DNA of 64,000 bases from Acholeplasmataceae bacterium. Its GTDB lineage: Bacteria; Bacillota; Negativicutes; Acidaminococcales; Acidaminococcaceae. The notes under the pieces were generated by a model that did not search any database, was not told the DNA's origin, and worked only from the letters and a program-made list of their open reading frames with translations. This document shows positions 1-64,000 of the stretch, in pieces; positions within the stretch are counted from its first letter, which is position 1; every line of letters begins with the position of its first letter. The stretch is from contig JAAYVM010000132.1 of NCBI GenBank assembly GCA_012517145.1, forward strand, positions 9,689 to 73,688. Reading direction: 5' to 3'. The translations under genes and the position numbers were made by a program.

Positions 1-309
1 ATGGTTAACCTGATCAACAAGGGTGTTCTCTCCAGCAAGCTGGCCAAAAAAGTTTTCGCTGAAATGCTGAAAACCGGCAAGACTCCGCAAGCATTGGTTA
101 AAGAACTTGGCCTGGAACAAATCAGCGATGAGGGTGCAATTGTCAAAATCGTTGAGGAAACGTTGGCGGAAAATCCGCAGTCTATTGCTGACTATAAGGC
201 TGGCAAGGATCGTGCACTGGGCTTCCTGGTTGGACAAATCATGAAAAAATCACGCGGCAAGGCTAATCCGGAAATGGTTAACAACTTGCTGAAAGAAAGA
301 ATGCAATAA
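1..309 (+). CDS. gatB: Asp/Glu-tRNA amidotransferase subunit B, C-terminal end (5' part lies outside the window)
   Basis: The ORF is open to the window edge. It carries GatB/YqeY-type C-terminal domain motifs ([32 protein letters not shown]). A hairpin terminator follows. Confidence 0.85.
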
Positions 310-323
310 GAAATTAAACACTT

Positions 324-358
324 AAGGGCGCATATCTAAAAGATATGCGCCCTTTTTA
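324..358 (+). terminator. Intrinsic terminator after gatB
   Basis: 13-bp stem AAGGGCGCATATC / GATATGCGCCCTT with loop TAAAA, followed by a T-run. Confidence 0.8.
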
Positions 359-370
359 TATGTGCTCTTA

Positions 371-476
371 GGAGGCTGCAACCTCGTCTGCTCCGCTTTC
401 GACACGCGCTTGGCAATTCTTCCTGAAGAATTGGAGCGCGAAGTTTAATAGCTACGCATTCGGGTCAACCGCCTCC
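371..476. repeat. Structured intergenic repeat, copy 1
   Basis: The core TCTGCTCCGCTTTCGACACGCGCTTGGCAATTCTT-CCTG-AAGAATTGGAGCGCGAAGTTTAATAGCTACGC holds an internal hairpin. The copy is bracketed by its own outer inverted repeat GGAGGC...GCCTCC. Confidence 0.75.
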
Positions 477-520
477 TTGACTAGGTTGTTATATGTATTT
501 ATTACTTATAAATATTGTAG

Positions 521-636
521 AAAAGCTCGCCGGCAATCTTTCTGCTCCGCCTTCGACACGCGCTTGGCAATTCTTATTTAAGAACTGGAGCGCTGAGTTA
601 TAATAGCTACGCGGATAAGACAGCTGGCGAGCTTTT
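521..636. repeat. Structured intergenic repeat, copy 2
   Basis: The 72-nt core is about 89 percent identical to copy 1 by eye. It is bracketed by a different outer inverted repeat, AAAAGCTCGCCGG...CTGGCGAGCTTTT. Confidence 0.75.
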
Positions 637-662
637 ATTTGGGGGCTAGCAGTAATTGCAAC

Positions 663-697
663 CAGCAATCTTTCTGCTCCGCCTTCGACATGCGCTT
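663..697. repeat. Structured intergenic repeat, partial copy 3 (5' half only)
   Basis: CAGCAATCTTTCTGCTCCGCCTTCGACATGCGCTT matches the 5' half of copy 2 at about 34 of 36 positions, then diverges into the promoter of the next gene. Confidence 0.7.
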
Positions 698-711
698 AGT
701 TGATGCGTTAC

Positions 712-740
712 TTGCCAAGGGTTCTGTGCTCTAGTATAAT
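712..740 (+). promoter_or_regulatory. Sigma-A type promoter for the 774 ORF
   Basis: TTGCCA, a 17-nt spacer, then TATAAT, about 34 nt upstream of the ATG. RBS GGGAGGTGG at 761-769. Confidence 0.6.
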
Positions 741-773
741 TCTGGGCAAGAGGAGTATCCGGGAGGTGGCAAT

Positions 774-1079
774 ATGAAGAAAGATTTTGTTTTTGAGGGG
801 AGTGGCTTCGGCTATCTTTGGCTTCTGATCTGGACAACGATTTTGACTGTTATTACTTGCGGATTGTTTTTCCCTTGGGCATATTCTGCACAACAACGCT
901 GGATTTGCAGTAATACCTATGTTGAGGGCAGACAATTGGAGTTTACGGGTACGGGTATAGGTTTTTTCTTCCAGTGGCTGATTATCCTTATTCTTGTTAC
1001 CATAACTTTCGGCCTTTATACACCTTGGGGCTATTGCCAGTTTAAACGTTGGGAAACAGAAAATACTAAATTTGCTTAA
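774..1079 (+). CDS. Small two-TM membrane protein, DUF898 (YjgN)-like repeat unit
   Basis: It has a good RBS. The pattern hydrophobic helix, then G(L)(F/Y)xPW, then basic residues occurs twice (CGLFFPWAYSAQQRW and FGLYTPWGYCQFKRW), as in DUF898. Confidence 0.55.
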   Translation: MKKDFVFEGSGFGYLWLLIWTTILTVITCGLFFPWAYSAQQRWICSNTYVEGRQLEFTGTGIGFFFQWLIILILVTITFGLYTPWGYCQFKRWETENTKFA

Positions 1080-1107
1080 TATCACAGTTTTTTATTTTTA
1101 TAAGGTC

Positions 1108-1138
1108 AGAAAGAACAGACTTCGGTCTGTTCTTTTTT
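1108..1138 (+). terminator. Intrinsic terminator
   Basis: AAGAACAGAC-TTCG-GTCTGTTCTT followed by TTTT. Confidence 0.8.
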
Positions 1139-1298
1139 GTTGGTATAGCAGCCAATTAAGTTCAGCAATTTGATGTATTTGTTTTTTGAAATTGTGACAA
1201 AAAAACTTTTTTTCGCCATAATTTCGACATAAATAACCGTTAATATAAAGACATGAAAAAGCTGACCGATGAGTCGGCGAACGAAACGAGGTATTTAT

Positions 1299-1691
1299 AT
1301 GGTTAATAAAAAAGTACAAAAAATCATTGCTTCTTTCATGGTAATAGGCTCACTGGCAGGAACGATTGCAACTTCTACAACGGAAGCAGCTTCAAGAGAT
1401 TATGAACACAAACACAATCAAAAAATTGAATACAGAAACGATGACCATAAAGATTGGCACAAAAAAGTTGACTTGAAGGCACAAAAAAAATATATGAAAA
1501 AAGTCCGTCAGATCATGAATGAGAGAAACATTCATGTGCCGCCTGGTCATTGGGCTTATGGCAAGAGAGTGCCTCAAAAGGTTATGATTCAATATAGAAA
1601 TTCGCATGACCATCATTATGATAATGACAACGATTTGCTGCTTGGCTTGATTTTGGGAGCTGTTCTTGCAGAAGCAGTGGACAACGACTAA
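1299..1691 (+). CDS. Secreted His/Asp/Lys-rich small protein, function unknown
   Basis: ATG at 1299 follows RBS ACGAGG. It has an N-terminal signal-like helix (IIASFMVIGSLAGTIATSTTEAA), many H, D and K residues, and a hydrophobic C-terminal tail. The ORF-track start at 1269 is less likely. Confidence 0.55.
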   Translation: MVNKKVQKIIASFMVIGSLAGTIATSTTEAASRDYEHKHNQKIEYRNDDHKDWHKKVDLKAQKKYMKKVRQIMNERNIHVPPGHWAYGKRVPQKVMIQYRNSHDHHYDNDNDLLLGLILGAVLAEAVDND

Positions 1692-1703
1692 AAAATAATA
1701 TGA

Positions 1704-1735
1704 AAGAAGGACGTCTTTAGAGACGTCCTTCTTTT
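1704..1735 (+). terminator. Intrinsic terminator
   Basis: AAGAAGGACGTCT-TTAG-AGACGTCCTTCTT followed by TT. Confidence 0.75.
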
Positions 1736-1807
1736 GCTTATTGCAGGAGTTAAAGGTAGATGGGCGAATATTTACAAAATGAGAATATTTAAATGGAGGT
1801 TATATTT

Positions 1808-2290
1808 ATGGACGAAGAGTTGAAAATAACTGTGATAGATGATAAGGCAAGAGAGGATGAAGCGGAGGTGCTCTGCAAATGGGCAGCAGCACGTGCTGGT
1901 GTTATTGTTGTTGCACCTTTACTGGGAACGATGGCGCTCATCGCCAATCAGATTTATATGATAATCAAATTGGGCAAAGTATATGAGGAAGAGATATCAG
2001 AATCAATGGCCGTGAGCATCTTGGGGTCATTGGGAACTGTTTTCATCGGACAGACAGTTGCTACGTTGATTCCCTTTGCACCACTTCAGATTCCGCTAGC
2101 TGTCGGTACTACTTACGGTTTGGGCAAGGTTGTGGCTGAATGGTTGAAAACCGGCAAACCTCAGGATCTTAGCGCTTTTAAAACTGTTTATGATAATGCT
2201 GTTTTGGAAGCAAAGAAGAATATTGATATTTTTAAAAATAATCCGGACAAAGACAAACCATTGGGTGATGAAACGAAAAAATTTAAGTGA
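1808..2290 (+). CDS. Hypothetical membrane-associated protein, possibly DUF697-like
   Basis: ATG at 1808 lies 8 nt after GGAGG. It has two hydrophobic segments and resembles DUF697 (AAARAGVIVVAPLLGTMALIANQIYMIIKLGKVY). The family assignment is tentative. Confidence 0.4.
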   Translation: MDEELKITVIDDKAREDEAEVLCKWAAARAGVIVVAPLLGTMALIANQIYMIIKLGKVYEEEISESMAVSILGSLGTVFIGQTVATLIPFAPLQIPLAVGTTYGLGKVVAEWLKTGKPQDLSAFKTVYDNAVLEAKKNIDIFKNNPDKDKPLGDETKKFK

Positions 2291-2353
2291 TTGAGTATTT
2301 GACGACTTTTGAAGTATAATATAGGTTGTGATTTTTCGTTTAGGAGGCATAAC

Positions 2354-3748
2354 ATGAACAATATGTTTGATGTAGCGATTATTGGTGGCGGCCCGGCCGC
2401 AATATTTGCAGCTTATGAATTCACTTTGAAATATCCTGAACTCAAGGTGGCAATAATTGAAGAGGGACACGCTATCGATAAACGCAGATGCCCTCTCGCC
2501 GATAAAAAGGTTAACCATTGCTTGCGCTGTGTTCCGTGTGATATTATGCGTGGTTTTGGCGGCGCCGGAGCTTTTTCTGACGGCAAATTCAATTTCACCA
2601 CTGAGTTTGGTGGTTGGCTCAATGAATATATACCGGAAAATGATGTTATTGATTTAATAGATTACGTAGACAGACTGAATTGTTTACACGGGGCACCCGG
2701 CGAATATTTCAGTACGAAAAACTGTCATATAGCAAAAGATGCACTTGGGCATGATTTGCATTTGCTAAATGCCAAAGTTCGCCATTTAGGGACAGAAAAC
2801 AATTTAATAATCATGGAAAACATTTATAAGCACTTGGTCACTAAAGTTGATATCCGTTGCAATACTCATGTGGAGAAAATTTGCCATGAGGCTGATGGTA
2901 CCTTTTCGCTGGCAATCAAGGGCCAAAGCGAACGTATAAATTGTAACTATCTGATTGCAGCGCCTGGACGTGCGGGTGCAGAGTGGTTTACCGAACAATG
3001 CAAAGACCTGGGATTATCCTTCATAAATAACCAGGTTGATGTTGGTGTACGCGTTGAAGTACCGGCGCAAGTATTTAAACATATCACCGATGAGGTGTAT
3101 GAGGCAAAACTGGTGTATAGAACAAAGCAGTACGGCGACCTCGTTCGCACGTTCTGCATGAACCCTAACGGCTATGTTGTCGCTGAGAACACTGACGGTA
3201 TCGTTACTGTCAATGGACATAGCTTCCGAGACCCTGCTTTGCACAGCAAGAATACAAACTTTGCTTTGCTCGTCAGCAACAAGTTTACAGAGCCTTTCCA
3301 GGAACCGCTTAAATATGGTAAAAGGATAGCCTCCTTCTCTAACATGCTGGGCGGTGGCGTCCTTGTGCAGAGGTTTGGCGATTTAATTAAGGGGCGCAGA
3401 ACTGATGAAAAACGCCTGGAAAAGAGCTTTACTAAACCAACATTGGAGGCAACCCCTGGTGATTTGAGTCTGGTATTGCCTAAACGTCATCTGGATAATA
3501 TTATTGAAATGATTTATGCCTTGAATAAAGTTGCTCCCGGTATGACTAATGATGATACTCTTCTTTATGGTGTCGAAGTCAAATTCTACAGTGCTCGCCT
3601 TGAAATAGACGGCAACCTGGAAACCAAGATCCCTAATCTGTTTGCAATAGGTGATGGCGCCGGTATTACCAGAGGCTTGTCACAGGCCAGTGCAAGCGGC
3701 GTCTATGCAGCAAGAAAGATTGGCGAACGAGCAGCAGATAAAAAATAA
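2354..3748 (+). CDS. FAD-dependent protein (COG2509-type uncharacterised dehydrogenase)
   Basis: N-terminal dinucleotide fold DVAIIGGGPAAIFAA and C-terminal GDGAGITRG motif. ATG at 2354 lies 6 nt after AGGAGG. Confidence 0.75.
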   Translation: MNNMFDVAIIGGGPAAIFAAYEFTLKYPELKVAIIEEGHAIDKRRCPLADKKVNHCLRCVPCDIMRGFGGAGAFSDGKFNFTTEFGGWLNEYIPENDVIDLIDYVDRLNCLHGAPGEYFSTKNCHIAKDALGHDLHLLNAKVRHLGTENNLIIMENIYKHLVTKVDIRCNTHVEKICHEADGTFSLAIKGQSERINCNYLIAAPGRAGAEWFTEQCKDLGLSFINNQVDVGVRVEVPAQVFKHITDEVYEAKLVYRTKQYGDLVRTFCMNPNGYVVAENTDGIVTVNGHSFRDPALHSKNTNFALLVSNKFTEPFQEPLKYGKRIASFSNMLGGGVLVQRFGDLIKGRRTDEKRLEKSFTKPTLEATPGDLSLVLPKRHLDNIIEMIYALNKVAPGMTNDDTLLYGVEVKFYSARLEIDGNLETKIPNLFAIGDGAGITRGLSQASASGVYAARKIGERAADKK

Positions 3749-3812
3749 AAGGGTTGGATGTTGGCGTTTGCTGACTACTTCTGATCGTGTTTTTAGATAA
3801 TGGAGGATTGTA

Positions 3813-5342
3813 ATGGAAGTAACACCACTTATTAGAATGCGCAATATTGTCAAAAAGTTTCCGGGCGTTGTCGCTAATGACCAGGTGAATCTTGACCTCT
3901 ACGCTGGTCAGATTCATGCTCTTCTTGGTGAGAATGGTTCGGGGAAAAGCACCTTGATGAGTATTCTCTCCGGTCTTTATCGACCGACGGAGGGTACAAT
4001 TGAAATTCAAGGTGAGGAAAAAAGAATAAATTCGCCAAGTGATGCACTGGCCAATGGTATTGGCATGGTTCATCAGCATTTCAAGCTTATTGAATCTTTT
4101 ACGGTTGCCGAAAATATCGCTTTGAGCCAGACTTCTGGTTCTGTTTTGATATCGGAGGAAGAAATTGTTGAAGAAATAACAAGACTAGGTGAAAAGTATG
4201 GGTTATTGGTTGACCCAAGAGCTTATGTCTGGCAGCTTTCTGTAGGTGAAAAGCAGAGAGTCGAAATTTTGCGCATGCTCTATAATGATTCAAAGGTGCT
4301 GATTCTTGACGAACCTACAGCAGTATTGACACCGCAGGAAACAAGGGAGCTTTTCAGCAATCTGCGTAATATGGCTGATAATGGCTGCGCGGTTGTTTTT
4401 ATTTCACATAAATTGAATGAAGTAGAAGAACTGGCTGATCAGATAACGGTATTGCGTAACGGTCGTGTTACCGGTTCAATCGGACGTTCGGAAATTAATC
4501 AGACGAGACTTATTGAGATGATGATCGGCAGAGATATCATAACTGCCTACGAAAAATCTGAACCCAGCGATAAGGAACCAGTGCTGGTAATTGATAATAT
4601 TTCGGCACTGAATGACATGAACACCTTAGGGCTTGATGGTATTACCTTCAAAGTCCGAGCTGGTGAAATTTATGGAATAGCAGGTGTCTCCGGTAATGGC
4701 CAAAGAGAATTGGCTGAAGTTCTTGCAGGTCTACGTCATACACTTTCCGGCAGCGTTAAATTTTATGGTGAAGAAGTTGTCGGTCTTTCTCCTAAAGAAA
4801 TAATTGGCAGAGGCATAAGTTATGTTCCTGAAGACCGCTTGGGCATGGGGCTTGTGCCAAAACTGAATTCTTGTGATAATGTTATTCTCAAGGAGTACAA
4901 CAGCGAGAAGTTTTCCAAAGGACATTTCTTAAAGAGAGATGCCGCTATTGCAGAAACGCAGCGTATTGTGCGTGAATTTGATGTTAAGATGGGTTCCATT
5001 TTCCAACCGGTGAAGATGATGAGCGGTGGTAATCTGCAAAAACTGCTTTTGGGACGCGAAATTGCCAGCAAACCAAAACTTATGATAGTACTATACCCTG
5101 TGCGTGGTTTGGACATTGGTGCTATTGAATCTGTGCATAAATTGTTATTGCAGATGAAAGAAAATAATACGGCAATCATTCTTGTTTCAGAAGAATTGGA
5201 AGAGATTGCTAAGTTGGCTGACCGCGTAGGAGTAATCTTTAGCGGTAAGATTTTGGGAGAATTTCCTGTGAAAGAAATGGATACAGAAAAGATTGGTGCC
5301 TTGATGGCCGGCATAGTTGGAAATGGGGGTGCCAAAGCATGA
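3813..5342 (+). CDS. ABC transporter ATP-binding protein with duplicated ATPase domains (CUT2/BMP nucleoside-sugar type)
   Basis: Walker A GENGSGKST, signature LSVGEKQRV and a second NBD with GVSGNGQRE and MSGGNLQKL. The stop overlaps the next start (ATGA). Confidence 0.85.
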   Translation: MEVTPLIRMRNIVKKFPGVVANDQVNLDLYAGQIHALLGENGSGKSTLMSILSGLYRPTEGTIEIQGEEKRINSPSDALANGIGMVHQHFKLIESFTVAENIALSQTSGSVLISEEEIVEEITRLGEKYGLLVDPRAYVWQLSVGEKQRVEILRMLYNDSKVLILDEPTAVLTPQETRELFSNLRNMADNGCAVVFISHKLNEVEELADQITVLRNGRVTGSIGRSEINQTRLIEMMIGRDIITAYEKSEPSDKEPVLVIDNISALNDMNTLGLDGITFKVRAGEIYGIAGVSGNGQRELAEVLAGLRHTLSGSVKFYGEEVVGLSPKEIIGRGISYVPEDRLGMGLVPKLNSCDNVILKEYNSEKFSKGHFLKRDAAIAETQRIVREFDVKMGSIFQPVKMMSGGNLQKLLLGREIASKPKLMIVLYPVRGLDIGAIESVHKLLLQMKENNTAIILVSEELEEIAKLADRVGVIFSGKILGEFPVKEMDTEKIGALMAGIVGNGGAKA

Positions 5343-6412
5343 AGATAAGACTGGAAAAAAGCTTGGCACAAAACAAAACTTCCCAGATAGTAGTTCCTGT
5401 GGTTGCAGTTTTCCTGGCGCTGCTATTTTGCGGTGTATTTCTTGCCGTTACAGGCAGAGATCCTTTCGAAGTTTATCAGGCGATGTTCGCAGGAGCACTT
5501 GGCTCTGAATACGGCATTTCCGAAACAATTGTAAAAATGATTCCGTTGGCGCTTTGTGGTTTAGGTATCGCTGTCGCTTTCAGAATGCAAATCTGGAATA
5601 TCGGTGCCGAAGGACAGTTCTATATGGGAGCCTGCTGGGCTACATGGGTGCCTTTGACTTTCCCGAATTTGCCTTTTCTTGTAATGCTGCCTTTTATGAT
5701 CTTCATGGCTGCACTCGGTGGCGGTTTATGGGGACTTCTGGCTGGTTGGTTTAAGACTAAATGGCAGGTCAGTGAAACAATCACTACACTAATGATGAAT
5801 TATATAGCTATTTTATGGGTAAGTTATCTTGTTTATGGCTCCTGGCGCGATCCTAAAGGCCTGAACTTCCCGCTCACCGCTCCGTTCCCTGATGCTGCCC
5901 TGATACCGACTTTTGGCGCTTTGCGCGTGCATTATGGCATTTTTGCTGTTTTGCTTTTAGCAGTTATTTTTTGGCTATTCTTTAAGGGTTCCAAGTGGGG
6001 TTATGAGACTTTAGTCATTGGCTCTAATCCTGTGGCAGCTCGTTATGCTGGTATAGACATCAGAAAGAATGTCTTGCTTGTTATGTTTATTTCCGGGGCA
6101 ATAAGCGGTTTTGCAGGAATGGTGGAAGTCAGCGGTATTGTTGGCAGGCTGCAGCCGGGAATAAGTCCAGGCTATGGTTATACGGCAATCAGCGTAGCAT
6201 GGCTCGCCAGACTGCATCCAATCGCTATAGTTATTGTTGCCTTCTTGTTTGCGATAATTCATGTTGGTGGATTCATGATACAAACAATGGGTATTCCTTC
6301 TGCAGCAGCTACAATGCTGCAGGGAGCGATACTGTTCTTCGTGGTTGGTTCAGAAATTTTGACTCAGTATGAAATAAAGTTTTCAAATAAGGAGGAAGTG
6401 CAAGATGAGTGA
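5339..6412 (+). CDS. ABC transporter permease (BMP/CUT2 family)
   Basis: Multi-TM protein, translationally coupled to the ATPase gene, typical of the COG4603-like permease family. Confidence 0.8.
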   Translation: MKIRLEKSLAQNKTSQIVVPVVAVFLALLFCGVFLAVTGRDPFEVYQAMFAGALGSEYGISETIVKMIPLALCGLGIAVAFRMQIWNIGAEGQFYMGACWATWVPLTFPNLPFLVMLPFMIFMAALGGGLWGLLAGWFKTKWQVSETITTLMMNYIAILWVSYLVYGSWRDPKGLNFPLTAPFPDAALIPTFGALRVHYGIFAVLLLAVIFWLFFKGSKWGYETLVIGSNPVAARYAGIDIRKNVLLVMFISGAISGFAGMVEVSGIVGRLQPGISPGYGYTAISVAWLARLHPIAIVIVAFLFAIIHVGGFMIQTMGIPSAAATMLQGAILFFVVGSEILTQYEIKFSNKEEVQDE

Positions 6413-7334
6413 GACATTGATTATTTCTATCTTGGCCGCCTCCATTACAGCAGGTACACCGATTTTATTTGCTGCCTTGGGAGAATTGATTGCTGAACGC
6501 TCCGGCATTATGAACCTTGGCGTAGATGGTATGATGCTCGTAGGAGCGGTTACAGGTTTTATGATTACGGTAAATACCGGCAATCCTTGGTTGGGCGTTG
6601 GCATTGCTCTCGTGGCAGGAGGACTGCTCGCACTTATTCATGCTTATCTCACTGTTACCTTAAGAGCTAACCAGGTTGTAAGTGGATTGGCACTTACCTT
6701 ATTTGGCTCAGGTCTCAGTGATTATTTGGGCAAGGCGTATGTCGGCATGCGCGCAGAACATACTTTTGGTAAGTTGGCGATACCTGGTTTGAGTGATATT
6801 CCCATTATTGGGCCAGTTGTTTTTAAACAGGATGTTCTTGTTTATATAAGTTATGTGCTCGTTGCGGCAACGGCGTTTTATCTTTATAAAACGAGAGCAG
6901 GTTTATTCCTGCGTGCTTTGGGTGAGAATCCGGCGGCCGTTGACTCAGTCGGTGTCAATGTATTTCGTTTGCGGTACCTTTACGTCATGATTGGCGGGGC
7001 ATTAGCTGGCCTTGGCGGTGCCTATCTTTCCCTGGCGTATGCGCCCTGCTGGCTTGAAAATATGACTGCGGGCAGAGGCTGGATTGCCGTAGCATTGGTA
7101 ATCTTCGCCATCTGGGATCCTTGGAGAGCTTTAGCGGGCTCTTATCTTTTCGGCGGCGTTGATGCGCTTGGCTTTCATTTGCAGGTTATTGGCCTGCCGG
7201 TTTCAATTTTTATTTTAAATATGCTGCCTTATATTTTTACAATTCTTGTCCTCATACTAGTTTTGATCCGCAAAGGAGGCCGACTTGCTTCGCCGCAAGC
7301 TTTGGGAGTGCCATATGACCGTGAAGAGAGATAA
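6405..7334 (+). CDS. ABC transporter permease (BMP/CUT2 family, second subunit)
   Basis: Multi-TM protein that overlaps the previous permease by 8 nt, COG1079-like. Confidence 0.8.
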   Translation: MSETLIISILAASITAGTPILFAALGELIAERSGIMNLGVDGMMLVGAVTGFMITVNTGNPWLGVGIALVAGGLLALIHAYLTVTLRANQVVSGLALTLFGSGLSDYLGKAYVGMRAEHTFGKLAIPGLSDIPIIGPVVFKQDVLVYISYVLVAATAFYLYKTRAGLFLRALGENPAAVDSVGVNVFRLRYLYVMIGGALAGLGGAYLSLAYAPCWLENMTAGRGWIAVALVIFAIWDPWRALAGSYLFGGVDALGFHLQVIGLPVSIFILNMLPYIFTILVLILVLIRKGGRLASPQALGVPYDREER

Positions 7335-7445
7335 GTTTATTGAAAAAACTGATAATCTTGCAGGAATAATCAAATAAATCAAGAATAATTATAGCAAAGG
7401 CAGGATAAATTGCCCTGGAGGTTTAATTAGCGGAGGTGGCAGTAT

Positions 7446-7883
7446 ATGTTCAAAAAAATACTAGTCCCTGTTGATGGCTCTGAAACGTCCTGGAGAGCAT
7501 TAGAGCAGGCAATCGCTTTAGGAAATAAGTTTGGCGGCGAACTTATTGTTGTTAATGTTATCCAACCTTACAATAATGCTGCGTTATTAGCAGTGCCGCT
7601 TGACGACGCAACAATTAATCAAAGCAATAGTGAATTGGAAAAAATAGGCGATCAAGTTTTGAACATGGCGAAGGAGAAACTTGCGAAATATACACAAAAA
7701 GTTTCGTATACTCTGGAAGTAGGGCATCCTTCCGAACGGATTGTATCCCTTGCCAGGAAGAGTGAATGTGATTCCATAGTTATTGGCAGCCGCGGGTTAA
7801 GCAGCATAGCAGAGTTCTTTTTAGGTAGTGTAAGTTCTAAGGTATCTCAGTATGCTACAGTGCCTGTTTTAATAGTTAAGTAG
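7446..7883 (+). CDS. Universal stress protein (type A copy 1)
   Basis: USP signature ILVPVDGSE...VIGSRGLSSIAEFFLGSVSSKV...PVLIVK. Confidence 0.9.
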   Translation: MFKKILVPVDGSETSWRALEQAIALGNKFGGELIVVNVIQPYNNAALLAVPLDDATINQSNSELEKIGDQVLNMAKEKLAKYTQKVSYTLEVGHPSERIVSLARKSECDSIVIGSRGLSSIAEFFLGSVSSKVSQYATVPVLIVK

Positions 7884-7957
7884 TGGCAGGTATTAAGCTT
7901 TGTAGTCTTTTATGAAGTTTCATAAAAAAATATAGGTGTCAACAGGAGGCGGTTTTT

Positions 7958-8422
7958 ATGTTAAACAAAATTCTAGTACCAGTTGATGGATCCGAAAATT
8001 CTTTTAGAGCGCTGGAGTACGCAATGACTTTAGGCAGGATTTTTGAATCACAGATATTCGTATCACATGTATCTGTACCGTATGACATTTCGAAGCTATT
8101 TGAACCGCGTATGCTCAAAGCTGGACAAAGTGAAGCTGACAGCGCAAAAGACAAAGAATTGGAAGCAAGGACAAAAGCCTTTGCCGGTGCTTTGGCTACA
8201 GCAAAAAGAAAAACAGAAGAGGCTGGTTATACCAATGTTGTTTTCAGAGAAGTAGTTGATATTGATCCAGCTGAGAGAATTGCTGAGCAGGCTGACCATC
8301 TTGGCGTTGATATGGTTATAATGGGCAACAGAGGATTAGGAACTTTTGCATCTTTGCTTATTGGCGGCGTTAGCAGCAAGCTGCTTGGTTTGGCTAACTG
8401 CCCTGTTTTAGTTGTGAAATAA
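7958..8422 (+). CDS. Universal stress protein (type B copy 1)
   Basis: ILVPVDGSENS...MGNRGLGTFASLLIGGVSSKL...PVLVVK with a charged insertion in the middle. Confidence 0.9.
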   Translation: MLNKILVPVDGSENSFRALEYAMTLGRIFESQIFVSHVSVPYDISKLFEPRMLKAGQSEADSAKDKELEARTKAFAGALATAKRKTEEAGYTNVVFREVVDIDPAERIAEQADHLGVDMVIMGNRGLGTFASLLIGGVSSKLLGLANCPVLVVK

Positions 8423-8561
8423 TGGCTGTATTGATATGTCTTAGATATTAATCATATTAATGTGATTAATAACCCTGGATGCAACCAAAGACTAAGCACG
8501 AATATTATCTGACGGAGAGTTTGGATTTATTTTGCAGAGATGCGGACGAGGGGTGTAGACA

Positions 8562-8999
8562 ATGTTTAAAAAAATTTTGGTTCCTATTGATGGATCCGAA
8601 ACTGCGTGGCACGCTTTAAATCAGGCGATTGTTTTAGGTGAAAAATTTAATAGTGAGCTTGTAGTTGTTAATGTTATCCAGCCATATAATAATGCGGCTT
8701 TGCTGGCTGTGCCCTTTGACTATGCGACAATCAACCAGGGAAACAGCGAGCTGGAAAAGATTGGTGATCAGGTATTAAGTATGGCAAAGGAGAAACTTGC
8801 CGGCTACAAAAAGGGTGTAGAGTATATTCTTGAAGTAGGACATCCTTCGGAGAGGGTTCTTTCCGTTGCTAAAAAACATGGATGCGATTCCATAGTTATT
8901 GGCAGCAGGGGACTGAGCGGAATTGCGGAATTTTTATTAGGCAGCGTCAGCTCTAAAGTTTCCCAGTATTCTACAATACCTGTTTTAATTGTAAAATAG
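8562..8999 (+). CDS. Universal stress protein (type A copy 2)
   Basis: Roughly 80 percent identical by eye to the 7446-7883 product. Confidence 0.9.
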   Translation: MFKKILVPIDGSETAWHALNQAIVLGEKFNSELVVVNVIQPYNNAALLAVPFDYATINQGNSELEKIGDQVLSMAKEKLAGYKKGVEYILEVGHPSERVLSVAKKHGCDSIVIGSRGLSGIAEFLLGSVSSKVSQYSTIPVLIVK

Positions 9000-9069
9000 G
9001 TTCTCTGCGATTTCCGCATCTTTTGTATTTCATGGAGAAGGTATGACATTAGTAAAGGAGACTTTCTCA

Positions 9070-9555
9070 ATGCTGAACAGAATCCTGGTATCAATTGATG
9101 GCTCCCCGCTTTCATTCCAAGCATTAGATTTTGCGATGGGTTTAGGAGCGGCCTGTGGTAGTGAGATTATAGTTTTGCATGTGGCTGTTCCGTTTGATCT
9201 CTCCAAACTACATTCTTATGAAATGGAAAAACTTGAGGACGATATTTACGAAAAAATTAAAAAGAAAGCGACCAGCAAAGAAGAATTGACTGAAGACGAA
9301 AAATCCAAAGCAGAAGCGGGTGCTTTGGAAGTTGCAAAGAAAAAAGCTGCAGAAGCTGGCTATAAAACTATTTTATTTAAAGAAGTAATTGACAACGAAC
9401 CAGCCAAGACCATAGTTCATCAGGCGTCAATTCTGAAGGCTGATGCTATCGTCATGGGCACAAGCGGCCTTGGCTTGATGTCTGCCGCTTTGCTTGGCAG
9501 TGTCAGCGGCAAAGTTGTTTCAAGTGCTCCGTGCCCGGTAATTATTGTAAGATAA
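9070..9555 (+). CDS. Universal stress protein (type B copy 2)
   Basis: MLNRILVSIDGS...MGTSGLGLMSAALLGSVSGKV...PVIIVR. It has the same architecture as the 7958-8422 product, with a Lys/Glu-rich insert. The start at 9070 was chosen by homology to paralogue starts. Confidence 0.85.
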   Translation: MLNRILVSIDGSPLSFQALDFAMGLGAACGSEIIVLHVAVPFDLSKLHSYEMEKLEDDIYEKIKKKATSKEELTEDEKSKAEAGALEVAKKKAAEAGYKTILFKEVIDNEPAKTIVHQASILKADAIVMGTSGLGLMSAALLGSVSGKVVSSAPCPVIIVR

Positions 9556-9564
9556 GATTTCTTT

Positions 9565-9598
9565 AAAATCGTGCCGGTAAAAAACGGCACGATTTTTT
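9565..9598 (+). terminator. Intrinsic terminator between the fourth and fifth USP genes
   Basis: AAAATCGTGCCG-GTAAAAAA-CGGCACGATTTT followed by TT. Confidence 0.75.
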
Positions 9599-9617
9599 GT
9601 GTAAAAGGAGAGAAAAT

Positions 9618-10055
9618 ATGCTAAAGAAAGTTCTTGTATTAGTTGATGGCGCGGAGAACTCTTTTCGTGCACTGAATTATGCTATTGAATTATGTAAGTT
9701 GTCAGCGGGAGAGCTGATTGTAATGACTTCTGTAAAAACAGAGATGAAAGTAACCGCGGAAGCGGCTCCGCTTGATCAGGAATTACGTACGCAAGCCAAC
9801 AATGAGGCTGTTAAAACAGGCAATAAAGCACTCGGAAGCGCTAAAGCTGTTTTGGACGGCAGTGGTATCAGTGTGCAGTATATACTTGAATTTGGTTCGC
9901 CGGCAGCGATGGCGATGAAAACCGTTGAAAAATTTGAATGCGACACAATCGTTGTTGGTAGTCGCGGGTTAGGAACTATAAAAGGTATTCTCAGTGATAG
10001 CGTCAGTACAAAATTGGTGCAGGATGCACATATTCCTGTAATTGTCATAAAATAA
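9618..10055 (+). CDS. Universal stress protein (type C)
   Basis: MLKKVLVLVDGAENS...VGSRGLGTIKGILSDSVSTKL...PVIVIK. ATG at 9618 follows AAGGAGAG. Confidence 0.85.
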   Translation: MLKKVLVLVDGAENSFRALNYAIELCKLSAGELIVMTSVKTEMKVTAEAAPLDQELRTQANNEAVKTGNKALGSAKAVLDGSGISVQYILEFGSPAAMAMKTVEKFECDTIVVGSRGLGTIKGILSDSVSTKLVQDAHIPVIVIK

Positions 10056-10074
10056 CTTACGAGCCGATAAAAAA

Positions 10075-10110
10075 AGTGCGCATCTCCGTCCATGTGTGGA
10101 GATGCGCACT
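10075..10110. terminator. Bidirectional terminator between convergent genes
   Basis: AGTGCGCATCTCC / GGAGATGCGCACT 13-bp stem, flanked by an A-run and a T-run. Confidence 0.75.
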
Positions 10111-10117
10111 TAATTTT

Positions 10118-10351
10118 TTAATATGATTTTTTACCAAGTACAGGATGTATGGTTGGTTCAAGGTGCAAACGCTTGGCAAGTTTTACTGCAGCCTCTAAAG
10201 GCAGGTCTTCTTTTCTTACACCGTCTTTTTCAAAGACACAGTAAGGGTTTTCGGAACCGACCTCACCGCCTGGCAAATAGATAAATTCTTTGTTTTCAGT
10301 ATCACCTAGGACAACGCCGGCAAGTAACTGCTCAGCCATAATTTTTGACAT
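10118..10351 (-). CDS. Hypothetical 77-aa soluble protein
   Basis: The ORF lies 21 nt downstream of corA on the same strand. I recognise no family. Confidence 0.45.
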   Translation of the reverse strand: MSKIMAEQLLAGVVLGDTENKEFIYLPGGEVGSENPYCVFEKDGVRKEDLPLEAAVKLAKRLHLEPTIHPVLGKKSY

Positions 10352-10372
10352 TTCGTGACTCCTTCCTTTTAA

Positions 10373-11323
10373 TCAGAACATGCGCCTTTTCCGGAGGAAA
10401 TAAGCGAAGGTTGCTGCAATAACAAGTGAAAGCAAGGCAACGATATAGAAGCCGAAGGAGTTATCTTTAAAAGGAACTGCCACGTTCATGCCCCAAAAAC
10501 TCGAAAGTACTGTTGGGATAGCCAAAATAATAGTCATTCCAGCTAAGAATTTCATTACCTCATTCATGTTATTGTTGATGATTGAAGCAAAAACCTCCAT
10601 CATGCTGTTTAAAATATGGCTGTACATCTCAACCATTTCAATTGCTTGCTTGTATTCAATGATAACGTCTTCTAATAGGTCTTCGTCCTCTTCGTACATT
10701 TTAATTAAATGCTGCAATTGGTTGGTGGAACGCAGCCGCAATATTTTTTCTGTAACAATATAATTACTGCGCAACGAAGCGGAGAAGAAGGTTAAAGATT
10801 TCCTTAAATCCAGCAGGTTGAACAAACCAGCATTTTCCATGGAGTTTCTGAGGTGCTGCTCCAATTCGTCGGTACGACGATTAATGTTACGAATGTATTT
10901 CAAATATAAGGTTGCAGATTTATAAAGAAGCTGGAAAAGGAAACGCGTCTTCTTAAAAGTGCTGAAGGTACGATAATTCATGGAGTTGAAATCTGCCAAC
11001 ACGGCGTTGACTTCCAGACAAACCGTTATGATGCAGTTAGCAGTTATTATAATACCCAAAGGCAGGGTGTCGTAATCATTGTTGCTGCGTAAAAGAGGTA
11101 TATCGATCAATATCAGTATCTGATCAGATTCCCACTCAATACGGGATTTTTCTTCATCATCCAAAGCTGCTGTCAAGTAATCAAGCTGTACGCCTGTGGC
11201 AGCGGAAATCTCCGTTAACTCTTCCATTGAGGGGCTTATAATATCAATCCATATGCCTTTTTCGAGCTGGTCCAACATCAGTTCGTCAATGCCATCAGCA
11301 CAACTTTTATAAATCTTGTACAT
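10373..11323 (-). CDS. corA: CorA-family divalent cation (Mg/Co) transporter
   Basis: C-terminal two TM helices with the GMN signature (SSFWGMNVAVPF). Size of 316 aa is typical. Confidence 0.9.
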   Translation of the reverse strand: MYKIYKSCADGIDELMLDQLEKGIWIDIISPSMEELTEISAATGVQLDYLTAALDDEEKSRIEWESDQILILIDIPLLRSNNDYDTLPLGIIITANCIITVCLEVNAVLADFNSMNYRTFSTFKKTRFLFQLLYKSATLYLKYIRNINRRTDELEQHLRNSMENAGLFNLLDLRKSLTFFSASLRSNYIVTEKILRLRSTNQLQHLIKMYEEDEDLLEDVIIEYKQAIEMVEMYSHILNSMMEVFASIINNNMNEVMKFLAGMTIILAIPTVLSSFWGMNVAVPFKDNSFGFYIVALLSLVIAATFAYFLRKRRMF

Positions 11324-11716
11324 TGGAACCCCTCCATTCTGCTTTTAATTTCGTTGGCGGCTACGCCGAAAAATTGTTTTATGAAAAAGATGTGGTCAAA
11401 GTCATGGTGCAGCAGCCTATGCAGTCAACCCTGAGAGGCTTTACACAGTTTCCCGTTGTTTTAGATATTTTAGAAATGCGGGAATAGTTGTTATTTTTTA
11501 ACCATTATTATATTCGACGAGGATAAATAAAATCCTTGTAAAATATTTAACAAGAAAATATTTTTATGTGTTAAATTCTGGTTGTTTAATAATACGTTAC
11601 TGTGGCAATTAGGCTTTTTTTTCTATTGTTTTGCTGATATAATACTAGATAAGTTTGTAGCAATGCAGAAGGGTAGTATGGAATTTATTGTTTTATCATT
11701 TGCGTAGAAGGGTAGC

Positions 11717-13141
11717 GTGGTGTTAATGTCTATTCAATTATTCATTGTTTGTGCGTACGTTGTTTTGCTTTTTGCCATCAGCTTGTTTGCCAAGAAGAGA
11801 GCAGACAAAGGGGCTTCAGAGTATCTGTTTGCGGGACGTAAACTTGGCCCTGGTCTTATAGCCGTCAATATTACAGGTCTCGCTGTCGGAGCGGCTTCGA
11901 CAGTAGGCGTTGCGGAAAATGCTTTCAGCGTTGGCTTGGCAGCTGGCTGGTATAATGCAGCCTGGTCTGCGGGTGCCTTGATCATGGGTCTTATCGCCGC
12001 AGGAAAATATCGTGCCTTGAAGGCTACGACTATTCCTGATTTATTTGAACGTTATTACGATACAAAAGGCAGAGTTGTCAGCGCTATTGGCCTCTTAATA
12101 ATTATGCTGGTCATCACTTCTTTGCAGTATCTTGCAGGCGGAGCAATTCTTTCCGCCCTCCTGCCCGACATTTTCTCTTTTAAGGGCGGCATGTTAACAA
12201 GTGCAGTCGTTTTTATTGGTATTACCTTGATTGGGGGACTCTGGTCTTCCGGACTTTCAAATATAGTAAGTGTTATCTTAATTTATGCTGGTGTTTTATA
12301 TTCTACCTATGCGGCAGTCGACAAGGTAGGTGGTATGACTGTACTGCTTAGCCAACTGCCTGCAGGTAAGGATTGGCTTAATCCGTTCGCTGGTTTGCCG
12401 ATGGCGATTGTAATAGGGTGGTTTGTGGTTATGATTACCCAGGCAATTACAGCTCAAGGACCTGTCCAGATAGCGTGTGGCGCTAAGGACTCGGCTTCGG
12501 CACGGAAAGGTTTTATCTGGGGAGCTGCGCTTATTTTCCCAATAGGTTTTTTATGTGCTTTAATTGGAATTGTTGCCCGAGTAACTTCTCCGAATATTAC
12601 TGCAACGATGGCGTTGCCAAGTGTCATTATGGGACTTGATCCTTTTGCTTCCGGTATAACTTTGGCAGCAATGTGGGCTGCCGATATTTCTACGGCCTGT
12701 ACAATTTTATTGGGGGCAGGGACATTGTTTTCCCAAGATATTTATAAACGTTTTATCAATCCAGGCATCTCTGGTGAAAAATTTCTTTTTGTTAACAGGG
12801 TAACCATATTCGTTTGTGGCCTTGGTACTTTGTGGTTGGCATTTAATGCAGTCGGTATCTTGAAAACAATGGTTGCTGGTTTAAGCCTTACGACTGCACT
12901 GACGGTTGTTTTCTTATTTACTATCTTTTTGCCGGCTGCCTGCCGCAGAAGCTCTGCCTTTTACACAACACTTGCGGGGTTGCTTGCTATTGTTGTTTGG
13001 GAATTTGTACCAGCTCTGCATGTTTTGAAACATGTAATTTATTTTGAATGGCTCGTTTGTGTTATAGTATTCCTTCTGGTTGCTGTCATCGACCAAAGAC
13101 CTATCAAGACACCGGAGTTAATCGAAGAAGAAGGTGAATAG
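11717..13141 (+). CDS. Sodium:solute symporter (SSS) family transporter
   Basis: About 13 TM segments with SSS-like N-terminal features (YLFAGRKLGP). The start is ambiguous (GTG 11717 or 11720, or ATG 11726). Confidence 0.8.
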   Translation: MVLMSIQLFIVCAYVVLLFAISLFAKKRADKGASEYLFAGRKLGPGLIAVNITGLAVGAASTVGVAENAFSVGLAAGWYNAAWSAGALIMGLIAAGKYRALKATTIPDLFERYYDTKGRVVSAIGLLIIMLVITSLQYLAGGAILSALLPDIFSFKGGMLTSAVVFIGITLIGGLWSSGLSNIVSVILIYAGVLYSTYAAVDKVGGMTVLLSQLPAGKDWLNPFAGLPMAIVIGWFVVMITQAITAQGPVQIACGAKDSASARKGFIWGAALIFPIGFLCALIGIVARVTSPNITATMALPSVIMGLDPFASGITLAAMWAADISTACTILLGAGTLFSQDIYKRFINPGISGEKFLFVNRVTIFVCGLGTLWLAFNAVGILKTMVAGLSLTTALTVVFLFTIFLPAACRRSSAFYTTLAGLLAIVVWEFVPALHVLKHVIYFEWLVCVIVFLLVAVIDQRPIKTPELIEEEGE

Positions 13142-13142
13142 T

Positions 13143-13574
13143 ATGCTTGATGACAAGCACACAAGCATTGATATTGGCCGTGCTGCTTTAAAAATCGCTA
13201 TTACAAGCAACCGCACGGAAGAACAACTAGTAAAGGAAGAATTAGCGTTGCAGGGAATACGTTCCACTGCAGTTGATTTTGGCGGTGAATTTATCCAGTC
13301 GATTGTAAAAATAGTCGAAAGAGCAGTCGTTGCTGCCCAACGCCAGGGAATAGTAACCAGCACACATGTAGGCGCCGGCGCTGTAGCCGGAGCAGCACAT
13401 GAAGCTTTGGAACAGGTTAAGGTGAAGGCAATAGGGTGTAATGTTGGCGGTAAAATCGGCATTGCCCGTTTTGATGAACACCTTTGTGTGGCAATTTTCA
13501 TGGGCGTGGGCGTTCTTAACTTAAATGAGTTATGCGTTGGCCTTGCGCATCGTTCGCTGGACAAAGTTGAGTAA
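13143..13574 (+). CDS. HutP-family RNA-binding regulatory protein
   Basis: About 143 aa. Block-wise similarity to B. subtilis HutP recalled from memory: IGRAALKIAI, KIVERAVVAAQRQGIV, AAHEALEQV, LCVAIFMGVGV..ELCVGLAH. The ATG lies 1 nt after the transporter stop. Confidence 0.7.
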   Translation: MLDDKHTSIDIGRAALKIAITSNRTEEQLVKEELALQGIRSTAVDFGGEFIQSIVKIVERAVVAAQRQGIVTSTHVGAGAVAGAAHEALEQVKVKAIGCNVGGKIGIARFDEHLCVAIFMGVGVLNLNELCVGLAHRSLDKVE

Positions 13575-13579
13575 GTTTT

Positions 13580-13621
13580 ACCCGTATGGTATTGTCAAAG
13601 GCGATGCTATACGGGTTTTTT
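13580..13621 (+). terminator. Intrinsic terminator between the HutP-like gene and sdaAB (candidate regulated terminator)
   Basis: ACCCGTAT ... ATACGGGT stem followed by TTTTTT. Confidence 0.7.
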
Positions 13622-13653
13622 AGTATAAAATATAGAGGCAGAGGTATAGTGTT

Positions 13654-14319
13654 ATGGATTTAATGGATGTAATCGGTCCTGTTATGATTGGACCTTCAAG
13701 TTCCCACACAGCTGGTGCCGTCAGGCTAGGACTTTTAGCTGCCAGTATTTTGGGCGAAAAGCCGGTGAAGGCAAAAATTGAACTGCATGGTTCTTTTGCA
13801 CAGACTTATCGTGGTCATGGTACCGATCTTGCATTGCTTGCCGGCCTTATGGGCTGGCTGCCGGATGATGCACGTATCCCGGAAGCAGGGACTTTCGCTG
13901 AGAAAAATGGCCTGGAATATAGCTTTACTAAAGTAAACCTTGGCGAATTGGCACATCCTAATACTGTGAGATTTAAATTAGAAGGTGAAAATGGTGCCGT
14001 GTGTCAGGTGACAGGGTCTTCTATTGGCGGCGGTCAGGTCAGTGTTACAGAAATTGATGATTTCCCAGTAGAACTGAGTGGCAGATTACCTGGCGTTTTA
14101 GTGCTGCACAGGGATCAATGCGGTGTGATTGCCCTGGTCAGCGGACAACTGGCGGAAGCGTGCATCAATATTGCCGGCATGCGTGTTTTCCGCACTGGCA
14201 AAGGTGGCCTGGCAATCATGATTATTGAGTGTGACCAAAAGGTTGCTCCGGATACTCTTGAGAAAATTACTCATTTGATGGCTGTCGAATCTGTGCGCTT
14301 TATAAATAATGTGCTGTGA
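13654..14319 (+). CDS. sdaAB: L-serine ammonia-lyase (iron-sulfur dependent), beta subunit
   Basis: N-terminus DVIGPVMIGPSSSHTAGAVRLG, an ACT-like C-terminal domain, and a size of 221 aa. Confidence 0.9.
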   Translation: MDLMDVIGPVMIGPSSSHTAGAVRLGLLAASILGEKPVKAKIELHGSFAQTYRGHGTDLALLAGLMGWLPDDARIPEAGTFAEKNGLEYSFTKVNLGELAHPNTVRFKLEGENGAVCQVTGSSIGGGQVSVTEIDDFPVELSGRLPGVLVLHRDQCGVIALVSGQLAEACINIAGMRVFRTGKGGLAIMIIECDQKVAPDTLEKITHLMAVESVRFINNVL

Positions 14320-14330
14320 GGTAAGCAAAA

Positions 14331-15221
14331 ATGGCAAAAGATAAACTTTCTCTGGCGGCCTGGATAGAGGAGTCAGAGAGAAAAGGTATTTCTTTAAGGG
14401 AAACTTTAATCGCGAATAATGCTAATGCAATGGGGGTTGAACCGCAGGTTCTTCTCAGTAAAATGGCTGATATGCTGAAAGTCATGCGTGCTTCTATCGA
14501 TTACGGCCTTACAGGGGTGCGCTCACGCAGCAAACTAACTGGAGGCAGTGCCAAAAAACTGTTCGAAGCTAAACAAGGCAACAATTATGCTAATATTTTG
14601 GGGCCGACAGTAAGTGATGCGGTAATATTTTCACTGGCTGTAGCTGAAGCAAATGCGGCAATGGGGCGTATTGTGGCGGCACCGACAGCTGGTGCCAGTG
14701 GTGTTTTGCCAGGAATGCTTTTTTCTCTGCAAAAGAATTATGCGTTAAGTGAAGAAGATTTAGCTGCAGGACTTGTGGTAGCTGGCGGCATTGGTCTGGT
14801 TATTGCCAATAGGTCGTCCTTGTCCGGAGCCATGGGGGGCTGTCAGGCTGAAACCGGCAGTGCAGCGGCCATGGCAGCGGGAGCTGCTGTCGATTTGCTG
14901 GGCGGTACACCTGAGCAAGTTGGTCAAGCGGTAGCGATGACAATAAAAAATATGTTGGGGCTTGTTTGCGATCCAGTAGCAGGTTTGGTAGAAGTTCCTT
15001 GTATCAAGAGAAATGCCGGAGCAGTCACGCAGGCATTGACGGCGGCACAAATGGCCTTGGCTGGCATTACCAGTTTTATTCCGGCTGATGAAGCAATTGA
15101 CGCTATGAAAGAAGTCGGTGACCGTATGCCTTGTGCTTTAAAAGAAACAGCAGGAGGCGGACTGGCTCATGCGCCAACAGCTTTGGCCTGGGCTGCAGAA
15201 TATTTCAAAGCTGGAGAATAA
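14331..15221 (+). CDS. sdaAA: L-serine ammonia-lyase, alpha subunit
   Basis: SDH_alpha motifs (VAAPTAGASGVLPG, GGCQAETGSAAAMAA, GLVCDPVAGLVEVPCIKRNA). Confidence 0.9.
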   Translation: MAKDKLSLAAWIEESERKGISLRETLIANNANAMGVEPQVLLSKMADMLKVMRASIDYGLTGVRSRSKLTGGSAKKLFEAKQGNNYANILGPTVSDAVIFSLAVAEANAAMGRIVAAPTAGASGVLPGMLFSLQKNYALSEEDLAAGLVVAGGIGLVIANRSSLSGAMGGCQAETGSAAAMAAGAAVDLLGGTPEQVGQAVAMTIKNMLGLVCDPVAGLVEVPCIKRNAGAVTQALTAAQMALAGITSFIPADEAIDAMKEVGDRMPCALKETAGGGLAHAPTALAWAAEYFKAGE

Positions 15222-15245
15222 CTAATTATCAGGAGGCAGAAAGAT

Positions 15246-15626
15246 ATGAAAAATGTAGTAAGTACAGAAAAAGCACCAAAAGCGATTGGCCCATATTCAC
15301 AAGCAATTGAAGCGGCAGGTTTACTTTTTTTATCAGGACAAATACCTATTGTGCCCGCAACAGGCGAAATCTGTGCAGGTGGTATAGAGGAACAGACCGA
15401 GCAGGTCTTGCTTAATATTGAGGCCATTCTTGCTACCAAAGGCCTTGGCTTTGCCGATGTTGTCAAGACAACAGTATTCTTAGCGGACATGAATGATTTT
15501 GCTACAGTTAATGGAATATATGCCAAAGCCTTTGTAGAAAATCCTCCTGCACGTTCCTGTGTACAGGTTGCCAGACTACCAAAAGATGTTAAAGTTGAGA
15601 TAGAAACTATAGCAGTTTGCAGATAA
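15246..15626 (+). CDS. ridA: RidA/YjgF-family enamine/imine deaminase
   Basis: 126 aa with [12 protein letters not shown]...GQIP...[19 protein letters not shown]. Confidence 0.9.
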
Positions 15627-15671
15627 TGATTACTATAATCTATTAAACTGTAAAAAAGTTACGAAAAGTGA

Positions 15672-15700
15672 TTGACACTCTCAAGTGTCTATGGTACAAT
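15672..15700 (+). promoter_or_regulatory. Sigma-A promoter of the tRNA operon
   Basis: TTGACA, a 17-nt spacer, then TACAAT, about 38 nt upstream of the first tRNA. Confidence 0.7.
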
Positions 15701-15737
15701 AATTTTCGTCGCCAAGCTATTAAAGTTTGGTCAATTT

Positions 15738-15815
15738 GGTGGCTGTGGTGAAGCGGTTAACACGGCGGATTGTGGCTCCGTTATTTCGTGGGTTCGATCC
15801 CCACCAGTCACCCCA
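15738..15815 (+). tRNA. tRNA-His (GTG)
   Basis: Hand-folded cloverleaf with the extra 5' G(-1) paired to the discriminator C, anticoden-loop sequence TTGTGGC, T-loop GGTTCGATCC, and an encoded CCA. Confidence 0.85.
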
Positions 15816-15839
15816 CAATTTTTAGTTGTTGCCTATCTT

Positions 15840-15915
15840 TGGGGCGTCGCCAAGTCGGTAAGGCACGGGACTTTGACTCCCGCATGCGTTGGTTCGAGTC
15901 CAGCCGCCCCAGCCA
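15840..15915 (+). tRNA. tRNA-Gln (TTG)
   Basis: Acceptor TGGGGCG/CGCCCCA, anticodon loop CTTTGAC, T-loop GGTTCGAGTCC, and an encoded CCA. Confidence 0.85.
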
Positions 15916-15918
15916 TGT

Positions 15919-15994
15919 GATCCACTAGCTCAGTCGGTAGAGCACCTGACTTTTAATCAGGGTGTCCCGCGTTCGAGTCGCGGGTGGATCACCA
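15919..15994 (+). tRNA. tRNA-Lys (TTT)
   Basis: Acceptor GATCCAC/GTGGATC, D-arm TAGCTCAGTCGGTAGAGC, anticodon loop CTTTTAA, and an encoded CCA. Confidence 0.85.
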
Positions 15995-16016
15995 TTTTTT
16001 TTATAATTTTCATGCC

Positions 16017-16101
16017 GCGGGAGTGGCGGAACTGGCAGACGCACTAGACTTAGGATCTAGCGCCGTGAGGCGTGCAGGTTCGATTCCTGTCTCCCGCACC
16101 A
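16017..16101 (+). tRNA. tRNA-Leu (TAG)
   Basis: Acceptor GCGGGAG/CTCCCGC, a long variable arm (GCGCCGTGAGGCGT), anticodon loop CTTAGGA, and an encoded CCA. Length is 85 nt. Confidence 0.85.
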
Positions 16102-16114
16102 ACTAAACAAGCTA

Positions 16115-16147
16115 AAGGCTTCTCAGGGAAACTGAGAAGCCTTTTTT
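16115..16147 (+). terminator. Intrinsic terminator of the tRNA operon
   Basis: AAGGCTTCTCAG-GGAAA-CTGAGAAGCCTT followed by TTTT. Confidence 0.85.
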
Positions 16148-16399
16148 ACTTTGCAAACATTCTTATTTAAAATTCTGGTTTTAGACAATATTGCACTTGC
16201 TAATCAACTGTAAAGGTGATAGAATTCAGACAAACCAGCTTTATTTATGGACACTACATTTGGAGCGGAGCCCGGTCCTTGTTCTGGCTTTGCAGAAATT
16301 TATAGACCAAGCTAAGTATGGCTATTTATTGTTTAAAAAAGTTATTTCTCCGTTCATTTGCATTTTCAGATAAATCAGCCCTTTGAGAGGTGCCGGCAA

Positions 16400-17083
16400 A
16401 TGTATATCTATACAAATAAAATATTCCACAAGCATACTTCACTTATCTTTACGTTACTAGGAGCGGCTTCGGCTTCAATTGCTTTCTTGATCCAGCGGCT
16501 TAGTGAAACCTATTATCCGAGTATGCGAGATGTTGTAGTCTATTTTGCAATAGTTCTTTTTGCTATTTTTGGCGCAATAATCGGCAAAATGATTTATGAG
16601 CTTCATTATATGGCGATGTTCGATTTTTTGACAAAATTAGGCAATCGTTGGTATTTCAATATACGGCTTACTCAAGAAATTGAAAGAAACAGGCGCGGAA
16701 ACTATTCTGTCTGCGTTGCGGCAATAGATGTTGATAATTTCAAACAGATAAACGATCAACTAGGCCATTACGCCGGTGATGCAGTCTTAGTGAATATATC
16801 GAATATCTTTCGGAAATACACCCGCAATCTGGATGTTGTAGCCCGTTGGGGCGGTGATGAGTTTGTTATAATATTCCCTGATACTGATATAAAAAGCTCA
16901 TTGGAAATTACAAACAAACTGAAAGATGTTGTGCTGGAAAGTGAAGAGTGCGGCATTGCTACTGTAAGTATCGGCGTAGTAGCAATTAACAGGGATTGGG
17001 ATAAGAAACAGGTTATCAGAGAAGTTGATTTAATGCTGCGCGCAGCAAAGAAAACAAAGAATTCCGTTGTTTCTCTTGCCTAA
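16400..17083 (+). CDS. Membrane-anchored diguanylate cyclase (GGDEF domain)
   Basis: Two N-terminal TM helices, a GGDEF active site (RWGGDEFVIIF), and an RxxD I-site (RNLD) 5 residues upstream. ATG at 16400 follows GAGAGG. Confidence 0.85.
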   Translation: MYIYTNKIFHKHTSLIFTLLGAASASIAFLIQRLSETYYPSMRDVVVYFAIVLFAIFGAIIGKMIYELHYMAMFDFLTKLGNRWYFNIRLTQEIERNRRGNYSVCVAAIDVDNFKQINDQLGHYAGDAVLVNISNIFRKYTRNLDVVARWGGDEFVIIFPDTDIKSSLEITNKLKDVVLESEECGIATVSIGVVAINRDWDKKQVIREVDLMLRAAKKTKNSVVSLA

Positions 17084-17143
17084 TATCAACTGTGCTTAGG
17101 GAATAAATTTATGAACAATATTCCCCGGTTTTTCTTAGCTATT

Positions 17144-17172
17144 AAAACACCACTTTTTAAGTGGTGTTTTTT
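17144..17172 (+). terminator. Intrinsic terminator
   Basis: AAAACACCAC-TTTTTAA-GTGGTGTTTT followed by TT. Confidence 0.8.
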
Positions 17173-17304
17173 ATTAGATGTAAATCCTTGCCGAAATATA
17201 AACGATTCCTGACTAATTGCATGATATACTTGTGACTAGCGTGGATAGGATAATGAAATGATGTCTGTAAGTAAAATATCCAAGAAGTATTGGGGGCGGA
17301 ATTA

Positions 17305-18474
17305 ATGCAAAGTAAATTTGCTTTTTCTAATATTTTTATCATTGGTTTGGTAAGCCTTTTTATTGATATGAGCACGGAAATGGTTTATCCGCTGATACCT
17401 TTGTTTTTAACGACGAATCTCGGAGCAACCCCTGCGATTGTCGGCGTGATAGAAGGCATAGCAGAATGTACGGCCTCGTTGCTGAAAGTATTGAGCGGCT
17501 ACATAGGTGATGTTTACCAGAATAAGAAAAAGCTTACGCTTATTGGCTACTCCGCTGCTATTGTCTACAAAGTGTTCTTGTTGATTGCAACCTCCTGGAC
17601 GGGGGTTTTAGCTGCCAGGGTAATAGACCGCATCGGTAAGGGCATCCGAGTAGCGCCTCGTGATGCTCTGGTAGAAGAGTCAAGTGAGAAAAATAAACTG
17701 GGGCGCTCTTACGGTTTGCACAAGATGCTCGATATGGTTGGCTCGGCATTAGGCGTTCTGCTTGCTTATTTCATAATTACCAATAATGTTGACTTTGAAA
17801 CTGCGTTTTTATATTCGATAATACCTGCGATAATCGGTGTTCTTATGATAGGCGGCGTGCAGGAAAAGGTCGGCGGCAAACGCGATACCCAGAAGTTTAC
17901 GCTGAAGGGTGTACAGCTTGACAGAAGACTGAAGCTTTATCTGGGGGCAATGTTTATCTTTTGCCTCGGCAATTCATCCAACGTCTTTTTGCTTCTGCGT
18001 GCCAAGGATTGCGGTTTTTCACCTTCAGAGGTGATCTTGCTTTATCTGGCATTTAATGTATCGGCATCCTTGCTGTCCATGTTTGCCGGAAAATTATCTG
18101 ATAAGGTTGGCAGAAGAAGAATTATTGTCCCCGGATATCTCGTTTTTGCTTTAGTGTATCTGGGTTTTGGTTTACTATCCAGCAAATTGGCTATCATCAT
18201 ATTGTTTATTGCTTATGGTGTTTATACTGCTTTCAACACAGCTGCCGAAAGGGCTTTTATTGCTGAGACGGCTCCAGACAATCTGAAAGGCACAGTCCTT
18301 GGGGTGTATGGTATGCTGCAAGGTGTAGGACTATTGCTTTCTTCAATTATTGCCGGCTTATTGTGGGATTATGTCGATCCCAGTGCTCCTTTCTTGTTCG
18401 GTGGTATGGTAGGCTTCATAGCTGCGATTGCCATAACCTTTATATTGGGTGAAGACAGGGTGAAAACAGTATAA
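17305..18474 (+). CDS. MFS transporter
   Basis: About 12 TM segments and MFS loop motifs (DRIGKGIRVAPRDA, LSDKVGRRR). Confidence 0.85.
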   Translation: MQSKFAFSNIFIIGLVSLFIDMSTEMVYPLIPLFLTTNLGATPAIVGVIEGIAECTASLLKVLSGYIGDVYQNKKKLTLIGYSAAIVYKVFLLIATSWTGVLAARVIDRIGKGIRVAPRDALVEESSEKNKLGRSYGLHKMLDMVGSALGVLLAYFIITNNVDFETAFLYSIIPAIIGVLMIGGVQEKVGGKRDTQKFTLKGVQLDRRLKLYLGAMFIFCLGNSSNVFLLLRAKDCGFSPSEVILLYLAFNVSASLLSMFAGKLSDKVGRRRIIVPGYLVFALVYLGFGLLSSKLAIIILFIAYGVYTAFNTAAERAFIAETAPDNLKGTVLGVYGMLQGVGLLLSSIIAGLLWDYVDPSAPFLFGGMVGFIAAIAITFILGEDRVKTV

Positions 18475-18545
18475 TACTGGTGCATTGCTCAAAAAATATT
18501 GGTATAATAAACTATTAAATACATTTAGATTTGGTGGGTTAGGTA

Positions 18546-19022
18546 ATGAAAGAGTTTTACTGCGCAAACAGCGAGGAAACTGAAAAATTAGGTTTTGCTA
18601 TCGGTCAGACTGCCAGTGAAGGCGATGTAATTTGTCTTAGCGGTGATCTCGGTGCCGGCAAGACAGCTTTGGCTAAAGGGATAGCGTTGGCAAAGGGTGT
18701 GCCTGAAGAGGATATAACGAGTCCGACTTTTGCCATCATGAATATCTATAAGGGCAAGGATGCAGACCTCAGGCATTTTGATTTGTATAGGCTGAACAGA
18801 GCTGAAGAATTGGATGATATAGGCTTTGATGAATATGTGGGCGGCTGTGGAATCACAATGATTGAATGGGCAGATTTATTCCCGGAGGAAATGCCGGAGG
18901 AATATCTGCAAATCAATATCAGCGTGGAAAAAACAGGACGCAAAATCGTTTTGGAGCCCCATGGCAGACACTATGAAGAATTATGTGAGAAGGTGGAAGC
19001 ACTTGTTAATTCTGGGAATTGA
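18546..19022 (+). CDS. tsaE: tRNA t6A37 biosynthesis ATPase TsaE
   Basis: P-loop GDLGAGKT and SPTFAIMNIY...HFDLYRL motifs. Confidence 0.9.
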   Translation: MKEFYCANSEETEKLGFAIGQTASEGDVICLSGDLGAGKTALAKGIALAKGVPEEDITSPTFAIMNIYKGKDADLRHFDLYRLNRAEELDDIGFDEYVGGCGITMIEWADLFPEEMPEEYLQINISVEKTGRKIVLEPHGRHYEELCEKVEALVNSGN

Positions 19023-19698
19023 TACAGCGACTAAGGTTTGTACCGTATCTCTGCTGCGAGATAACGAACCGGTTGCGGAATACGAAATAAATGCCGGCAT
19101 GACACACTCGGAAGGGTTGCTGCCGCAAATAGGACAAATTTTCGAACGTACAAAGATAGCGAAAAAAGATATTGACTTGATCGCCATAAGTATCGGACCA
19201 GGTTCTTTTACCGGGCTGCGCATCGGTCTTGCAACGTCAGAGGCAATGGCTTATTCCTGGCAAATTCCTGTCTGTGGCGTTGATACCATGAAAGCTATGG
19301 CTTATAACCTGCCAGTTGACGATATCATATTGGCGCCGGTTCTGGACGCGCAGAAGGGCAATTACTATCTCGCACTGTATGAATGGCAAAATGGTGAATT
19401 AACGGAGCATCAAAAGGTGACGGTTGTATCCAGGGAAGAGCTGCTCACCAGGCTTTCGGAATTCGCAAAACCGGTAATGCTGTTAGGTGAATGTGCAAAG
19501 CTGGCACAAGAAAGCTTACCGCCGCTAGTGAAGCTTGCACCTTGGCAGGTGCGTATGCCAAAGGCTTCTTCCGTGGCTCTTTTGGGGCTGGAAGAATACA
19601 ATAATGGCCAAAGAAAAGATATTTTCGAACTAAATCTTCATTATATAAGACGATCGGAAGCAGAAGAATTATGGGAAAAACGGCAAAAGAAGGTATAA
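19003..19698 (+). CDS. tsaB: tRNA t6A37 biosynthesis protein TsaB
   Basis: ILGIDTAT start and GPGSFTGLRIG motif. The proposed TTG start at 19003 follows GAAGGTGG and overlaps the tsaE end by 20 nt. The longer ORF-track start at 18862 is unlikely. Confidence 0.85.
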   Translation: MLILGIDTATKVCTVSLLRDNEPVAEYEINAGMTHSEGLLPQIGQIFERTKIAKKDIDLIAISIGPGSFTGLRIGLATSEAMAYSWQIPVCGVDTMKAMAYNLPVDDIILAPVLDAQKGNYYLALYEWQNGELTEHQKVTVVSREELLTRLSEFAKPVMLLGECAKLAQESLPPLVKLAPWQVRMPKASSVALLGLEEYNNGQRKDIFELNLHYIRRSEAEELWEKRQKKV

Positions 19699-20129
19699 TA
19701 ACGCGCGAAATGTCCGCGGCAGATTTAAAGGCTGTGCGGGTCATTGAGCAGGAGTCTTTCCACGACAGTTGGGCTTTTGAATCCTGGCTGGCTGAGTTAA
19801 ACAGCAGCATAGCCAACTACATTGTGCTGGAAAAAGAAGGTATTATTAGGGGGTTCGCGGGTTTCTGGCTGATTGCCGGTGAAGCTCATGTGACTAGAGT
19901 AGCGGTGGCAAAGGATGAGCGGGGCAAAGGCCTGGGCAGAATCCTGACCGAAGCTTTGGTAGGCGCAGCTTGGCAGGAAGGTGCCGAGGCTGTTACCCTG
20001 GAAGTCAGGAAGAGCAATATCGCTGCTCAAACTGTTTACACACAAACAGGCTTTACTGTTTCAGGTGTAAGACCGCATTATTATGAAGACAATCAAGAAG
20101 ATGCCATTATCATGTGGCTGTATCGATAG
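19671..20129 (+). CDS. rimI: Ribosomal-protein-alanine N-acetyltransferase
   Basis: GNAT fold motifs ([35 protein letters not shown]). Canonical tsaB-rimI-tsaD context. The start is uncertain (19671 or 19710). Confidence 0.85.
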
Positions 20130-20146
20130 AAAAACAGGTGGATTTT

Positions 20147-21163
20147 ATGGTGAAAAAAGATATCTATATATTAGGAATTGAGAGTAGCTGCGATGAAACT
20201 GCTGCTGCCGTTGTCAAAAATGGCAGGGAAGTTTTATCGAACATTATTTCATCGCAGGTACCGATACATAGAAAATTTGGCGGTGTTGTGCCGGAAATTG
20301 CGTCACGCAAGCATATTGAAAATGTGCTGCCGGTTATTGATGAAGCATTAAAGCAGGCAAATGTTGGTATCAATGATATTGACGGTATTGCTGTAACCTA
20401 TGGGCCGGGACTGGTCGGGGCATTACTGGTGGGGCTTTCTGCCGGTAAAGCGTTGGCTTTTGCCTTGGACAAACCGTTGCTGGGCGTCAATCATCTTGAA
20501 GGTCATGTGTTTGCAAACTTCCTTGTTGATGGAGAGTTGGAGCCACCGTTTATGGCCTTGGTTGTTTCCGGCGGCCACACAGCCTTGATGAAGGTGAAGG
20601 ACTATAATAATTTTGAGTTGCTCGGGCAAACCAGGGACGATGCAGCTGGTGAAGCCTTTGACAAGATTGCGCGTGTCATGGGACTCCAGTATCCAGGCGG
20701 CCCTGAAATTGAATTGTTAGCAAAAGACGGCAATCCAATGGCGATTGATTTTCCGCGTGCTTTACTGGACCAAAGCTATGATTTCAGCTTCAGTGGCTTG
20801 AAATCAGCGGTAATCAATTACCTGCATACAGAAAAACAGGCCGGGCGTGAGATAAACAGGGCTGATGTTGCCGCCAGCTTTCAGGCAGCGATCGTTGACG
20901 TCTTGGTTAAGAAAAGCGTGCATGCCCTGAAGGCCAGCGGCTTAAAGAAAATAGTGCTTGCCGGCGGTGTTTCTGCCAACAAAACTCTGCAAGCAGAATT
21001 GGCGGCAGCAGTAGAAGCCATAGGAGTAACGCTTGTGCATCCTAAACCGGTGCTTTGCACAGATAATGCGGTAATGATAGCTTGCCGTGGCTATTATAAA
21101 TTTTTGAATAATGAATTCAGCGGCATGGATTTGAATGCTGATCCAGCTTTAAAATTAGGATGA
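20147..21163 (+). CDS. tsaD: tRNA N6-adenosine threonylcarbamoyltransferase TsaD
   Basis: [26 protein letters not shown] and VNHLEGH motifs. Confidence 0.92.
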
Positions 21164-21202
21164 AATAAGTAGGAAAACTTCTGGGGAAAAAATTGCGTCA
21201 AT

Positions 21203-21211
21203 TGTGGATAA
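21203..21211 (-). promoter_or_regulatory. Perfect DnaA box (TTATCCACA on the minus strand)
   Basis: The plus strand reads TGTGGATAA, an exact 9 of 9 match to the consensus. Confidence 0.6.
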
Positions 21212-21265
21212 CTCTGCAAAGACGCTTAAATACTAGCTTTTGCTTGTTGGTAAGTTGTGTGCATT

Positions 21266-21274
21266 TGTGGATAA
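21266..21274 (-). promoter_or_regulatory. Perfect DnaA box (TTATCCACA on the minus strand)
   Basis: The plus strand reads TGTGGATAA, an exact 9 of 9 match, in the same orientation as the first box and 63 bp from it. Confidence 0.6.
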
Positions 21275-21338
21275 AACCTTGACTGTTAGTGTATTGATGA
21301 ATATTCAGAAAAATCATTCTGCGATTAATGGAGGTATC

Positions 21339-22730
21339 ATGGCGAAAAGTTTCTTATCCAAAGAACAGATAAATCTGCTTAATTCTTGCATGGCTGGCGC
21401 TAATCTGGCAGCAGATATTGCTCATGCGCATGTATATCTCTATGTGCGCGACGAAGATCCGAAGTATATCAACGTCTATGGTCAGGCTCTGCCGCTTAAG
21501 GAGTTTGTGACACATTCAGCTAATATTACCGGGCGTAAGCTCAGGCTGGCAGAAGAACCTTTGGTCGGACGTACCATGCAGAGCGGTACGGTTGTCACGG
21601 GTAAGCGGGAAAGCATTCTAGGTTTTTTTGCTAAGATAAAGTTATTTCCTTTGCTTGATAAAAAAAGTCGTTGCTATGCAGTAATTGCCTTCGAAAAGAA
21701 TGGCGCAAACGGTGAGGAAGACGATGATATCTTCATCGATATAGCATTGGAACTGATGCTGAATTTTGAACAGAGATTTTCGACTGAACCAAATTACAGG
21801 CGGCTTTCGCCAAGTGACGGCATCATGATTGTCGATAAAGACAAGATTATCGTTGCTGCCAGCAACACAGCTCGTCATATACTTTCACTGCTCGGTGTAC
21901 CCAAACCGGTCGGCCTGCGTACCAACAGCCGGCAGATCAACTGGCCGTTGGTCGGTATGGTTATCAAGGCAGGTATTGCGGAAAGCAAAGAGGTCAAGAA
22001 ACAGGGCTTACTTTTGTCAATCAGAGTATTGCCTTTAACGCCCAAACAGGATACGCAGGCTGCCATCGTTGTTTTGACAGATATTACTGAACTCAAGAAG
22101 AAAGAAGAAGAACTGCTGGTCAAATCGGCAGTTATCAAGGAAATTCATCACCGAGTAAAAAACAATCTGCAGACCATTGCAAGCTTGCTCAGGATGCAGA
22201 CAAGACGTACAGAGGATGAAAATACCAAAAATATTTTGCGCGATATTATCGGCAGAATAAACAGCATAGCATTGGTCCACGAGGCTCTTTCGCAGCAGGA
22301 CAGCGATGTTGTGAATGTTGCTGAGGTAGCGGAACGCATTTATCAAGCGATAATAACGAGTATGGTAATGCCAGATTTTAAATTAGAAAGCAGTTTTTCT
22401 GCCGACGAACTTATTTTGCCGTCAGAGCAGGTAACAGCTATAGGATTGATTTTGAATGAATTGTTGCAAAATGCTTTGGAACATGGCTTTGAAAATTGCA
22501 CCAGCGGCAAAATGACAGTTGCTCTCAAAGTGAGACCGTATTGTTATTCGCTGGAGATAACAGATGATGGTGTTGGACTTCCTCCGGGTTTTGAAATTGG
22601 ACAAACTAATAGTTTAGGGCTTAAAATTATACAAACGATGGCTGAAGCTGATCTACACGGCACCTTTGAACTGCTGCCCTTAGAAAAAGGGACATTGGCC
22701 CGCGTAGAAGTACCAATAAGGAGAGAGTGA
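21339..22730 (+). CDS. Soluble sensor histidine kinase (HisKA_2/PdtaS-like)
   Basis: H-box EIHHRVKNNLQTIASLL, N-box ILNELLQNALEHGF, G-box DDGVGLP, and no TM segments. ATG at 21339 follows GGAGG. Confidence 0.85.
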   Translation: MAKSFLSKEQINLLNSCMAGANLAADIAHAHVYLYVRDEDPKYINVYGQALPLKEFVTHSANITGRKLRLAEEPLVGRTMQSGTVVTGKRESILGFFAKIKLFPLLDKKSRCYAVIAFEKNGANGEEDDDIFIDIALELMLNFEQRFSTEPNYRRLSPSDGIMIVDKDKIIVAASNTARHILSLLGVPKPVGLRTNSRQINWPLVGMVIKAGIAESKEVKKQGLLLSIRVLPLTPKQDTQAAIVVLTDITELKKKEEELLVKSAVIKEIHHRVKNNLQTIASLLRMQTRRTEDENTKNILRDIIGRINSIALVHEALSQQDSDVVNVAEVAERIYQAIITSMVMPDFKLESSFSADELILPSEQVTAIGLILNELLQNALEHGFENCTSGKMTVALKVRPYCYSLEITDDGVGLPPGFEIGQTNSLGLKIIQTMAEADLHGTFELLPLEKGTLARVEVPIRRE

Positions 22731-22734
22731 TATT

Positions 22735-23316
22735 ATGGAAAAAATGAGGGTTATAGTAGCTGACGACGAAACAATTATCCGACTGGATATCAAAGAAATG
22801 CTGACAGAAGCCGGCCATAGCGTTGTCGCGGAGGCTGCTGACGGCGAAGAGGCTGTGAGGCTGGCCACCGAGTTGAAGCCGGACCTCGTCATTATGGACG
22901 TAAAAATGCCTAAGATGGATGGTATTACCGCCGCACGTCTGATTAATGAAAAACATATTGCTCCTGTTTTACTTCTTACTGCTTACAGCCAGACAGATCT
23001 GATTGAAAAGGCTAAAGAATCCGGCGTGCTTGCCTATCTGGTGAAGCCTATCAGAGAAGAACAGCTTTTCCCGGCAATCGAAATTGCCCGTTCCCGTTTT
23101 GCAGAAATCAAGACTCTTGGTGAAGAATTGGATTATCTGAAGGAGAGTCTGGAGACAAGGAAACTGCTGGACAGTGCCAAAGGGATACTAATGGCTGCCC
23201 ATGGGTTTACTGAGGCGGAAGCTTATCGCAAGATGCAGAAATACAGTATGAACCAACGCACTACACTAAAAGAATTAGCAGAGGCTATCATTGCCGCTGC
23301 TGCTAAACGAAAATAA
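22735..23316 (+). CDS. Response regulator with ANTAR RNA-binding output domain (PdtaR/EutV-like)
   Basis: REC domain (VIVADDE...DLVIMDVKMPKMDG) plus ANTAR (LETRKLLDSAKGILMAAHGFTEAEAYRKMQKYSMNQRTTLKELAEAII). Confidence 0.9.
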   Translation: MEKMRVIVADDETIIRLDIKEMLTEAGHSVVAEAADGEEAVRLATELKPDLVIMDVKMPKMDGITAARLINEKHIAPVLLLTAYSQTDLIEKAKESGVLAYLVKPIREEQLFPAIEIARSRFAEIKTLGEELDYLKESLETRKLLDSAKGILMAAHGFTEAEAYRKMQKYSMNQRTTLKELAEAIIAAAAKRK

Positions 23317-23318
23317 TG

Positions 23319-23368
23319 AATCAAGCCTTTTCTTTGTAAAAAAAAACAGAAAAGGCTTGATTTTTTTT
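23319..23368 (+). terminator. Intrinsic terminator
   Basis: 15-bp stem AATCAAGCCTTTTCT / AGAAAAGGCTTGATT followed by a T8 run. Confidence 0.85.
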
Positions 23369-23395
23369 TGCAAAATGATTATTATAGATATTGTA

Positions 23396-23423
23396 ATTAG
23401 CACTCGAATTAATGGAGTGCTAA
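23396..23423 (+). promoter_or_regulatory. CIRCE element (HrcA operator)
   Basis: TTAGCACTC-N9-GAGTGCTAA is an exact match to the consensus inverted repeat, 50 nt upstream of groES. Confidence 0.92.
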
Positions 23424-23473
23424 CAAATAAAAGATTATAAAATTATATAAGGTATTGAAAGGGGATTGTAAGA

Positions 23474-23761
23474 ATGTTAAAACCATTAGCAGATCACATT
23501 ATTGTCGAAGCAATCGTGAAAGAAGAAAAAACTTCCAGCGGTATCTACCTGCCTGATACAGCAGCAAAAGAAAAACCACAAACAGGTAAAGTAATTGCCG
23601 TAGGTAAAGGTAAAGTTTTGGAAAACGGTACCCGTGTAGAACCAGAAGTAAAAGTTGGCGAAGTTGTTGTTTTCGCGAAATACTCCGGCACTGAGGTAAA
23701 AGTAGACGAAAAAGAGTATCTGATCCTCAGCGAACGTGATATTCTTGCAGTGCTTGACTAA
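23474..23761 (+). CDS. groES: Co-chaperonin GroES
   Basis: 95 aa, [10 protein letters not shown]...[15 protein letters not shown]. Confidence 0.95.
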
Positions 23762-23771
23762 GACAAACTAA

Positions 23772-25448
<1,677 letters not shown>

Positions 25449-25466
25449 TATCAAGCCATTATTGGG

Positions 25467-25502
25467 ATCTCGCGACGCGATTAGCGCCGCGAGATTTTTT
25501 TT
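25467..25502 (+). terminator. Intrinsic terminator after groEL
   Basis: ATCTCGCG ... CGCGAGAT stem followed by a T8 run. Confidence 0.8.
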
Positions 25503-25583
25503 GTCTATCAATTGTAATTTTGCTGCTTTTATGTTACTATTCTTGAATAATAGTAAAAAATGTTACGGAGGCTCTGCAAAAAT

Positions 25584-27125
25584 ATGGAAAAAATGCAACA
25601 CGAACTTATACTGGTTATTGACTTCGGCGGCCAATACAATCAATTGATTGCCAGAAGAGTTAGAGAATGCGGAGTTTACTGCGAGATTATTCCTTATACC
25701 TATACCCTTGAACAAATCAAGGCTAAAAATCCAAAAGGTATAATTTTTACAGGCGGACCAAACAGCGTATATGCTGAAGAAACCCCAAAAGTTGATGCCG
25801 GTGTTTTCGAACTGGGTGTGCCGGTTCTGGGCATTTGCTATGGACATCAATTCATTGCGCATACTTTGGGTGGACATGTTGAAAGCGCTGGTATCAGCGA
25901 ATTCGGCAAGACTTCCGTGGAATTGCAGACTGATTGTTCACTGTTCAAAGGTGTAGAAGGCAGAAATATTTGCTGGATGAGCCATAACGATTATGTTTCT
26001 GAAGTACCGGAAGGTTTCCAGACTTATGCTATGACAAGCGAATGTCCGGTTGCGGCAATGATTAATGATGAACGCAAGCTGTATGGCGTACAATTCCATC
26101 CGGAAGTTGAACATACTCCTTTCGGCCGCAAGATGCTTTCCAATTTCTTATTTGATATTTGTGGTGTTAAGGGCGACTGGACAATGGCTTCCTTTGCTAA
26201 AACCAAGATTGAAGAAATCAAAGCTTTAGTTGGCGATGCACATGTACTCTGCGCACTGTCCGGCGGCGTTGATTCTTCTGTCGCTGCTGTTCTTGTACAT
26301 AAAGCAATTGGCAAACAGTTGACCTGTGTATTTGTTGACCACGGCCTGCTCAGAAAAGACGAAGGCGACACGGTTGAACAAGTATTCAGAGAGAAATTTG
26401 ATATGAACCTTATCCGCGTTAATGCCAAAGAACGCTTCCTCGGTAAATTAGCTGGTGTTTCCGATCCAGAAAGAAAACGCAAAATCATCGGTGAAGAATT
26501 CATCCGCTTATTTGAAGAAGAATCCAATAAATTAGGTAAAGTTGATTACCTGGTACAAGGCACAATCTATCCAGACGTTGTTGAAAGCGGTACCGGTACT
26601 TCTGCTACCATTAAGAGCCATCACAACGTAGGCGGTCTGCCTGAAGATATGGATCTTAAATTAATCGAACCGCTGCGCGAATTGTTTAAAGACGAAGTAC
26701 GCGCTGTCGGCGAAGAACTTTGTATCCCTTCAGAGCTAGTTTGGCGTCAACCATTCCCAGGCCCTGGTCTTGCGATTCGTGTTCTCGGCGAAGTTACTGA
26801 AGAGAAACTCGAAATTACCAGAGAGGCAGACGCTATTTTCCGTGAGGAAATTGCGAAAGCTGGTTTGGAAAGAAAAATCTGGCAATATTTTGCCTGCCTT
26901 CCTAATATCCGTTCTGTAGGTGTCATGGGTGATGGCCGTACTTACAATCATGCCATCGCACTGAGAGCTGTTACCAGCTCCGACGGCATGACTTCTGACT
27001 GGGCACATATCCCATTCAGCGTACTTGACGATATTTCCAGAAGAATCGTTAATGAAGTACCGGGCGTCAACCGCATAGTTTACGATATAACCTCCAAACC
27101 ACCAGCAACAATTGAGTGGGAATAA
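25584..27125 (+). CDS. guaA: GMP synthase (glutamine-hydrolysing)
   Basis: GATase domain ([24 protein letters not shown]), ATP-PPase SGGVDSSV, and the C-terminal PPATIEWE. The start is 25584 or 25593. Confidence 0.95.
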
Positions 27126-27132
27126 ATAACAA

Positions 27133-27177
27133 AAACCTGCAAGCTCTTAAAAGTGAGAGTTTGCAGGTTTATTTTTT
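27133..27177 (+). terminator. Intrinsic terminator after guaA
   Basis: AAACCTGCAAGCTCT ... AGAGTTTGCAGGTTT followed by a T-run. Confidence 0.8.
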
Positions 27178-27291
27178 ATGTTAAATTATGAAGTTTGGTA
27201 TTTGTTTGCAGAAGATTTTTACTTTTTGCAGGAAAGATGAAGTGTTTAGCGAAGATAACAACTATATTGTTTTTCTTAGGAGAGGATATAG

Positions 27292-27678
27292 ATGCTAGAT
27301 CAGTTTTTGGAAAAGCTTGACTGTGTTGTGTCCAAAATTTTTAAGGAGAATTTATTTACAGCAAAACTCGTTGCCATGTGTCTTTTAATTTCGGATTACC
27401 TTGATTCCAATGAATCTTACAACTATGATTTTGGTTCAGGCTTTTTCACGGTCATAAAAATAGTAGTGTTCATATTTTCTTTATTGACTATTTATGACTA
27501 TCACAAAAGAAAGCAAGCCTTTGGAGTTTGGATATTTGGTCTTATAGCAGTATTGTATAATCCGATTTGCGACGTAGAATTTGTGGAAAGCAGATGGGTA
27601 ATGGTAGACGTGATTGCTGCTGCTGCTTTCGCAATTTCTTTGGTGTTTGAATATCGAAGAGAAAAGCAGGAAAGATGA
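27292..27678 (+). CDS. Small integral membrane protein, function unknown
   Basis: 128 aa with 3-4 hydrophobic helices. RBS AGGAGAGG upstream. Confidence 0.55.
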   Translation: MLDQFLEKLDCVVSKIFKENLFTAKLVAMCLLISDYLDSNESYNYDFGSGFFTVIKIVVFIFSLLTIYDYHKRKQAFGVWIFGLIAVLYNPICDVEFVESRWVMVDVIAAAAFAISLVFEYRREKQER

Positions 27679-27718
27679 CCAAAAAGGGTGTCTGTGTACT
27701 CGTAGTGAGGCGTTAGCT

Positions 27719-29011
27719 ATGTTCAGAAATAAGCGGAGGGTTGTCTTATCAGCGATAAGTATCGCCGTTGCTCTAGCAACAGTGTTTTATCTGCTTTGTT
27801 ATTTAGCCAGCCTTCAGGCTGCGCGTATCTTTAATGAAGTGGTGGCTGAGCAGCGTGTGATGAAAGGAACACTAACTGTAGAAGCTTTGCGTGCCAATAT
27901 CTTTGGTACTGTAAGCTTTGATAATTTGTTGTGGAAAGATGATGCTGGCACATTATTGGCAAGTATCCCGCAGGGTTCCTTTAAGGTTAGACCATTGGAC
28001 ATCATTACCAAACGTTTTAGCTCAGAAACTGTTACCTATGTTGAAATCAAAGATGCAGCGGTAAATATAAATTTTGATGATAAGATGTATTGGCAGCACC
28101 TTGATGTTTTTAAACAGCCAAAAACTAAAAATGATATGAAAAATATGCAGCTTAAGGAGTTTAATGTTAAGCTGGTTTTGGTTAATTCTACTATACAGAC
28201 ACACGCTGACCGGCGTGATTTTAAACTTAAGGACGTTAACGCTACTATTAATTTCAATAGTAAGAAGAGGCTGGCTATGGAGTTTCAGTGCGGCAATGTT
28301 TCCGGAACTTTTGAGGCTGATGCCGTACGCTTAAATGGTGCGGTTGATCTGACTAAACCAGTAGGGGTTTATGACAATATCAGTTTCAATATTACTAACT
28401 GCAATATGTCTGCCTTTGGTATCGGCAATGGTGAGAATGAAAAGGGTACGGTACAGGCGGTAATAAACGGTAATTTGCCGACGCCGGTGATTACAGGTAC
28501 TCTGAATATGAAAAAATTGAAGATTACGCCGATGTATTTCAGTAATGTACAGGGTAGTTTCAAATATGAGAACGGTGCGATTGATGTTCCCGAAGTGGAT
28601 GCCAGAGTATTTGCGGGAAAAGTAAAGGCTAATGGCTATTATAATATCGATGATAGGAGCTATGGCATTGATCTCATAGGCACAGGGCTGCATGGTGATA
28701 TTGGTCTTAATGATCCGCAGCTGCATTGCCTCGTGGATATTGACGCGCACTTGCGCAGTGACGGCAAGCCCAAGAACCTTTTGATTTACGGTGACTTCAA
28801 GTCAGGTGAAGGTTCTTACGGACTAATAGATTTTGATAGCCTGCAGGGTACTATAACCAGTCAACATGGCATTCTGGACTTCAGAGATGTATATATCATG
28901 ATAGACTGCGACCAAATCTTTGCGCCTTATCTGAGAATAGTAAACGGTAAACTAAAGCTGGGTTCTATCTACTACGAAAGCGATGGCGGAACAAGAAAGA
29001 AACTGATGTAG
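27719..29011 (+). CDS. N-terminally anchored beta-rich protein, TamB/AsmA-like (tentative)
   Basis: ATG at 27719 follows GTGAGG. A single N-terminal TM helix is followed by a repetitive beta-strand-like sequence. It contains phrases typical of the TamB/AsmA family (NGNLPTPVITGTLNMKKLKI, FAGKVKANGYYNIDD). Confidence 0.45.
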   Translation: MFRNKRRVVLSAISIAVALATVFYLLCYLASLQAARIFNEVVAEQRVMKGTLTVEALRANIFGTVSFDNLLWKDDAGTLLASIPQGSFKVRPLDIITKRFSSETVTYVEIKDAAVNINFDDKMYWQHLDVFKQPKTKNDMKNMQLKEFNVKLVLVNSTIQTHADRRDFKLKDVNATINFNSKKRLAMEFQCGNVSGTFEADAVRLNGAVDLTKPVGVYDNISFNITNCNMSAFGIGNGENEKGTVQAVINGNLPTPVITGTLNMKKLKITPMYFSNVQGSFKYENGAIDVPEVDARVFAGKVKANGYYNIDDRSYGIDLIGTGLHGDIGLNDPQLHCLVDIDAHLRSDGKPKNLLIYGDFKSGEGSYGLIDFDSLQGTITSQHGILDFRDVYIMIDCDQIFAPYLRIVNGKLKLGSIYYESDGGTRKKLM

Positions 29012-29109
29012 GGAAGCGCAGGGACGTTTCTTTTGCTTCCTAAAAATAACCAGTAAAGAAAGAGACGAATATTTTCTCGTTATTTTGACTTTTCTATTAA
29101 ATTATAAAT

Positions 29110-29146
29110 AAATGCCCTGCTGATTAATAAGTCAGCAGGGCATTTT
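29110..29146. terminator. Bidirectional hairpin terminator
   Basis: AAATGCCCTGCTGA-TTAATAAG-TCAGCAGGGCATTT flanked by A/T runs. Confidence 0.75.
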
Positions 29147-29169
29147 ACTAATTCAATTTTGTTAAATTT

Positions 29170-29310
29170 TTATTTCTTTGCAACGGCAATCCAAATTTCG
29201 CTTTCATAGTTGGGCGAAGTAATGTCGCCGTCTGGGTATACTTCGAAGTCAATTTCGTTTTTAGGAGCATAGTCAGAGGTGGGGAAGAATTCTTGGTATA
29301 CTTGTTTGTT
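29170..29310 (-). pseudogene. Relic C-terminal fragment of a GyrI-like (AraC effector-binding/SOUL-type) domain protein
   Basis: The minus-strand frame reads NKQVYQEFFPTSDYAPKNEIDFEVYPDGDITSPNYESEIWIAVAKK-stop, the typical C-terminus of GyrI-like proteins. An in-frame TAA lies directly upstream, there is no start codon, and the fragment's own terminator is retained. Confidence 0.5.
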
Positions 29311-29448
29311 TTAATGCCATGATGATTGCGGTAACGGGAAGAAATGCAGTAAAATACAAGTGAAAGAAAATTGCGACGTGGAGATCATAATGAATTCTAC
29401 GCGTTTTATTGATAGCTTTTGCTAGAGTTGCTGGAGGAGGAATGTTTG

Positions 29449-30108
29449 ATGAACATAAAGGATGAAGGAGCAATGGTGGTGTTCAGCGGCGGTCAGGACA
29501 GCACGACTTGCCTGTTCTGGGCACTGGAGAGATATGCGAAGGTTGAGGCGGTGACGTTTGATTATGGTCAGCGTCATAGCAAAGAAATAGAATGCGCAAA
29601 GAAGATTTGCGCTGATCTTGGTGTTCAGCATACAATTCTGGATATGAGCCTTTTGGGACAGCTGACAGAGAATGCGTTGACCAGGGATAGTATAAAAGTA
29701 GAAGCCGGTGAGGAGGGTCATTTGCCTTCCACGTTCGTTGATGGGCGCAATATGCTGTTTTTGACTTTTGCGGCAGTGGCGGCTAAACAAAAGGGGCTGA
29801 GAAATATCGTAACCGGTGTCTGCGAAACTGATTTCAGCGGTTATCCTGATTGCCGCGATATTTTCATCAAGTCGCTGAACGTAACTTTGAATTTGGCGAT
29901 GGACCATTCCTTTGTGATTCATACGCCACTGATGTGGATCGATAAGTCGGAAACCTGGGAACTCGCAGACAAGATGGGCAAACTGGAATACGTGCGTGAT
30001 AATACGCTGACTTGTTACAACGGCATTATGGGAGCCGGTTGCGGCGAATGTCCTGCCTGCAAACTGCGCAATCATGGTCTTGAGAAATATTTGGCAAGGA
30101 GGGAATAG
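29449..30108 (+). CDS. queC: 7-cyano-7-deazaguanine synthase
   Basis: [14 protein letters not shown]-loop and a C-terminal Zn cluster [15 protein letters not shown]. Confidence 0.92.
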
Positions 30109-30115
30109 GTGAATT

Positions 30116-30502
30116 ATGACTGCGATTAGTGTTACTAAAATCTTTAAATTTGATGCGGCGCACTTTTTGCCTGAACATAGCGGGAAGTGTGCTGACTTGC
30201 ATGGTCACACCTATAGGCTGGAAGTAACGGTTGCCAGAAAAGACGGCGGCTTAGTTGCCGAAGGTTCAAGTGCCGGTATGGTCCTTGATTTCGGTGATCT
30301 GAAAACTATCGTGCAGCGTGAGATAATTGAAAAAGTAGATCACAAAATGCTCAATGATATATTTCCTTTCCGGACGACGGCGGAAAATATGGTTATCCAT
30401 TTTTACGAAGTGCTTGAACAGCAATTGGCACCGCTAGGCGTGGAAGTTCTCAAACTCAGGTTGTGGGAGACACAGACGTCCTTCGCTGAGGTGGTCAAAT
30501 GA
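30116..30502 (+). CDS. queD: 6-carboxy-5,6,7,8-tetrahydropterin synthase
   Basis: FDAAHFLPEH..KCADLHGHTYRLEV. Size is 128 aa. Confidence 0.92.
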   Translation: MTAISVTKIFKFDAAHFLPEHSGKCADLHGHTYRLEVTVARKDGGLVAEGSSAGMVLDFGDLKTIVQREIIEKVDHKMLNDIFPFRTTAENMVIHFYEVLEQQLAPLGVEVLKLRLWETQTSFAEVVK

Positions 30503-31092
30503 GTATGCGGTATCCTGTAATAGAAGTATTCACCAGTGTGCAGGGGGAAGGAACTTTCAGCGGATTAGGTGCTGATTTTATCCGTCTGGCTGGCTGCAAT
30601 CTGCGCTGCTCCTGGTGTGATACGGCACATTCTTATGATGTAGCTGCAGCGACAATGCTTGATGTCGAAGAGATTCTTGCCAAATGGCAGTTTGACCAGC
30701 CCATCGTTGTTATTACGGGTGGTGAACCGAGCTTGTACGACTTGGGACCATTGGTGCAGGCGCTGAAAGCCCGCGGCAATTTTGTGACCTTGGAGACTAA
30801 TGGCACGAATCCTGTTCCTGCTGCATGGGGTATTGATTGGATTACCGTTTCGCCAAAACCGGACAGCGATTATGTGATCAACTGTTGCGCCAATGAACTT
30901 AAATATGTAGTTGATGATAATTTCAGTGTTGATGTCATCCAGGCAGATAGGGTGACACCGCGGCACATTTATCTGCAGGTAGAGAGCTGCAAACCGGAAT
31001 CTGCGGCGCGTGCGGTACGGATCGTGACGGAAAATCCTAAGCTGCAGCTAAGGGTTGGTATTCAACTGCACAAGGTTTTAAATGTAGAATAA
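30499..31092 (+). CDS. queE: 7-carboxy-7-deazaguanine synthase (radical SAM)
   Basis: IFTSVQGEG and the CNLRCSWCDT cluster motif. It overlaps queD by 4 nt. Confidence 0.88.
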   Translation: MSMRYPVIEVFTSVQGEGTFSGLGADFIRLAGCNLRCSWCDTAHSYDVAAATMLDVEEILAKWQFDQPIVVITGGEPSLYDLGPLVQALKARGNFVTLETNGTNPVPAAWGIDWITVSPKPDSDYVINCCANELKYVVDDNFSVDVIQADRVTPRHIYLQVESCKPESAARAVRIVTENPKLQLRVGIQLHKVLNVE

Positions 31093-31117
31093 AATTTACT
31101 AACTTGCTAGATAAATT

Positions 31118-31153
31118 AAGAAGGGGTTCCCAATTAGGGGAACCCCTTCTTTT
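31118..31153. terminator. Bidirectional terminator between convergent queE and the 31170 gene
   Basis: AAGAAGGGGTTCC...GGAACCCCTTCTT flanked by a T-run. Confidence 0.8.
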
Positions 31154-31169
31154 ATAATTTTATCGCTAA

Positions 31170-32363
31170 CTATAGGAATGTCACTTCGTTGGTATCAATG
31201 TTTATCTTTGCATCTCTGCTTGTTAGGGTCGATTTGGTCGTGTCTATCACTGTAGTATATGCCCAGCGGCCTGTAAGATTCAATTTATCAACGGGGTTAT
31301 AGCTTTCAAATGGTCCAATCCTGAAATAGGAAACGCCATATATATAATTTGGATTGCCTATTCTGCGGATGATATTATTTTCTTTAACATATAAGTTGCC
31401 TGGCTCTCTATCGGAGGTACGGTCAAGAATCAACGTAACATTGCCAAACTGTTTGGAGTAGACTTTGTCACCAATACTTACTGAAGGCTCACCGATAGTG
31501 GTACCTTCTACCGTCTGGACTTCATTAGTATCAATATTGATTCTTACATCCCTGCTTACTATCGGGTAAACGGAAGGATCGACAGCGAGAGTATATATCC
31601 AACGGTTAGCATATTCAACTTTGTCTACTGCTGTGTATTGGCCATAAGTACCTGCCTGGAGGTAACCGACTCCGTAGATATAGTTTGGATTTCCTATTTG
31701 CCTTATATAGTTGTTTTCCTTCACGTATAAGTTGCCAGGTTGGTTGTTGGTGGACCGGTCAAAGATAACTTTGACGCTGCCAAAGTCTTGCGCGAAAACC
31801 TTGCCTGATTCAATGGTGGAAGTAGGTGGAGAGCTTATGTCACCGTGAGAATTGATAATCAAGCCATTCACGGCATCGAAACTTGAGGACCAGCCGAATT
31901 CATCAACCATAAAGCGCCAGGTCAGAGGGAAATAGGTAATATCTCTGAAGAGCAGTAACGGGTAAGTCTCGCTCTTGTTATAAATCTCTTTGCCGTTGAC
32001 ACGAATTCTGGACTCGGGTATGTAGGCACTTTCGAGCACACTGCTGGAATATCCCCTGTCAGGATTGTAGGTAGTAGTTGTGGTGATCTTATTTACCTGC
32101 AGTCCTTCTTCGAAGCTCCATTTTGTTTCTAAACCAAGAAATCTACTATCTTTATAAGTCATTGGTACGTAGGTTATGTCTTTATAGACAATAACTGGGT
32201 ACAATCGCTCATTATTGTCGATTTTTACGTTGTTCATTGTTATTTTGAAAGTTGGCAGGCTGACGCTGACCGATTGCTGTGCAAAACTTATGGATGCTAT
32301 CATCATACTTAACAATACCAAAAGAGAAACAGAGAAGAGGATCTTTTTAAAGTAACTTTTCAT
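31170..32363 (-). CDS. Secreted repeat protein (two N-terminal YPxxxY/F(K/R)DITYxP(M/L)T modules plus two C-terminal repeats of about 100 aa), function unknown
   Basis: It has a signal peptide. Internal duplications are visible by eye: LYPVIVYKDITYVPMTYKD / TYPLLLFRDITYFPLTWRF, and FGSVKVIFDRSTNNQPGNLYVKENNYIRQIGNPNYIYGV / FGNVTLILDRTSDREPGNLYVKENNIIRRIGNPNYIYGV. Confidence 0.6.
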   Translation of the reverse strand: MKSYFKKILFSVSLLVLLSMMIASISFAQQSVSVSLPTFKITMNNVKIDNNERLYPVIVYKDITYVPMTYKDSRFLGLETKWSFEEGLQVNKITTTTTYNPDRGYSSSVLESAYIPESRIRVNGKEIYNKSETYPLLLFRDITYFPLTWRFMVDEFGWSSSFDAVNGLIINSHGDISSPPTSTIESGKVFAQDFGSVKVIFDRSTNNQPGNLYVKENNYIRQIGNPNYIYGVGYLQAGTYGQYTAVDKVEYANRWIYTLAVDPSVYPIVSRDVRINIDTNEVQTVEGTTIGEPSVSIGDKVYSKQFGNVTLILDRTSDREPGNLYVKENNIIRRIGNPNYIYGVSYFRIGPFESYNPVDKLNLTGRWAYTTVIDTTKSTLTSRDAKINIDTNEVTFL

Positions 32364-32465
32364 TATTGCACCACCTTTTATTACGCTATATTTTTATGTG
32401 TTACGATCCTACAACAATTATATCAAGGTACAGAAGAAATTAAAAGAATATTCAAACAAAGTTAG

Positions 32466-33029
32466 CTATTTCAGCAGACGTTTATCAGTCAAAACGTAGT
32501 TAAGTCGAATATCATGAGGTTCCCGTGGTACTTCCTGAACCAATTGCTCATCAAAGCCAACGCCGATTTTTATTATATCTTTCTTCAACGAAGCGAAAAA
32601 GCGGTCATAGTAACCAGCGCCATAGCCGATACGGTATTTATCAGTGTCAAAGGCAACTGCCGGCGTAATGATGAGGTCCAAAAGATTAGGCGTAACTTCC
32701 TGATAATTGTCCGGTGAGGGCTCGGGAATATCATAAGTGCCTGGCTTCAGATCGGCAAGGCTGTGGACTTCTATCGGCAGTATCCTATTTGTCTTTTTAT
32801 CGACGACCGGTAAGTAGGCGTGTTTGCCTGCCTTGATGATTGTTTCAACTAAAGGCAGGAGGTTCAACTCACTGCCGAAGGCGGCAAAAAGCATAATGTG
32901 GTTAGCTTTTTGATAAAGCTCGGTCGCCAGAAGGTTTTTAATGATTATTTCAGCTTTGGCATCACGTTCTGCAGCAGAAAGTGTATCGCGCAGACAGATT
33001 ATTTCTTTACGTAGTTGTTTTTTGTCCAA
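32466..33029 (-). CDS. 5-formyltetrahydrofolate cyclo-ligase
   Basis: 187 aa with MTHFS motifs (LR...R...S..I, GYGAGYYDRF). Confidence 0.85.
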   Translation of the reverse strand: MDKKQLRKEIICLRDTLSAAERDAKAEIIIKNLLATELYQKANHIMLFAAFGSELNLLPLVETIIKAGKHAYLPVVDKKTNRILPIEVHSLADLKPGTYDIPEPSPDNYQEVTPNLLDLIITPAVAFDTDKYRIGYGAGYYDRFFASLKKDIIKIGVGFDEQLVQEVPREPHDIRLNYVLTDKRLLK

Positions 33030-33155
33030 ATTAATTCCTCCAATTCCGCTATGTTGATTATAGCAGACGCTAATCAGAAAAAAAGCATAAGTTTAAAACA
33101 GAAGTGAAAAATGCGAACGATTTTTGAAAAAACTGTTAAAAAGTTCACAATGAGA

Positions 33156-33184
33156 TTGACATCGATACCCGGCGTTGGTAGAAT
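33156..33184 (+). promoter_or_regulatory. Sigma-A promoter of the pur cluster
   Basis: TTGACA, a 17-nt spacer, then TAGAAT, leaving a leader of about 125 nt before purE. Confidence 0.6.
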
Positions 33185-33317
33185 TAATCTATACTATGAA
33201 AGAATAGTATAGGTCTACCGAAAAGAAAAGCCCAAGGAATGTTAGTTGCATAATTGCAGTTGAGAGAGTTCTTATTGGACTTTTATTTTTTCTCTTCAAA
33301 CATAGGAGGTAAGATTT

Positions 33318-33815
33318 GTGAAAGTTGCCATAGTCATGGGAAGCAATTCTGATTGGCCGATTTTAGAACCGGCAGAAAAAACTTTGAAACAATTCGGCGT
33401 TGAAGTTGAGGTCTTGGTTTCTTCAGCACACAGAACACCTGATGTTGTTCATGAATTTGCTGCTGGTGCCAGAGAAAGAGGCGTGGAGGTCATCATTGCC
33501 GCTGCTGGTGCTGCTGCTCATCTGGGCGGTGTCATTGCAGCTTATACTACAGTGCCGGTTATCGGTATCCCGATTAATGCCACACCACTGAACGGTATGG
33601 ACGCTCTTCTGAGTTTCGTACAAATGCCTGCCGGAATTCCGGTGGCGACGATGGCTATCAACGGTGCCAAGAATGCAGCAATTTTCGCAGTACAGATTTT
33701 AGCTCTTAAATATCCTGAATTAGTTAATAAAATGACTGAAGACAGAAATGATATGCGCGCAGAAGTCGCTTCGAAGGGCGAAAAGCTGGCGAAAATCAGA
33801 GCAATGAAAGATTAA
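33318..33815 (+). CDS. purE: N5-carboxyaminoimidazole ribonucleotide mutase
   Basis: [18 protein letters not shown] and AGAAAHLGG motifs. GTG start after AGGAGG. Confidence 0.92.
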
Positions 33816-33865
33816 TTGGCAGGTTATCCTGGGTTATAATTTTGAAAAATGAAGGAGAATTTATC

Positions 33866-35308
33866 GTGCAGGGAATTGATTTTCAGGAAGACAAGTGGCA
33901 TGAGGAATGTGGCGTTTTCGGCATTTATTCTCATCGTGACGATGTTGCTCTGAATACTTATTGGGGCTTGTTTGCGCTGCAGCATCGTGGCCAGGAAAGT
34001 ACCGGTATTGCTGTGACAGACGGCAGCAGTATGCAGATCAAACGTGGTATGGGATTGGTTCCCGACGTTTTTAAGGACGGAGTAGGTGAGCTTTGTGGTC
34101 ACATCGCCGTCGGTCATGTTCGTTATTCTACTACTGGTGCGAGCATGCCTTTCAACATTCAGCCGTTAAAGGTTTATTTTGATGGCGGCAATCTTGCTTT
34201 GTCACATAATGGAAATCTGACTAATGCCTGCGAGCTGCGCATGAAGCTTGCCAAAGACGGCGTTGTTTTCCAGACTACAGTTGATAGTGAAGTTGTGCTT
34301 AGCCTTATTGCACGTTCCCGCAAGGAAAAGATTGAAGACCGTGTGGCAGAGGCTGCTAATGAAATAAAAGGCGCTTTCGCCTTTGCGATCATGACAGATG
34401 ACAAATTAATCGCGATGCGTGATCCGTTTGGTTTCAGACCACTTTGTCTGGGCAGACTGGAACATGGCTGGGTAGTTGCTTCTGAGTCTTGTGCACTTGA
34501 TTTGGTTGGTGCGGAATTCATTCGTGATATAGCACCAGGTGAAATGATCATCATTGAAGATGATGACGCTGAACCAAGAAGCATGATGTATGCAGTTGAT
34601 ATGCCTGCTAAACCTGCGCACTGCGTATTTGAATATGTTTATTTTGCCCGTACCGACAGCGTGATTGATAAACAGAGCGTCTACGAAGCACGTCTCAATA
34701 TGGGCCGTGAACTTGCCAGAGAGACGAAGAACATTAAAGCCGATATTGTTATCTCAGTGCCGGACTCAGGAACTGCAGCGGCTATTGGTTACGGCCTGGA
34801 AGCAGGAATTCCTTTTGTTGAGGGTCTGACCAAGAATCGTTACGTTGGCCGTACGTTTATTCAGCCGACACAGAAACAAAGACAAAATGCTGTACGCTTG
34901 AAATTGAACGTGGTTGCACCTCTTGTCAAAGGTAAATCTGTTGTCATGGTTGATGACTCCATTGTGCGTGGAACAACGAGCGGTAAGATTGTTAAGCTTT
35001 TGAAAGAGGGCGGTGCGAAAGAAGTGCATGTCTGCATAAGTTCACCACCTGTAACAGACCCTTGCTATTATGGTATTGATACTTCGGTAAGAAAAGAACT
35101 TATCGCTTCAACTCATACAGAAGATGAAATCTGCAAATACATAGGTGCCGATTCGCTTCATTATATTTCCAAAGAAGGTTTGAAGAGAGCATTTAATTCC
35201 CTTGATTCGGAAGGTATGTGTTATGCCTGCTTTGATGCCGGCTATCCGGATAATGCGGAAAATGTTGTACGTCAAGGTTCGAAATACTTGTTTGAAAACA
35301 ATAAATAG
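33866..35308 (+). CDS. purF: Amidophosphoribosyltransferase
   Basis: Propeptide then CGVFGI, LQHRGQES, DSGTAAA PRT motif and VDDSIVRGTT. GTG at 33866 follows GAAGGAG. Confidence 0.92.
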   Translation: MQGIDFQEDKWHEECGVFGIYSHRDDVALNTYWGLFALQHRGQESTGIAVTDGSSMQIKRGMGLVPDVFKDGVGELCGHIAVGHVRYSTTGASMPFNIQPLKVYFDGGNLALSHNGNLTNACELRMKLAKDGVVFQTTVDSEVVLSLIARSRKEKIEDRVAEAANEIKGAFAFAIMTDDKLIAMRDPFGFRPLCLGRLEHGWVVASESCALDLVGAEFIRDIAPGEMIIIEDDDAEPRSMMYAVDMPAKPAHCVFEYVYFARTDSVIDKQSVYEARLNMGRELARETKNIKADIVISVPDSGTAAAIGYGLEAGIPFVEGLTKNRYVGRTFIQPTQKQRQNAVRLKLNVVAPLVKGKSVVMVDDSIVRGTTSGKIVKLLKEGGAKEVHVCISSPPVTDPCYYGIDTSVRKELIASTHTEDEICKYIGADSLHYISKEGLKRAFNSLDSEGMCYACFDAGYPDNAENVVRQGSKYLFENNK

Positions 35309-35317
35309 GAGGCTGGG

Positions 35318-36385
35318 ATGATGACTGATAAAGAAAAGAAGGAAATTACATACCTTGATGCAGGGGTAGATATTGATGCTGCAGCTAGAGCGAAGGAAAT
35401 GATGAAGGAAAGCGTAAAGGCTTCCTACCGTCCTGAAGTTTTGGGCGAATTGGGTGCGTTTGGCGGTTTCTTTGCCTTTGATACGAAAAAATATAAGGAA
35501 CCGGTTCTGGTAGCTGGTACCGATGGCGTTGGCACCAAACTGAAATTGGCTTTTATGGCTGATAAACATGACACTGTTGGCCAGGATGCTGTTGCTATGT
35601 GCGTTAATGACGTTCTTGCACAAGGCGCAGAACCATTATTCTTCCTTGATTATATTGCTCTTGACAGAATTAACGCAGAAAAAGTTGTTACGATAGTTGA
35701 CGGCGTTGCCAGAGCCTGCAAAGAGTCAGGCTGCTCCCTTATCGGTGGTGAAACTGCTGCTATGGCTGGTTTCTATGCTAAAGACGAATATGATCTTGCT
35801 GGTTTCTGTGTTGGCGTTGTTGAGAAGAGCAAAGCTGTTACCGGCAAAAATATTAAACCTGGTGACGTTTTGATTGGTTTGCCTTCCACAGGTATTCATT
35901 CCAATGGTTTCTCTCTCGTTCGTAAAATCTGTTTTGATTATCAAAACTTTGATATGTCGATGGATGTACCGGAATTCGGCTGCACTCTCGGCGAAAAATT
36001 GATGACCCCTACCCGTTTGTATCCTTCCACCGTATTGCCGTTAGTTGACAAATTCAATATTCACGGTATGGTGCACGTTACCGGCGGTGCTTTCTATGAA
36101 AACGTACCAAGGGTTTTGCCGGCTGACTGTGATGCAGTTATTGACGCTGGCTCCTGGGATGTTCCTGTTGTCTTCAAAAAACTCCAGGAATGGGGCAATG
36201 TTGCCTGGCATGAAATGTACAATACCTTCAATATGGGTATCGGCATGATTTTGGTTGTTGCACCGGAAGAAGCTGATGCTATCCGTGCTAACCTGACAGC
36301 TGCAGGCGAAGGGTTCTACACTATTGGCGAGGTTGTTGCCGGCAAAGGCGAAGTTACTTTGAAGGGCGGCGTGTTTGGTGAATAA
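35318..36385 (+). CDS. purM: Phosphoribosylformylglycinamidine cyclo-ligase (AIR synthetase)
   Basis: YLDAGVDID, GTDGVGTKL and GGETAAM motifs. Confidence 0.92.
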   Translation: MMTDKEKKEITYLDAGVDIDAAARAKEMMKESVKASYRPEVLGELGAFGGFFAFDTKKYKEPVLVAGTDGVGTKLKLAFMADKHDTVGQDAVAMCVNDVLAQGAEPLFFLDYIALDRINAEKVVTIVDGVARACKESGCSLIGGETAAMAGFYAKDEYDLAGFCVGVVEKSKAVTGKNIKPGDVLIGLPSTGIHSNGFSLVRKICFDYQNFDMSMDVPEFGCTLGEKLMTPTRLYPSTVLPLVDKFNIHGMVHVTGGAFYENVPRVLPADCDAVIDAGSWDVPVVFKKLQEWGNVAWHEMYNTFNMGIGMILVVAPEEADAIRANLTAAGEGFYTIGEVVAGKGEVTLKGGVFGE

Positions 36386-36989
36386 CCATAAGGTTGGCGT
36401 ATTGGTCAGTGGCCGCGGCAGTAACTTGCAGGCAATCATGGATAAGATTGCCGAGGGTGTGCTGCCACTGGAAATAGCCGTGGTTATCAGCGATAAGGCA
36501 GATGCCTTTGCTTTGGAAAGAGCCGAAAAGGCTGGTATTCCTAACTTTGCTGTGATAAGAAAGGAATGCGCTGATAAGAAAGAATTTGAAGCTAAAATAG
36601 ATGAAATAATGCGTGCCCATGGAGTAGAATTGATTGTTTTGGCTGGCTTTATGCGTATTTTGGGACCTGATTTCATATCAGGCTGGCGACATAAAATCAT
36701 CAATATCCATCCGGCACTGCTGCCAAGTTTCCCTGGCCTTGACGCTCAGGGTCAGGCAATTCGTTACGGTGCTAAAGTATCCGGTTGTACCGTTCATTTT
36801 GTTGATGAAGGCATGGATACCGGACCGATTATTCTGCAAAAAGTAGTCCCTGTTACTGATGACGATACCGAAGAAACTCTTGCGGCACGTATATTGGAAC
36901 AGGAACACAAAGCTCTTCCCGAGGCTCTTTCTTTGTGGGCAGCGGGAAGACTAGCTGTTCAGGGCAGAAAAGTAACAATTACAAATTAA
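36375..36989 (+). CDS. purN: Phosphoribosylglycinamide formyltransferase
   Basis: VLVSGRGSNLQAI, NIHPALLPSF and SGCTVHFVDEGMDTGPII. It overlaps the purM end. The start is TTG or GTG at 36375 or 36378. Confidence 0.9.
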   Translation: MVNNHKVGVLVSGRGSNLQAIMDKIAEGVLPLEIAVVISDKADAFALERAEKAGIPNFAVIRKECADKKEFEAKIDEIMRAHGVELIVLAGFMRILGPDFISGWRHKIINIHPALLPSFPGLDAQGQAIRYGAKVSGCTVHFVDEGMDTGPIILQKVVPVTDDDTEETLAARILEQEHKALPEALSLWAAGRLAVQGRKVTITN

Positions 36990-36998
36990 ACGGGACAG

Positions 36999-37607
36999 GT
37001 GATGAAGATGAGAATTAACAGAGCGCTTCTAAGTGTTTCCAACAAGACAGGTATTGTGGAATTGGCAAAATTCCTACATGAAATAGGCGTGGAAATTATT
37101 TCAACCGGCGGCACGATGCAAGCAATCCGTGAAGCAGGCATTCCTGTGACTTATGTCAGTGATGTTACTGGTTTTCCGGAAATTATGGATGGCCGTGTAA
37201 AAACCTTGAATCCAAAAATTCATGGCGGCATTCTTGCTGTTCGCAGCAATCCTGAACATATGGCTGCTCTTGCCAAACATGACATTAAACCTATTGATCT
37301 TGTAGTTGTTAATCTCTATCCTTTCAAAGAAACAATTGCCAAACCAGGCGTAACTGAAACTGAAGCGATAGAAAATATCGACATTGGCGGCCCAGCAATG
37401 GTTCGTGCATCTGCAAAGAATTTCCGTGATGTTATCATCGTTACCAATCCGGCAAGATACTCCAGCCTGATGGCGATGTTGTCACAGCATGGAGATGCTG
37501 ACATTACCACACGCAAAACCTTGGCTAAAGAAGCTTTTAACCATACATCAGAATATGATGCGGCTATTACTGCTTACTTAGAAAAACAACTGGCTGCAGG
37601 TAAATAA
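36999..37607 (+). CDS. purH: IMP cyclohydrolase domain only (MGS-like N-terminal domain of PurH; AICAR transformylase domain absent)
   Basis: [31 protein letters not shown] and NLYPF motifs. The ORF ends after about 200 aa with a clean stop, and purD starts 21 nt later. Confidence 0.8.
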
Positions 37608-37627
37608 CATTATTTGGGGGAAACGTA

Positions 37628-38902
37628 ATGCGTATTTTAGTTATTGGCGGCGGCGGCAGGGAACATGCGCTTGTTTGGAAACTGGCACAAAGTCCCAAAG
37701 TCGATAAAATTTATGTTTGTCCCGGCAATCCGGGTATGAAAAATCTGGCGGAATGTGTTGCACTGCCATTGACTGATCTGGAAGCAGTCGCTGATTTCGC
37801 GGAGAAAGAGTCTATTGCTTTGACGGTAGTTGGACCAGAGGCTACTCTTGTCGCTGGTATCGTTGACGTTTTCAACAAACGCGGTCTGACTATTTTTGGA
37901 CCAACGGCTGCTGCGGCTGAGATTGAAGGCTCCAAGGCTTTTTCCAAGCAATTGATGGCTAAATACGGTATACCTACAGCTTTCTTCAAAATCTGTGAAG
38001 ACATTGAGACTGCTAAAGCTTATATAATGGAAAAAGGCGCTCCGATTGTTGTCAAGGCTGATGGCCTGGCGGCTGGCAAGGGTGTTGTTGTTGCCATGAC
38101 TGAAGCAGAAGCACTGGCAGCAGTTGATGATATGATGGGCGATCTCAAGTTCGGCGGTGCCGGCGCACGTGTCGTTCTCGAGGAATATATGGAAGGCGAG
38201 GAAGCTTCCTTGCTGGCCTTTACCGATGGCGAGACTATCGTGCCGATGGTAGCTGCTCAGGACCATAAAAGGGTTTATGACGCTGATGAAGGTCCGAATA
38301 CCGGCGGTATGGGCGCTTATGCTCCTGCACCGGTTATGACCGATAGATTGAAGGAAAAATGCGTAGAGCTGGTTCTTAAACCTACCATTGCAGCGATGAA
38401 AGCTGAGGGCAGGAAGTATCAAGGATGCCTCTATGCCGGTTTGATGATCAAGGGGGAAGACATCAAAGTCGTGGAATTCAATGCTCGCTTTGGTGATCCG
38501 GAAACACAGGTTGTTCTGCCTCTTCTTGCAAGTGATTTGGTAGAAGTAATGCTTGCCTGTGCGCAAGGGCGTTTGCACGAAGTTAAGGTCGAATGGTCTG
38601 ACTCAGCTGCTGTCTGCGTCGTTATGGCCTCCGGCGGTTATCCGGGGAGTTATGAACAGGGCTTGCCGATAACAGGGCTTGCAGAAGCTAATTCTTTGTC
38701 GGATACGATTGTTTTCCATGCGGGTACAAAGGAAATTGGTGACACAATTGTAACAGCTGGCGGACGAGTACTGGGGGTAACAGCAACTGGCAGCGATATA
38801 CGTGCGGCTAAAGACAAAGCTTATGCCGCTGTGAAGTTAATTGATTTCAAAGATGCGCATTATCGGCATGATATTGCCTGGCGTGCCTTGAAGGATAAAT
38901 GA
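37628..38902 (+). CDS. purD: Phosphoribosylamine-glycine ligase
   Basis: MRILVIGGGGREHAL, ADGLAAGKGV, EFNARFGDPE. Confidence 0.93.
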   Translation: MRILVIGGGGREHALVWKLAQSPKVDKIYVCPGNPGMKNLAECVALPLTDLEAVADFAEKESIALTVVGPEATLVAGIVDVFNKRGLTIFGPTAAAAEIEGSKAFSKQLMAKYGIPTAFFKICEDIETAKAYIMEKGAPIVVKADGLAAGKGVVVAMTEAEALAAVDDMMGDLKFGGAGARVVLEEYMEGEEASLLAFTDGETIVPMVAAQDHKRVYDADEGPNTGGMGAYAPAPVMTDRLKEKCVELVLKPTIAAMKAEGRKYQGCLYAGLMIKGEDIKVVEFNARFGDPETQVVLPLLASDLVEVMLACAQGRLHEVKVEWSDSAAVCVVMASGGYPGSYEQGLPITGLAEANSLSDTIVFHAGTKEIGDTIVTAGGRVLGVTATGSDIRAAKDKAYAAVKLIDFKDAHYRHDIAWRALKDK

Positions 38903-38906
38903 TGAC

Positions 38907-38947
38907 AAAGCGTACCATTGTGAAAAACGTAGCAGTGGTGCGCTTTT
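38907..38947 (+). terminator. Probable intrinsic terminator after purD
   Basis: AAAGCGTACCA ... TGGTGCGCTTT (one G-U pair), an 18-nt loop, and a T-rich tail. Confidence 0.5.
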
Positions 38948-39047
38948 CAACTTTTTTTGAAAAAATGTATGAAAAGTAACAAAAAAAGTTTGCTGTGCAA
39001 GAAGTTTAGTGGTAGAATATTGTAAAATATTTTAAGGAAAAGGATGG

Positions 39048-40568
39048 TTGATGATGGCTTTTATTTATGAAGAGGCGGCGCATACATTCAGTGAGTATTT
39101 ATTAGTACCTGGTTATTCAGGCGTAGAGTGTGTTCCGGCTAACGTTAACTTACAAACTCCACTTGTAAAGTTTAAAAAGGGCGAAAAACCGGCTATCACA
39201 ATGAATATTCCTTTGGTTTCCGCAATTATGCAATCTGTATCTGATGACAAAATGGCGATTGCATTATCAAAAGAAGGCGGAATTTCCTTTATTTACGGCT
39301 CACAATCTATTGAGAGTGAGGCAGCTATGGTCGCACGTGTCAAGACTTACCGTGCAGGTTTCGTAACCAGTGATTCCAATATTACACCTGACAGCACACT
39401 TGCGGATATTTTAAGGTTGAAAGAAAGAACCGGTCATTCCACTATTGCTGTAACCTCAGACGGTACAGTTAATGGTAAGCTGGAAGGCATTGTCACCAGT
39501 CGTGATTATCGTGTCAGCCGTATGGATTTGAATACGAAGGTTTCAGAATTTATGACTCCGATTGAATCCATGATTGTTGGCAACGGCAATACTTCGCTTA
39601 AAGAAGCAAATGACATAATCTGGGATAACAAGCTGAATACCTTGCCAATTATTGATGACCAAGGACGTTTGCTATACATGGTATTCCGCAAAGACTATTC
39701 TTCTCACAAAGAATATCCTTTGGAATTATTGGATGATAAGAAAAGACATATTGTTGGTGCTGGCATCAATACCAGAGACTATGCAGAACGTGTTCCAGCG
39801 CTTGTAGAAGCTGGCGCAGACGTACTTTGCATAGATTCATCTGAAGGTTTCAGCGAATGGCAAAAATTAACCTTGGATTGGGTTCGCGAAAAATATGGCG
39901 ATACTGTTAAAGTTGGTGCCGGTAATGTTGTTGACAAAGAAGGTTTCCGTTTCCTTGCTGAGGCAGGTGCTGACTTTATAAAAGTAGGTATCGGCGGTGG
40001 TTCCATCTGTATTACCCGCGAACAAAAAGGCATTGGCCGCGGCCAGGCAACTGCTTTGCTTGAAGTTGCCAAGGCTCGTGACGAATATTTTGAAGAAACC
40101 GGTGTTTATGTGCCAATTTGCTCTGATGGTGGTATTGTATACGATTACCATATGACTCTGGCTCTTGCTATGGGCGCTGACTTCATGATGCTCGGTCGTT
40201 ATTTTGCTCGTTTTGATGAAAGCCCGACCAACAAAGTAAACATTAATGGCAGTTACATGAAAGAGTACTGGGGTGAAGGTTCCAACCGTGCCCGCAATTG
40301 GCAGCGTTATGATATGGGTGGTGCTTCCAAGTTGTCCTTTGAAGAAGGCGTAGACTCCTATGTTCCTTATGCCGGCAGCCTGAAAGATAATGTAACCCTT
40401 TCTTTGAATAAGGTTCGTTCAACTATGTGCAACTGCGGAGCTCTTACGATTGATGAACTTCAGAAAAATGCTAAACTGACGCTTGTTTCCTCAACCAGTA
40501 TTGTTGAAGGCGGCGCTCACGATGTTATTCTGAAAGATACTAATCTTACGAATAATTACATAAAATAA
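39048..40568 (+). CDS. guaB: IMP dehydrogenase (Tritrichomonas foetus-type bacterial subgroup, with CBS pair)
   Basis: [54 protein letters not shown], and the catalytic loop [23 protein letters not shown]. The start is within 39048-39054. Confidence 0.85.
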
Positions 40569-40689
40569 AAGGAAGTTTTATGACGGCCCCTTGGTGAAAC
40601 AGTAATGTATACATTTTCAATGTATTGACACAAATTGTTCACAAAGGTTAGAATTAACCTATTAATAAAAGGAGAAAGGCTGTGTAAAG

Positions 40690-41532
40690 ATGAACTTTTC
40701 CAAGAAAATTTTGAGCATTACAGTTTGTGCATTGCTGCTCACATCTCTCGCGCTTCTTGCTGGATGTGGCGGCGATAAAAAAGAAACAAAAAAAGTTTTG
40801 AAGGTTGGTATGGAATGCGGTTACGCTCCTTATAACTGGACGCAAACGAATGCTGACAATGGTGCAGTTAAGATTGCCGGCAGTTCTGAATATGCTAACG
40901 GCTATGATGTTATGATTGGCAAGTTACTGGCTGAATCCATGGGCGCAACTTTGGAAGTACACAAGATTGAATGGGACGGACTTGCACCGGCAGTTGCTTC
41001 CGGCAAAATTGATGCTGCTATCGCTGGTATGAGCATTACTAGCAAACGCAAAGAAAGCGTTGATTTCACAGTTCCTTACTATTATGCCAACGTTGTTGGA
41101 CTGGTGCGCAAGGATTCACCACAAGCTTCCGCTAAAAGCGTAGCTGATTTGAAAGGTGCCGTTGCTACCTCCCAATTGAACACTATCTGGTATGATTTGA
41201 TTGACCAGATTCCTGAAGTTAATAAACAACCGGGAATTGAAAACGTTCCTGGTATGATTGTTGCTCTTAAGTCCGGCAAATGCAATTTGATTGTCACCGA
41301 CATTCCGACTGCAATGGCTGCTTCTTATGCTAACAAAGAGCTTGCTGTTCTGGAGTTTGCACCTGATAAGGGCTTCAAAACTACAAAAGAAGATGTTGAA
41401 ATCGGTATCGCAGTCAAAAAGGGTAACGCGGACCTCGTGAAATCGATGAATGCCAAACTCAGCAAAATGACTGAAGCAGACTTTAAGAAGATTATGGCAG
41501 ATGCAATCAAAATTCAACCGTTAGTAAAATAA
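40690..41532 (+). CDS. Amino-acid ABC transporter substrate-binding lipoprotein (SBP family 3)
   Basis: Lipobox LLAGCGG, plus SBP_bac_3 features (GYAPYNW, IDAAIAGMSIT..R). Confidence 0.85.
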   Translation: MNFSKKILSITVCALLLTSLALLAGCGGDKKETKKVLKVGMECGYAPYNWTQTNADNGAVKIAGSSEYANGYDVMIGKLLAESMGATLEVHKIEWDGLAPAVASGKIDAAIAGMSITSKRKESVDFTVPYYYANVVGLVRKDSPQASAKSVADLKGAVATSQLNTIWYDLIDQIPEVNKQPGIENVPGMIVALKSGKCNLIVTDIPTAMAASYANKELAVLEFAPDKGFKTTKEDVEIGIAVKKGNADLVKSMNAKLSKMTEADFKKIMADAIKIQPLVK

Positions 41533-41544
41533 AAGTGTTTCATT

Positions 41545-41573
41545 ATACGGGACGGCAATGCCGTCCCGTATTT
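41545..41573 (+). terminator. Hairpin between the SBP and permease genes (attenuating terminator)
   Basis: ATACGGGACGG-CAATG-CCGTCCCGTAT followed by TT. Confidence 0.55.
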
Positions 41574-41607
41574 GACTTATGGTTAAGCAGACAAGGTGGG
41601 AATAAAA

Positions 41608-42405
41608 ATGACAACGATGCCGACTACTTTTTTTGAGTGGGTATTCTTTTTATTACAGCAATACGGCGGGCTTTTTGTAAAAGGTGCATTAGTCACTCTT
41701 TTGCTGGCCTTGATCGGTACTTTTGTAGGATGTATCATTGGTTTTGTCGTAGGTATAATTCAGACAATTCCTGTTGACCCTAATACGGGTACTGTCAAAA
41801 AAAGCTTTTACAGATGTGTGCGTTGGCTGCTTGATGCCTATGTGGAAGTTTTCCGCGGGACGCCTATGATAGTACAAGCTATGGTTGTTTATTATGGCTC
41901 GATGAGTATTTTTAACATTGATATGTCGGCTATGTTTGCCGGTTTTCTGGTCGTTTCCATTAATACAGGTGCGTATATGGCAGAAACCGTGCGTGGTGGT
42001 ATCAACTCCATTGACCCCGGTCAGACTGAGGCGGCTACCGCGATAGGCATGAATCATTTTCAGACTATGCGTTCTGTTATTATACCGCAGGCGCTGCGCA
42101 ATATTATGCCGCAAATAGGAAATAACCTTATTATCAATATCAAGGATACTTCAGTATTGAATGTCATTTCCGTTACAGAGCTTTATTTTTCTTCGAAGTC
42201 TGCGGCGGGCGTATATTATAAGTATTTTGAAGTATTCTTCATTACTTGTGTGATTTATTTTGTTATGACTTTTACTGTTTCCCGTTTTTTACGCTGGGTA
42301 GAAGGCAGGATGGCTGGTCCGCGTGACTATCAGCTGGTAACTTATGATCCAATGCAGGACCCTTGCGGCCACTTCCCGATGCCGACACGGAAGGAGCAGG
42401 ATTGA
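41608..42405 (+). CDS. Amino-acid ABC transporter permease (HisMQ family)
   Basis: EAA-type motif ([29 protein letters not shown]). ATG at 41608 follows AAGGTGGG. Confidence 0.85.
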
Positions 42406-42410
42406 TAAAC

Positions 42411-43160
42411 ATGGATGAGCAGAAAAATATTCTGGAAATAAAAGAGTTAAAGAAAAAATTTGGCGAACGTGAAATTTTGAAAGGTATCAATTTCTCGGTC
42501 AATAAAGGTGACGTTGTTTGCATCATAGGGCCATCAGGCTCTGGTAAATCGACTTTGATCCGCTGCATTAATTTTTTGGAGACCCCAACAAGTGGTGAGA
42601 TATGTTATAAAGGCGAAGATGTTCTGAAGAAATACAAGGATCTTGCTTTGTACAGGACTAAGGTTGGTATGGTATTCCAACAGTTCAATCTTTTTAATAA
42701 CATGACGGTGCTTGAGAATTGCGTGGTCGGCCAGGTCAAAGTTTTAAAGAAAGATCATGAGGCAGCCAGACAAACTGCCATGAAATATTTGTATTATGTT
42801 GGTATGGCTGATTATATCAATGCTAAACCAAACCAGCTGTCAGGCGGGCAAAAACAGCGTGTAGCTATTGCCAGAGCTATGGCGCTGGAGCCGGAAATCC
42901 TGCTTCTCGATGAGCCTACTTCGGCGCTCGACTCCGAAATGGTCGGCGAAGTTCTGAATGTTATGCGTGAATTGGCAAATGCTGGTCTCACGATGATCGT
43001 TGTAACCCATGAGATGGCTTTCGCTCGTGAAGTAGCGTCAAAGGTTGTTTTTATCGATCAGGGTGTTATTGCTGAAGAGGCAACGCCGGAAATTATTTTC
43101 AAAAATCCTTCTAATCCACGTACGAAAGAGTTCCTTTCCAGGTTCAATCAGAATAATTAA
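42411..43160 (+). CDS. Amino-acid ABC transporter ATP-binding protein
   Basis: [23 protein letters not shown] and [11 protein letters not shown]. The start is 42411, or TTG at 42402. Confidence 0.9.
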
Positions 43161-43238
43161 AGGATTAAAGCCTCTGTTTGTAGAAAGTACAGGTAGAGGT
43201 TTTTTTATTGTTCAATTCAAAGTGAGGCCTGAATACAA

Positions 43239-44786
43239 ATGAAAAAATATGCTTTTCTATTGTTTTTTCTACTTTTTACTAGTCTGGCAGAAGCTGGCGG
43301 ACGTATTTTGTTTGTCCCGCTTGATGATAGGCCAGTCTGCCTTGACTACACAGTAAATACTTTCAAGGCAGCCGGATGGGATATACAAACGCCGCCGCAT
43401 GATATAGTGGCGTCTTTCAACCATGATGGTGATCCCGACAAGCTTTATGCCTGGCTGGAAAGTAAAACACCTGGCGCCTCGGCTGTTGTTTTAAGCAGCG
43501 ATAGCATGATTTATGGTGGTTTGGTAGCTTCCAGAACACACAAGCTTTCAGATAAAGATCTGGGAGAGCGTACGACAAGGTTGTTGCAGTTTAAAAAGCA
43601 ATTTGGCGGCATACCTGTTTATGTATTTACGACAGTAATGCGCGCACAAAAGGCAAGCAGCGCACCTGTAGAGCCTGCTTATTATAAAGAATATGGCGGC
43701 CAGATTTTTCGTCTGGGAGAATTAACCGATAAAAATGAGGTTGTTGGACTTACTGCGAGCGAAGCTAAAGAGCGGCTGAGTCTCAGTAAGGCAATCCCCG
43801 AAACTGTCTTGCGTGACCTCTATGTTCGTCGGGGTAAAAATCTGGCAGTAACTGAGAGGCTACTGGCTGGCACCGAAAATGGCAGTTTTGACTATTTGCT
43901 TTTAGGCCGCGATGATACGGCACAATACTCCGATGCTCATCGTGATGCACGTAAACTGGAGACTACTAATGCACAACTCTCACAGCGCAAAGTGCGTTTC
44001 TTTGCTGGTGCTGACCAATTAGGAATGTTGATGCTCAATCGTGCTATCAATAAGGATGAAGGCGGAGTGCCAATAGTCCATGCTTTTTATACAGATGGCG
44101 TAGGTGAAAAAACATTGCCTGCCTACGAAGATGATACGGTCAGAACCACAGTCAGAAATCAAATTTTGGCCGCCGCTGCCTGGCCTGCTCCTGGCGATAA
44201 ATACGCTGACCTTATTCTGGCAGTGAATACGCCGGTTGATGGTATTACGCTCCAGGGCAATGATGCAGCTAATTCAATCAAGTTGAAAGGAGAGCAACAT
44301 GCTTTCCTTAAAAAAGTTGAAGATTATCTGCAAAAAAACAAAAATGTTGCCATAGCTGATGTTGCTTATGCCAATGGTGCTGATAATGCACTTGTGCAAG
44401 GGCTTTTTGATCAAAGACTGGCTTGGTCGCTTGCGGCTTATGCAGGGTGGAATACCGCAGCCAATACGATTGGTTTTGCTCTCGTGCAAGGATTGCAGGC
44501 AGCTTATTTAACTACAGAGGACAAAGAGGATTTATTGCTTGTCAGATATCTCGATGACTGGGCATATCAAAGCAATGTGCGTGAGGCGGTCAGGAAGGAA
44601 CTGGTCTGGCCAAGACAATGGAAGGATGGAGCATTTCGCTCAGAACAAAAACTCTTTCTGGAAAGCAGCATTACTGAAAAAATGAGGAGTTTCATCAAAC
44701 CATATATCACATCAAAGGCTATCAGCAAGTGGCAATTTACGCTGCCCTGGAACAGAACATTTGAAATAAAAGTTGATAAGCACTGA
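43239..44786 (+). CDS. DUF4127 family protein with signal peptide
   Basis: The N-terminal signal is followed by ILFVPLDDRPVC, the hallmark N-terminus I recall for DUF4127. Size of about 515 aa is typical. Confidence 0.6.
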   Translation: MKKYAFLLFFLLFTSLAEAGGRILFVPLDDRPVCLDYTVNTFKAAGWDIQTPPHDIVASFNHDGDPDKLYAWLESKTPGASAVVLSSDSMIYGGLVASRTHKLSDKDLGERTTRLLQFKKQFGGIPVYVFTTVMRAQKASSAPVEPAYYKEYGGQIFRLGELTDKNEVVGLTASEAKERLSLSKAIPETVLRDLYVRRGKNLAVTERLLAGTENGSFDYLLLGRDDTAQYSDAHRDARKLETTNAQLSQRKVRFFAGADQLGMLMLNRAINKDEGGVPIVHAFYTDGVGEKTLPAYEDDTVRTTVRNQILAAAAWPAPGDKYADLILAVNTPVDGITLQGNDAANSIKLKGEQHAFLKKVEDYLQKNKNVAIADVAYANGADNALVQGLFDQRLAWSLAAYAGWNTAANTIGFALVQGLQAAYLTTEDKEDLLLVRYLDDWAYQSNVREAVRKELVWPRQWKDGAFRSEQKLFLESSITEKMRSFIKPYITSKAISKWQFTLPWNRTFEIKVDKH

Positions 44787-44790
44787 AAAA

Positions 44791-44835
44791 AAGTCCCTGT
44801 TCTTTTTTGCAATAAAGCAAAAAGAACAGGGACTT
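44791..44835. terminator. Bidirectional terminator
   Basis: 17-bp stem AAGTCCCTGTTCTTTTT / AAAAAGAACAGGGACTT. Confidence 0.85.
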
Positions 44836-44851
44836 GGTATTTCCCGGGTAA

Positions 44852-45640
44852 TCAATCTTTCCAGGGAACAGCTTTCTTTTCCAGCCATTGCAGGAACAAA
44901 TGGAATAAAAGACCAAGAACAGAGAGCACGATGACTCCTGCCATCAGTTTGTCAGTGATCATTAAATCGCCATAGTGCAGAATAAGGGCACCGATGCCTT
45001 CCTGAGCAGCAATCATTTCAGCAGCGACAAGAAGTAATAAGGAGGTTCCTGCTGCCAGTCTTAACCCGGCAAAGATAACAGGCAAGGCGCTTGGCAGCAC
45101 CACACTTTTCATAGTAAGCCACCAGCTGGCATTGAAACTGACAGCAACTTTGATTAATAAAGGATCGACATTTTTGACGCCAGAGTAAGTGTTCATGGCA
45201 ACAGGAAAGAAAACTCCGAGTGCAATAATCGTAATTTTAGAAAGCTCGCCAATGCCCAGCCAAAGGATAAAGAGAGGCAGGAGAGCGATTTTTGGAATAG
45301 GGTAGAGCGCCTGGACGATAGGCGTGCCGATACGGTCAGCCAAAGCAGAGGTTCCGGTAATCATGCCGACGATAAGCCCGATGAAGCTGCCTAGCACAAA
45401 GCCTGTGGCAATACGAGCCATACTCGCTGCCAGACTGCGGCCTATTTCACCGTTCATCGTCATAGTAAGCAGTGAGCTAAGAATACCGCTTGGTGCAGGT
45501 AAGAAAAGAGCGGAAACTAAACCGCTGCGACAGATTGCTTCCCAAAGCGCCAAGAGAGAAAATATAGCGATAGCTGAAACCCAGGAGGGATAACTCTTTT
45601 GCCAATGCAGCATTTTATTTTGCACCTTGTAATCAGCCAT
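44852..45640 (-). CDS. ABC transporter permease (NitT/TauT nitrate-sulfonate-bicarbonate family)
   Basis: BPD_transp_1 type, six TM segments. The start at 45640 (MADYKVQ...) overlaps the upstream ATPase stop by 8 nt. Confidence 0.85.
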   Translation of the reverse strand: MADYKVQNKMLHWQKSYPSWVSAIAIFSLLALWEAICRSGLVSALFLPAPSGILSSLLTMTMNGEIGRSLAASMARIATGFVLGSFIGLIVGMITGTSALADRIGTPIVQALYPIPKIALLPLFILWLGIGELSKITIIALGVFFPVAMNTYSGVKNVDPLLIKVAVSFNASWWLTMKSVVLPSALPVIFAGLRLAAGTSLLLLVAAEMIAAQEGIGALILHYGDLMITDKLMAGVIVLSVLGLLFHLFLQWLEKKAVPWKD

Positions 45641-46421
45641 TTGTTTCCACCTCCAATAAAGCAGCACGTGCATCCTGGCTGATATGCTCCCAGATGATAC
45701 GCACGTATTCGTCAATAGCCTGGGCATGTTCAGCATTTTCGCGTTCTGGGCGCGGTATATCGATCGTCAGTATTTTGCTGATGCGTCCAGGGCGTCGGGA
45801 TAGCAAAACGACCCTGTCTGCCAGGAGAACAGCTTCCTGAATGTTATGCGTTACATAAAGAGTGCTCAAGCGTGTTTTCTCCCACAAGGCAACCAGTTCT
45901 TCCTGCATGATGGTTCTTGTCTGGGCATCAAGAGCGGAGAAAGGTTCATCCATCAAAAGCAGGTCGGGATTGATTACGAGAGCCCTGGCAATGCCGACGC
46001 GCTGACGCATGCCGCCAGAGAGCTGATGCGGAAAAGCTTTTTCAAAACCGCTAAGGCCGACCATTTCTATATAATGGGAAATGCGTTCTTTTTGCTCATT
46101 CGTGGGAATACCGGCTGCTTCCAGCCCGAAAGCAATGTTATCATAAACTGAACGCCAGGGGAAAAGGCCTGTCTCCTGAAAAACTATACCTACGGCTGGT
46201 ACATGTGAAGTTTCCATCTCCGTAAAATAAATGCTGCCGCCAGAGGGCTCCAAAAGACCGGCAGTTAAGTTAAGCAGCGTTGATTTGCCGCAGCCGCTTG
46301 GTCCGACAAGAGCAACAAACTCCTCTTCTGCAACAGTGAGATTTATATCTTCCAGCACTGTGAGCTTTTGACCATGGGCGTTAGCAAAATTTTTGCTTAC
46401 ACCTTCAATGACTAATTTCAT
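45633..46421 (-). CDS. ABC transporter ATP-binding protein (NitT/TauT family)
   Basis: GPSGCGKST, LSGGMRQRVGIARA, LLMDEPFSALD. Confidence 0.9.
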   Translation of the reverse strand: MKLVIEGVSKNFANAHGQKLTVLEDINLTVAEEEFVALVGPSGCGKSTLLNLTAGLLEPSGGSIYFTEMETSHVPAVGIVFQETGLFPWRSVYDNIAFGLEAAGIPTNEQKERISHYIEMVGLSGFEKAFPHQLSGGMRQRVGIARALVINPDLLLMDEPFSALDAQTRTIMQEELVALWEKTRLSTLYVTHNIQEAVLLADRVVLLSRRPGRISKILTIDIPRPERENAEHAQAIDEYVRIIWEHISQDARAALLEVETNG

Positions 46422-46482
46422 CGTGTTTCCTCCGTATGCCTAAAAATAAAGAGCGGACGGTTGGTCCGCTCTTTTGTGCTCG

Positions 46483-47502
46483 TTATTTCTTGAGCGCTTT
46501 TTCTAATAAACTGGTATTTACAACCTGTGCTGAATCCAGTTTGCCGTTTATCATATTATGAGAGCTATACCAGTCAATCTGTGTTTTAATGTCGCTGTCA
46601 AGCAGTTTGCCGTTGCGGTCAATATACGGCAAGCCTAATTTTACGTCTTCAACAGGTGCGTTTGTATATTTGGCAATAATTTTGATTACTTCGTCTAATT
46701 TCTCAGGAGACTTTTTATCAATAGCTGCATCGTAATAATAATTGCAGGCTTTGACATAAGCACGTAAGAAACGAACAGCAACATCTTCTTTTTTCACAAA
46801 ATCCGGTGAGAAGAAGAGGGCGGAAGTCTGATAAGGAATAACATCGCCAACCTGAGTAATGACTTTAGCGTAACCTGCTGTTTGCGCTTTGGTTATATTT
46901 GGTTCATTCAGTATGCAGGCATCGATTTGCTTGCTTTCCAAAGCGGCCATAATGGCACTTAATTTGCCAAGCGGAACAAGTTCAACATCGGCAAGGGTCA
47001 GGCCCTTTGTCTCTAAAAGCCTGCCAATCATATAATGGAAGGTAGAGCCGATTTGAGTTATCCCAATACGTTTACCTTTCAGACTTTCTATCGAATTCAC
47101 GCCTGCGGCGTAGGCGTCACTGTTTGCCAGAAGCGCGGAAGAAGGGAAGCCTTTTTCTTCGCGGCCTTTATCCGCTACGATTGCCAGTTTTTGATTTCCG
47201 GCAGCCATGTTGAATAAACTCGCTGTGATGCCTGTCGCACCAACATCAACCTTAGAAGAGGCTGTTGCCACGGCAATTGGGTGCGCAGCATCAAACCATT
47301 GGGGTTTGACTTCAAGATTTTCTTCAGCAAAAAAGCCTTTATCAAGCGCAATGAAAAGTGGGGCTGAGCTGGTCAATCGGAGCATAGCCAATGAGACCTG
47401 AGCCTTTTCTTTCGGCGCGTCCTTCTTTGTTTCATTCTTACTGCAGCCGGCAAAAACAAGTGACATACAAAGTGCCAGCAGCAAGGCAACAACTTTTTTC
47501 AT
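46483..47502 (-). CDS. ABC substrate-binding lipoprotein (NMT1/THI5-like, NitT/TauT family)
   Basis: Lipobox VFAGCSK and SsuA/NMT1-like features. ATG at 47502 follows AAGGGGGA. Confidence 0.8.
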   Translation of the reverse strand: MKKVVALLLALCMSLVFAGCSKNETKKDAPKEKAQVSLAMLRLTSSAPLFIALDKGFFAEENLEVKPQWFDAAHPIAVATASSKVDVGATGITASLFNMAAGNQKLAIVADKGREEKGFPSSALLANSDAYAAGVNSIESLKGKRIGITQIGSTFHYMIGRLLETKGLTLADVELVPLGKLSAIMAALESKQIDACILNEPNITKAQTAGYAKVITQVGDVIPYQTSALFFSPDFVKKEDVAVRFLRAYVKACNYYYDAAIDKKSPEKLDEVIKIIAKYTNAPVEDVKLGLPYIDRNGKLLDSDIKTQIDWYSSHNMINGKLDSAQVVNTSLLEKALKK

Positions 47503-47752
47503 CAAACTTCCCCCTTGATTTGTGCATTTTGTTCGTGTGTATAGCTCTTTTGGAGCTGCCATAGACTATTGTATCGTATAATAATAAAAAAAACACGTAT
47601 TTTATTAAAAAAAGTCTAGTTTTGTAATAATTTTGTCCTTTTGGGGATGGCGCAGAATAAAGTTCTGTAGAGAAAAAACTTTCAGTAGTGGACATCTGTT
47701 GTTATAATGAACATGTAATAGTTGGGAGGTATGAAAATTGAAATTGTACAAT

Positions 47753-49180
47753 ATGAAAATCAAGACAGTACTGACTGTATTTGCAATTGCTTGTAGTTTT
47801 AATGCTATGTCCGAAAACTTTGCTGAAAAAGCTGATACGGTTGTTTTGGCAAATGCTGCTTTGCCAGCAGAGACCAAGACAGGGAACACTGCTTTCAATG
47901 ATGCTGTACAAAGGGGAGAACTCTTGGCAACTGCTTACGGTGATGTTGATGGTGACGGTCAGGAGGAGAAAGTTCTTCTGATGGGCAATAAATTCAGTAA
48001 TGATTCGCACTACTACACCAAGTTATATCTCCTTGTGAGAGACATGAAAACTGATAATATCAAGGGAGCCATACGTCCTTCTATTGCCGGCGGTTATGAT
48101 TGCAGCCTGCGTCTGGCAGATGTTACCGGAAATGGCGTTGATGATATCCTGATTGCCGCGCCTACCGGCGGCAGCGGAGGGATTGTCGCCTATAGGATTA
48201 TAGACTTCACTGATAACCAACCAAGGGAGATATTCACGGCTGAAGATAATCAAGGTGTACAGATAGGTGGAAATTATCTGCCGGATTATAAGGTGCGCAT
48301 CACTTTTGGTGATAAAGGTAAAGAAGTGACTATGACTGTGCCGACCGACCTCGGTTTCTATGGTTATCTTAATGTTTATGATGATGAAGGTAATCTTTTG
48401 AAGGATTATTATCATCCTTATGGGCAGTATTTGTCAGGACTGTTGCTTTTAGATGATGACGGCGACGGTGTTGCAGAAGTTGTTACCACGCAGCGGATCG
48501 TTGGTCTTAATAATACGGATACATTGGGCTACGTGCGCGCTGTTTGGCGCTATACGGCGATTGGCTGGCAGATTGATAATTATGTTTTCCAAAGCAAGCT
48601 GGAATCAATGGGCCGCAGTATCGAAAGGGAAAACGTCATAGGTTTGGGTGGTTACAAGGTTTGTCCTGAAAAAGCTGTCATAGGCAGGAGTGTAATTATT
48701 TATCCTCATATCAATAATGCTGGCAAGGGAGCACCACAATGGAAAACCAATGCTCAGATTGAGAATTTTGTCCGTGGACAGTTTGAAGAAATCAGGAATA
48801 AAGGCTACCTGGAAATGAACTATGAAGTAAAATATGCCGGCTATAAGCTTTTGAGCATACTCATGACCGGCAAAAAAGATGGCAAGGGCGGAAATGAAGA
48901 TATCATTAAAGCTTTTAACTTTGACCTTGCTACGGGTGAACTGGTGCCGCTGGAAAAATTACTTGGCAGCGACAAAAAAATGTGGGATAAAGTTGCGGAA
49001 GTGACTGCCAAACAAGGAAACAAGGTAACAAGAGATACGATGAAAGATTATTATTATGACGGTGAAAATTTTGTTTTCCTGCAAAAAAATGAGGAAAAGA
49101 AAATCATTGAAGAGTTTCAGGTATCAAAAAAGGAACTGATGAAATATTTCTCTGATAACAAGATAGAAAAACAAAACTGA
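47753..49180 (+). CDS. Secreted protein with FG-GAP/VCBS-like DxDxDG repeats and a DUF4163/DUF3298-like C-terminal region (tentative)
   Basis: Signal peptide MKIKTVLTVFAIACSFNAMS. Three Ca-binding-like motifs (GDVDGDGQEE, ADVTGNGVDD, DDDGDGVAE). Confidence 0.5.
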   Translation: MKIKTVLTVFAIACSFNAMSENFAEKADTVVLANAALPAETKTGNTAFNDAVQRGELLATAYGDVDGDGQEEKVLLMGNKFSNDSHYYTKLYLLVRDMKTDNIKGAIRPSIAGGYDCSLRLADVTGNGVDDILIAAPTGGSGGIVAYRIIDFTDNQPREIFTAEDNQGVQIGGNYLPDYKVRITFGDKGKEVTMTVPTDLGFYGYLNVYDDEGNLLKDYYHPYGQYLSGLLLLDDDGDGVAEVVTTQRIVGLNNTDTLGYVRAVWRYTAIGWQIDNYVFQSKLESMGRSIERENVIGLGGYKVCPEKAVIGRSVIIYPHINNAGKGAPQWKTNAQIENFVRGQFEEIRNKGYLEMNYEVKYAGYKLLSILMTGKKDGKGGNEDIIKAFNFDLATGELVPLEKLLGSDKKMWDKVAEVTAKQGNKVTRDTMKDYYYDGENFVFLQKNEEKKIIEEFQVSKKELMKYFSDNKIEKQN

Positions 49181-49372
49181 CTGCTTAGTCAAAACGGAGA
49201 AAAATAAAGAAAAAATGAGAAAAACAAAGAAATAAAGGTATAATCTCATTTAATCGGGTTTGCGTTTGCGAATTTGACAACTTATAATGAAGACTGTGTT
49301 CTTTAAGATAGAACAATGGGATTTTAGGGGTAATGCTTAAATTGGTATTACTTTTGATGGAGGAGGATACAG

Positions 49373-50515
49373 ATGGTAGGGAAAAAGAAAGTTATGGCGC
49401 TGGCATTAGTTGTTGCGTCTATGCTTGCTGTTACTGGCTGTGGTGGTAAACAAGCGGCAGGACCATCAGAAACATTGGTAAAAACTATGCAGGTCATAAA
49501 GAGAGATACGCCCATTATCTATGAATATTCTGGTTTTGTGGAAGCTCAGAATGAGGTTCAGATGAAAGCGCGTGTTACGGGAATGATTACGGAGAAATAC
49601 GTTAACGGCGGTGATAAAGTTGAGAAAGGCCAATTGATGTTTGTTATTGATCCTAGGACCTATCAAGCAGCTTCCTGGAATTACCAGGCACAAGTTGCCA
49701 GCGCTCAGGCTGATTTGAGCCGCGTTCGCCGTGATGCTGAACGCTATCAGAAATTATATGAGCAAGGTGCAATTTCCAAGCAGACTCTTGATAATACCAT
49801 GGCAGAGCTGGAACAAAGCGAAGCCAAGGTTGAAGCACAAAAGGCACTGTTGTCATCCGCTCAGGTTGATTTAGGGGAAACAAATGTCGTGGCACCATTC
49901 AGCGGAAAAGTTTCTGCAAATGATTTGGCTGTCGGCACTTTTGTTACAGCAGGAACAACAGTTTTGGCTACTATTTCCAACAGTGATCCCGTGCGCGTGA
50001 AATTCAGCCTTGCTGAAGCTGAATATCTGAAACTGGTGGCAGCTAAAGCTACAGATGGCACTGCACCGTTGGAAAATCTGACAATAGTACTTGCTGATGG
50101 CTCTACCTATCCTTTAAAGGGTAAGCTGACTCAGGTCGATCGCAGTATCAGCGAAGGCACAGGTACTTTGACCTTGAAAGCAGAGTTCGATAACCCGGAC
50201 AAGGTATTGCTGCCTGGTATGTTTGCTCATCTGCAGGCCAATGTTGGTACTAAGAAGGATGCTTTGCTTGTGCCGCAGAGAGCTGTAACTGAAATAATGT
50301 ATAAGACTTTTGTTTATATAGTCAACAGTGAGAACAAAGTTGAAATGAAGGAAGTTAAACTTGGTGCCCGCGTTGGCAGACTGTGGGTTGTTGAAAGCGG
50401 CCTTGACGGCACAGAAAATATCATCGTAGAAGGAACTCAGAAGGTTAAGAAGGGTTCTGCTGTTAAGGCAGAGGCTATGACTGAACAGGACCTTGATACA
50501 TCTACAACAAAATAA
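49373..50515 (+). CDS. RND efflux periplasmic adaptor (membrane fusion protein, AcrA-like lipoprotein)
   Basis: Lipobox LAVTGCGG, a coiled-coil hairpin, and the family-typical VPQRAV motif. Confidence 0.88.
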   Translation: MVGKKKVMALALVVASMLAVTGCGGKQAAGPSETLVKTMQVIKRDTPIIYEYSGFVEAQNEVQMKARVTGMITEKYVNGGDKVEKGQLMFVIDPRTYQAASWNYQAQVASAQADLSRVRRDAERYQKLYEQGAISKQTLDNTMAELEQSEAKVEAQKALLSSAQVDLGETNVVAPFSGKVSANDLAVGTFVTAGTTVLATISNSDPVRVKFSLAEAEYLKLVAAKATDGTAPLENLTIVLADGSTYPLKGKLTQVDRSISEGTGTLTLKAEFDNPDKVLLPGMFAHLQANVGTKKDALLVPQRAVTEIMYKTFVYIVNSENKVEMKEVKLGARVGRLWVVESGLDGTENIIVEGTQKVKKGSAVKAEAMTEQDLDTSTTK

Positions 50516-50532
50516 CAAGGAGGTAATAAATA

Positions 50533-53500
50533 ATGGCACGTTTTTTTATTGACCGTCCGGTCTTTGCAATAGTGCTGGCAATTCTTATCACCTTGTTGGG
50601 AACCCTTGCCGGGTTTAATCTGCCGATAGCCCAGTACCCAAATATTACCAAACCGCAGATTACAGTGTCGACTAATTATGTCTGCGCTGACTCCAAGACA
50701 GTTGAACAAGCTGTTGCGCAGGCCATCGAGCAAAAGGTTAATGGCGTAGAGAATATGCTTGATATGCGTTCCACCAGTACAAACAATGGTGGTTATACGC
50801 TTGATGTTTATTTTAATTTGGACAAAAACGCGGATATTGCGGCTGTTGAAGTGCAAAACCGCGTTGATCAAGCCAAAGCTTCCATGCCGGAAGAAGTATC
50901 CAGCTATGGTATAACTACTACTAAAAAAGCAGCACAGACGATTATGTATTTTGCGCTGCATTCTCCGGATAATATTTATGACGGAATGTTCCTGAAATCC
51001 TATGCTATGACGAATTTTTTGGACGCTGTCAAGAGAGTAAAAGGTGTTTCGACCGTTGATTCTTTTGGCCCTGAGTATTCTATGCGTATCTGGCTGCAAC
51101 CAGATAAAATGGCGCAGTTAGGCGTCACGGCAAGCGATGTTTCCACGGCTTTAACGACACAGAATATCCAGGCACCTGTGGGTTCGATAGGTTCGAGACC
51201 TACGGCAGCGGAGCAGGAATTCCAATATTCAGCCAGCGCCCAAGGGCGTTTAACCACTGAAGAAGAATTCGGCAACATAATAGTTCGTTCTTCAAATGGC
51301 CAAAATCTGAAACTTAAGGATATCGCAACTATCGGACAAGGTTCACGCAGTGATGCTATCGTTGGTAGGCTTAACGGCGGCGATTCAGTAATATTCCCTG
51401 TTTATCTGACCAGTGATGCTAATGCTTTAGAAACAGTGGCAAATATCAAAGAAGTTTTGAAAGATGCCGAGACGCGTTTCCCTCCAGGGATGGAACTGAC
51501 AATGGTTCAGGATAACACAACTTATATTGTAGAATCCTTGACCAAAGTAGCTCATACTTTTGTTGAAGCCCTTTTATTAGTTTTATTTGTTGTTTATATT
51601 TTCCTGGGCAGTTGGCGGGCAACTCTGATACCAATGTTGGCAGTGCCTGTTTCTTTAGTCGGTACCTTTGGTGCCTTTATTTTCTTAGGATTTACTATTA
51701 ATACCATCAGCATGTTTGCTATGATTTTGGCAATAGGACTTGTTGTCGACGATGCTATCGTAGTTGTTGAGGCAGTAGAGCATCATATCCAGGAAACGGG
51801 ATTGTCGCCAAAAGAAGCTACATACAGAGCGATGAAGGAAGTTTCCGGACCAGTTGTAGCCATTGCTTTTATTTTGGCTTCTGTCTTTATCCCAGTTGCC
51901 TTCCTTGGTGGTACGGTTGGACAGCTGTATAAGCAGTTCGCTTTAACGATTTCAGTTTCCATGGCTCTCTCGGCCTTGGTTGCTTTGTCTTTGACTCCGG
52001 CTTTGTGTGCACTAATTCTGAAACCACGCACTGCCGAAACAGAGCCAAAAGGCATTCTGGGCAAAATTGTCGGAGGCTTTAACGCTTGGTATGCCGGAGT
52101 GCTCTCCAAATATACGGTTAACGTGGAAAAAGCAATCAGACATACCAAACTGGTAGTTGCCGGGATGGCAGTTATGGTTATAGTTATTGGCGTTATGGCA
52201 AAAACTCTGCCTTCAGGCTTTGTTCCTGATGAAGACCAAGGTGCTTGCATAGTTGCCTTTAATTTGCCTGAAGCAGCATCAAGTAATCGTGGTATACAAG
52301 CAATGTTGAAAGCCGGCGAACAAGTTGAAAAATTACCTGGTGTCAAATCAGTAATAGAAGTTTCCGGTATGGATATTCTCACAAATGCGCCAAAAGCCAG
52401 TGCAGGACTTTTGGTTGCTGCCATGGAAGACTTCGATAAACGCGATGTTGACGTACAATCTACTATTAAGAGAATCTATGGTATCGGTGCAGGCATGCCT
52501 GAAATGAGCATGATGGCTTTCAATATGCCGGCGTTGCCAGGTGCTTCCAGCACAGGTAATCTTGGCATGTACCTGATGAATCTTGGTGGTGATTCTACTG
52601 AACAGATGAACACTTTGGCTCAGACTTTCCTGCAAAAAGCTAACCAGAGACCAGAAATAAAAGTTGCTTATACAACTTTTAATACCAATACTCCTTCTTA
52701 TAAATTCACGGTTGACCGCGAGAAAGCAGAATCGCTAGGCGTACCTGTTGCCAGCGTTTATACCGCTCTGCAGACCTTCCTTGGCGGTTCTGAAATCAAT
52801 GACTTTAACCGCTTCGGACGTACCTGGAAAGTTGTTATGCAGGCTGATGCGAAATATAGGACTGATGTCGATTCCATGCGCTTGTTCTATGTGCGCAGCA
52901 GTAATAACACGATGGTGCCCTTGAATACTTTGGTAAAATATGAAAAGAGCAATACAGTACCTTCAATCACCAGATTTAATGGTGCCAGTGCAATGAAGAT
53001 TGCCGGCGATGCCGCACCTGGCTATAGTACCGGTCAGGCGATGAAGGCGTTGGAAGAAGTGGCAGCAGAAGTATTGCCGTCAACTTATACCTATGAATGG
53101 GTAGACCAGAGCCGTGACCAGATTGAATCCGGCAACAGTTCTGCCAGAGTATTTGTAATTTCTCTGATCTTCGTTTTCCTTTGCCTGGCTGCTTTGTACG
53201 AAAGCTGGGCTGTTCCTTTGGCAGTTTTGTTATCGGTACCATCGGCCATTTTCGGTTGTTTTCTGGTACAGTACGCACGTGGTTTGCAGAACGACGTTTA
53301 CATGCAGATAGGCCTGATTACTTTGATTGGTTTGGCTGCTAAAAACGCGATTTTGATTGTCGAATATGCCAAGATGAATATGGAAAAGGGTGAAACGCCT
53401 ATGCAGGCAGCGATTGACGCCGCTAAACTTCGTTTGCGTCCGATTCTGATGACATCTTTTGCATTTATTCTAGGCTGCCTGCCACTCGCGATTGCGACAG

Positions 53501-53640
53501 GCCCGGGCGCCGGTGCCCGTGTTTCTATGGGTAACGCGGTTGTTGGCGGTATGACAATTACGACCATGCTTGGTATTTTCATTATTCCGGTCATGTTTGT
53601 CTTTATTGCCAGATTGTTTAATAGGAAACAGAAAGAATAG
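50533..53640 (+). CDS. RND multidrug efflux permease (AcrB/HAE1 family)
   Basis: 1035 aa with MARFFIDRPVFAIVLAI, VVDDAIVVVE, and 12 TM segments with two large loops. Confidence 0.93.
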   Translation: MARFFIDRPVFAIVLAILITLLGTLAGFNLPIAQYPNITKPQITVSTNYVCADSKTVEQAVAQAIEQKVNGVENMLDMRSTSTNNGGYTLDVYFNLDKNADIAAVEVQNRVDQAKASMPEEVSSYGITTTKKAAQTIMYFALHSPDNIYDGMFLKSYAMTNFLDAVKRVKGVSTVDSFGPEYSMRIWLQPDKMAQLGVTASDVSTALTTQNIQAPVGSIGSRPTAAEQEFQYSASAQGRLTTEEEFGNIIVRSSNGQNLKLKDIATIGQGSRSDAIVGRLNGGDSVIFPVYLTSDANALETVANIKEVLKDAETRFPPGMELTMVQDNTTYIVESLTKVAHTFVEALLLVLFVVYIFLGSWRATLIPMLAVPVSLVGTFGAFIFLGFTINTISMFAMILAIGLVVDDAIVVVEAVEHHIQETGLSPKEATYRAMKEVSGPVVAIAFILASVFIPVAFLGGTVGQLYKQFALTISVSMALSALVALSLTPALCALILKPRTAETEPKGILGKIVGGFNAWYAGVLSKYTVNVEKAIRHTKLVVAGMAVMVIVIGVMAKTLPSGFVPDEDQGACIVAFNLPEAASSNRGIQAMLKAGEQVEKLPGVKSVIEVSGMDILTNAPKASAGLLVAAMEDFDKRDVDVQSTIKRIYGIGAGMPEMSMMAFNMPALPGASSTGNLGMYLMNLGGDSTEQMNTLAQTFLQKANQRPEIKVAYTTFNTNTPSYKFTVDREKAESLGVPVASVYTALQTFLGGSEINDFNRFGRTWKVVMQADAKYRTDVDSMRLFYVRSSNNTMVPLNTLVKYEKSNTVPSITRFNGASAMKIAGDAAPGYSTGQAMKALEEVAAEVLPSTYTYEWVDQSRDQIESGNSSARVFVISLIFVFLCLAALYESWAVPLAVLLSVPSAIFGCFLVQYARGLQNDVYMQIGLITLIGLAAKNAILIVEYAKMNMEKGETPMQAAIDAAKLRLRPILMTSFAFILGCLPLAIATGPGAGARVSMGNAVVGGMTITTMLGIFIIPVMFVFIARLFNRKQKE

Positions 53641-53754
53641 CTAAGACTTAAATAATGCTCCTCCATAAGGCGGGGCATTATTTTTTTTGCAGGAATTTCA
53701 GCCTTTCTGTCGTAATTACTATTTATTCGTTTTCAACAAAAGGAGAATTAAAAA

Positions 53755-55485
53755 GTGAAAAAAGTCTTGTTGGGTCGTGTTTTTGTTCAGCATGTCTGGC
53801 AATTAACAAAAAGTTATTGGCAGTCTGAAGAAAAGAAAAAAGCTTTTTTGCTGCTAGGAGCAATCATTGCTTTGACTTTGGCCTATGTCTACATACTTGT
53901 ACTTTTGAATCAATGGAACAATGCCTTTTATACGGCATTACAAGACTATGAGACTGACAAAATATTCAGTGAGTTATTTCATTTTTCGTGGCTGGCCGCT
54001 ATCTATATCATAGTTGCGGTATATGCGTTCTATCTTCAGCAGGTTTTGGCGCTGAACTGGCGGCGTTGGCTGACTAGTGCCTACCTGGATGAGTGGCTGC
54101 GCAATAAGACCTACTACCGGCTGCAAATGTTCGGTACTGTTACAGATAACCCCGACCAGCGTATCAGCGAAGATGTGAAAATGTTTGTAGAAATGACATT
54201 GCAGTTTACGATAGGTATTCTGAAGGCTTTTTGTACTCTTGTTTCTTTCGTGGTTATTTTGTGGCAGCTTTCCGGACCACTGCAATTAAACGCCCTGGGA
54301 CAGCAGTTTCATATTCCCGGCTATTTGGTCTGGGTAGCTCTCGTTTATTCTGTTATCGGCACCTGGGTTACGCACAAAGTCGGCCAGAAATTGGTTGGCT
54401 TAAACTTCGTGCAGCAACGCTATGAAGCTGATTTTCGTTTTAGTATGATGAGACTCCGTGAAAATGCGGAGAGCGTGGCTTTTTATGAAGGTGAAAAGCA
54501 GGAAGGAACTGTTTTCAAAAAGAGATTTACACTGCTTTTAGATAATTTCTGGAAAATAGTTCAGAAACAAAAGCAGCTTGTCTGGCTGAATTCCGGTTAC
54601 TCACAAATAGCAATTATTTTCCCTTTTGTGGTATGTATCCCAAGATATCTGAGCAGGGAAATAACTTTAGGTGGTTTGATGCAAATTGCCGCGGCTTTTG
54701 GCAGAGTACAGGACTCTCTCTCTTATTTCGTTGATATGTATACTTCCCTGGCACAGTGGCAGGCAGTGGTAGATCGTCTTATCGGTTTTGGGCTGCATAT
54801 GACGGAAGTGGAAGATGAAAAACCACAGCTCAATCTTAAGCGGCTGCAAACAATGGATAATAAAGTTAGATTAAGAAACCTTGATCTGGACCTCCCTAAT
54901 GGTTCGGCGTTGTTGAAAAACATTAATTTTGAATTGCAGCCGGGAACGAATGTTTTGGTGAAAGGGGCAAGCGGCAGCGGCAAAAGCACTCTGCTCAGAG
55001 CAATAGCCGGTATCTGGCCTTTTGTAAGCGGAGAAATTGAATTGCCGGAACAGGAAAAAATCATGTTCATACCGCAAAGGCCATATCTGCCATTAGGCAC
55101 CTTGAGGGAAGCATTGCTTTATCCTGGCACACGGCGAAAGAGTGATGAAGAACTTATTGCTTTGCTGGAACTTTGCCATATAGGATACTTAGCAGGTAAT
55201 CTTGATACGGAAGCTGATTGGTCGCATGTTTTATCAATAGGCGAACAACAGCGTCTTGCTTTTGTCAGGGCTATCATTTATGAACCAGAGTGGTTATTTT
55301 TGGATGAGGCAACATCTGCGCTGGACGAAGATACTGAAAAAGTAATGTATAAGCTGTTGGCAGAAAGACTTACAAAGACAACAGTTGTCAGTATAGGACA
55401 TCGCAGTACCTTGAATAAATTCCACTCGCTGGAAATTAAACTCGATAAGACAACGGCAGCGGTTGTTTTGCAGAAAATTAGTTGA
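53755..55485 (+). CDS. ABC transporter, fused permease/ATPase of the SbmA-BacA/ABCD (YddA-like) family
   Basis: N-terminal ABC_membrane_2-like domain (LNQWNNAFYTALQ, NPDQRISED). The NBD has [23 protein letters not shown] and FLDEATSALD. Confidence 0.75.
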   Translation: MKKVLLGRVFVQHVWQLTKSYWQSEEKKKAFLLLGAIIALTLAYVYILVLLNQWNNAFYTALQDYETDKIFSELFHFSWLAAIYIIVAVYAFYLQQVLALNWRRWLTSAYLDEWLRNKTYYRLQMFGTVTDNPDQRISEDVKMFVEMTLQFTIGILKAFCTLVSFVVILWQLSGPLQLNALGQQFHIPGYLVWVALVYSVIGTWVTHKVGQKLVGLNFVQQRYEADFRFSMMRLRENAESVAFYEGEKQEGTVFKKRFTLLLDNFWKIVQKQKQLVWLNSGYSQIAIIFPFVVCIPRYLSREITLGGLMQIAAAFGRVQDSLSYFVDMYTSLAQWQAVVDRLIGFGLHMTEVEDEKPQLNLKRLQTMDNKVRLRNLDLDLPNGSALLKNINFELQPGTNVLVKGASGSGKSTLLRAIAGIWPFVSGEIELPEQEKIMFIPQRPYLPLGTLREALLYPGTRRKSDEELIALLELCHIGYLAGNLDTEADWSHVLSIGEQQRLAFVRAIIYEPEWLFLDEATSALDEDTEKVMYKLLAERLTKTTVVSIGHRSTLNKFHSLEIKLDKTTAAVVLQKIS

Positions 55486-55512
55486 TAGAGAATAAATTAA
55501 GGGGGAATTATT

Positions 55513-56694
55513 TTGAAACCATTAGCTATAGCAGAAAATATTTATGATGTTGGAATTATTGATTGGACAACGAGGGATTTTCATGGATATGTTACACCAC
55601 GTGGAGTTACATACAATTCTTATCTTATTGTTGACGATAAAATATGTTTGATTGACTCTGTAAAAGCACCTTTCACAGACGAGTATATTCAAAATATAAG
55701 CGAAGTAGTCAATCCTGCCGACATTGATTATGTTATAGTTAATCATGTTGAGCCTGACCATTCCGGTGCTTTGCCAAAATTAGCCGAAGTAGCGCCGAAT
55801 GCTGTTTTTTTCATAACGCAGCAGGGCAAAAATGAAGCCATCCAGCATTATGGCGATATTTTTAATTTCGTTACCGTAAAGGAAGGAGATGTTCTTTCTC
55901 TGGGTAAACGCGAATTGCAGTTTCTGCCGCTGCCGATGCTGCACTGGCCGGATTCTATGGCAACATATCTGAAGGAGGACCAGATCCTATTTTCTAATGA
56001 TGCTTTTGGTCAACATTACTGTACAAGTAAACGTTTTGATGATGGAGTTGATGAGGATGTCTTATTTTTTGAAGCACAGAAATATTTTGCCAATATACTC
56101 TTTCCATATGCGAAACTGGTAGAAAAAGCATTGCAGAAAGTAGATGGCCTGCCGCTTAAAATGATTGCACCCAGCCATGGAGCCATCTGGCGTTCGCATA
56201 TTGATAAAATCATTGCGAAATACAGCGGCTGGGGGGCAGGAGAAAAGAATGACACCTTGCTAATTGTTTATGAAACCATGTGGGGCGGCACCGAGAAGGT
56301 TGCCAGAGCTATGATGTCAGGAGCGGCAAAAGCTGGTATACCTGTCAAAGTATTCAGGCTGAATAGTTCTGACAACAGCCAGATTGTTGCAGAGCTTTTG
56401 GAAGCAGGCGGTGTCTTGTTTGGTTCACCGACCCTGAACTATGGCATGATGCCTGCCATGGGCGGTCTTTTGACCTATTTGAAAGGGCTGAAGCCTGGGA
56501 AGAAGCTGGCTGCTGCCTTTGGTACATATGGTTGGAGCGGCGGTGCGCAAAAGGATATGGAAGAATTTATAACTAAAGCTGGGTTTGAGGTGCAGCCGGG
56601 TTTCAACTGTAAGTGGAAACCACAAAGTGGCGAAACCGGCGATGCAGAAAAATTTGGTTATGAATTCGCTATGAAAATAAAAGAGAATAAATAA
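55513..56694 (+). CDS. fprA: Flavodiiron protein (FprA-type A-type flavoprotein)
   Basis: Metallo-beta-lactamase-like di-iron motif VNHVEPDHSG plus a C-terminal flavodoxin domain (LLIVYETMWGGTEKVA). Confidence 0.85.
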   Translation: MKPLAIAENIYDVGIIDWTTRDFHGYVTPRGVTYNSYLIVDDKICLIDSVKAPFTDEYIQNISEVVNPADIDYVIVNHVEPDHSGALPKLAEVAPNAVFFITQQGKNEAIQHYGDIFNFVTVKEGDVLSLGKRELQFLPLPMLHWPDSMATYLKEDQILFSNDAFGQHYCTSKRFDDGVDEDVLFFEAQKYFANILFPYAKLVEKALQKVDGLPLKMIAPSHGAIWRSHIDKIIAKYSGWGAGEKNDTLLIVYETMWGGTEKVARAMMSGAAKAGIPVKVFRLNSSDNSQIVAELLEAGGVLFGSPTLNYGMMPAMGGLLTYLKGLKPGKKLAAAFGTYGWSGGAQKDMEEFITKAGFEVQPGFNCKWKPQSGETGDAEKFGYEFAMKIKENK

Positions 56695-56702
56695 GCAAAA
56701 AG

Positions 56703-56732
56703 AAACGTCGGCAAACTAATGTCGACGTTTTT
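56703..56732 (+). terminator. Intrinsic terminator
   Basis: AAACGTCG ... CGACGTTT stem followed by TT. Confidence 0.6.
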
Positions 56733-56759
56733 GCTTACAATTACTTATCACTTAAAAAC

Positions 56760-56788
56760 TTGATAAAAGTCAAATAGTCAAATATAAT
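56760..56788 (+). promoter_or_regulatory. ctsR promoter with a tandem AGTCAAA repeat (CtsR-box-like operator) in the spacer
   Basis: TTGATA, a 17-nt spacer, then TATAAT. The spacer contains AGTCAAA-T-AGTCAAA at 56768-56782. Confidence 0.65.
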
Positions 56789-56837
56789 AGTTGTAGAAAT
56801 TATGATTGCTCATACGCTATGAAAGGTGGTGGAATTC

Positions 56838-57269
56838 GTGAAAAATCTTGCAGATGATATAGAAAATTTTATAGTTCGGCAGCTCTTGCTTGATGAAGAA
56901 GACCAGATACTTGTGCAAAGAAACGAGTTGGCTGACAGATTGTCCTGCGCTCCATCTCAGATAAGTTATGTCTTAAGCACCAGATTTACGCCAGAACGTG
57001 GTTATATAGTGGAATCGAGGCGTGGGAGCGGAGGCTTTGTGCGCATTGTCCGACTGATGGCCGGGGAACTCCAGCAAAGGGAGACAAGTTCTGGCCAGAG
57101 AGAAAACAAAATCAGACAGCTTGCCAAGGCAAATGGAATTACCTACAGGGAAGCAGTACTGCTTGCCTTTATGATGGAAGTATTGGAAGGCAAGGTAGAC
57201 CCCAGAGAACGAGGCGCAATCTTTACAGAGGCTCTCGGCAGGCTTGCAAGAACAAAAAACGAAGATTGA
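56838..57269 (+). CDS. ctsR: Class III stress gene repressor CtsR
   Basis: NLADDIENFI, the HTH region ELADRLSCAPSQISYVL, and the conserved glycine-rich loop ESRRGSGGFVRI. GTG at 56838 is chosen by homology to typical N-termini. Confidence 0.88.
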   Translation: MKNLADDIENFIVRQLLLDEEDQILVQRNELADRLSCAPSQISYVLSTRFTPERGYIVESRRGSGGFVRIVRLMAGELQQRETSSGQRENKIRQLAKANGITYREAVLLAFMMEVLEGKVDPRERGAIFTEALGRLARTKNED

Positions 57270-57308
57270 CGGACTTGACTGCCCGCTGATGGGTGAGGAG
57301 ATAGAATA

Positions 57309-58667
57309 GTGGCTAAAATTAAAATTCATTATGTATGTCAGAATTGCGGTTATACAACTTTGAAGTGGCTTGGCAAATGTCCTGAGTGTGGACAATGGGA
57401 TACCTTGGTCGAGGAGACCGTAGTGCCTGAAAGCAAAGCTTCTTTTTTGACAGTTAAGGAAAATCCGCGTCCTAAAACATTAGACAGCGTGGCAATTGAT
57501 CATTTGGAAAGAATGGCAACGGGTATCCGTGAGTTTGATCGTGTTCTGGGCGGCGGCATCGTGCCGGGGTCGTTGGTTCTGCTTGGGGGTGACCCGGGCA
57601 TCGGTAAATCAACCATAGTTTTGGATGCCAGCATGAAGTTCAGTGAAAATGGCATTAAAGTACTTTACGTGTCCGGTGAGGAGTCTGAAGCGCAAACTGC
57701 GATGCGCGCCAAACGTCTTGGCGGCTCCGGCAGCGGTTTGCTTATCATGACGGCGACGGATCTGGCGGTCATTCTTGCTCAGGCGCAGGAGGTTAAGCCA
57801 GCGCTGCTCGTAATAGATTCGATACAGACTATGTACAATGCGGAATTCGAGACCGCCGCCGGCAGTGTTGGCCAGGTCAGGGAGTGCACTGCCAAATTGC
57901 TGCGTTTTGCCAAATCTACCGGTATTGCCGTCCTTATTATAGGGCATGTTACCAAGGAAGGTAATATAGCAGGACCAAGGCTATTAGAACATATGGTCGA
58001 CGTTGTATTACAATTCGAAGGTGAAAGATCCTATGCTTTTCGTGTGCTCAGAGCCTTGAAGAATCGTTTCGGTTCTACAAACGAAAGCGGCATTTTTTCC
58101 ATGGAAGAGAGCGGTTTGAAAGAAGTTGCCAATCCTTCCGGCCTTTTTTTGGAAAAACGTGCTTCCGCAGTTCCGGGCTCGGTTGTTTGTGCTTGTCTGG
58201 AGGGTAATCGTCCATTACTGGTAGAGATGCAGGCACTGGTAGCCAGGACTCCTTATGGCATGCCGCGCAGAACTGCGGTTGGTTTTGATTACAATAGAGT
58301 TAATATGTTGCTCGCAATTTTGGAGAAAAGATTAGGGATGGATTTTGGCACACAGGATGTTTATGTCAATGTTGTCGGTGGCGTGCGTGTTACGGAGCCG
58401 GCGGCCGATCTTGCTGTCATCGCGGCAATTGTTTCCAGCTATCGTAATAAGGCGGTAATGCCGGGAATTCTTGCTGTAGTGGAAGTGGGACTTACTGGCG
58501 AGGTTCGCAGGGTGGGCTTTGTTGAAAGAAGAATCAAAGAGGCACAGAATTTAGGATTTCAAAAATTTGTTATACCAGCAGGCAATTTGTCCGCGCAAAG
58601 TGCATCGACAGGTATTATCCAGGTACATACAGTTGAAGAGGCACTAACAGCATTTTTCGAAAAATAA
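57309..58667 (+). CDS. radA: DNA repair protein RadA/Sms
   Basis: N-terminal Zn finger CQNCGY..CPECGQW, Walker A GDPGIGKST, the KNRFG motif, and a Lon-like C-terminal domain. Confidence 0.93.
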   Translation: MAKIKIHYVCQNCGYTTLKWLGKCPECGQWDTLVEETVVPESKASFLTVKENPRPKTLDSVAIDHLERMATGIREFDRVLGGGIVPGSLVLLGGDPGIGKSTIVLDASMKFSENGIKVLYVSGEESEAQTAMRAKRLGGSGSGLLIMTATDLAVILAQAQEVKPALLVIDSIQTMYNAEFETAAGSVGQVRECTAKLLRFAKSTGIAVLIIGHVTKEGNIAGPRLLEHMVDVVLQFEGERSYAFRVLRALKNRFGSTNESGIFSMEESGLKEVANPSGLFLEKRASAVPGSVVCACLEGNRPLLVEMQALVARTPYGMPRRTAVGFDYNRVNMLLAILEKRLGMDFGTQDVYVNVVGGVRVTEPAADLAVIAAIVSSYRNKAVMPGILAVVEVGLTGEVRRVGFVERRIKEAQNLGFQKFVIPAGNLSAQSASTGIIQVHTVEEALTAFFEK

Positions 58668-58714
58668 AAGAGCTGCTTACTCTGAAGTATCATCATTCAG
58701 AGTAAGCAGCTCTT
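58668..58714. terminator. Bidirectional terminator
   Basis: 19-bp perfect stem AAGAGCTGCTTACTCTGAA / TTCAGAGTAAGCAGCTCTT. Confidence 0.85.
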
Positions 58715-58725
58715 AAGCTTATTTT

Positions 58726-59121
58726 TTAAGAAAGGTAATAAAATCCTAATGTGGAGATAGCATTATTTTCTTCTTGCATGACATTATCCATTTTTAACCC
58801 GGTAAGGTTGCATAAAGCTGCCATATAAAAAAGTGAATGCCCGATTTCTTTGGAGAGGGTTTCCTTGCAGTGTGGGCAAAGTTCACCATCAACATGTGAT
58901 GACATGTAGTCTTTCATGCTGGTGAAAGCAATGTCATGAGGCACGATTTGTTTATGCGCTTCAATTTTGATGCAGCCGCATTCCGTCACGGATTTGGCAA
59001 GAGCACGGTTAACACGTGCTACAGACTCCTGATATTTCGTCATGATATCGAGAACGCTTTTGTGACGAATCAGATATTTTTCAACATTGGCTTGGAAGTC
59101 TTGACAGGAATTATCTTTCAT
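58726..59121 (-). CDS. Hypothetical four-Cys (CGC...CPHC) protein, function unknown
   Basis: ATG at 59121 follows AGAGAGGTG. It has a putative Zn-binding arrangement (ECGCIKIE ... ELCPHCKE). Confidence 0.5.
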   Translation of the reverse strand: MKDNSCQDFQANVEKYLIRHKSVLDIMTKYQESVARVNRALAKSVTECGCIKIEAHKQIVPHDIAFTSMKDYMSSHVDGELCPHCKETLSKEIGHSLFYMAALCNLTGLKMDNVMQEENNAISTLGFYYLS

Positions 59122-59207
59122 ATTCAGCACCTCTCTTGGCTTAATTATAAATAAACACTTTTGGGCTGTCAATTTTAAGGATTATAATTAAATATATTAA
59201 AATATGA

Positions 59208-59236
59208 TTGACATGTAAAAAACTACATGATACAAT
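59208..59236 (+). promoter_or_regulatory. Sigma-A promoter P1 upstream of carD
   Basis: TTGACA, a 17-nt spacer, then TACAAT. Confidence 0.6.
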
Positions 59237-59244
59237 AAAAAATT

Positions 59245-59273
59245 TTGACAAAGTAAATAGATTATGCTAAAAT
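59245..59273 (+). promoter_or_regulatory. Sigma-A promoter P2 upstream of carD
   Basis: TTGACA, a 17-nt spacer, then TAAAAT. Confidence 0.6.
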
Positions 59274-59303
59274 TATAGTGTCACAATGAAGGAGGCATGG
59301 CGC

Positions 59304-59789
59304 ATGTTCGAAACAGGCGATAAGATTGTTTATCCGATGCATGGAGCAGGCATGATACATTCTATAGAAAAACGCAGCGATGAAAAAGGCGGCGTTGTCG
59401 AATATTTCATACTTGAGATGCTTCTGGGTGACATGAAAATCATGATTCCAATAAAAAATGTTGAACAAGTAGGACTGCGGCATGTAATCAGCGAAGAACA
59501 ACTTGCTGAGATTGAAAACATTCTTGCTTCGCGTCCGGAAAATACGATGAAAAGTATTACCTGGAACAGGCGTTTTAACCTTTATCTTGAGAAAATGAAA
59601 AGCGGAGATATTTTTGAAGTTGCCGCGGTTGTAAGAACTTTGACAGTCCAGGAAGAAGAAAAAAAGCTTTCAACCGGAGAACGAAGGCTTTTGAATACTG
59701 CCCGCCAAATTCTTCTGAGCGAGGTCATGCTGGTACGTTCCCAAAAACTTGAAGAGGCTGATATATGGCTGCATAAGTTTTTTAATTAA
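59304..59789 (+). CDS. carD: CarD/CdnL-family RNA polymerase-binding transcription factor
   Basis: MFETGDKIVYPMHGAGMI (CarD_TRCF N-domain). ATG at 59304 lies 8 nt after GAAGGAGG. Confidence 0.88.
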   Translation: MFETGDKIVYPMHGAGMIHSIEKRSDEKGGVVEYFILEMLLGDMKIMIPIKNVEQVGLRHVISEEQLAEIENILASRPENTMKSITWNRRFNLYLEKMKSGDIFEVAAVVRTLTVQEEEKKLSTGERRLLNTARQILLSEVMLVRSQKLEEADIWLHKFFN

Positions 59790-59800
59790 AATTTAAAGTA

Positions 59801-59836
59801 AAATACGTCGTTGCTTGACGTATTTTATTTTTTTTT
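59801..59836 (+). terminator. Intrinsic terminator
   Basis: AAATACGTC-GTTGCTT-GACGTATTT followed by a T-run. Confidence 0.8.
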
Positions 59837-59910
59837 GCTTACTATAGCCTATTAAAAACTCTTCTTTTGTAGTAAGATTATGGCGTAAGAGACAGAAAGG
59901 AGGTGAGAAA

Positions 59911-61023
59911 ATGTTAACGAGAATTCTTAAACTGACAATAGTACTTGTCTTTGCAGTATCAGGTATGCTTTTGATGGAATATCTGGTTCCTTATCTTTCC
60001 GAAATGCTGCCTAATGAGATGTTCAAGAACGGCCCATTTGGTTTTGCCTTAGCAACTGTTGCTTCAGATGTAATTGGTTTTTGCTTGTTTGGTGCAATTG
60101 GTTATGCGGGTTCAAATTTTATTATTGGACACACTATGCGTTTTACGGAGGTAATAGCTGTCGTTTTAGCTAAGGTTCCAACCAGTAATATTCTGGTAGT
60201 TGCTATGGGTGCTATCATTGGCCTTATTGTAGCTAATTTGATAGGCAGTCCTTTTTCACACCTGCCGTTCATCGGTATGTATATTCCATTGATCCTCAGT
60301 TTGATTCTGGCAATAGTCGGAGCAAAGGTGGCTCTGATAAAACACGCTGATATCACTTCATTTTTTAACCGTATCTGGTCCTTCCGTACTTTCAAGGACG
60401 CGAGCAAGGGAACAGAAGCGGACAATGTTTGCAGCAATCATAAAATCTTAGATACCAGTGTTATTATCGACGGCCGTATTGCCGATATCCTGAAAACAGG
60501 GTTCCTAGAAGGGAAGCTCATTATTCCTGGGTTCGTGCTGGAAGAATTGCAAAAGATCGCTGATTCCTCTGACACTTTGAAGCGCAAAAGAGGCCGCAGA
60601 GGTCTCGATGTTGTCAAAGCAATGCAGGATGGTCTTTCCCAGCAGGTGGAAATCATTAATACGGATTATGATGATATTACAGAGGTTGATGCCAAGCTGG
60701 TCAGGCTGGCCAAGGAAATAGGCAGTCAGGTAATAACTAATGATTTCAATTTGAATAAAGTCGCTGAAATTCAGGGCGTAGGTGTTTTGAATATTAATGA
60801 CCTGGCTAATGCTGTTAAGCCGGTAGTGCTGCCTGGAGAAGATATGTTGCTATTTCTGGCCAAGGAAGGCAAAGAAAGCGGTCAGGCAGTTGCTTATCTG
60901 GACGACGGAACAATGATTGTTGTTGAAGGCGGCAAGAAGTATATTGGCGAAAGCGTAAGTGTTGTTGTTACTTCCGTTTTGCAGACTTCTGCAGGCCGTA
61001 TGATTTTTGCCCGCATGAAATAA
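59911..61023 (+). CDS. Membrane-anchored PIN and TRAM domain protein (YacL-like)
   Basis: N-terminal TM helices, a PIN domain (ILDTSVIIDGRI, VITNDFNLNKVA), and a C-terminal TRAM (GESVSVVVTSVLQTSAGRMIFA). Confidence 0.85.
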   Translation: MLTRILKLTIVLVFAVSGMLLMEYLVPYLSEMLPNEMFKNGPFGFALATVASDVIGFCLFGAIGYAGSNFIIGHTMRFTEVIAVVLAKVPTSNILVVAMGAIIGLIVANLIGSPFSHLPFIGMYIPLILSLILAIVGAKVALIKHADITSFFNRIWSFRTFKDASKGTEADNVCSNHKILDTSVIIDGRIADILKTGFLEGKLIIPGFVLEELQKIADSSDTLKRKRGRRGLDVVKAMQDGLSQQVEIINTDYDDITEVDAKLVRLAKEIGSQVITNDFNLNKVAEIQGVGVLNINDLANAVKPVVLPGEDMLLFLAKEGKESGQAVAYLDDGTMIVVEGGKKYIGESVSVVVTSVLQTSAGRMIFARMK

Positions 61024-61042
61024 CATTGGGGGTTGTTTTGTT

Positions 61043-62248
61043 TTGAAAAAAATAGTAGTTATTCTGGCGGCGGCAGGATCAGGCCGAAGGATGGGCCTGG
61101 GCATGAATAAAGCTTTTTTGTTGTTGGAGGGTTTGCCGGTAATTGTTCACAATCTGCATCAAGTCAGTCAGGTTGCAGAAGTAAAACGTGCAATTATTGT
61201 GGTCAGGCCTGATGAACTGGCAGAAGGAACGGCAATCCTGCAAAGATACGAAAACTTGTACTTTCCGGGGCTCAGCTGGCAGATAACTGCGGGCGGCAGG
61301 GAAAGGCAGGATTCTGTTTTTAATGCTTTATGTCTTGTAAAAGACGATGAAGAATTTGTTGCTGTTCACGATGGAGCCAGGCCGTTTGCTACACCGGATA
61401 TTTTTGCACGTGTTTTTGCTGCGGCACAAAAGAGCGGCGCCGCGGTTGCCGGTGTGCCGGTTAAGGACACTACCAAGCTTGTTGATGTTGAAGGCAGGGT
61501 TGTTACTACTTTGGAACGCAGTAAACTGAGGGCGATACAAACGCCTCAGATTTTTCGTACTCAGCTTTTAAAGCAGGCCTATGAAATGCTGCGGAGAGAA
61601 AAAATAGATGTTACTGACGATGCCGGTGCTGTTGAACTTTTAGGTATGCCTGTCGTTGTTGCCGAAGGTTCTTATGCGAATAATAAAATTACTACCCCGG
61701 ATGACCTTGTCTGGGCCAAAGCTTTGTTATACAAGGGAGAAGAAAATCCTGTGCAGGATGATAGAAACCTTACAATGCGAGTGGGCAGCGGGTTTGATGT
61801 ACATTGCCTGGTTGCTGAAAGAAAATTAATTTTATGTGGCGTCCAGGTTCCTTACGAACTGGGGCTTGCAGGCCATTCAGATGCCGATGTAGCAGTTCAC
61901 GCCTTAATGGATGCGATGCTTGGCTCTGTAGCGTTAGGCGATATTGGACAGCATTTCCCTGATACTGATGAAAAGTATAAAGGTGCTGACAGTATGGTTT
62001 TGCTGCGCCATGTAGCAGGATTACTGCAGGAAAAAGGCTGGCAGGTTGGCAATGCGGATATCACCATTATTGCGCAAAAACCAAAGTTAGCTGCTTATCG
62101 CGAACAAATGCAAAATAATATTGCTGCTGTATTAAAGATTGACAAGGATGCGATCAACGTGAAAGCAACTACGACTGAACGGCTTGGTTTTACAGGCAGA
62201 GGAGAAGGCATAGCAGCCCAGGCAGTGGTTACTGTTTTCAGGTCATAG
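61043..62248 (+). CDS. ispDF: Bifunctional 2-C-methyl-D-erythritol 4-phosphate cytidylyltransferase / 2-C-methyl-D-erythritol 2,4-cyclodiphosphate synthase (IspDF fusion)
   Basis: IspD motifs (AAAGSGRRMG, VHDGARPF) occupy residues 1 to about 230. IspF (MRVGSGFDVH, GHSDADV, DIG) starts at residue 245. Both lie in one uninterrupted frame. Confidence 0.9.
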   Translation: MKKIVVILAAAGSGRRMGLGMNKAFLLLEGLPVIVHNLHQVSQVAEVKRAIIVVRPDELAEGTAILQRYENLYFPGLSWQITAGGRERQDSVFNALCLVKDDEEFVAVHDGARPFATPDIFARVFAAAQKSGAAVAGVPVKDTTKLVDVEGRVVTTLERSKLRAIQTPQIFRTQLLKQAYEMLRREKIDVTDDAGAVELLGMPVVVAEGSYANNKITTPDDLVWAKALLYKGEENPVQDDRNLTMRVGSGFDVHCLVAERKLILCGVQVPYELGLAGHSDADVAVHALMDAMLGSVALGDIGQHFPDTDEKYKGADSMVLLRHVAGLLQEKGWQVGNADITIIAQKPKLAAYREQMQNNIAAVLKIDKDAINVKATTTERLGFTGRGEGIAAQAVVTVFRS

Positions 62249-62335
62249 CTGCAGTAAGGTTTTTACAAAGTATCTGTATAGACTTTGTGCTATAATTTAA
62301 AGATATAGTGTTTTACATATTTGGAGGTTTTGTTC

Positions 62336-63811
62336 ATGGAAAAGGAAATAAGAGTAAGATTTGCACCAAGCCCTACCGGACCATTTCATATCGGTGGCGC
62401 GCGTTCAGCTTTGTTTAACTGGCTTTTAGCGCGTAAAACAGGCGGAAAATTGATTTTAAGAATTGAAGATACAGACCTTGAACGTTCCAGCAGAGAGTCA
62501 GAAGAAAACATTAAGGCTGCGCTTAAATGGTTGGGAATGGATTGGGATGAAGGCGTAGATGTCGGCGGCGAATATGGGCCTTACCGTCAAACTGAACGTC
62601 TTGATTTGTACAGAAAATATACAGAACAACTTTTGGCTGAAGGCAAAGCTTACTATTGCTACTGTACTGATGATGAATTGGAAGCCGAACGTCAAGCACT
62701 GGTTGCTCAAAGTCAAATGCCGCGTTATATGGGCAAGTGCAGGAATCTGACACCTGAACAGATTGCTGAATTTGAAAAAGAAGGCCGCAAGCCGACCGTT
62801 CGTTTCAAAGTGCCCGCCGGACAGCAAATTGTCATTCATGACATGGTGCGCGGCGACGTAGTTTTTGACTCAGACGGTATTGGCGATTTCGTCATTGTTA
62901 AGTCTGACGGCATTCCTACCTACAATTATGCCGTGGTAATTGATGACGCCTTGATGCACATAACTCATGTTATACGTGCTGAAGAGCATCTATCCAATAC
63001 CCCGCGTCAATGTCTGATTTACGATGCATTGGGTTTTGAAAAACCTGTTTTCGGTCATATTTCACTTATTCTCGGTAAAGACCGCACTAAAATGAGTAAA
63101 CGGCACGGTGCAACTTCTGTTGACCAATACAGAAAACTTGGTTATTGCCCTAAGGGTATCGTTAATTTCCTTGCCCTGCTGGGCTGGGCTCCAAACAGCG
63201 AACAGGAGATCTTTACTACCGAAGAGTTGATCCAGGCTTTTTCCATGGATCATGTTGCCAAGAATCCGGCTGTTTTTGACTTAGATAAATTGAATTGGAT
63301 AAATCAGCATTATATGCGTCAGCTGGATGATGAAGCTTTCTTCGAAGCAGCGAAACCGCAGATGATTGAAGCTGGTTTTATGACAGGCGAGGAAGAAGGC
63401 GACAAACTGGCCTGGCTGAAAAAAGTAGTTCTGACAAGTAAGGAACATGTTTCTTATGCAGCGCAGATTCCAGAAGTTGTTGCAATGTATTTCCATGATG
63501 ACTTTGCTTTTGAAAATGAAGAAGCTGCAGCTGTTTTGAAGGAAGAAACAGTACCAACCGTTATGAATATGCTTTTTGAGCAGCTCGGACAGCTGGAAGC
63601 AGTAGATGCTACAGGTGTTAAAGCCACCTTTAAAACCATCCAGAAAACCACTAAACTGGGCGGCAAGAGTGTTTATATGCCGATTCGTGTGGCACTTACC
63701 GGTAATCAGCACGGACCTGAATTGACGGAGATCATTCCTCTGCTTGGGCTGGAACGTACTTTAAAACGTATTAAGGGCAGTCTGGAAAAAGCTGGGGTAA
63801 CTCTCGCGTAA
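62336..63811 (+). CDS. gltX: Glutamate-tRNA ligase
   Basis: [19 protein letters not shown] (HIGH motif) and KMSKRHG (KMSKS motif). Confidence 0.95.
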
Positions 63812-63825
63812 AGGAGAAAACCAAG

Positions 63826-64000
63826 ATGAGCATAAAAGTTTATAATACTTTGACCAAGCAAAAAGAAGAATTTGTGCCTATTGTGCCAGGCAAAGCCAGC
63901 ATCTATGTTTGCGGGGTAACCCCTTACAATCATCCGCATATTGGTAATGCACGTCCTTTTGTTACTTGGGATGTTATTCACCGCTTTTTGGAGCATGAAG
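63826..64000 (+). CDS. cysS: Cysteine-tRNA ligase, N-terminal part (continues beyond the window)
   Basis: ATG at 63826 follows [26 protein letters not shown]...[18 protein letters not shown] (HIGH-type motif). The frame is open to the window end. Confidence 0.9.

Follow-up and report, generated by a model that had tools for sequence, protein, structure and literature searches.

A HutP-like regulator gene and a set of evenly spaced repeats in the leader of its operon point to an uncharacterised, TRAP-like system of amino-acid control in Negativicutes. For the 64-kb stretch of DNA analysed here (the window), we consider it on balance probable that the HutP-fold protein is an RNA-binding regulator that targets the 5′ leader of its own operon, rather than the hairpin that follows the gene, by a logic resembling that of TRAP. 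Genes for a "HutP family protein" are already annotated in Negativicutes and Clostridia, and the annotation carries no function. The remark of an earlier sequence-only reading that the system is uncharacterised stands, because the literature searched holds no description of it, neither of the leader repeats nor of the links of HutP-like genes to symporter, sda and thrS genes.

A remote HutP homologue within a transporter and L-serine deaminase operon

The genes lie on the forward strand in the order that the sequence-only reading had given. An SSF symporter of unassigned substrate (11717-13141; Pfam SSF, E=5.8e-26) is followed by the HutP-family gene (13143-13574; 143 aa), a hairpin with a U-run, and then sdaAB, encoding the beta subunit of an iron-sulfur L-serine ammonia-lyase with an ACT domain (13654-14319; TIGR00719, 209 bits against a cut-off of 161; Pfam SDH_beta and ACT), sdaAA, encoding the alpha subunit (14331-15221; TIGR00718, 295 bits, cut-off 243), and ridA, encoding a Rid-family enamine/imine deaminase (15246-15626; TIGR00004, 176 bits, cut-off 106). 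The last three genes all pass their NCBIfam cut-offs; the symporter gave superfamily-level matches only, all under equivalog cut-offs. Judging from homology of the N-terminus (MSIQ...), the true symporter start is probably the ATG at 11726. The ATG of the HutP-family gene (13143) is placed 1 nt past the TAG stop of the symporter. No second HutP-like gene was found in the window, and the reported absence of hut genes was upheld, with no hut-type domains among the ten large window ORFs screened.

The product of 13143-13574 belongs to a divergent Negativicutes subfamily and is a putative RNA-binding regulator. Its membership of the HutP family, at first proposed by eye, was confirmed by an HMM search with Pfam PF09021 (144.3 bits, cut-off 25; E=3.1e-42), in which protein residues 11-137 aligned with the full length of the profile (positions 1-128 of 128). 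The single-chain AlphaFold model (pLDDT 91.5, pTM 0.86) adopts the HutP fold, a four-stranded antiparallel sheet with flanking helices. In a Foldseek search of the PDB, the best eleven matches were all HutP structures (TM 0.68-0.77, E down to 9.5e-8), after which TM dropped below 0.5. The comparison is with HutP of Bacillus subtilis and Geobacillus (PDB 1wpv, 1wmq, 4ok9), the L-His/Mg2+-activated hexameric antiterminator of the hut operon. The window protein shares with it the Pfam family, the fold (TM 0.72-0.77) and the size (143 aa here, about 145 aa in HutP), and differs from it in being 17-25% identical and undetectable by phmmer, which gave no match to the PDB HutP sequences; 4ok9 was reached by a profile search (E=5.6e-5). 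The window protein is a genuine yet remote HutP homologue. It is 77-97% identical to "HutP family protein" entries in Acidaminococcaceae and Phascolarctobacterium MAGs, and has at least 588 relatives among GTDB species representatives.

Kumarevel et al. reportedly showed in 2005 that the Mg2+ of HutP is held by His73, His77 and His138, with L-histidine as co-ligand. The sequence-only reading had placed the chelating histidines on Gly or Asn, and the profile alignment with 4ok9 bears out their replacement: H73 corresponds to G79, H77 to G83 and H138 to E129, a neighbour of N128. R88 is likewise replaced, by V94, and E81 is retained as E87. By this alignment, the canonical L-His/Mg2+ ligands are lost in the window protein. 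The region of the subfamily-invariant residues N100, G102, G103, K104 and R109 aligns to T99-R108 of HutP.

Spaced G-N-A-G repeats in the operon leader

Upstream of the symporter, we infer a promoter from an extended -10 box read from the sequence (TGATATAAT; 11635-11643, hexamer at 11638-11643), from which the transcript would probably start near 11649-11651. A two-hexamer promoter scan did not detect a promoter at 11635-11643; a TG-n-TATAAT or TATAAT box is found at the matching position in nearly all related leaders.

The predicted leader carries two clusters of G-N-A-G units with an 8-nt period. Site I (11657-11676; GUAG-caau-GCAG-aagg-GUAG) contains three units. Site II (11704-11715; GUAG-aagg-GUAG) begins 27 nt past site I and is located directly 5′ of the possible symporter start codons (GTG 11717 or 11720, ATG 11726), spanning the purine-rich ribosome-binding region. 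Across the two strands of the 64-kb window, the strict pattern G[TCA]AG-N4 x3 matches only twice, once at site I, where 0.15 matches are expected. The strict match outside the leader, at 47130, is antisense to an ORF. The window leader itself contains no terminator and no significant RNA structure (z=-0.08), and no Rfam family matches it.

The repeats recur in related leaders. Of 43 distinct leaders, 34 contain a chain of three NAG separated by exactly 5 nt, compared with 2.7 +/- 1.7 in dinucleotide shuffles, a count inflated by shared ancestry because many of the species represented are close relatives. In the same leaders, chains with spacers of 2-4 or 6-8 nt show no excess over shuffles. 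The consensus of the unit is G-[U>A,C]-A-G-N-A-U-G, and 58 of 62 units have G at position -1. Of 42 strict matches across 1.64 Mb of related loci, 38 are in operon leaders, which account for about 1% of the sequence. The last repeat precedes the ATG by 7-12 nt in most related leaders, and the overlap of repeats with the ribosome-binding site, a TRAP-type feature, is seen in most leaders and in window site II; the Phascolarctobacterium consensus of this region is GUAGCAUGGAAGAAAGGUAG. The motif tracks the HutP-like gene and not the symporter: it is present in a locus without an SSF gene (L037; UAG-N5-CAG-N5-CAG ahead of the HutP-like gene) and at stand-alone HutP-like genes of Veillonella and Acidaminococcus, where UAG-N5-UAG abuts the gene's own ribosome-binding site. 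No such repeats were found near the thrS-linked copies of Dialister or the distant clostridial members. A conserved upstream segment in Phascolarctobacterium, UAUUACCG, is able to pair with part of site I, so part of the repeat conservation could reflect RNA structure; no compensatory changes were found in support of the predicted P1 pairing.

Leader terminators and the predicted direction of regulation

In six of the seven Pelosinus and Sporomusa leaders that were folded, thermodynamic prediction places the repeats over the 5′ strand of an antiterminator that precedes a leader terminator. In L031, L038, L040, L041 and L043, UAGGAUGGCA is predicted to pair with the 5′ arm of the terminator, UGCACUCCUA; the Pelosinus antiterminator is weak, with alternative folds totalling -9 to -13 kcal/mol. 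The Sporomusa leader L048 is predicted to form a different antiterminator (-21 kcal/mol), whose 5′ strand is GUAG-N4-GAAG-N4-GCAG. Since the repeats are predicted to lie over the antiterminator strand and not the terminator, termination would be expected on binding.

It would be unusual for a substrate to repress the operon that breaks it down, which counts against the proposed repressor, and uptake and catabolic operons are usually induced by their substrates. The repeats could instead be a target at which binding activates expression, for example if it opened up a structure that hides the ribosome-binding site or made the mRNA more stable, with the effector inducing the transporter and serine-catabolic genes. 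We judge this unlikely, while leaving it a noticeable share of the probability. HutP itself is an activator (PMC2425495), and in the Pelosinus leader L038 the predicted pairing partner of the ribosome-binding region and cluster C is the U-rich tail that follows the terminator, which makes an activating role possible; taken with the Phascolarctobacterium pairing of site I, protein binding could remodel inhibitory structures. The window leader, however, offers no significant structure to melt, its repeats cover the purine-rich ribosome-binding region, and the upstream clusters of Pelosinus and Sporomusa are predicted to occupy the strand whose masking would favour termination.

The hairpin downstream of the regulator gene

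An intrinsic-terminator-like hairpin with a 17-bp stem and a 3-nt loop (13580-13622; stem-loop 13580-13616, then U6) separates the regulator gene from sdaAB. Its RNA folds at -25.5 kcal/mol (z=-4.5), and none of 200 shuffles folds as well. The sequence-only reading had placed a HutP-type antitermination switch here, in which L-serine or a related amino acid would activate the protein and binding near 13580-13622 would give read-through into sdaAB, sdaAA and ridA. Comparison with relatives turned us away from this explanation, which we now hold to be improbable. In 21 of 28 distinct related loci, the gap between regulator gene and sdaAB measures 6-24 nt and has no hairpin, leaving no room for a terminator. 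The window hairpin is common only to L004 (identical stem) and L005 (shorter stem, weaker U-run), other long intergenic regions having unrelated hairpins, mostly without a proper U-run. Neither NAG repeats of the 8-nt family period nor a regular three-NAG cluster occurs within 13540-13660, and the conserved repeats are located in the 5′ leader. What remains in favour of the switch is the strength of the hairpin with its U6, a layout resembling hutP, terminator, hutH (PMC12591593), and the presence in the left arm of GUAUGGUA, which is similar to the spacer sequence of the leader repeats. In addition, no sigma-70-like promoter was found between the hairpin and sdaAB, so sda expression in the window organism must rely on read-through. 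We propose that the hairpin is a lineage-specific internal terminator or attenuator, which probably adjusts how much transporter and regulator transcript is made relative to enzyme transcript, rather than being the site of the regulator.

Genomic contexts of HutP-like genes

The embedding of the gene in an operon for a transporter, L-serine deaminase and RidA, noted from the window at the outset, recurs in about 34 Acidaminococcaceae and Phascolarctobacterium loci. The most constant partner is nevertheless the SSF transporter, not sda, an SSF gene being directly upstream in 42 of 83 loci. Further contexts include thrS/infC, malic enzyme, RpiR and cytidylate kinase, and in Dialister the HutP-like gene starts after the thrS stop. 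Clustering placed no hut genes beside the HutP-like gene in the 83 related loci, some clusters of which are without annotation. Such diverse contexts, the positions after the symporter and thrS stops (suggestive of translational coupling), the members without nearby repeats and the remodelled ligand site would suit an accessory protein that binds a small molecule in the service of the transporter or amino-acid metabolism and does not regulate this leader, with the repeats a structured RNA or the site of another factor; we strongly doubt this, since repeats accompany the HutP-like gene even without a symporter, three-unit NAG clusters with about 25-30 nt between them are the known signature of HutP targets, the leader lacks an Rfam match, and the sole known activity of the HutP fold is single-stranded RNA binding.

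A TRAP-like model for the putative HutP-fold regulator

TRAP is an amino-acid-sensing ring protein that binds tandem (G/U)AG repeats in leaders, blocking the antiterminator so that the terminator forms, and that masks ribosome-binding sites as well, among them the one of the transporter gene trpP. By analogy, the HutP-like protein acting on its own leader would work in the same mode. TRAP differs from it in having an unrelated fold (an 11-mer beta-sandwich ring) and a target of eleven repeats with 2-3-nt spacers, and in regulating biosynthesis in trans from a gene elsewhere in the genome.

Closer in protein and target is HutP, whose RNA target is a pair of three-NAG clusters separated by about 20 nt, one for each hexamer face (PMC2425495; PMC12591593); TRAP and HutP RNAs have been compared (PMC2425495). 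The candidate target here likewise comprises two (N)AG clusters of fixed spacing, 25-30 nt apart, as with sites I and II of HutP, and the window gene, like hutP, lies inside an operon presumably controlled by its own product. The period, however, is 8 nt with a conserved G before NAG, compared with 7 nt (UAG and four spacer nt) in the model RNA crystallised with HutP, and the repeats are located in the 5′ leader at the ribosome-binding site, whereas those of HutP lie at the terminator between regulator and structural genes. The neighbours are SSF, sdaAB, sdaAA and ridA instead of hutH, hutU, hutI and hutG. Binding of HutP destabilises a terminator, whereas the predicted antiterminator overlap in relatives implies the opposite outcome.

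On the HutP analogy, the window protein probably forms a hexamer, each face of which would bind three G-N-A-G units at 8-nt spacing. Sites I (11657-11676) and II (11704-11715) together would wrap the region holding the symporter ribosome-binding site, and binding would most likely reduce the output of all five operon genes (symporter, regulator, sdaAB, sdaAA and ridA) through blocked translation initiation. In the Pelosinus and Sporomusa leaders with a terminator, binding would instead keep the antiterminator from forming. Regulation of this kind would most likely be autoregulation, by a HutP fold following TRAP logic. Because the canonical His/Mg2+ site is gone, the effector would be a different small molecule, or possibly there is none. 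Perhaps it is the amino acid carried by the transporter, for example Ser or Thr; serine itself is a guess.

More tentatively, and with rather less assurance than for the window operon, we suggest that a hitherto unrecognised class of HutP-fold attenuators in Negativicutes responds to a non-histidine effector (plausibly serine, threonine or the SSF substrate), recognises 8-nt-period G-N-A-G repeats in its own leaders, blocks antiterminators and ribosome-binding sites as TRAP does, and controls amino-acid uptake and, in Acidaminococcaceae, L-serine deamination. To our knowledge, HutP has so far been regarded as an isolated case, one regulator that controls one Bacillus operon. Should the Negativicutes subfamily bind these leader repeats, the HutP fold would be a broader platform for metabolite sensing and RNA control, with novel effector specificity and repeat geometry, and its TRAP-like outcome would make a clear case of convergence on the mechanism of the unrelated TRAP. 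Phascolarctobacterium and its relatives are abundant in the gut, and as far as we know their regulation has hardly been studied; the system would provide a handle on their uptake and catabolism of an amino acid, probably serine, and a pointer to the substrate of the uncharacterised SSF transporter. In Dialister, the thrS-coupled copies would link threonyl-tRNA charging to the same sensor.

A remote HutP relative in a symporter and serine deaminase operon

The operon lies on the + strand of the window and opens with an ORF at 11717–13141 that matched the Pfam model of the sodium:solute symporter family (SSF) over its full length (E=5.8e-26), while none of the substrate-specific models in NCBIfam was matched. 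Its TAG stop is separated by a single base from the ATG at 13143 of the HutP-like ORF (13143–13574, 143 aa), which is followed by a hairpin with a 17-bp stem (13580–13616) that runs into TTTTTT, and then by sdaAB (13654–14319), sdaAA (14331–15221) and ridA (15246–15626), each scoring over its NCBIfam cut-off. Every element of the gene order proposed in the sequence-only reading was found in place. Homologue names assign the source organism to the Acidaminococcaceae (class Negativicutes).

The operon is flanked upstream by a divergent CorA-family Mg2+ transporter gene (10373–11323, − strand), a placement kept in most Phascolarctobacterium loci. For the 77-aa ORF beyond it (10118–10351, − strand) Pfam returned nothing; its positional counterpart in the related locus L001, a 79-aa ORF, has a TSCPD domain. 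Directly 3′ of ridA, a tRNA cluster (His-GTG, Gln-TTG, Lys-TTT and Leu-TAG; 15672–16144) has a near-consensus promoter of its own (TTGACA-17-TACAAT with TG) and, at 16114–16144, a terminator that looks bidirectional; the same tRNA block lies 3′ of the operon in the related locus L009.

A Pfam search of 13143–13574 matched the whole HutP model (PF09021) with 144 bits (cut-off 25), confirming the family assignment. Searching all PDB sequences with the single sequence (phmmer) yielded no HutP match, and a subfamily profile reached Geobacillus HutP (4ok9) at E=5.6e-5 only. An AlphaFold model built from eight homologues (pLDDT 91.5) was then compared with the PDB: its eleven best matches were all HutP chains (TM 0.68–0.77, 17–25% identity), and the scores collapsed after these. 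By HMM and predicted fold, the protein is a genuine, though distant, relative of HutP.

Key residues were mapped through the HMMER alignment to 4ok9, with B. subtilis numbering taken as Geobacillus minus one. H73, H77, H138, R88 and E81, which have roles in Mg2+ and L-His binding in HutP structures, correspond to G79, G83, E129 (with N128 adjacent), V94 and E87, so that only the last is kept and the loss of the ligand histidines, earlier noticed by eye, holds in this alignment. H73 and H77 are replaced in the same way in P0265, a canonical-looking member of the multiple alignment. With the ligand histidines replaced, a different effector, or none, would be expected for the window protein.

Gene neighbourhoods of related loci

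A genome scan of GTDB species representatives, with a narrower subfamily alignment as the query, identified at least 588 relatives, of which the best 80 loci were retrieved. Together with three Phascolarctobacterium contigs, these gave a table of 83 loci, whose neighbours were compared by tblastn and clustering with annotation of the key clusters. An SSF gene lies directly 5′ of the HutP-like gene in 42 of the 83. The full order of SSF, HutP-like gene, sdaAB, sdaAA and ridA was found in about 34 loci, all from Acidaminococcaceae and Phascolarctobacterium, which upholds the proposed setting in a symporter and serine deaminase operon; Pelosinus and Sporomusa keep the SSF/HutP-like pair without sda genes. 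Because the sda order is limited to one clade, the link to serine catabolism is real but clade-specific, and the more constant partner of the HutP-like gene is the transporter.

Other arrangements occur as well. In 18 Dialister/Veillonellaceae loci the HutP-like gene is preceded, with a one-base gap or an overlap, by thrS (TIGR00418, 753 bits); in Dialister and related Veillonellaceae (L058 and L065–L083; for example L075, 3754–6438), where the two genes are translationally coupled, a T-box leader lies 5′ of thrS, and a terminator followed by an L20-leader/infC operon lies 3′ of the HutP-like gene. Veillonella and Acidaminococcus have copies that stand alone. Distant clostridial HutP-family genes (L085, 3819–6309; L084; L088; about 40–55% identical) are found either flanked by a malic enzyme gene and a phosphonate-type ABC transporter, or 3′ of an RpiR regulator, or 5′ of cytidylate kinase.

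The hairpin between the regulator gene and sdaAB

The sequence-only reading placed an antitermination switch at the hairpin between the regulator gene and sdaAB. The hairpin itself is strong (−25.5 kcal/mol, z=−4.5; none of 200 shuffles folded as well), and no sigma-70-like promoter was found between it and sdaAB, so that sda expression in the window organism would need read-through. It probably terminates a good share of transcripts there. In 21 of 28 distinct loci, however, the HutP-like gene is separated from sdaAB by 6–24 nt, just enough for a stop codon, ribosome-binding site and ATG. Long spacers are limited to the other seven: a ACCCGUAUGG... stem is common to the window, L004 and L005, L001 and L011 have an unrelated hairpin whose U-run is poor, and L006 and L037 are different again. 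No regularly spaced NAG cluster was found in or beside the hairpin at 13580, an Rfam search around it returned no family, and a search for a connection between the regulator and hairpin read-through gave none. The hairpin is not conserved among the relatives compared, and a mechanism dependent on a terminator between the regulator gene and its cargo cannot be the one that the subfamily has conserved.

Regularly spaced repeats in the operon leader

Alignment of 43 distinct leaders, anchored on the conserved symporter start (MSIQ), revealed tandem NAG triplets with spacers of exactly 5 bases in nearly all of them. Chains of three triplets occur in 34 of the 43, against 2.7 ± 1.7 in dinucleotide shuffles (maximum 8), and spacers of 2, 3, 4, 6, 7 and 8 nt showed no excess over shuffles in the same leaders. 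Units follow the consensus G-[U>A,C]-A-G-N-A-U-G, and 58 of the 62 have a G ahead of the NAG; the repeat period is 8 nt. The promoter-distal cluster, which reads GUAGCAUGGAAGAAAGGUAG in Phascolarctobacterium, stops 7–12 nt short of the ATG and thus overlies the purine-rich ribosome-binding region.

In the window, an extended −10 box, TGATATAAT (11635–11643), precedes site I (GUAG-caau-GCAG-aagg-GUAG, 11657–11676), which is followed after a 27-nt linker by site II (GUAG-aagg-GUAG, 11704–11715) and by candidate symporter start codons at 11717, 11720 and 11726, all on the + strand. A strict search for three G[UCA]AG-N4 units on both strands of the 64-kb window returned two matches against 0.15 expected: site I, and one at 47130 that was dismissed as chance, being antisense within an ORF. 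In 1.64 Mb of related loci, the same search on both strands gave 42 matches, 30 of them in defined leader windows, 8 in leaders where the ORF start was over-extended and 4 elsewhere.

The motif tracks the regulator gene and not the symporter: L037, a related locus without an SSF gene, has UAG-N5-CAG-N5-CAG ahead of its HutP-like gene, and in the stand-alone genes of Veillonella and Acidaminococcus UAG-N5-UAG abuts their own ribosome-binding site. No NAG repeats were found upstream of Dialister thrS and no GNAG repeats near the thrS-coupled genes of Dialister/Veillonellaceae, so any RNA target there would be in trans. The distant clostridial members also lacked nearby NAG repeats, suggesting diversification of the family towards other targets. 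Rfam matched no family in the leaders; elsewhere, it identified just tRNAs, the T-box before Dialister thrS and the L20 leader.

A nine-codon mini-ORF (MEFIVLSFA, 11678–11707) opens with an AUG that lies in the site I spacer and closes with the UAG of site II, and the decamer AGAAGGGTAG lies 5′ of both this mini-ORF and the symporter start. It was set aside as a leader peptide because its ATG belongs to the repeat spacer (UAUGG) conserved in all relatives, and probably arises as a side effect of the repeat consensus.

Predicted mode of control

No significant secondary structure was predicted for the window leader (z=−0.08). The simplest effect of protein bound at sites I and II would be to keep ribosomes off the symporter gene, with consequences for the regulator gene, which is translationally coupled to it, and for the remaining genes of the operon. 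In Pelosinus and Sporomusa (L031, L038, L040, L041, L043 and L048), the leaders (about 200 nt 5′ of the SSF gene) combine GUAG repeat clusters with an intrinsic terminator, which separates the upstream clusters from the one at the ribosome-binding site. When the 3′ arm of the terminator was withheld in RNAfold, the cluster UAGGAUGGCA paired with the terminator 5′ arm UGCACUCCUA in five Pelosinus leaders; Sporomusa L048 has a different and much stronger predicted antiterminator (−21 kcal/mol), with GUAG-N4-GAAG-N4-GCAG as its 5′ strand. As the repeats overlap the predicted antiterminator strand, bound protein would prevent its formation and favour termination, and the antitermination proposed earlier is probably the wrong direction of control.

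Repeat binding could still have an activating role, because the predicted Pelosinus antiterminator is weak and alternative pairings exist: the ribosome-binding region of L038 can also pair with the terminator tail, and part of site I in Phascolarctobacterium can pair with a conserved upstream segment, without compensatory changes. RNAalifold on the Phascolarctobacterium leaders recovered only an invariant P1 helix with no compensatory changes, and the MAFFT alignment was wrong at the variable hairpin that follows site I.

HutP destabilises a terminator by binding, whereas TRAP prevents an antiterminator; the outcome predicted for the Pelosinus and Sporomusa leader repeats is that of TRAP, opposite to HutP. 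The window system appears to work more like TRAP, an unrelated protein, although its protein shares family with HutP by HMM and fold. It also departs from the canonical hut antiterminator in its ligand residues, in an operon without hut genes and in lacking a target inside the terminator between regulator and cargo. The HutP target itself comprises two clusters of three NAG, 20–30 nt apart, one per hexamer face (PMC2425495; PMC12591593).

Serine is our hypothesis for the effector. Hints of Ser or Thr come from gene context (sdaAB/sdaAA, ridA, thrS and, in Acidaminococcus, a DAACS transporter), and from context only, because the DAACS transporter falls short of the SstT equivalog model (68 bits; cut-off 308) and the SSF protein matched no substrate-specific model.

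The literature searched did not link HutP-family proteins to serine dehydratase or Negativicutes and did not describe such leader repeats, and databases name these proteins just 'HutP family protein', in agreement with the earlier view of an uncharacterised system. The sequence-only reading was therefore sound on family, lost histidines, operon and uncharacterised status, but not on the regulatory site and probably not on the direction of control. What emerges is an apparently undescribed, testable RNA–protein regulatory module, widespread in gut Negativicutes, all of whose functional steps we infer.

Other genes in the window

Two universal stress protein (Usp) paralogues lie in tandem at 9043–10055. 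A small, membrane-anchored GGDEF diguanylate cyclase (16358–17083) is followed by an MFS transporter (17290–18474). The histidine kinase encoded at 21240–22730 combines a GAF domain of the PdtaS type with HisKA_2; the usual partner of such kinases is an ANTAR antiterminator response regulator.

Follow-up and report, generated by a model that had tools for sequence, protein, structure and literature searches.

Non-origin DnaA sites in characterised bacteria

Stable binding of DnaA has been described at eight intergenic regions of the Bacillus subtilis chromosome, with gcp-ydiF among them (Ishikawa 2007, PMC2533591). In that study the gcp-ydiF region was called uncharacteristic for transcriptional control because gcp and ydiF converge, no effect on expression was detectable there because expression is weak, and conservation of the cluster among Bacillus and close genera was already noted (PMC2533591). 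In vitro, gcp-ydiF is bound with a Kd of about 0.15 μM, ATP-DnaA being preferred 16-fold (Smith and Grossman 2015, PMC4447404). The region is also one of six non-origin clusters, the loss of all of which leads to early initiation (Okumura 2012, PMC3245932); deletion of gcp-ydiF alone brought no change, and when gcp-ydiF by itself was put back near oriC the six-cluster deletion was not rescued (PMC3245932). What gcp-ydiF by itself contributes to initiation control is thus unproven, and this cluster, DBC[gcp-ydiF], has stood among the strongest known B. subtilis DnaA-binding sites since 2007, still without an assigned function.

In Escherichia coli, the datA locus combines DnaA titration with datA-dependent hydrolysis of DnaA-ATP, and for the latter needs IHF together with a defined box layout. 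In Bacillus, YabA and DnaD/DnaB act with DnaA, including at DnaA-bound sites. The B. subtilis gene ywlC is now called tsaC and is a t6A gene. The promoters regulated by DnaA in B. subtilis include those of dnaA, sda, ywlC/tsaC and yydA, and ywlC is directly repressed by DnaA (PMC2533591). A preliminary description of the DNA studied here had pointed to a DnaA cluster at gcp-ydiF, and these reports (PMC2533591, PMC4447404, PMC3245932) bear it out.

The tsaD-kinase spacer and its genome

The window, meaning the whole 64-kb stretch of DNA that was analysed, is part of a 79-kb contig (C38) of a 2.47-Mb genome in 220 contigs (41% G+C, 97% complete). It contains exactly two perfect DnaA boxes, both on the minus strand and 63 bp apart from start to start, which lie between tsaD and the gene for a PdtaS-like histidine kinase. 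The features of the region are as follows.

18546..21163, plus strand: tsaE-tsaB-rimI-tsaD operon (tsaE 18546-19022, tsaB to 19698, rimI 19671-20129, tsaD 20114-21163, all plus strand; Pfam TsaE, TsaD-family for tsaB, GNAT, and TsaD at 5.9e-100)
21164..21338, no strand: tsaD-kinase spacer of 175 bp, non-coding, carrying both DnaA boxes
21189..21202, plus strand: conserved block AAAATTGCGTCAAT, directly 5' of box 1, almost invariant in the genus and found in the next genus (G017)
21203..21211, minus strand: DnaA box 1, proximal, a perfect TTATCCACA that reads TGTGGATAA on the tsaD strand, 40 nt past the tsaD stop
21266..21274, minus strand: DnaA box 2, distal, a perfect TTATCCACA, 103 nt past the tsaD stop
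21289..21315, plus strand: conserved block 3' of box 2, from the genus alignment, partly kept in G017
21339-22730, plus strand: PdtaS-like histidine kinase (Pfam GAF_PdtaS, HisKA_2, HATPase_c)
21354..21362, plus strand: one-mismatch box TTATCCAAA in kinase codons 6-8, present in 4/6 congeners
22735-23316, plus strand: ANTAR response regulator (Pfam Response_reg and ANTAR)
23474..25448, plus strand: groES-groEL (Pfam Cpn10, Cpn60)

The positions and the shared orientation given for the two perfect boxes in the preliminary description were verified, as was their placement in the 175-bp gap, which is bounded by the tsaD stop at 21163 and the kinase ATG at 21339. Shuffled versions of the window average 0.50 perfect boxes, in line with the figure of about 0.5 per 64 kb quoted there, and Pfam agrees with the gene names it had used for the tsaE-tsaB-rimI-tsaD operon, the PdtaS-like kinase and the ANTAR regulator, and also confirms groES-groEL. 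The gene order tsaD-HK-RR-groES is maintained across the family, and the closest named TsaD sequences are those of a Selenomonadaceae MAG and of Pelosinus, both at 66%.

A promoter and terminator scan of the 175-bp spacer returned zero terminators and zero consensus promoters. A search of the spacer against Rfam gave no match below E = 0.85 and the RNA fold z-score is an ordinary -0.03, and a structured RNA or riboswitch was rejected on these grounds. Open reading frames of at least 60 codons were likewise not found within the spacer, which is overlapped only by chance frames of 25-41 codons. A weak candidate promoter can be read by eye, with TTGACT at 21279-21284, beginning 4 bp past the end of box 2, followed after 17 nt by TATTCA at 21302-21307, and it overlaps a genus-invariant block that bears a perfect 10-bp palindrome, TGAATATTCA, at 21298-21307, some 30 nt before the kinase start codon. 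The palindrome could be an operator for some regulator or part of a -10 region. Box 2 is directly preceded by TGTGCATT, which looks like a decayed neighbouring DnaA box, and the one-mismatch box in the kinase gene may be incidental, being coding sequence.

The preliminary description had held that two copies within 70 bp are unlikely by chance, and that perfect boxes being common in the intergenic DNA of this genome would speak against its proposal. The 2.47-Mb genome holds 17 perfect DnaA boxes, compared with about 28 expected from base composition, and pairs within 70 bp occur at two places only, the rpmH-dnaA origin region and the tsaD spacer. For 17 random positions, the probability of any pair within 70 bp is 0.008 and that of two such pairs is 1.5e-5, which upholds the claim. 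For comparisons between loci, a cluster score was used in which a perfect box counts 2 and a one-mismatch box 1, and a tsaD downstream region was taken as positive when its first 250 bp past the stop totalled 4 or more. A whole-genome scan of box density, as had been proposed, put the tsaD spacer in the top three by cluster score and fourth by the A index of Ishikawa.

In B. subtilis, stable binding goes with an A index above 0.3 and four or more packed boxes. The best A index at the tsaD spacer is 0.13, below 0.3, and the 260 bp that give this value contain two perfect boxes and, in coding DNA, two one-mismatch boxes, which are not closely packed. Relatives from the family and the order reach 0.48-2.67. 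The organism's own origin regions score only 0.37 and 0.23 (the dnaA-dnaN region being the one at 0.23), so the 0.3 threshold may not transfer to this organism. Given the value of 0.13, no claim of stable binding is made here, and the claim is limited to a conserved pair of consensus sites.

The second perfect pair in the genome is palindromic, TTATCCACACCTGTGGATAA, and lies between rpmH and dnaA at C23:21612-21631 (L001:892-911; starts 21612/21623). This dnaA-side pair adjoins rpmH, as read from the reverse strand, and the GC skew of its contig flips sign there; the pair thus identifies the origin and provides a positive control for the box consensus, which is the same next to dnaA as in the tsaD spacer. 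The dnaA-dnaN spacer was observed to hold three one-mismatch boxes by the TTATCCACA search, or four under the TTATNCACA rule of Ishikawa. Along the 79-kb contig that carries tsaD, by comparison, the GC skew is steadily positive (+0.14), which indicates that the tsaD locus is not an origin and that the tsaD operon is co-oriented with replication. A second oriC at tsaD was ruled out on this ground, the origin being rpmH-dnaA-dnaN on contig C23.

The host DnaA matches that of B. subtilis (PDB 8btg) at E = 3e-145, with a near-identical domain IV that includes RDHTTV. The same box specificity is therefore expected, and the host protein should recognise TTATCCACA. Pfam searches of the 97%-complete genome for YabA (PF06156) and DnaD/DnaB_2 (PF07261) found none, with Bacillus and Lactococcus controls positive, which suggests that the Negativicutes lineage studied here differs from Bacillus in control and loading at DnaA. 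YabA was likewise not found in the four same-class genomes in the phylum sample described below.

Two other box-bearing loci of this genome were recorded. The strongest DnaA-box cluster in the genome (A = 0.70) is at C116:3281-3578 (L252:1151-1448) and contains tandem AACGGTTGATAAGTTGTTAAT repeats; it follows an EamA transporter gene and precedes a UxaE-like (PF16257) gene by 200-370 bp. The constant GC skew there rules it out as an origin. Boxes upstream of the UxaE-like gene were found in 14/14 examined same-family genomes with the gene, apart from one divergent family member (G012), and are absent from that genome and from four genomes of other families. A lone perfect box is present at C136:19105, in the divergent spacer between a PAS-GGDEF-EAL gene and a gene for DNA polymerase IV (dinB-type).

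Conservation of the site from the genus to the phylum

Thirty related genomes were searched and tsaD was located in 29, one being without a match. A cluster was scored in 5/6 congeners, and both sites recur with unchanged position and orientation in 6/6, so that the absence of boxes from close relatives, which the preliminary description had named as evidence against itself, was not observed. Box 2 is perfect in 6/6 congeners and box 1 in 5/6, with TTATCAACA in the sixth. In the spacer alignment of the seven genus genomes, 17/18 box columns are invariant, compared with 86/158 of the other columns (Fisher p = 7e-4).

Beyond the genus, clusters are present in 7/11 genomes from other genera of the family, with 3-6 boxes each, in 4/7 genomes of the order, where two further genomes have one or two boxes at the place, and in 1/5 genomes of the class. 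Among the cluster-positive relatives, 61 of 68 boxes are oriented as here (61 vs 7). The layout in the relatives comprises a proximal box or pair at +15 to +40 and a distal group at +78 to +110, the latter often a triplet of box, 3 nt, box, box; each of these two groups is represented in this genus by one surviving box. Boxes are lacking in four family members (G009, G010, G012, G018), and in precisely these four the spacer has shrunk to at most 53 bp; their kinase gene abuts or overlaps tsaD, and the kinase/ANTAR pair is retained. Three sister-family genomes (G019, G022, G023) lack the kinase/ANTAR pair and carry their boxes between tsaD and groES; only G019 reaches a score of 4.

The comparison was extended to an even sample of the phylum, in which 160 genomes were drawn and the tsaD 3' region could be read in 140, from 77 families; the sample takes in a B. 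cereus-group family and Peptococcus, as established by direct sequence match to named loci. A cluster was found within 250 bp of the tsaD stop in 86/140 genomes and 48/77 families, compared with 3/934 control windows, and when up to 600 bp past the stop was allowed the totals were 89 genomes and 50 families. In many genomes the cluster begins 0-40 nt past the tsaD stop codon. The boxes keep one orientation relative to tsaD by 375 to 35, same-strand neighbour spacings peak at 9 bp (76 cases), 12 bp (45) and 42-45 bp (55), and a three-box, 30-bp unit is present in 34/86 clusters. In the sampled B. cereus-group genomes the cluster occupies this same position behind tsaD, and most of its boxes point the same way.

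A second, independent collection comprised 80 named loci, 75 of which were analysed; 14/75 were positive, against 1/1597 control windows. The positives include Bacillus thuringiensis, Kroppenstedtia, Paucisalibacillus and Planococcus, together with three Clostridiaceae, an Oscillospiraceae, Syntrophomonas (Syntrophomonadaceae) and others, and the negatives include eight loci labelled Lachnospiraceae and 7/7 non-Firmicutes. In Paenibacillus lemnae (L093:6800-6950) a cluster was observed 2.8 kb downstream of tsaD, and in Bacillus sp. FJAT-49711 (L077:4400-4490) 0.4 kb downstream, which suggests insertions between tsaD and the cluster in these two. The preliminary description had proposed a comparison of tsaD downstream regions over Negativicutes, Clostridia and Bacilli and had raised the prospect of conservation in a distant Firmicute; clusters were found in 86/140 Bacillota, with Bacillus and Clostridiaceae among the named positives, and the prospect holds far more broadly than had been foreseen, for the genus, the family, the order and about 60% of the even phylum sample. 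Mapped on a TsaD tree of 167 genomes, the trait needs a minimum of 34 changes, compared with 50.0 +/- 3.1 for shuffled labels. The cluster is therefore an inherited trait that nevertheless often switches state, the change count being blind to gain versus loss. A literature search for the cluster beyond Bacillus and close genera found no report, most subscription journals lying outside the search; wide conservation of the tsaD 3' cluster in the Bacillota is thus absent from the literature searched, the kind of site itself being already known.

The cluster follows the tsaD 3' end and not the promoter of any downstream gene. It was found in 71/118 cases with a co-directional downstream gene and in 14/21 with a convergent one, and it is kept whether kinase/ANTAR, groES or a convergent gene comes next; where it is missing, the gap behind tsaD is mostly short. 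Its retention with any of these neighbours means that control of the kinase by DnaA is not what has been conserved. The preliminary description had suggested, with reserve, that the kinase/ANTAR pair might be under DnaA control, and this is not sustained, since relatives in which the kinase abuts tsaD lack the boxes and relatives without the kinase keep them. A local DnaA effect on the kinase/ANTAR genes in this genus, via the adjoining candidate promoter, is possible.

Next, the position and direction of the locus relative to replication were considered. In a complete genome of the same family, tsaD is 258 kb from oriC, or 12% of the replicon, and in 24 complete genomes it is mostly in the origin-proximal third, at a median of about 17% of the replicon. 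Distance from oriC was rejected as an explanation of presence or absence, the medians being 16.6% and 16.7% of the replicon from dnaA (p = 0.73, n = 24). In one family, f47, the GC skew read along tsaD is negative in 4/4 genomes (G110, G068, G149, G183; loci L210, L220, L227, L228), and the complete genome among them, G068, has tsaD running head-on into replication, an unusual arrangement for such an essential operon. The f47 boxes keep their orientation relative to tsaD despite the lagging-strand position of the gene, in what is a single evolutionary event. As these boxes follow tsaD and not the fork, orientation relative to the replication fork is not essential.

A possible link to YabA was also considered. 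In the phylum sample the cluster is present in 51/66 genomes with YabA (77%) and in 38/74 without (51%), with p = 0.0016 uncorrected for relatedness. Dependence of the cluster on YabA was ruled out, because 21/42 YabA-less families keep it, and, as this genome keeps its boxes with no YabA or DnaD/DnaB found, the Bacillus partner proteins are not required for retention.

Possible function of the site and comparison with known systems

The reading preferred here, with a probability of about 0.6, takes the two boxes as a reduced form, in this genus, of an ancient non-origin docking site for DnaA that is spread across the phylum 3' of tsaD and has a role centred on DnaA. Domain IV of DnaA would bind both perfect boxes, which, being 63 bp or six turns apart, face the same side of the helix, and in the relatives, where boxes abut head to tail (9 and 12 bp spacing, repeated every 42-45 bp), ATP-DnaA would oligomerise along the array. 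The initiator would in this way be held or handled away from oriC, redundantly with other clusters, and control of one particular neighbouring gene is probably not the conserved role. The sequence data show the site, its departure from randomness, its conservation, its fixed orientation and its indifference to the downstream gene; actual DnaA binding at the site and a part in buffering the initiator are what we infer. Note, however, that a pure titration site needs no fixed orientation to tsaD, which counts against the docking-site reading. The low box number and A index, the lack of effect when gcp-ydiF alone is deleted in B. subtilis, the equal distance from dnaA in genomes with and without the cluster, and the failure to find YabA and DnaD/DnaB also weigh against it.

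One rather unlikely idea, entertained because the orientation is kept in the flipped family f47, because the array survives without YabA/DnaD and because it is independent of the downstream gene and of the distance to oriC, is that the array is an ancestral Bacillota cis element tied to the tsaD (t6A) operon, serving as a DnaA-dependent transcriptional boundary or sensor. If true, initiator status would be linked to the end of the t6A operon in place of passive titration, and the genus studied here would represent a minimal two-box core. The fixed orientation (375:35) can also be taken as the mark of a boundary element of the tsaD operon itself, in which oriented DnaA would act as a roadblock or read-through valve and couple downstream expression to DnaA-ATP status. 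The f47 boxes, which follow tsaD and not the direction of replication, are consistent with such an element, as is the closeness of the cluster, which in many genomes starts 0-40 nt past the stop codon, and the empty terminator scan fits as well, since no intrinsic terminator follows tsaD here and read-through into the kinase gene is plausible. However, f47 is one event, equally explained by co-inversion of gene and cluster, the orientation could be inherited and not selected, and no expression effect was detected at gcp-ydiF, where expression is weak (PMC2533591); a boundary element is accordingly judged unlikely. Quite unlikely, too, is a role for DnaA as the transcription factor of the PdtaS-like kinase/ANTAR operon in this genus. 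The 4 bp between box 2 and the candidate -35, the co-directional kinase gene and the conservation in the genus of both the boxes and the putative promoter block argue for it, but the four family members with collapsed spacers keep the kinase/ANTAR pair without boxes, sister-family genomes without the pair keep boxes before groES, the cluster is independent of downstream gene orientation throughout the phylum, and the candidate promoter, a weak one, escaped the promoter scan.

It could also be that an ancestral dense cluster has eroded here and left two functionless boxes. The genus has two boxes where other genera have 3-6, the A index of 0.13 is below 0.3, the decayed-looking TGTGCATT stands beside box 2, box 1 is mutated in one congener, and losses are likely to be among the changes of state counted on the TsaD tree. 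Set against this, both boxes are perfect consensus, the box columns are almost invariant in the seven genus genomes where 46% of the other spacer columns vary, and the spacer is still 175 bp long, not collapsed as in the box-less relatives, so that a decaying remnant appears improbable. That the boxes coincide by chance, or serve a protein other than DnaA, is extremely improbable. Seven of 100 window shuffles did hold two or more copies somewhere in the 64 kb, but the genome-wide pair probabilities given above are small, and conservation of the same site at the tsaD end over the phylum has in effect already refuted chance; a different protein is hard to reconcile with a motif that is the exact DnaA consensus and is present at the organism's own origin.

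Kept behind tsaD with unchanged orientation by about 60% of the even Bacillota sample, the tsaD 3' site is under selection, and that sample extends to outer-membrane-bearing Negativicutes without YabA/DnaD. Rules for the site emerge from the comparison: boxes that abut, a periodicity of about 44 bp, a layout in a proximal and a distal part, and no dependence on the neighbouring gene, the direction of replication or the distance to oriC. What is added here to earlier work is the evenly sampled frequency, the orientation and spacing statistics, these three kinds of independence, the comparison with YabA/DnaD and the two-box core in this genus. For this genome alone the practical value is small, the result marking a probable DnaA site and suggesting that the stretch between tsaD and the kinase gene is not simply a gap within an operon.

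Compared with the DnaA-regulated promoters of B. subtilis, the locus is alike in having boxes near genes of basic function, with box 2 adjoining a possible -35; it differs in that the cluster of the relatives is tied to the tsaD 3' end and has no fixed relation to the promoter of a single gene. The likeness to E. coli datA is that of a non-origin, origin-proximal cluster of DnaA boxes thought to lower the pool of active initiator, while datA differs in its need for IHF and a particular box layout and in its genomic context, and there is no positional homology.

The closest described system is B. subtilis DBC[gcp-ydiF]. Binding of DnaA to that site is known in vivo and in vitro, whereas the site described here is predicted from its sequence. 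It has two boxes 63 bp apart and an A index of 0.13, whereas the B. subtilis cluster has eight, four of them perfect TTATNCACA, within about 50 bp, and an A index of 0.94. The downstream gene is a co-directional kinase here and the convergent ydiF in B. subtilis, and YabA and DnaD/DnaB, present in B. subtilis, were not found in this genome. The two sites are alike in lying directly 3' of gcp/tsaD, at the end of a tsaE-tsaB-rimI-tsaD operon with groESL near, away from the origin, and in being built of consensus TTATCCACA boxes, and the boxes here likewise keep a head-to-tail, single orientation, both being on the minus strand. In position and orientation, the tsaD-kinase site is thus the apparent counterpart of DBC[gcp-ydiF].
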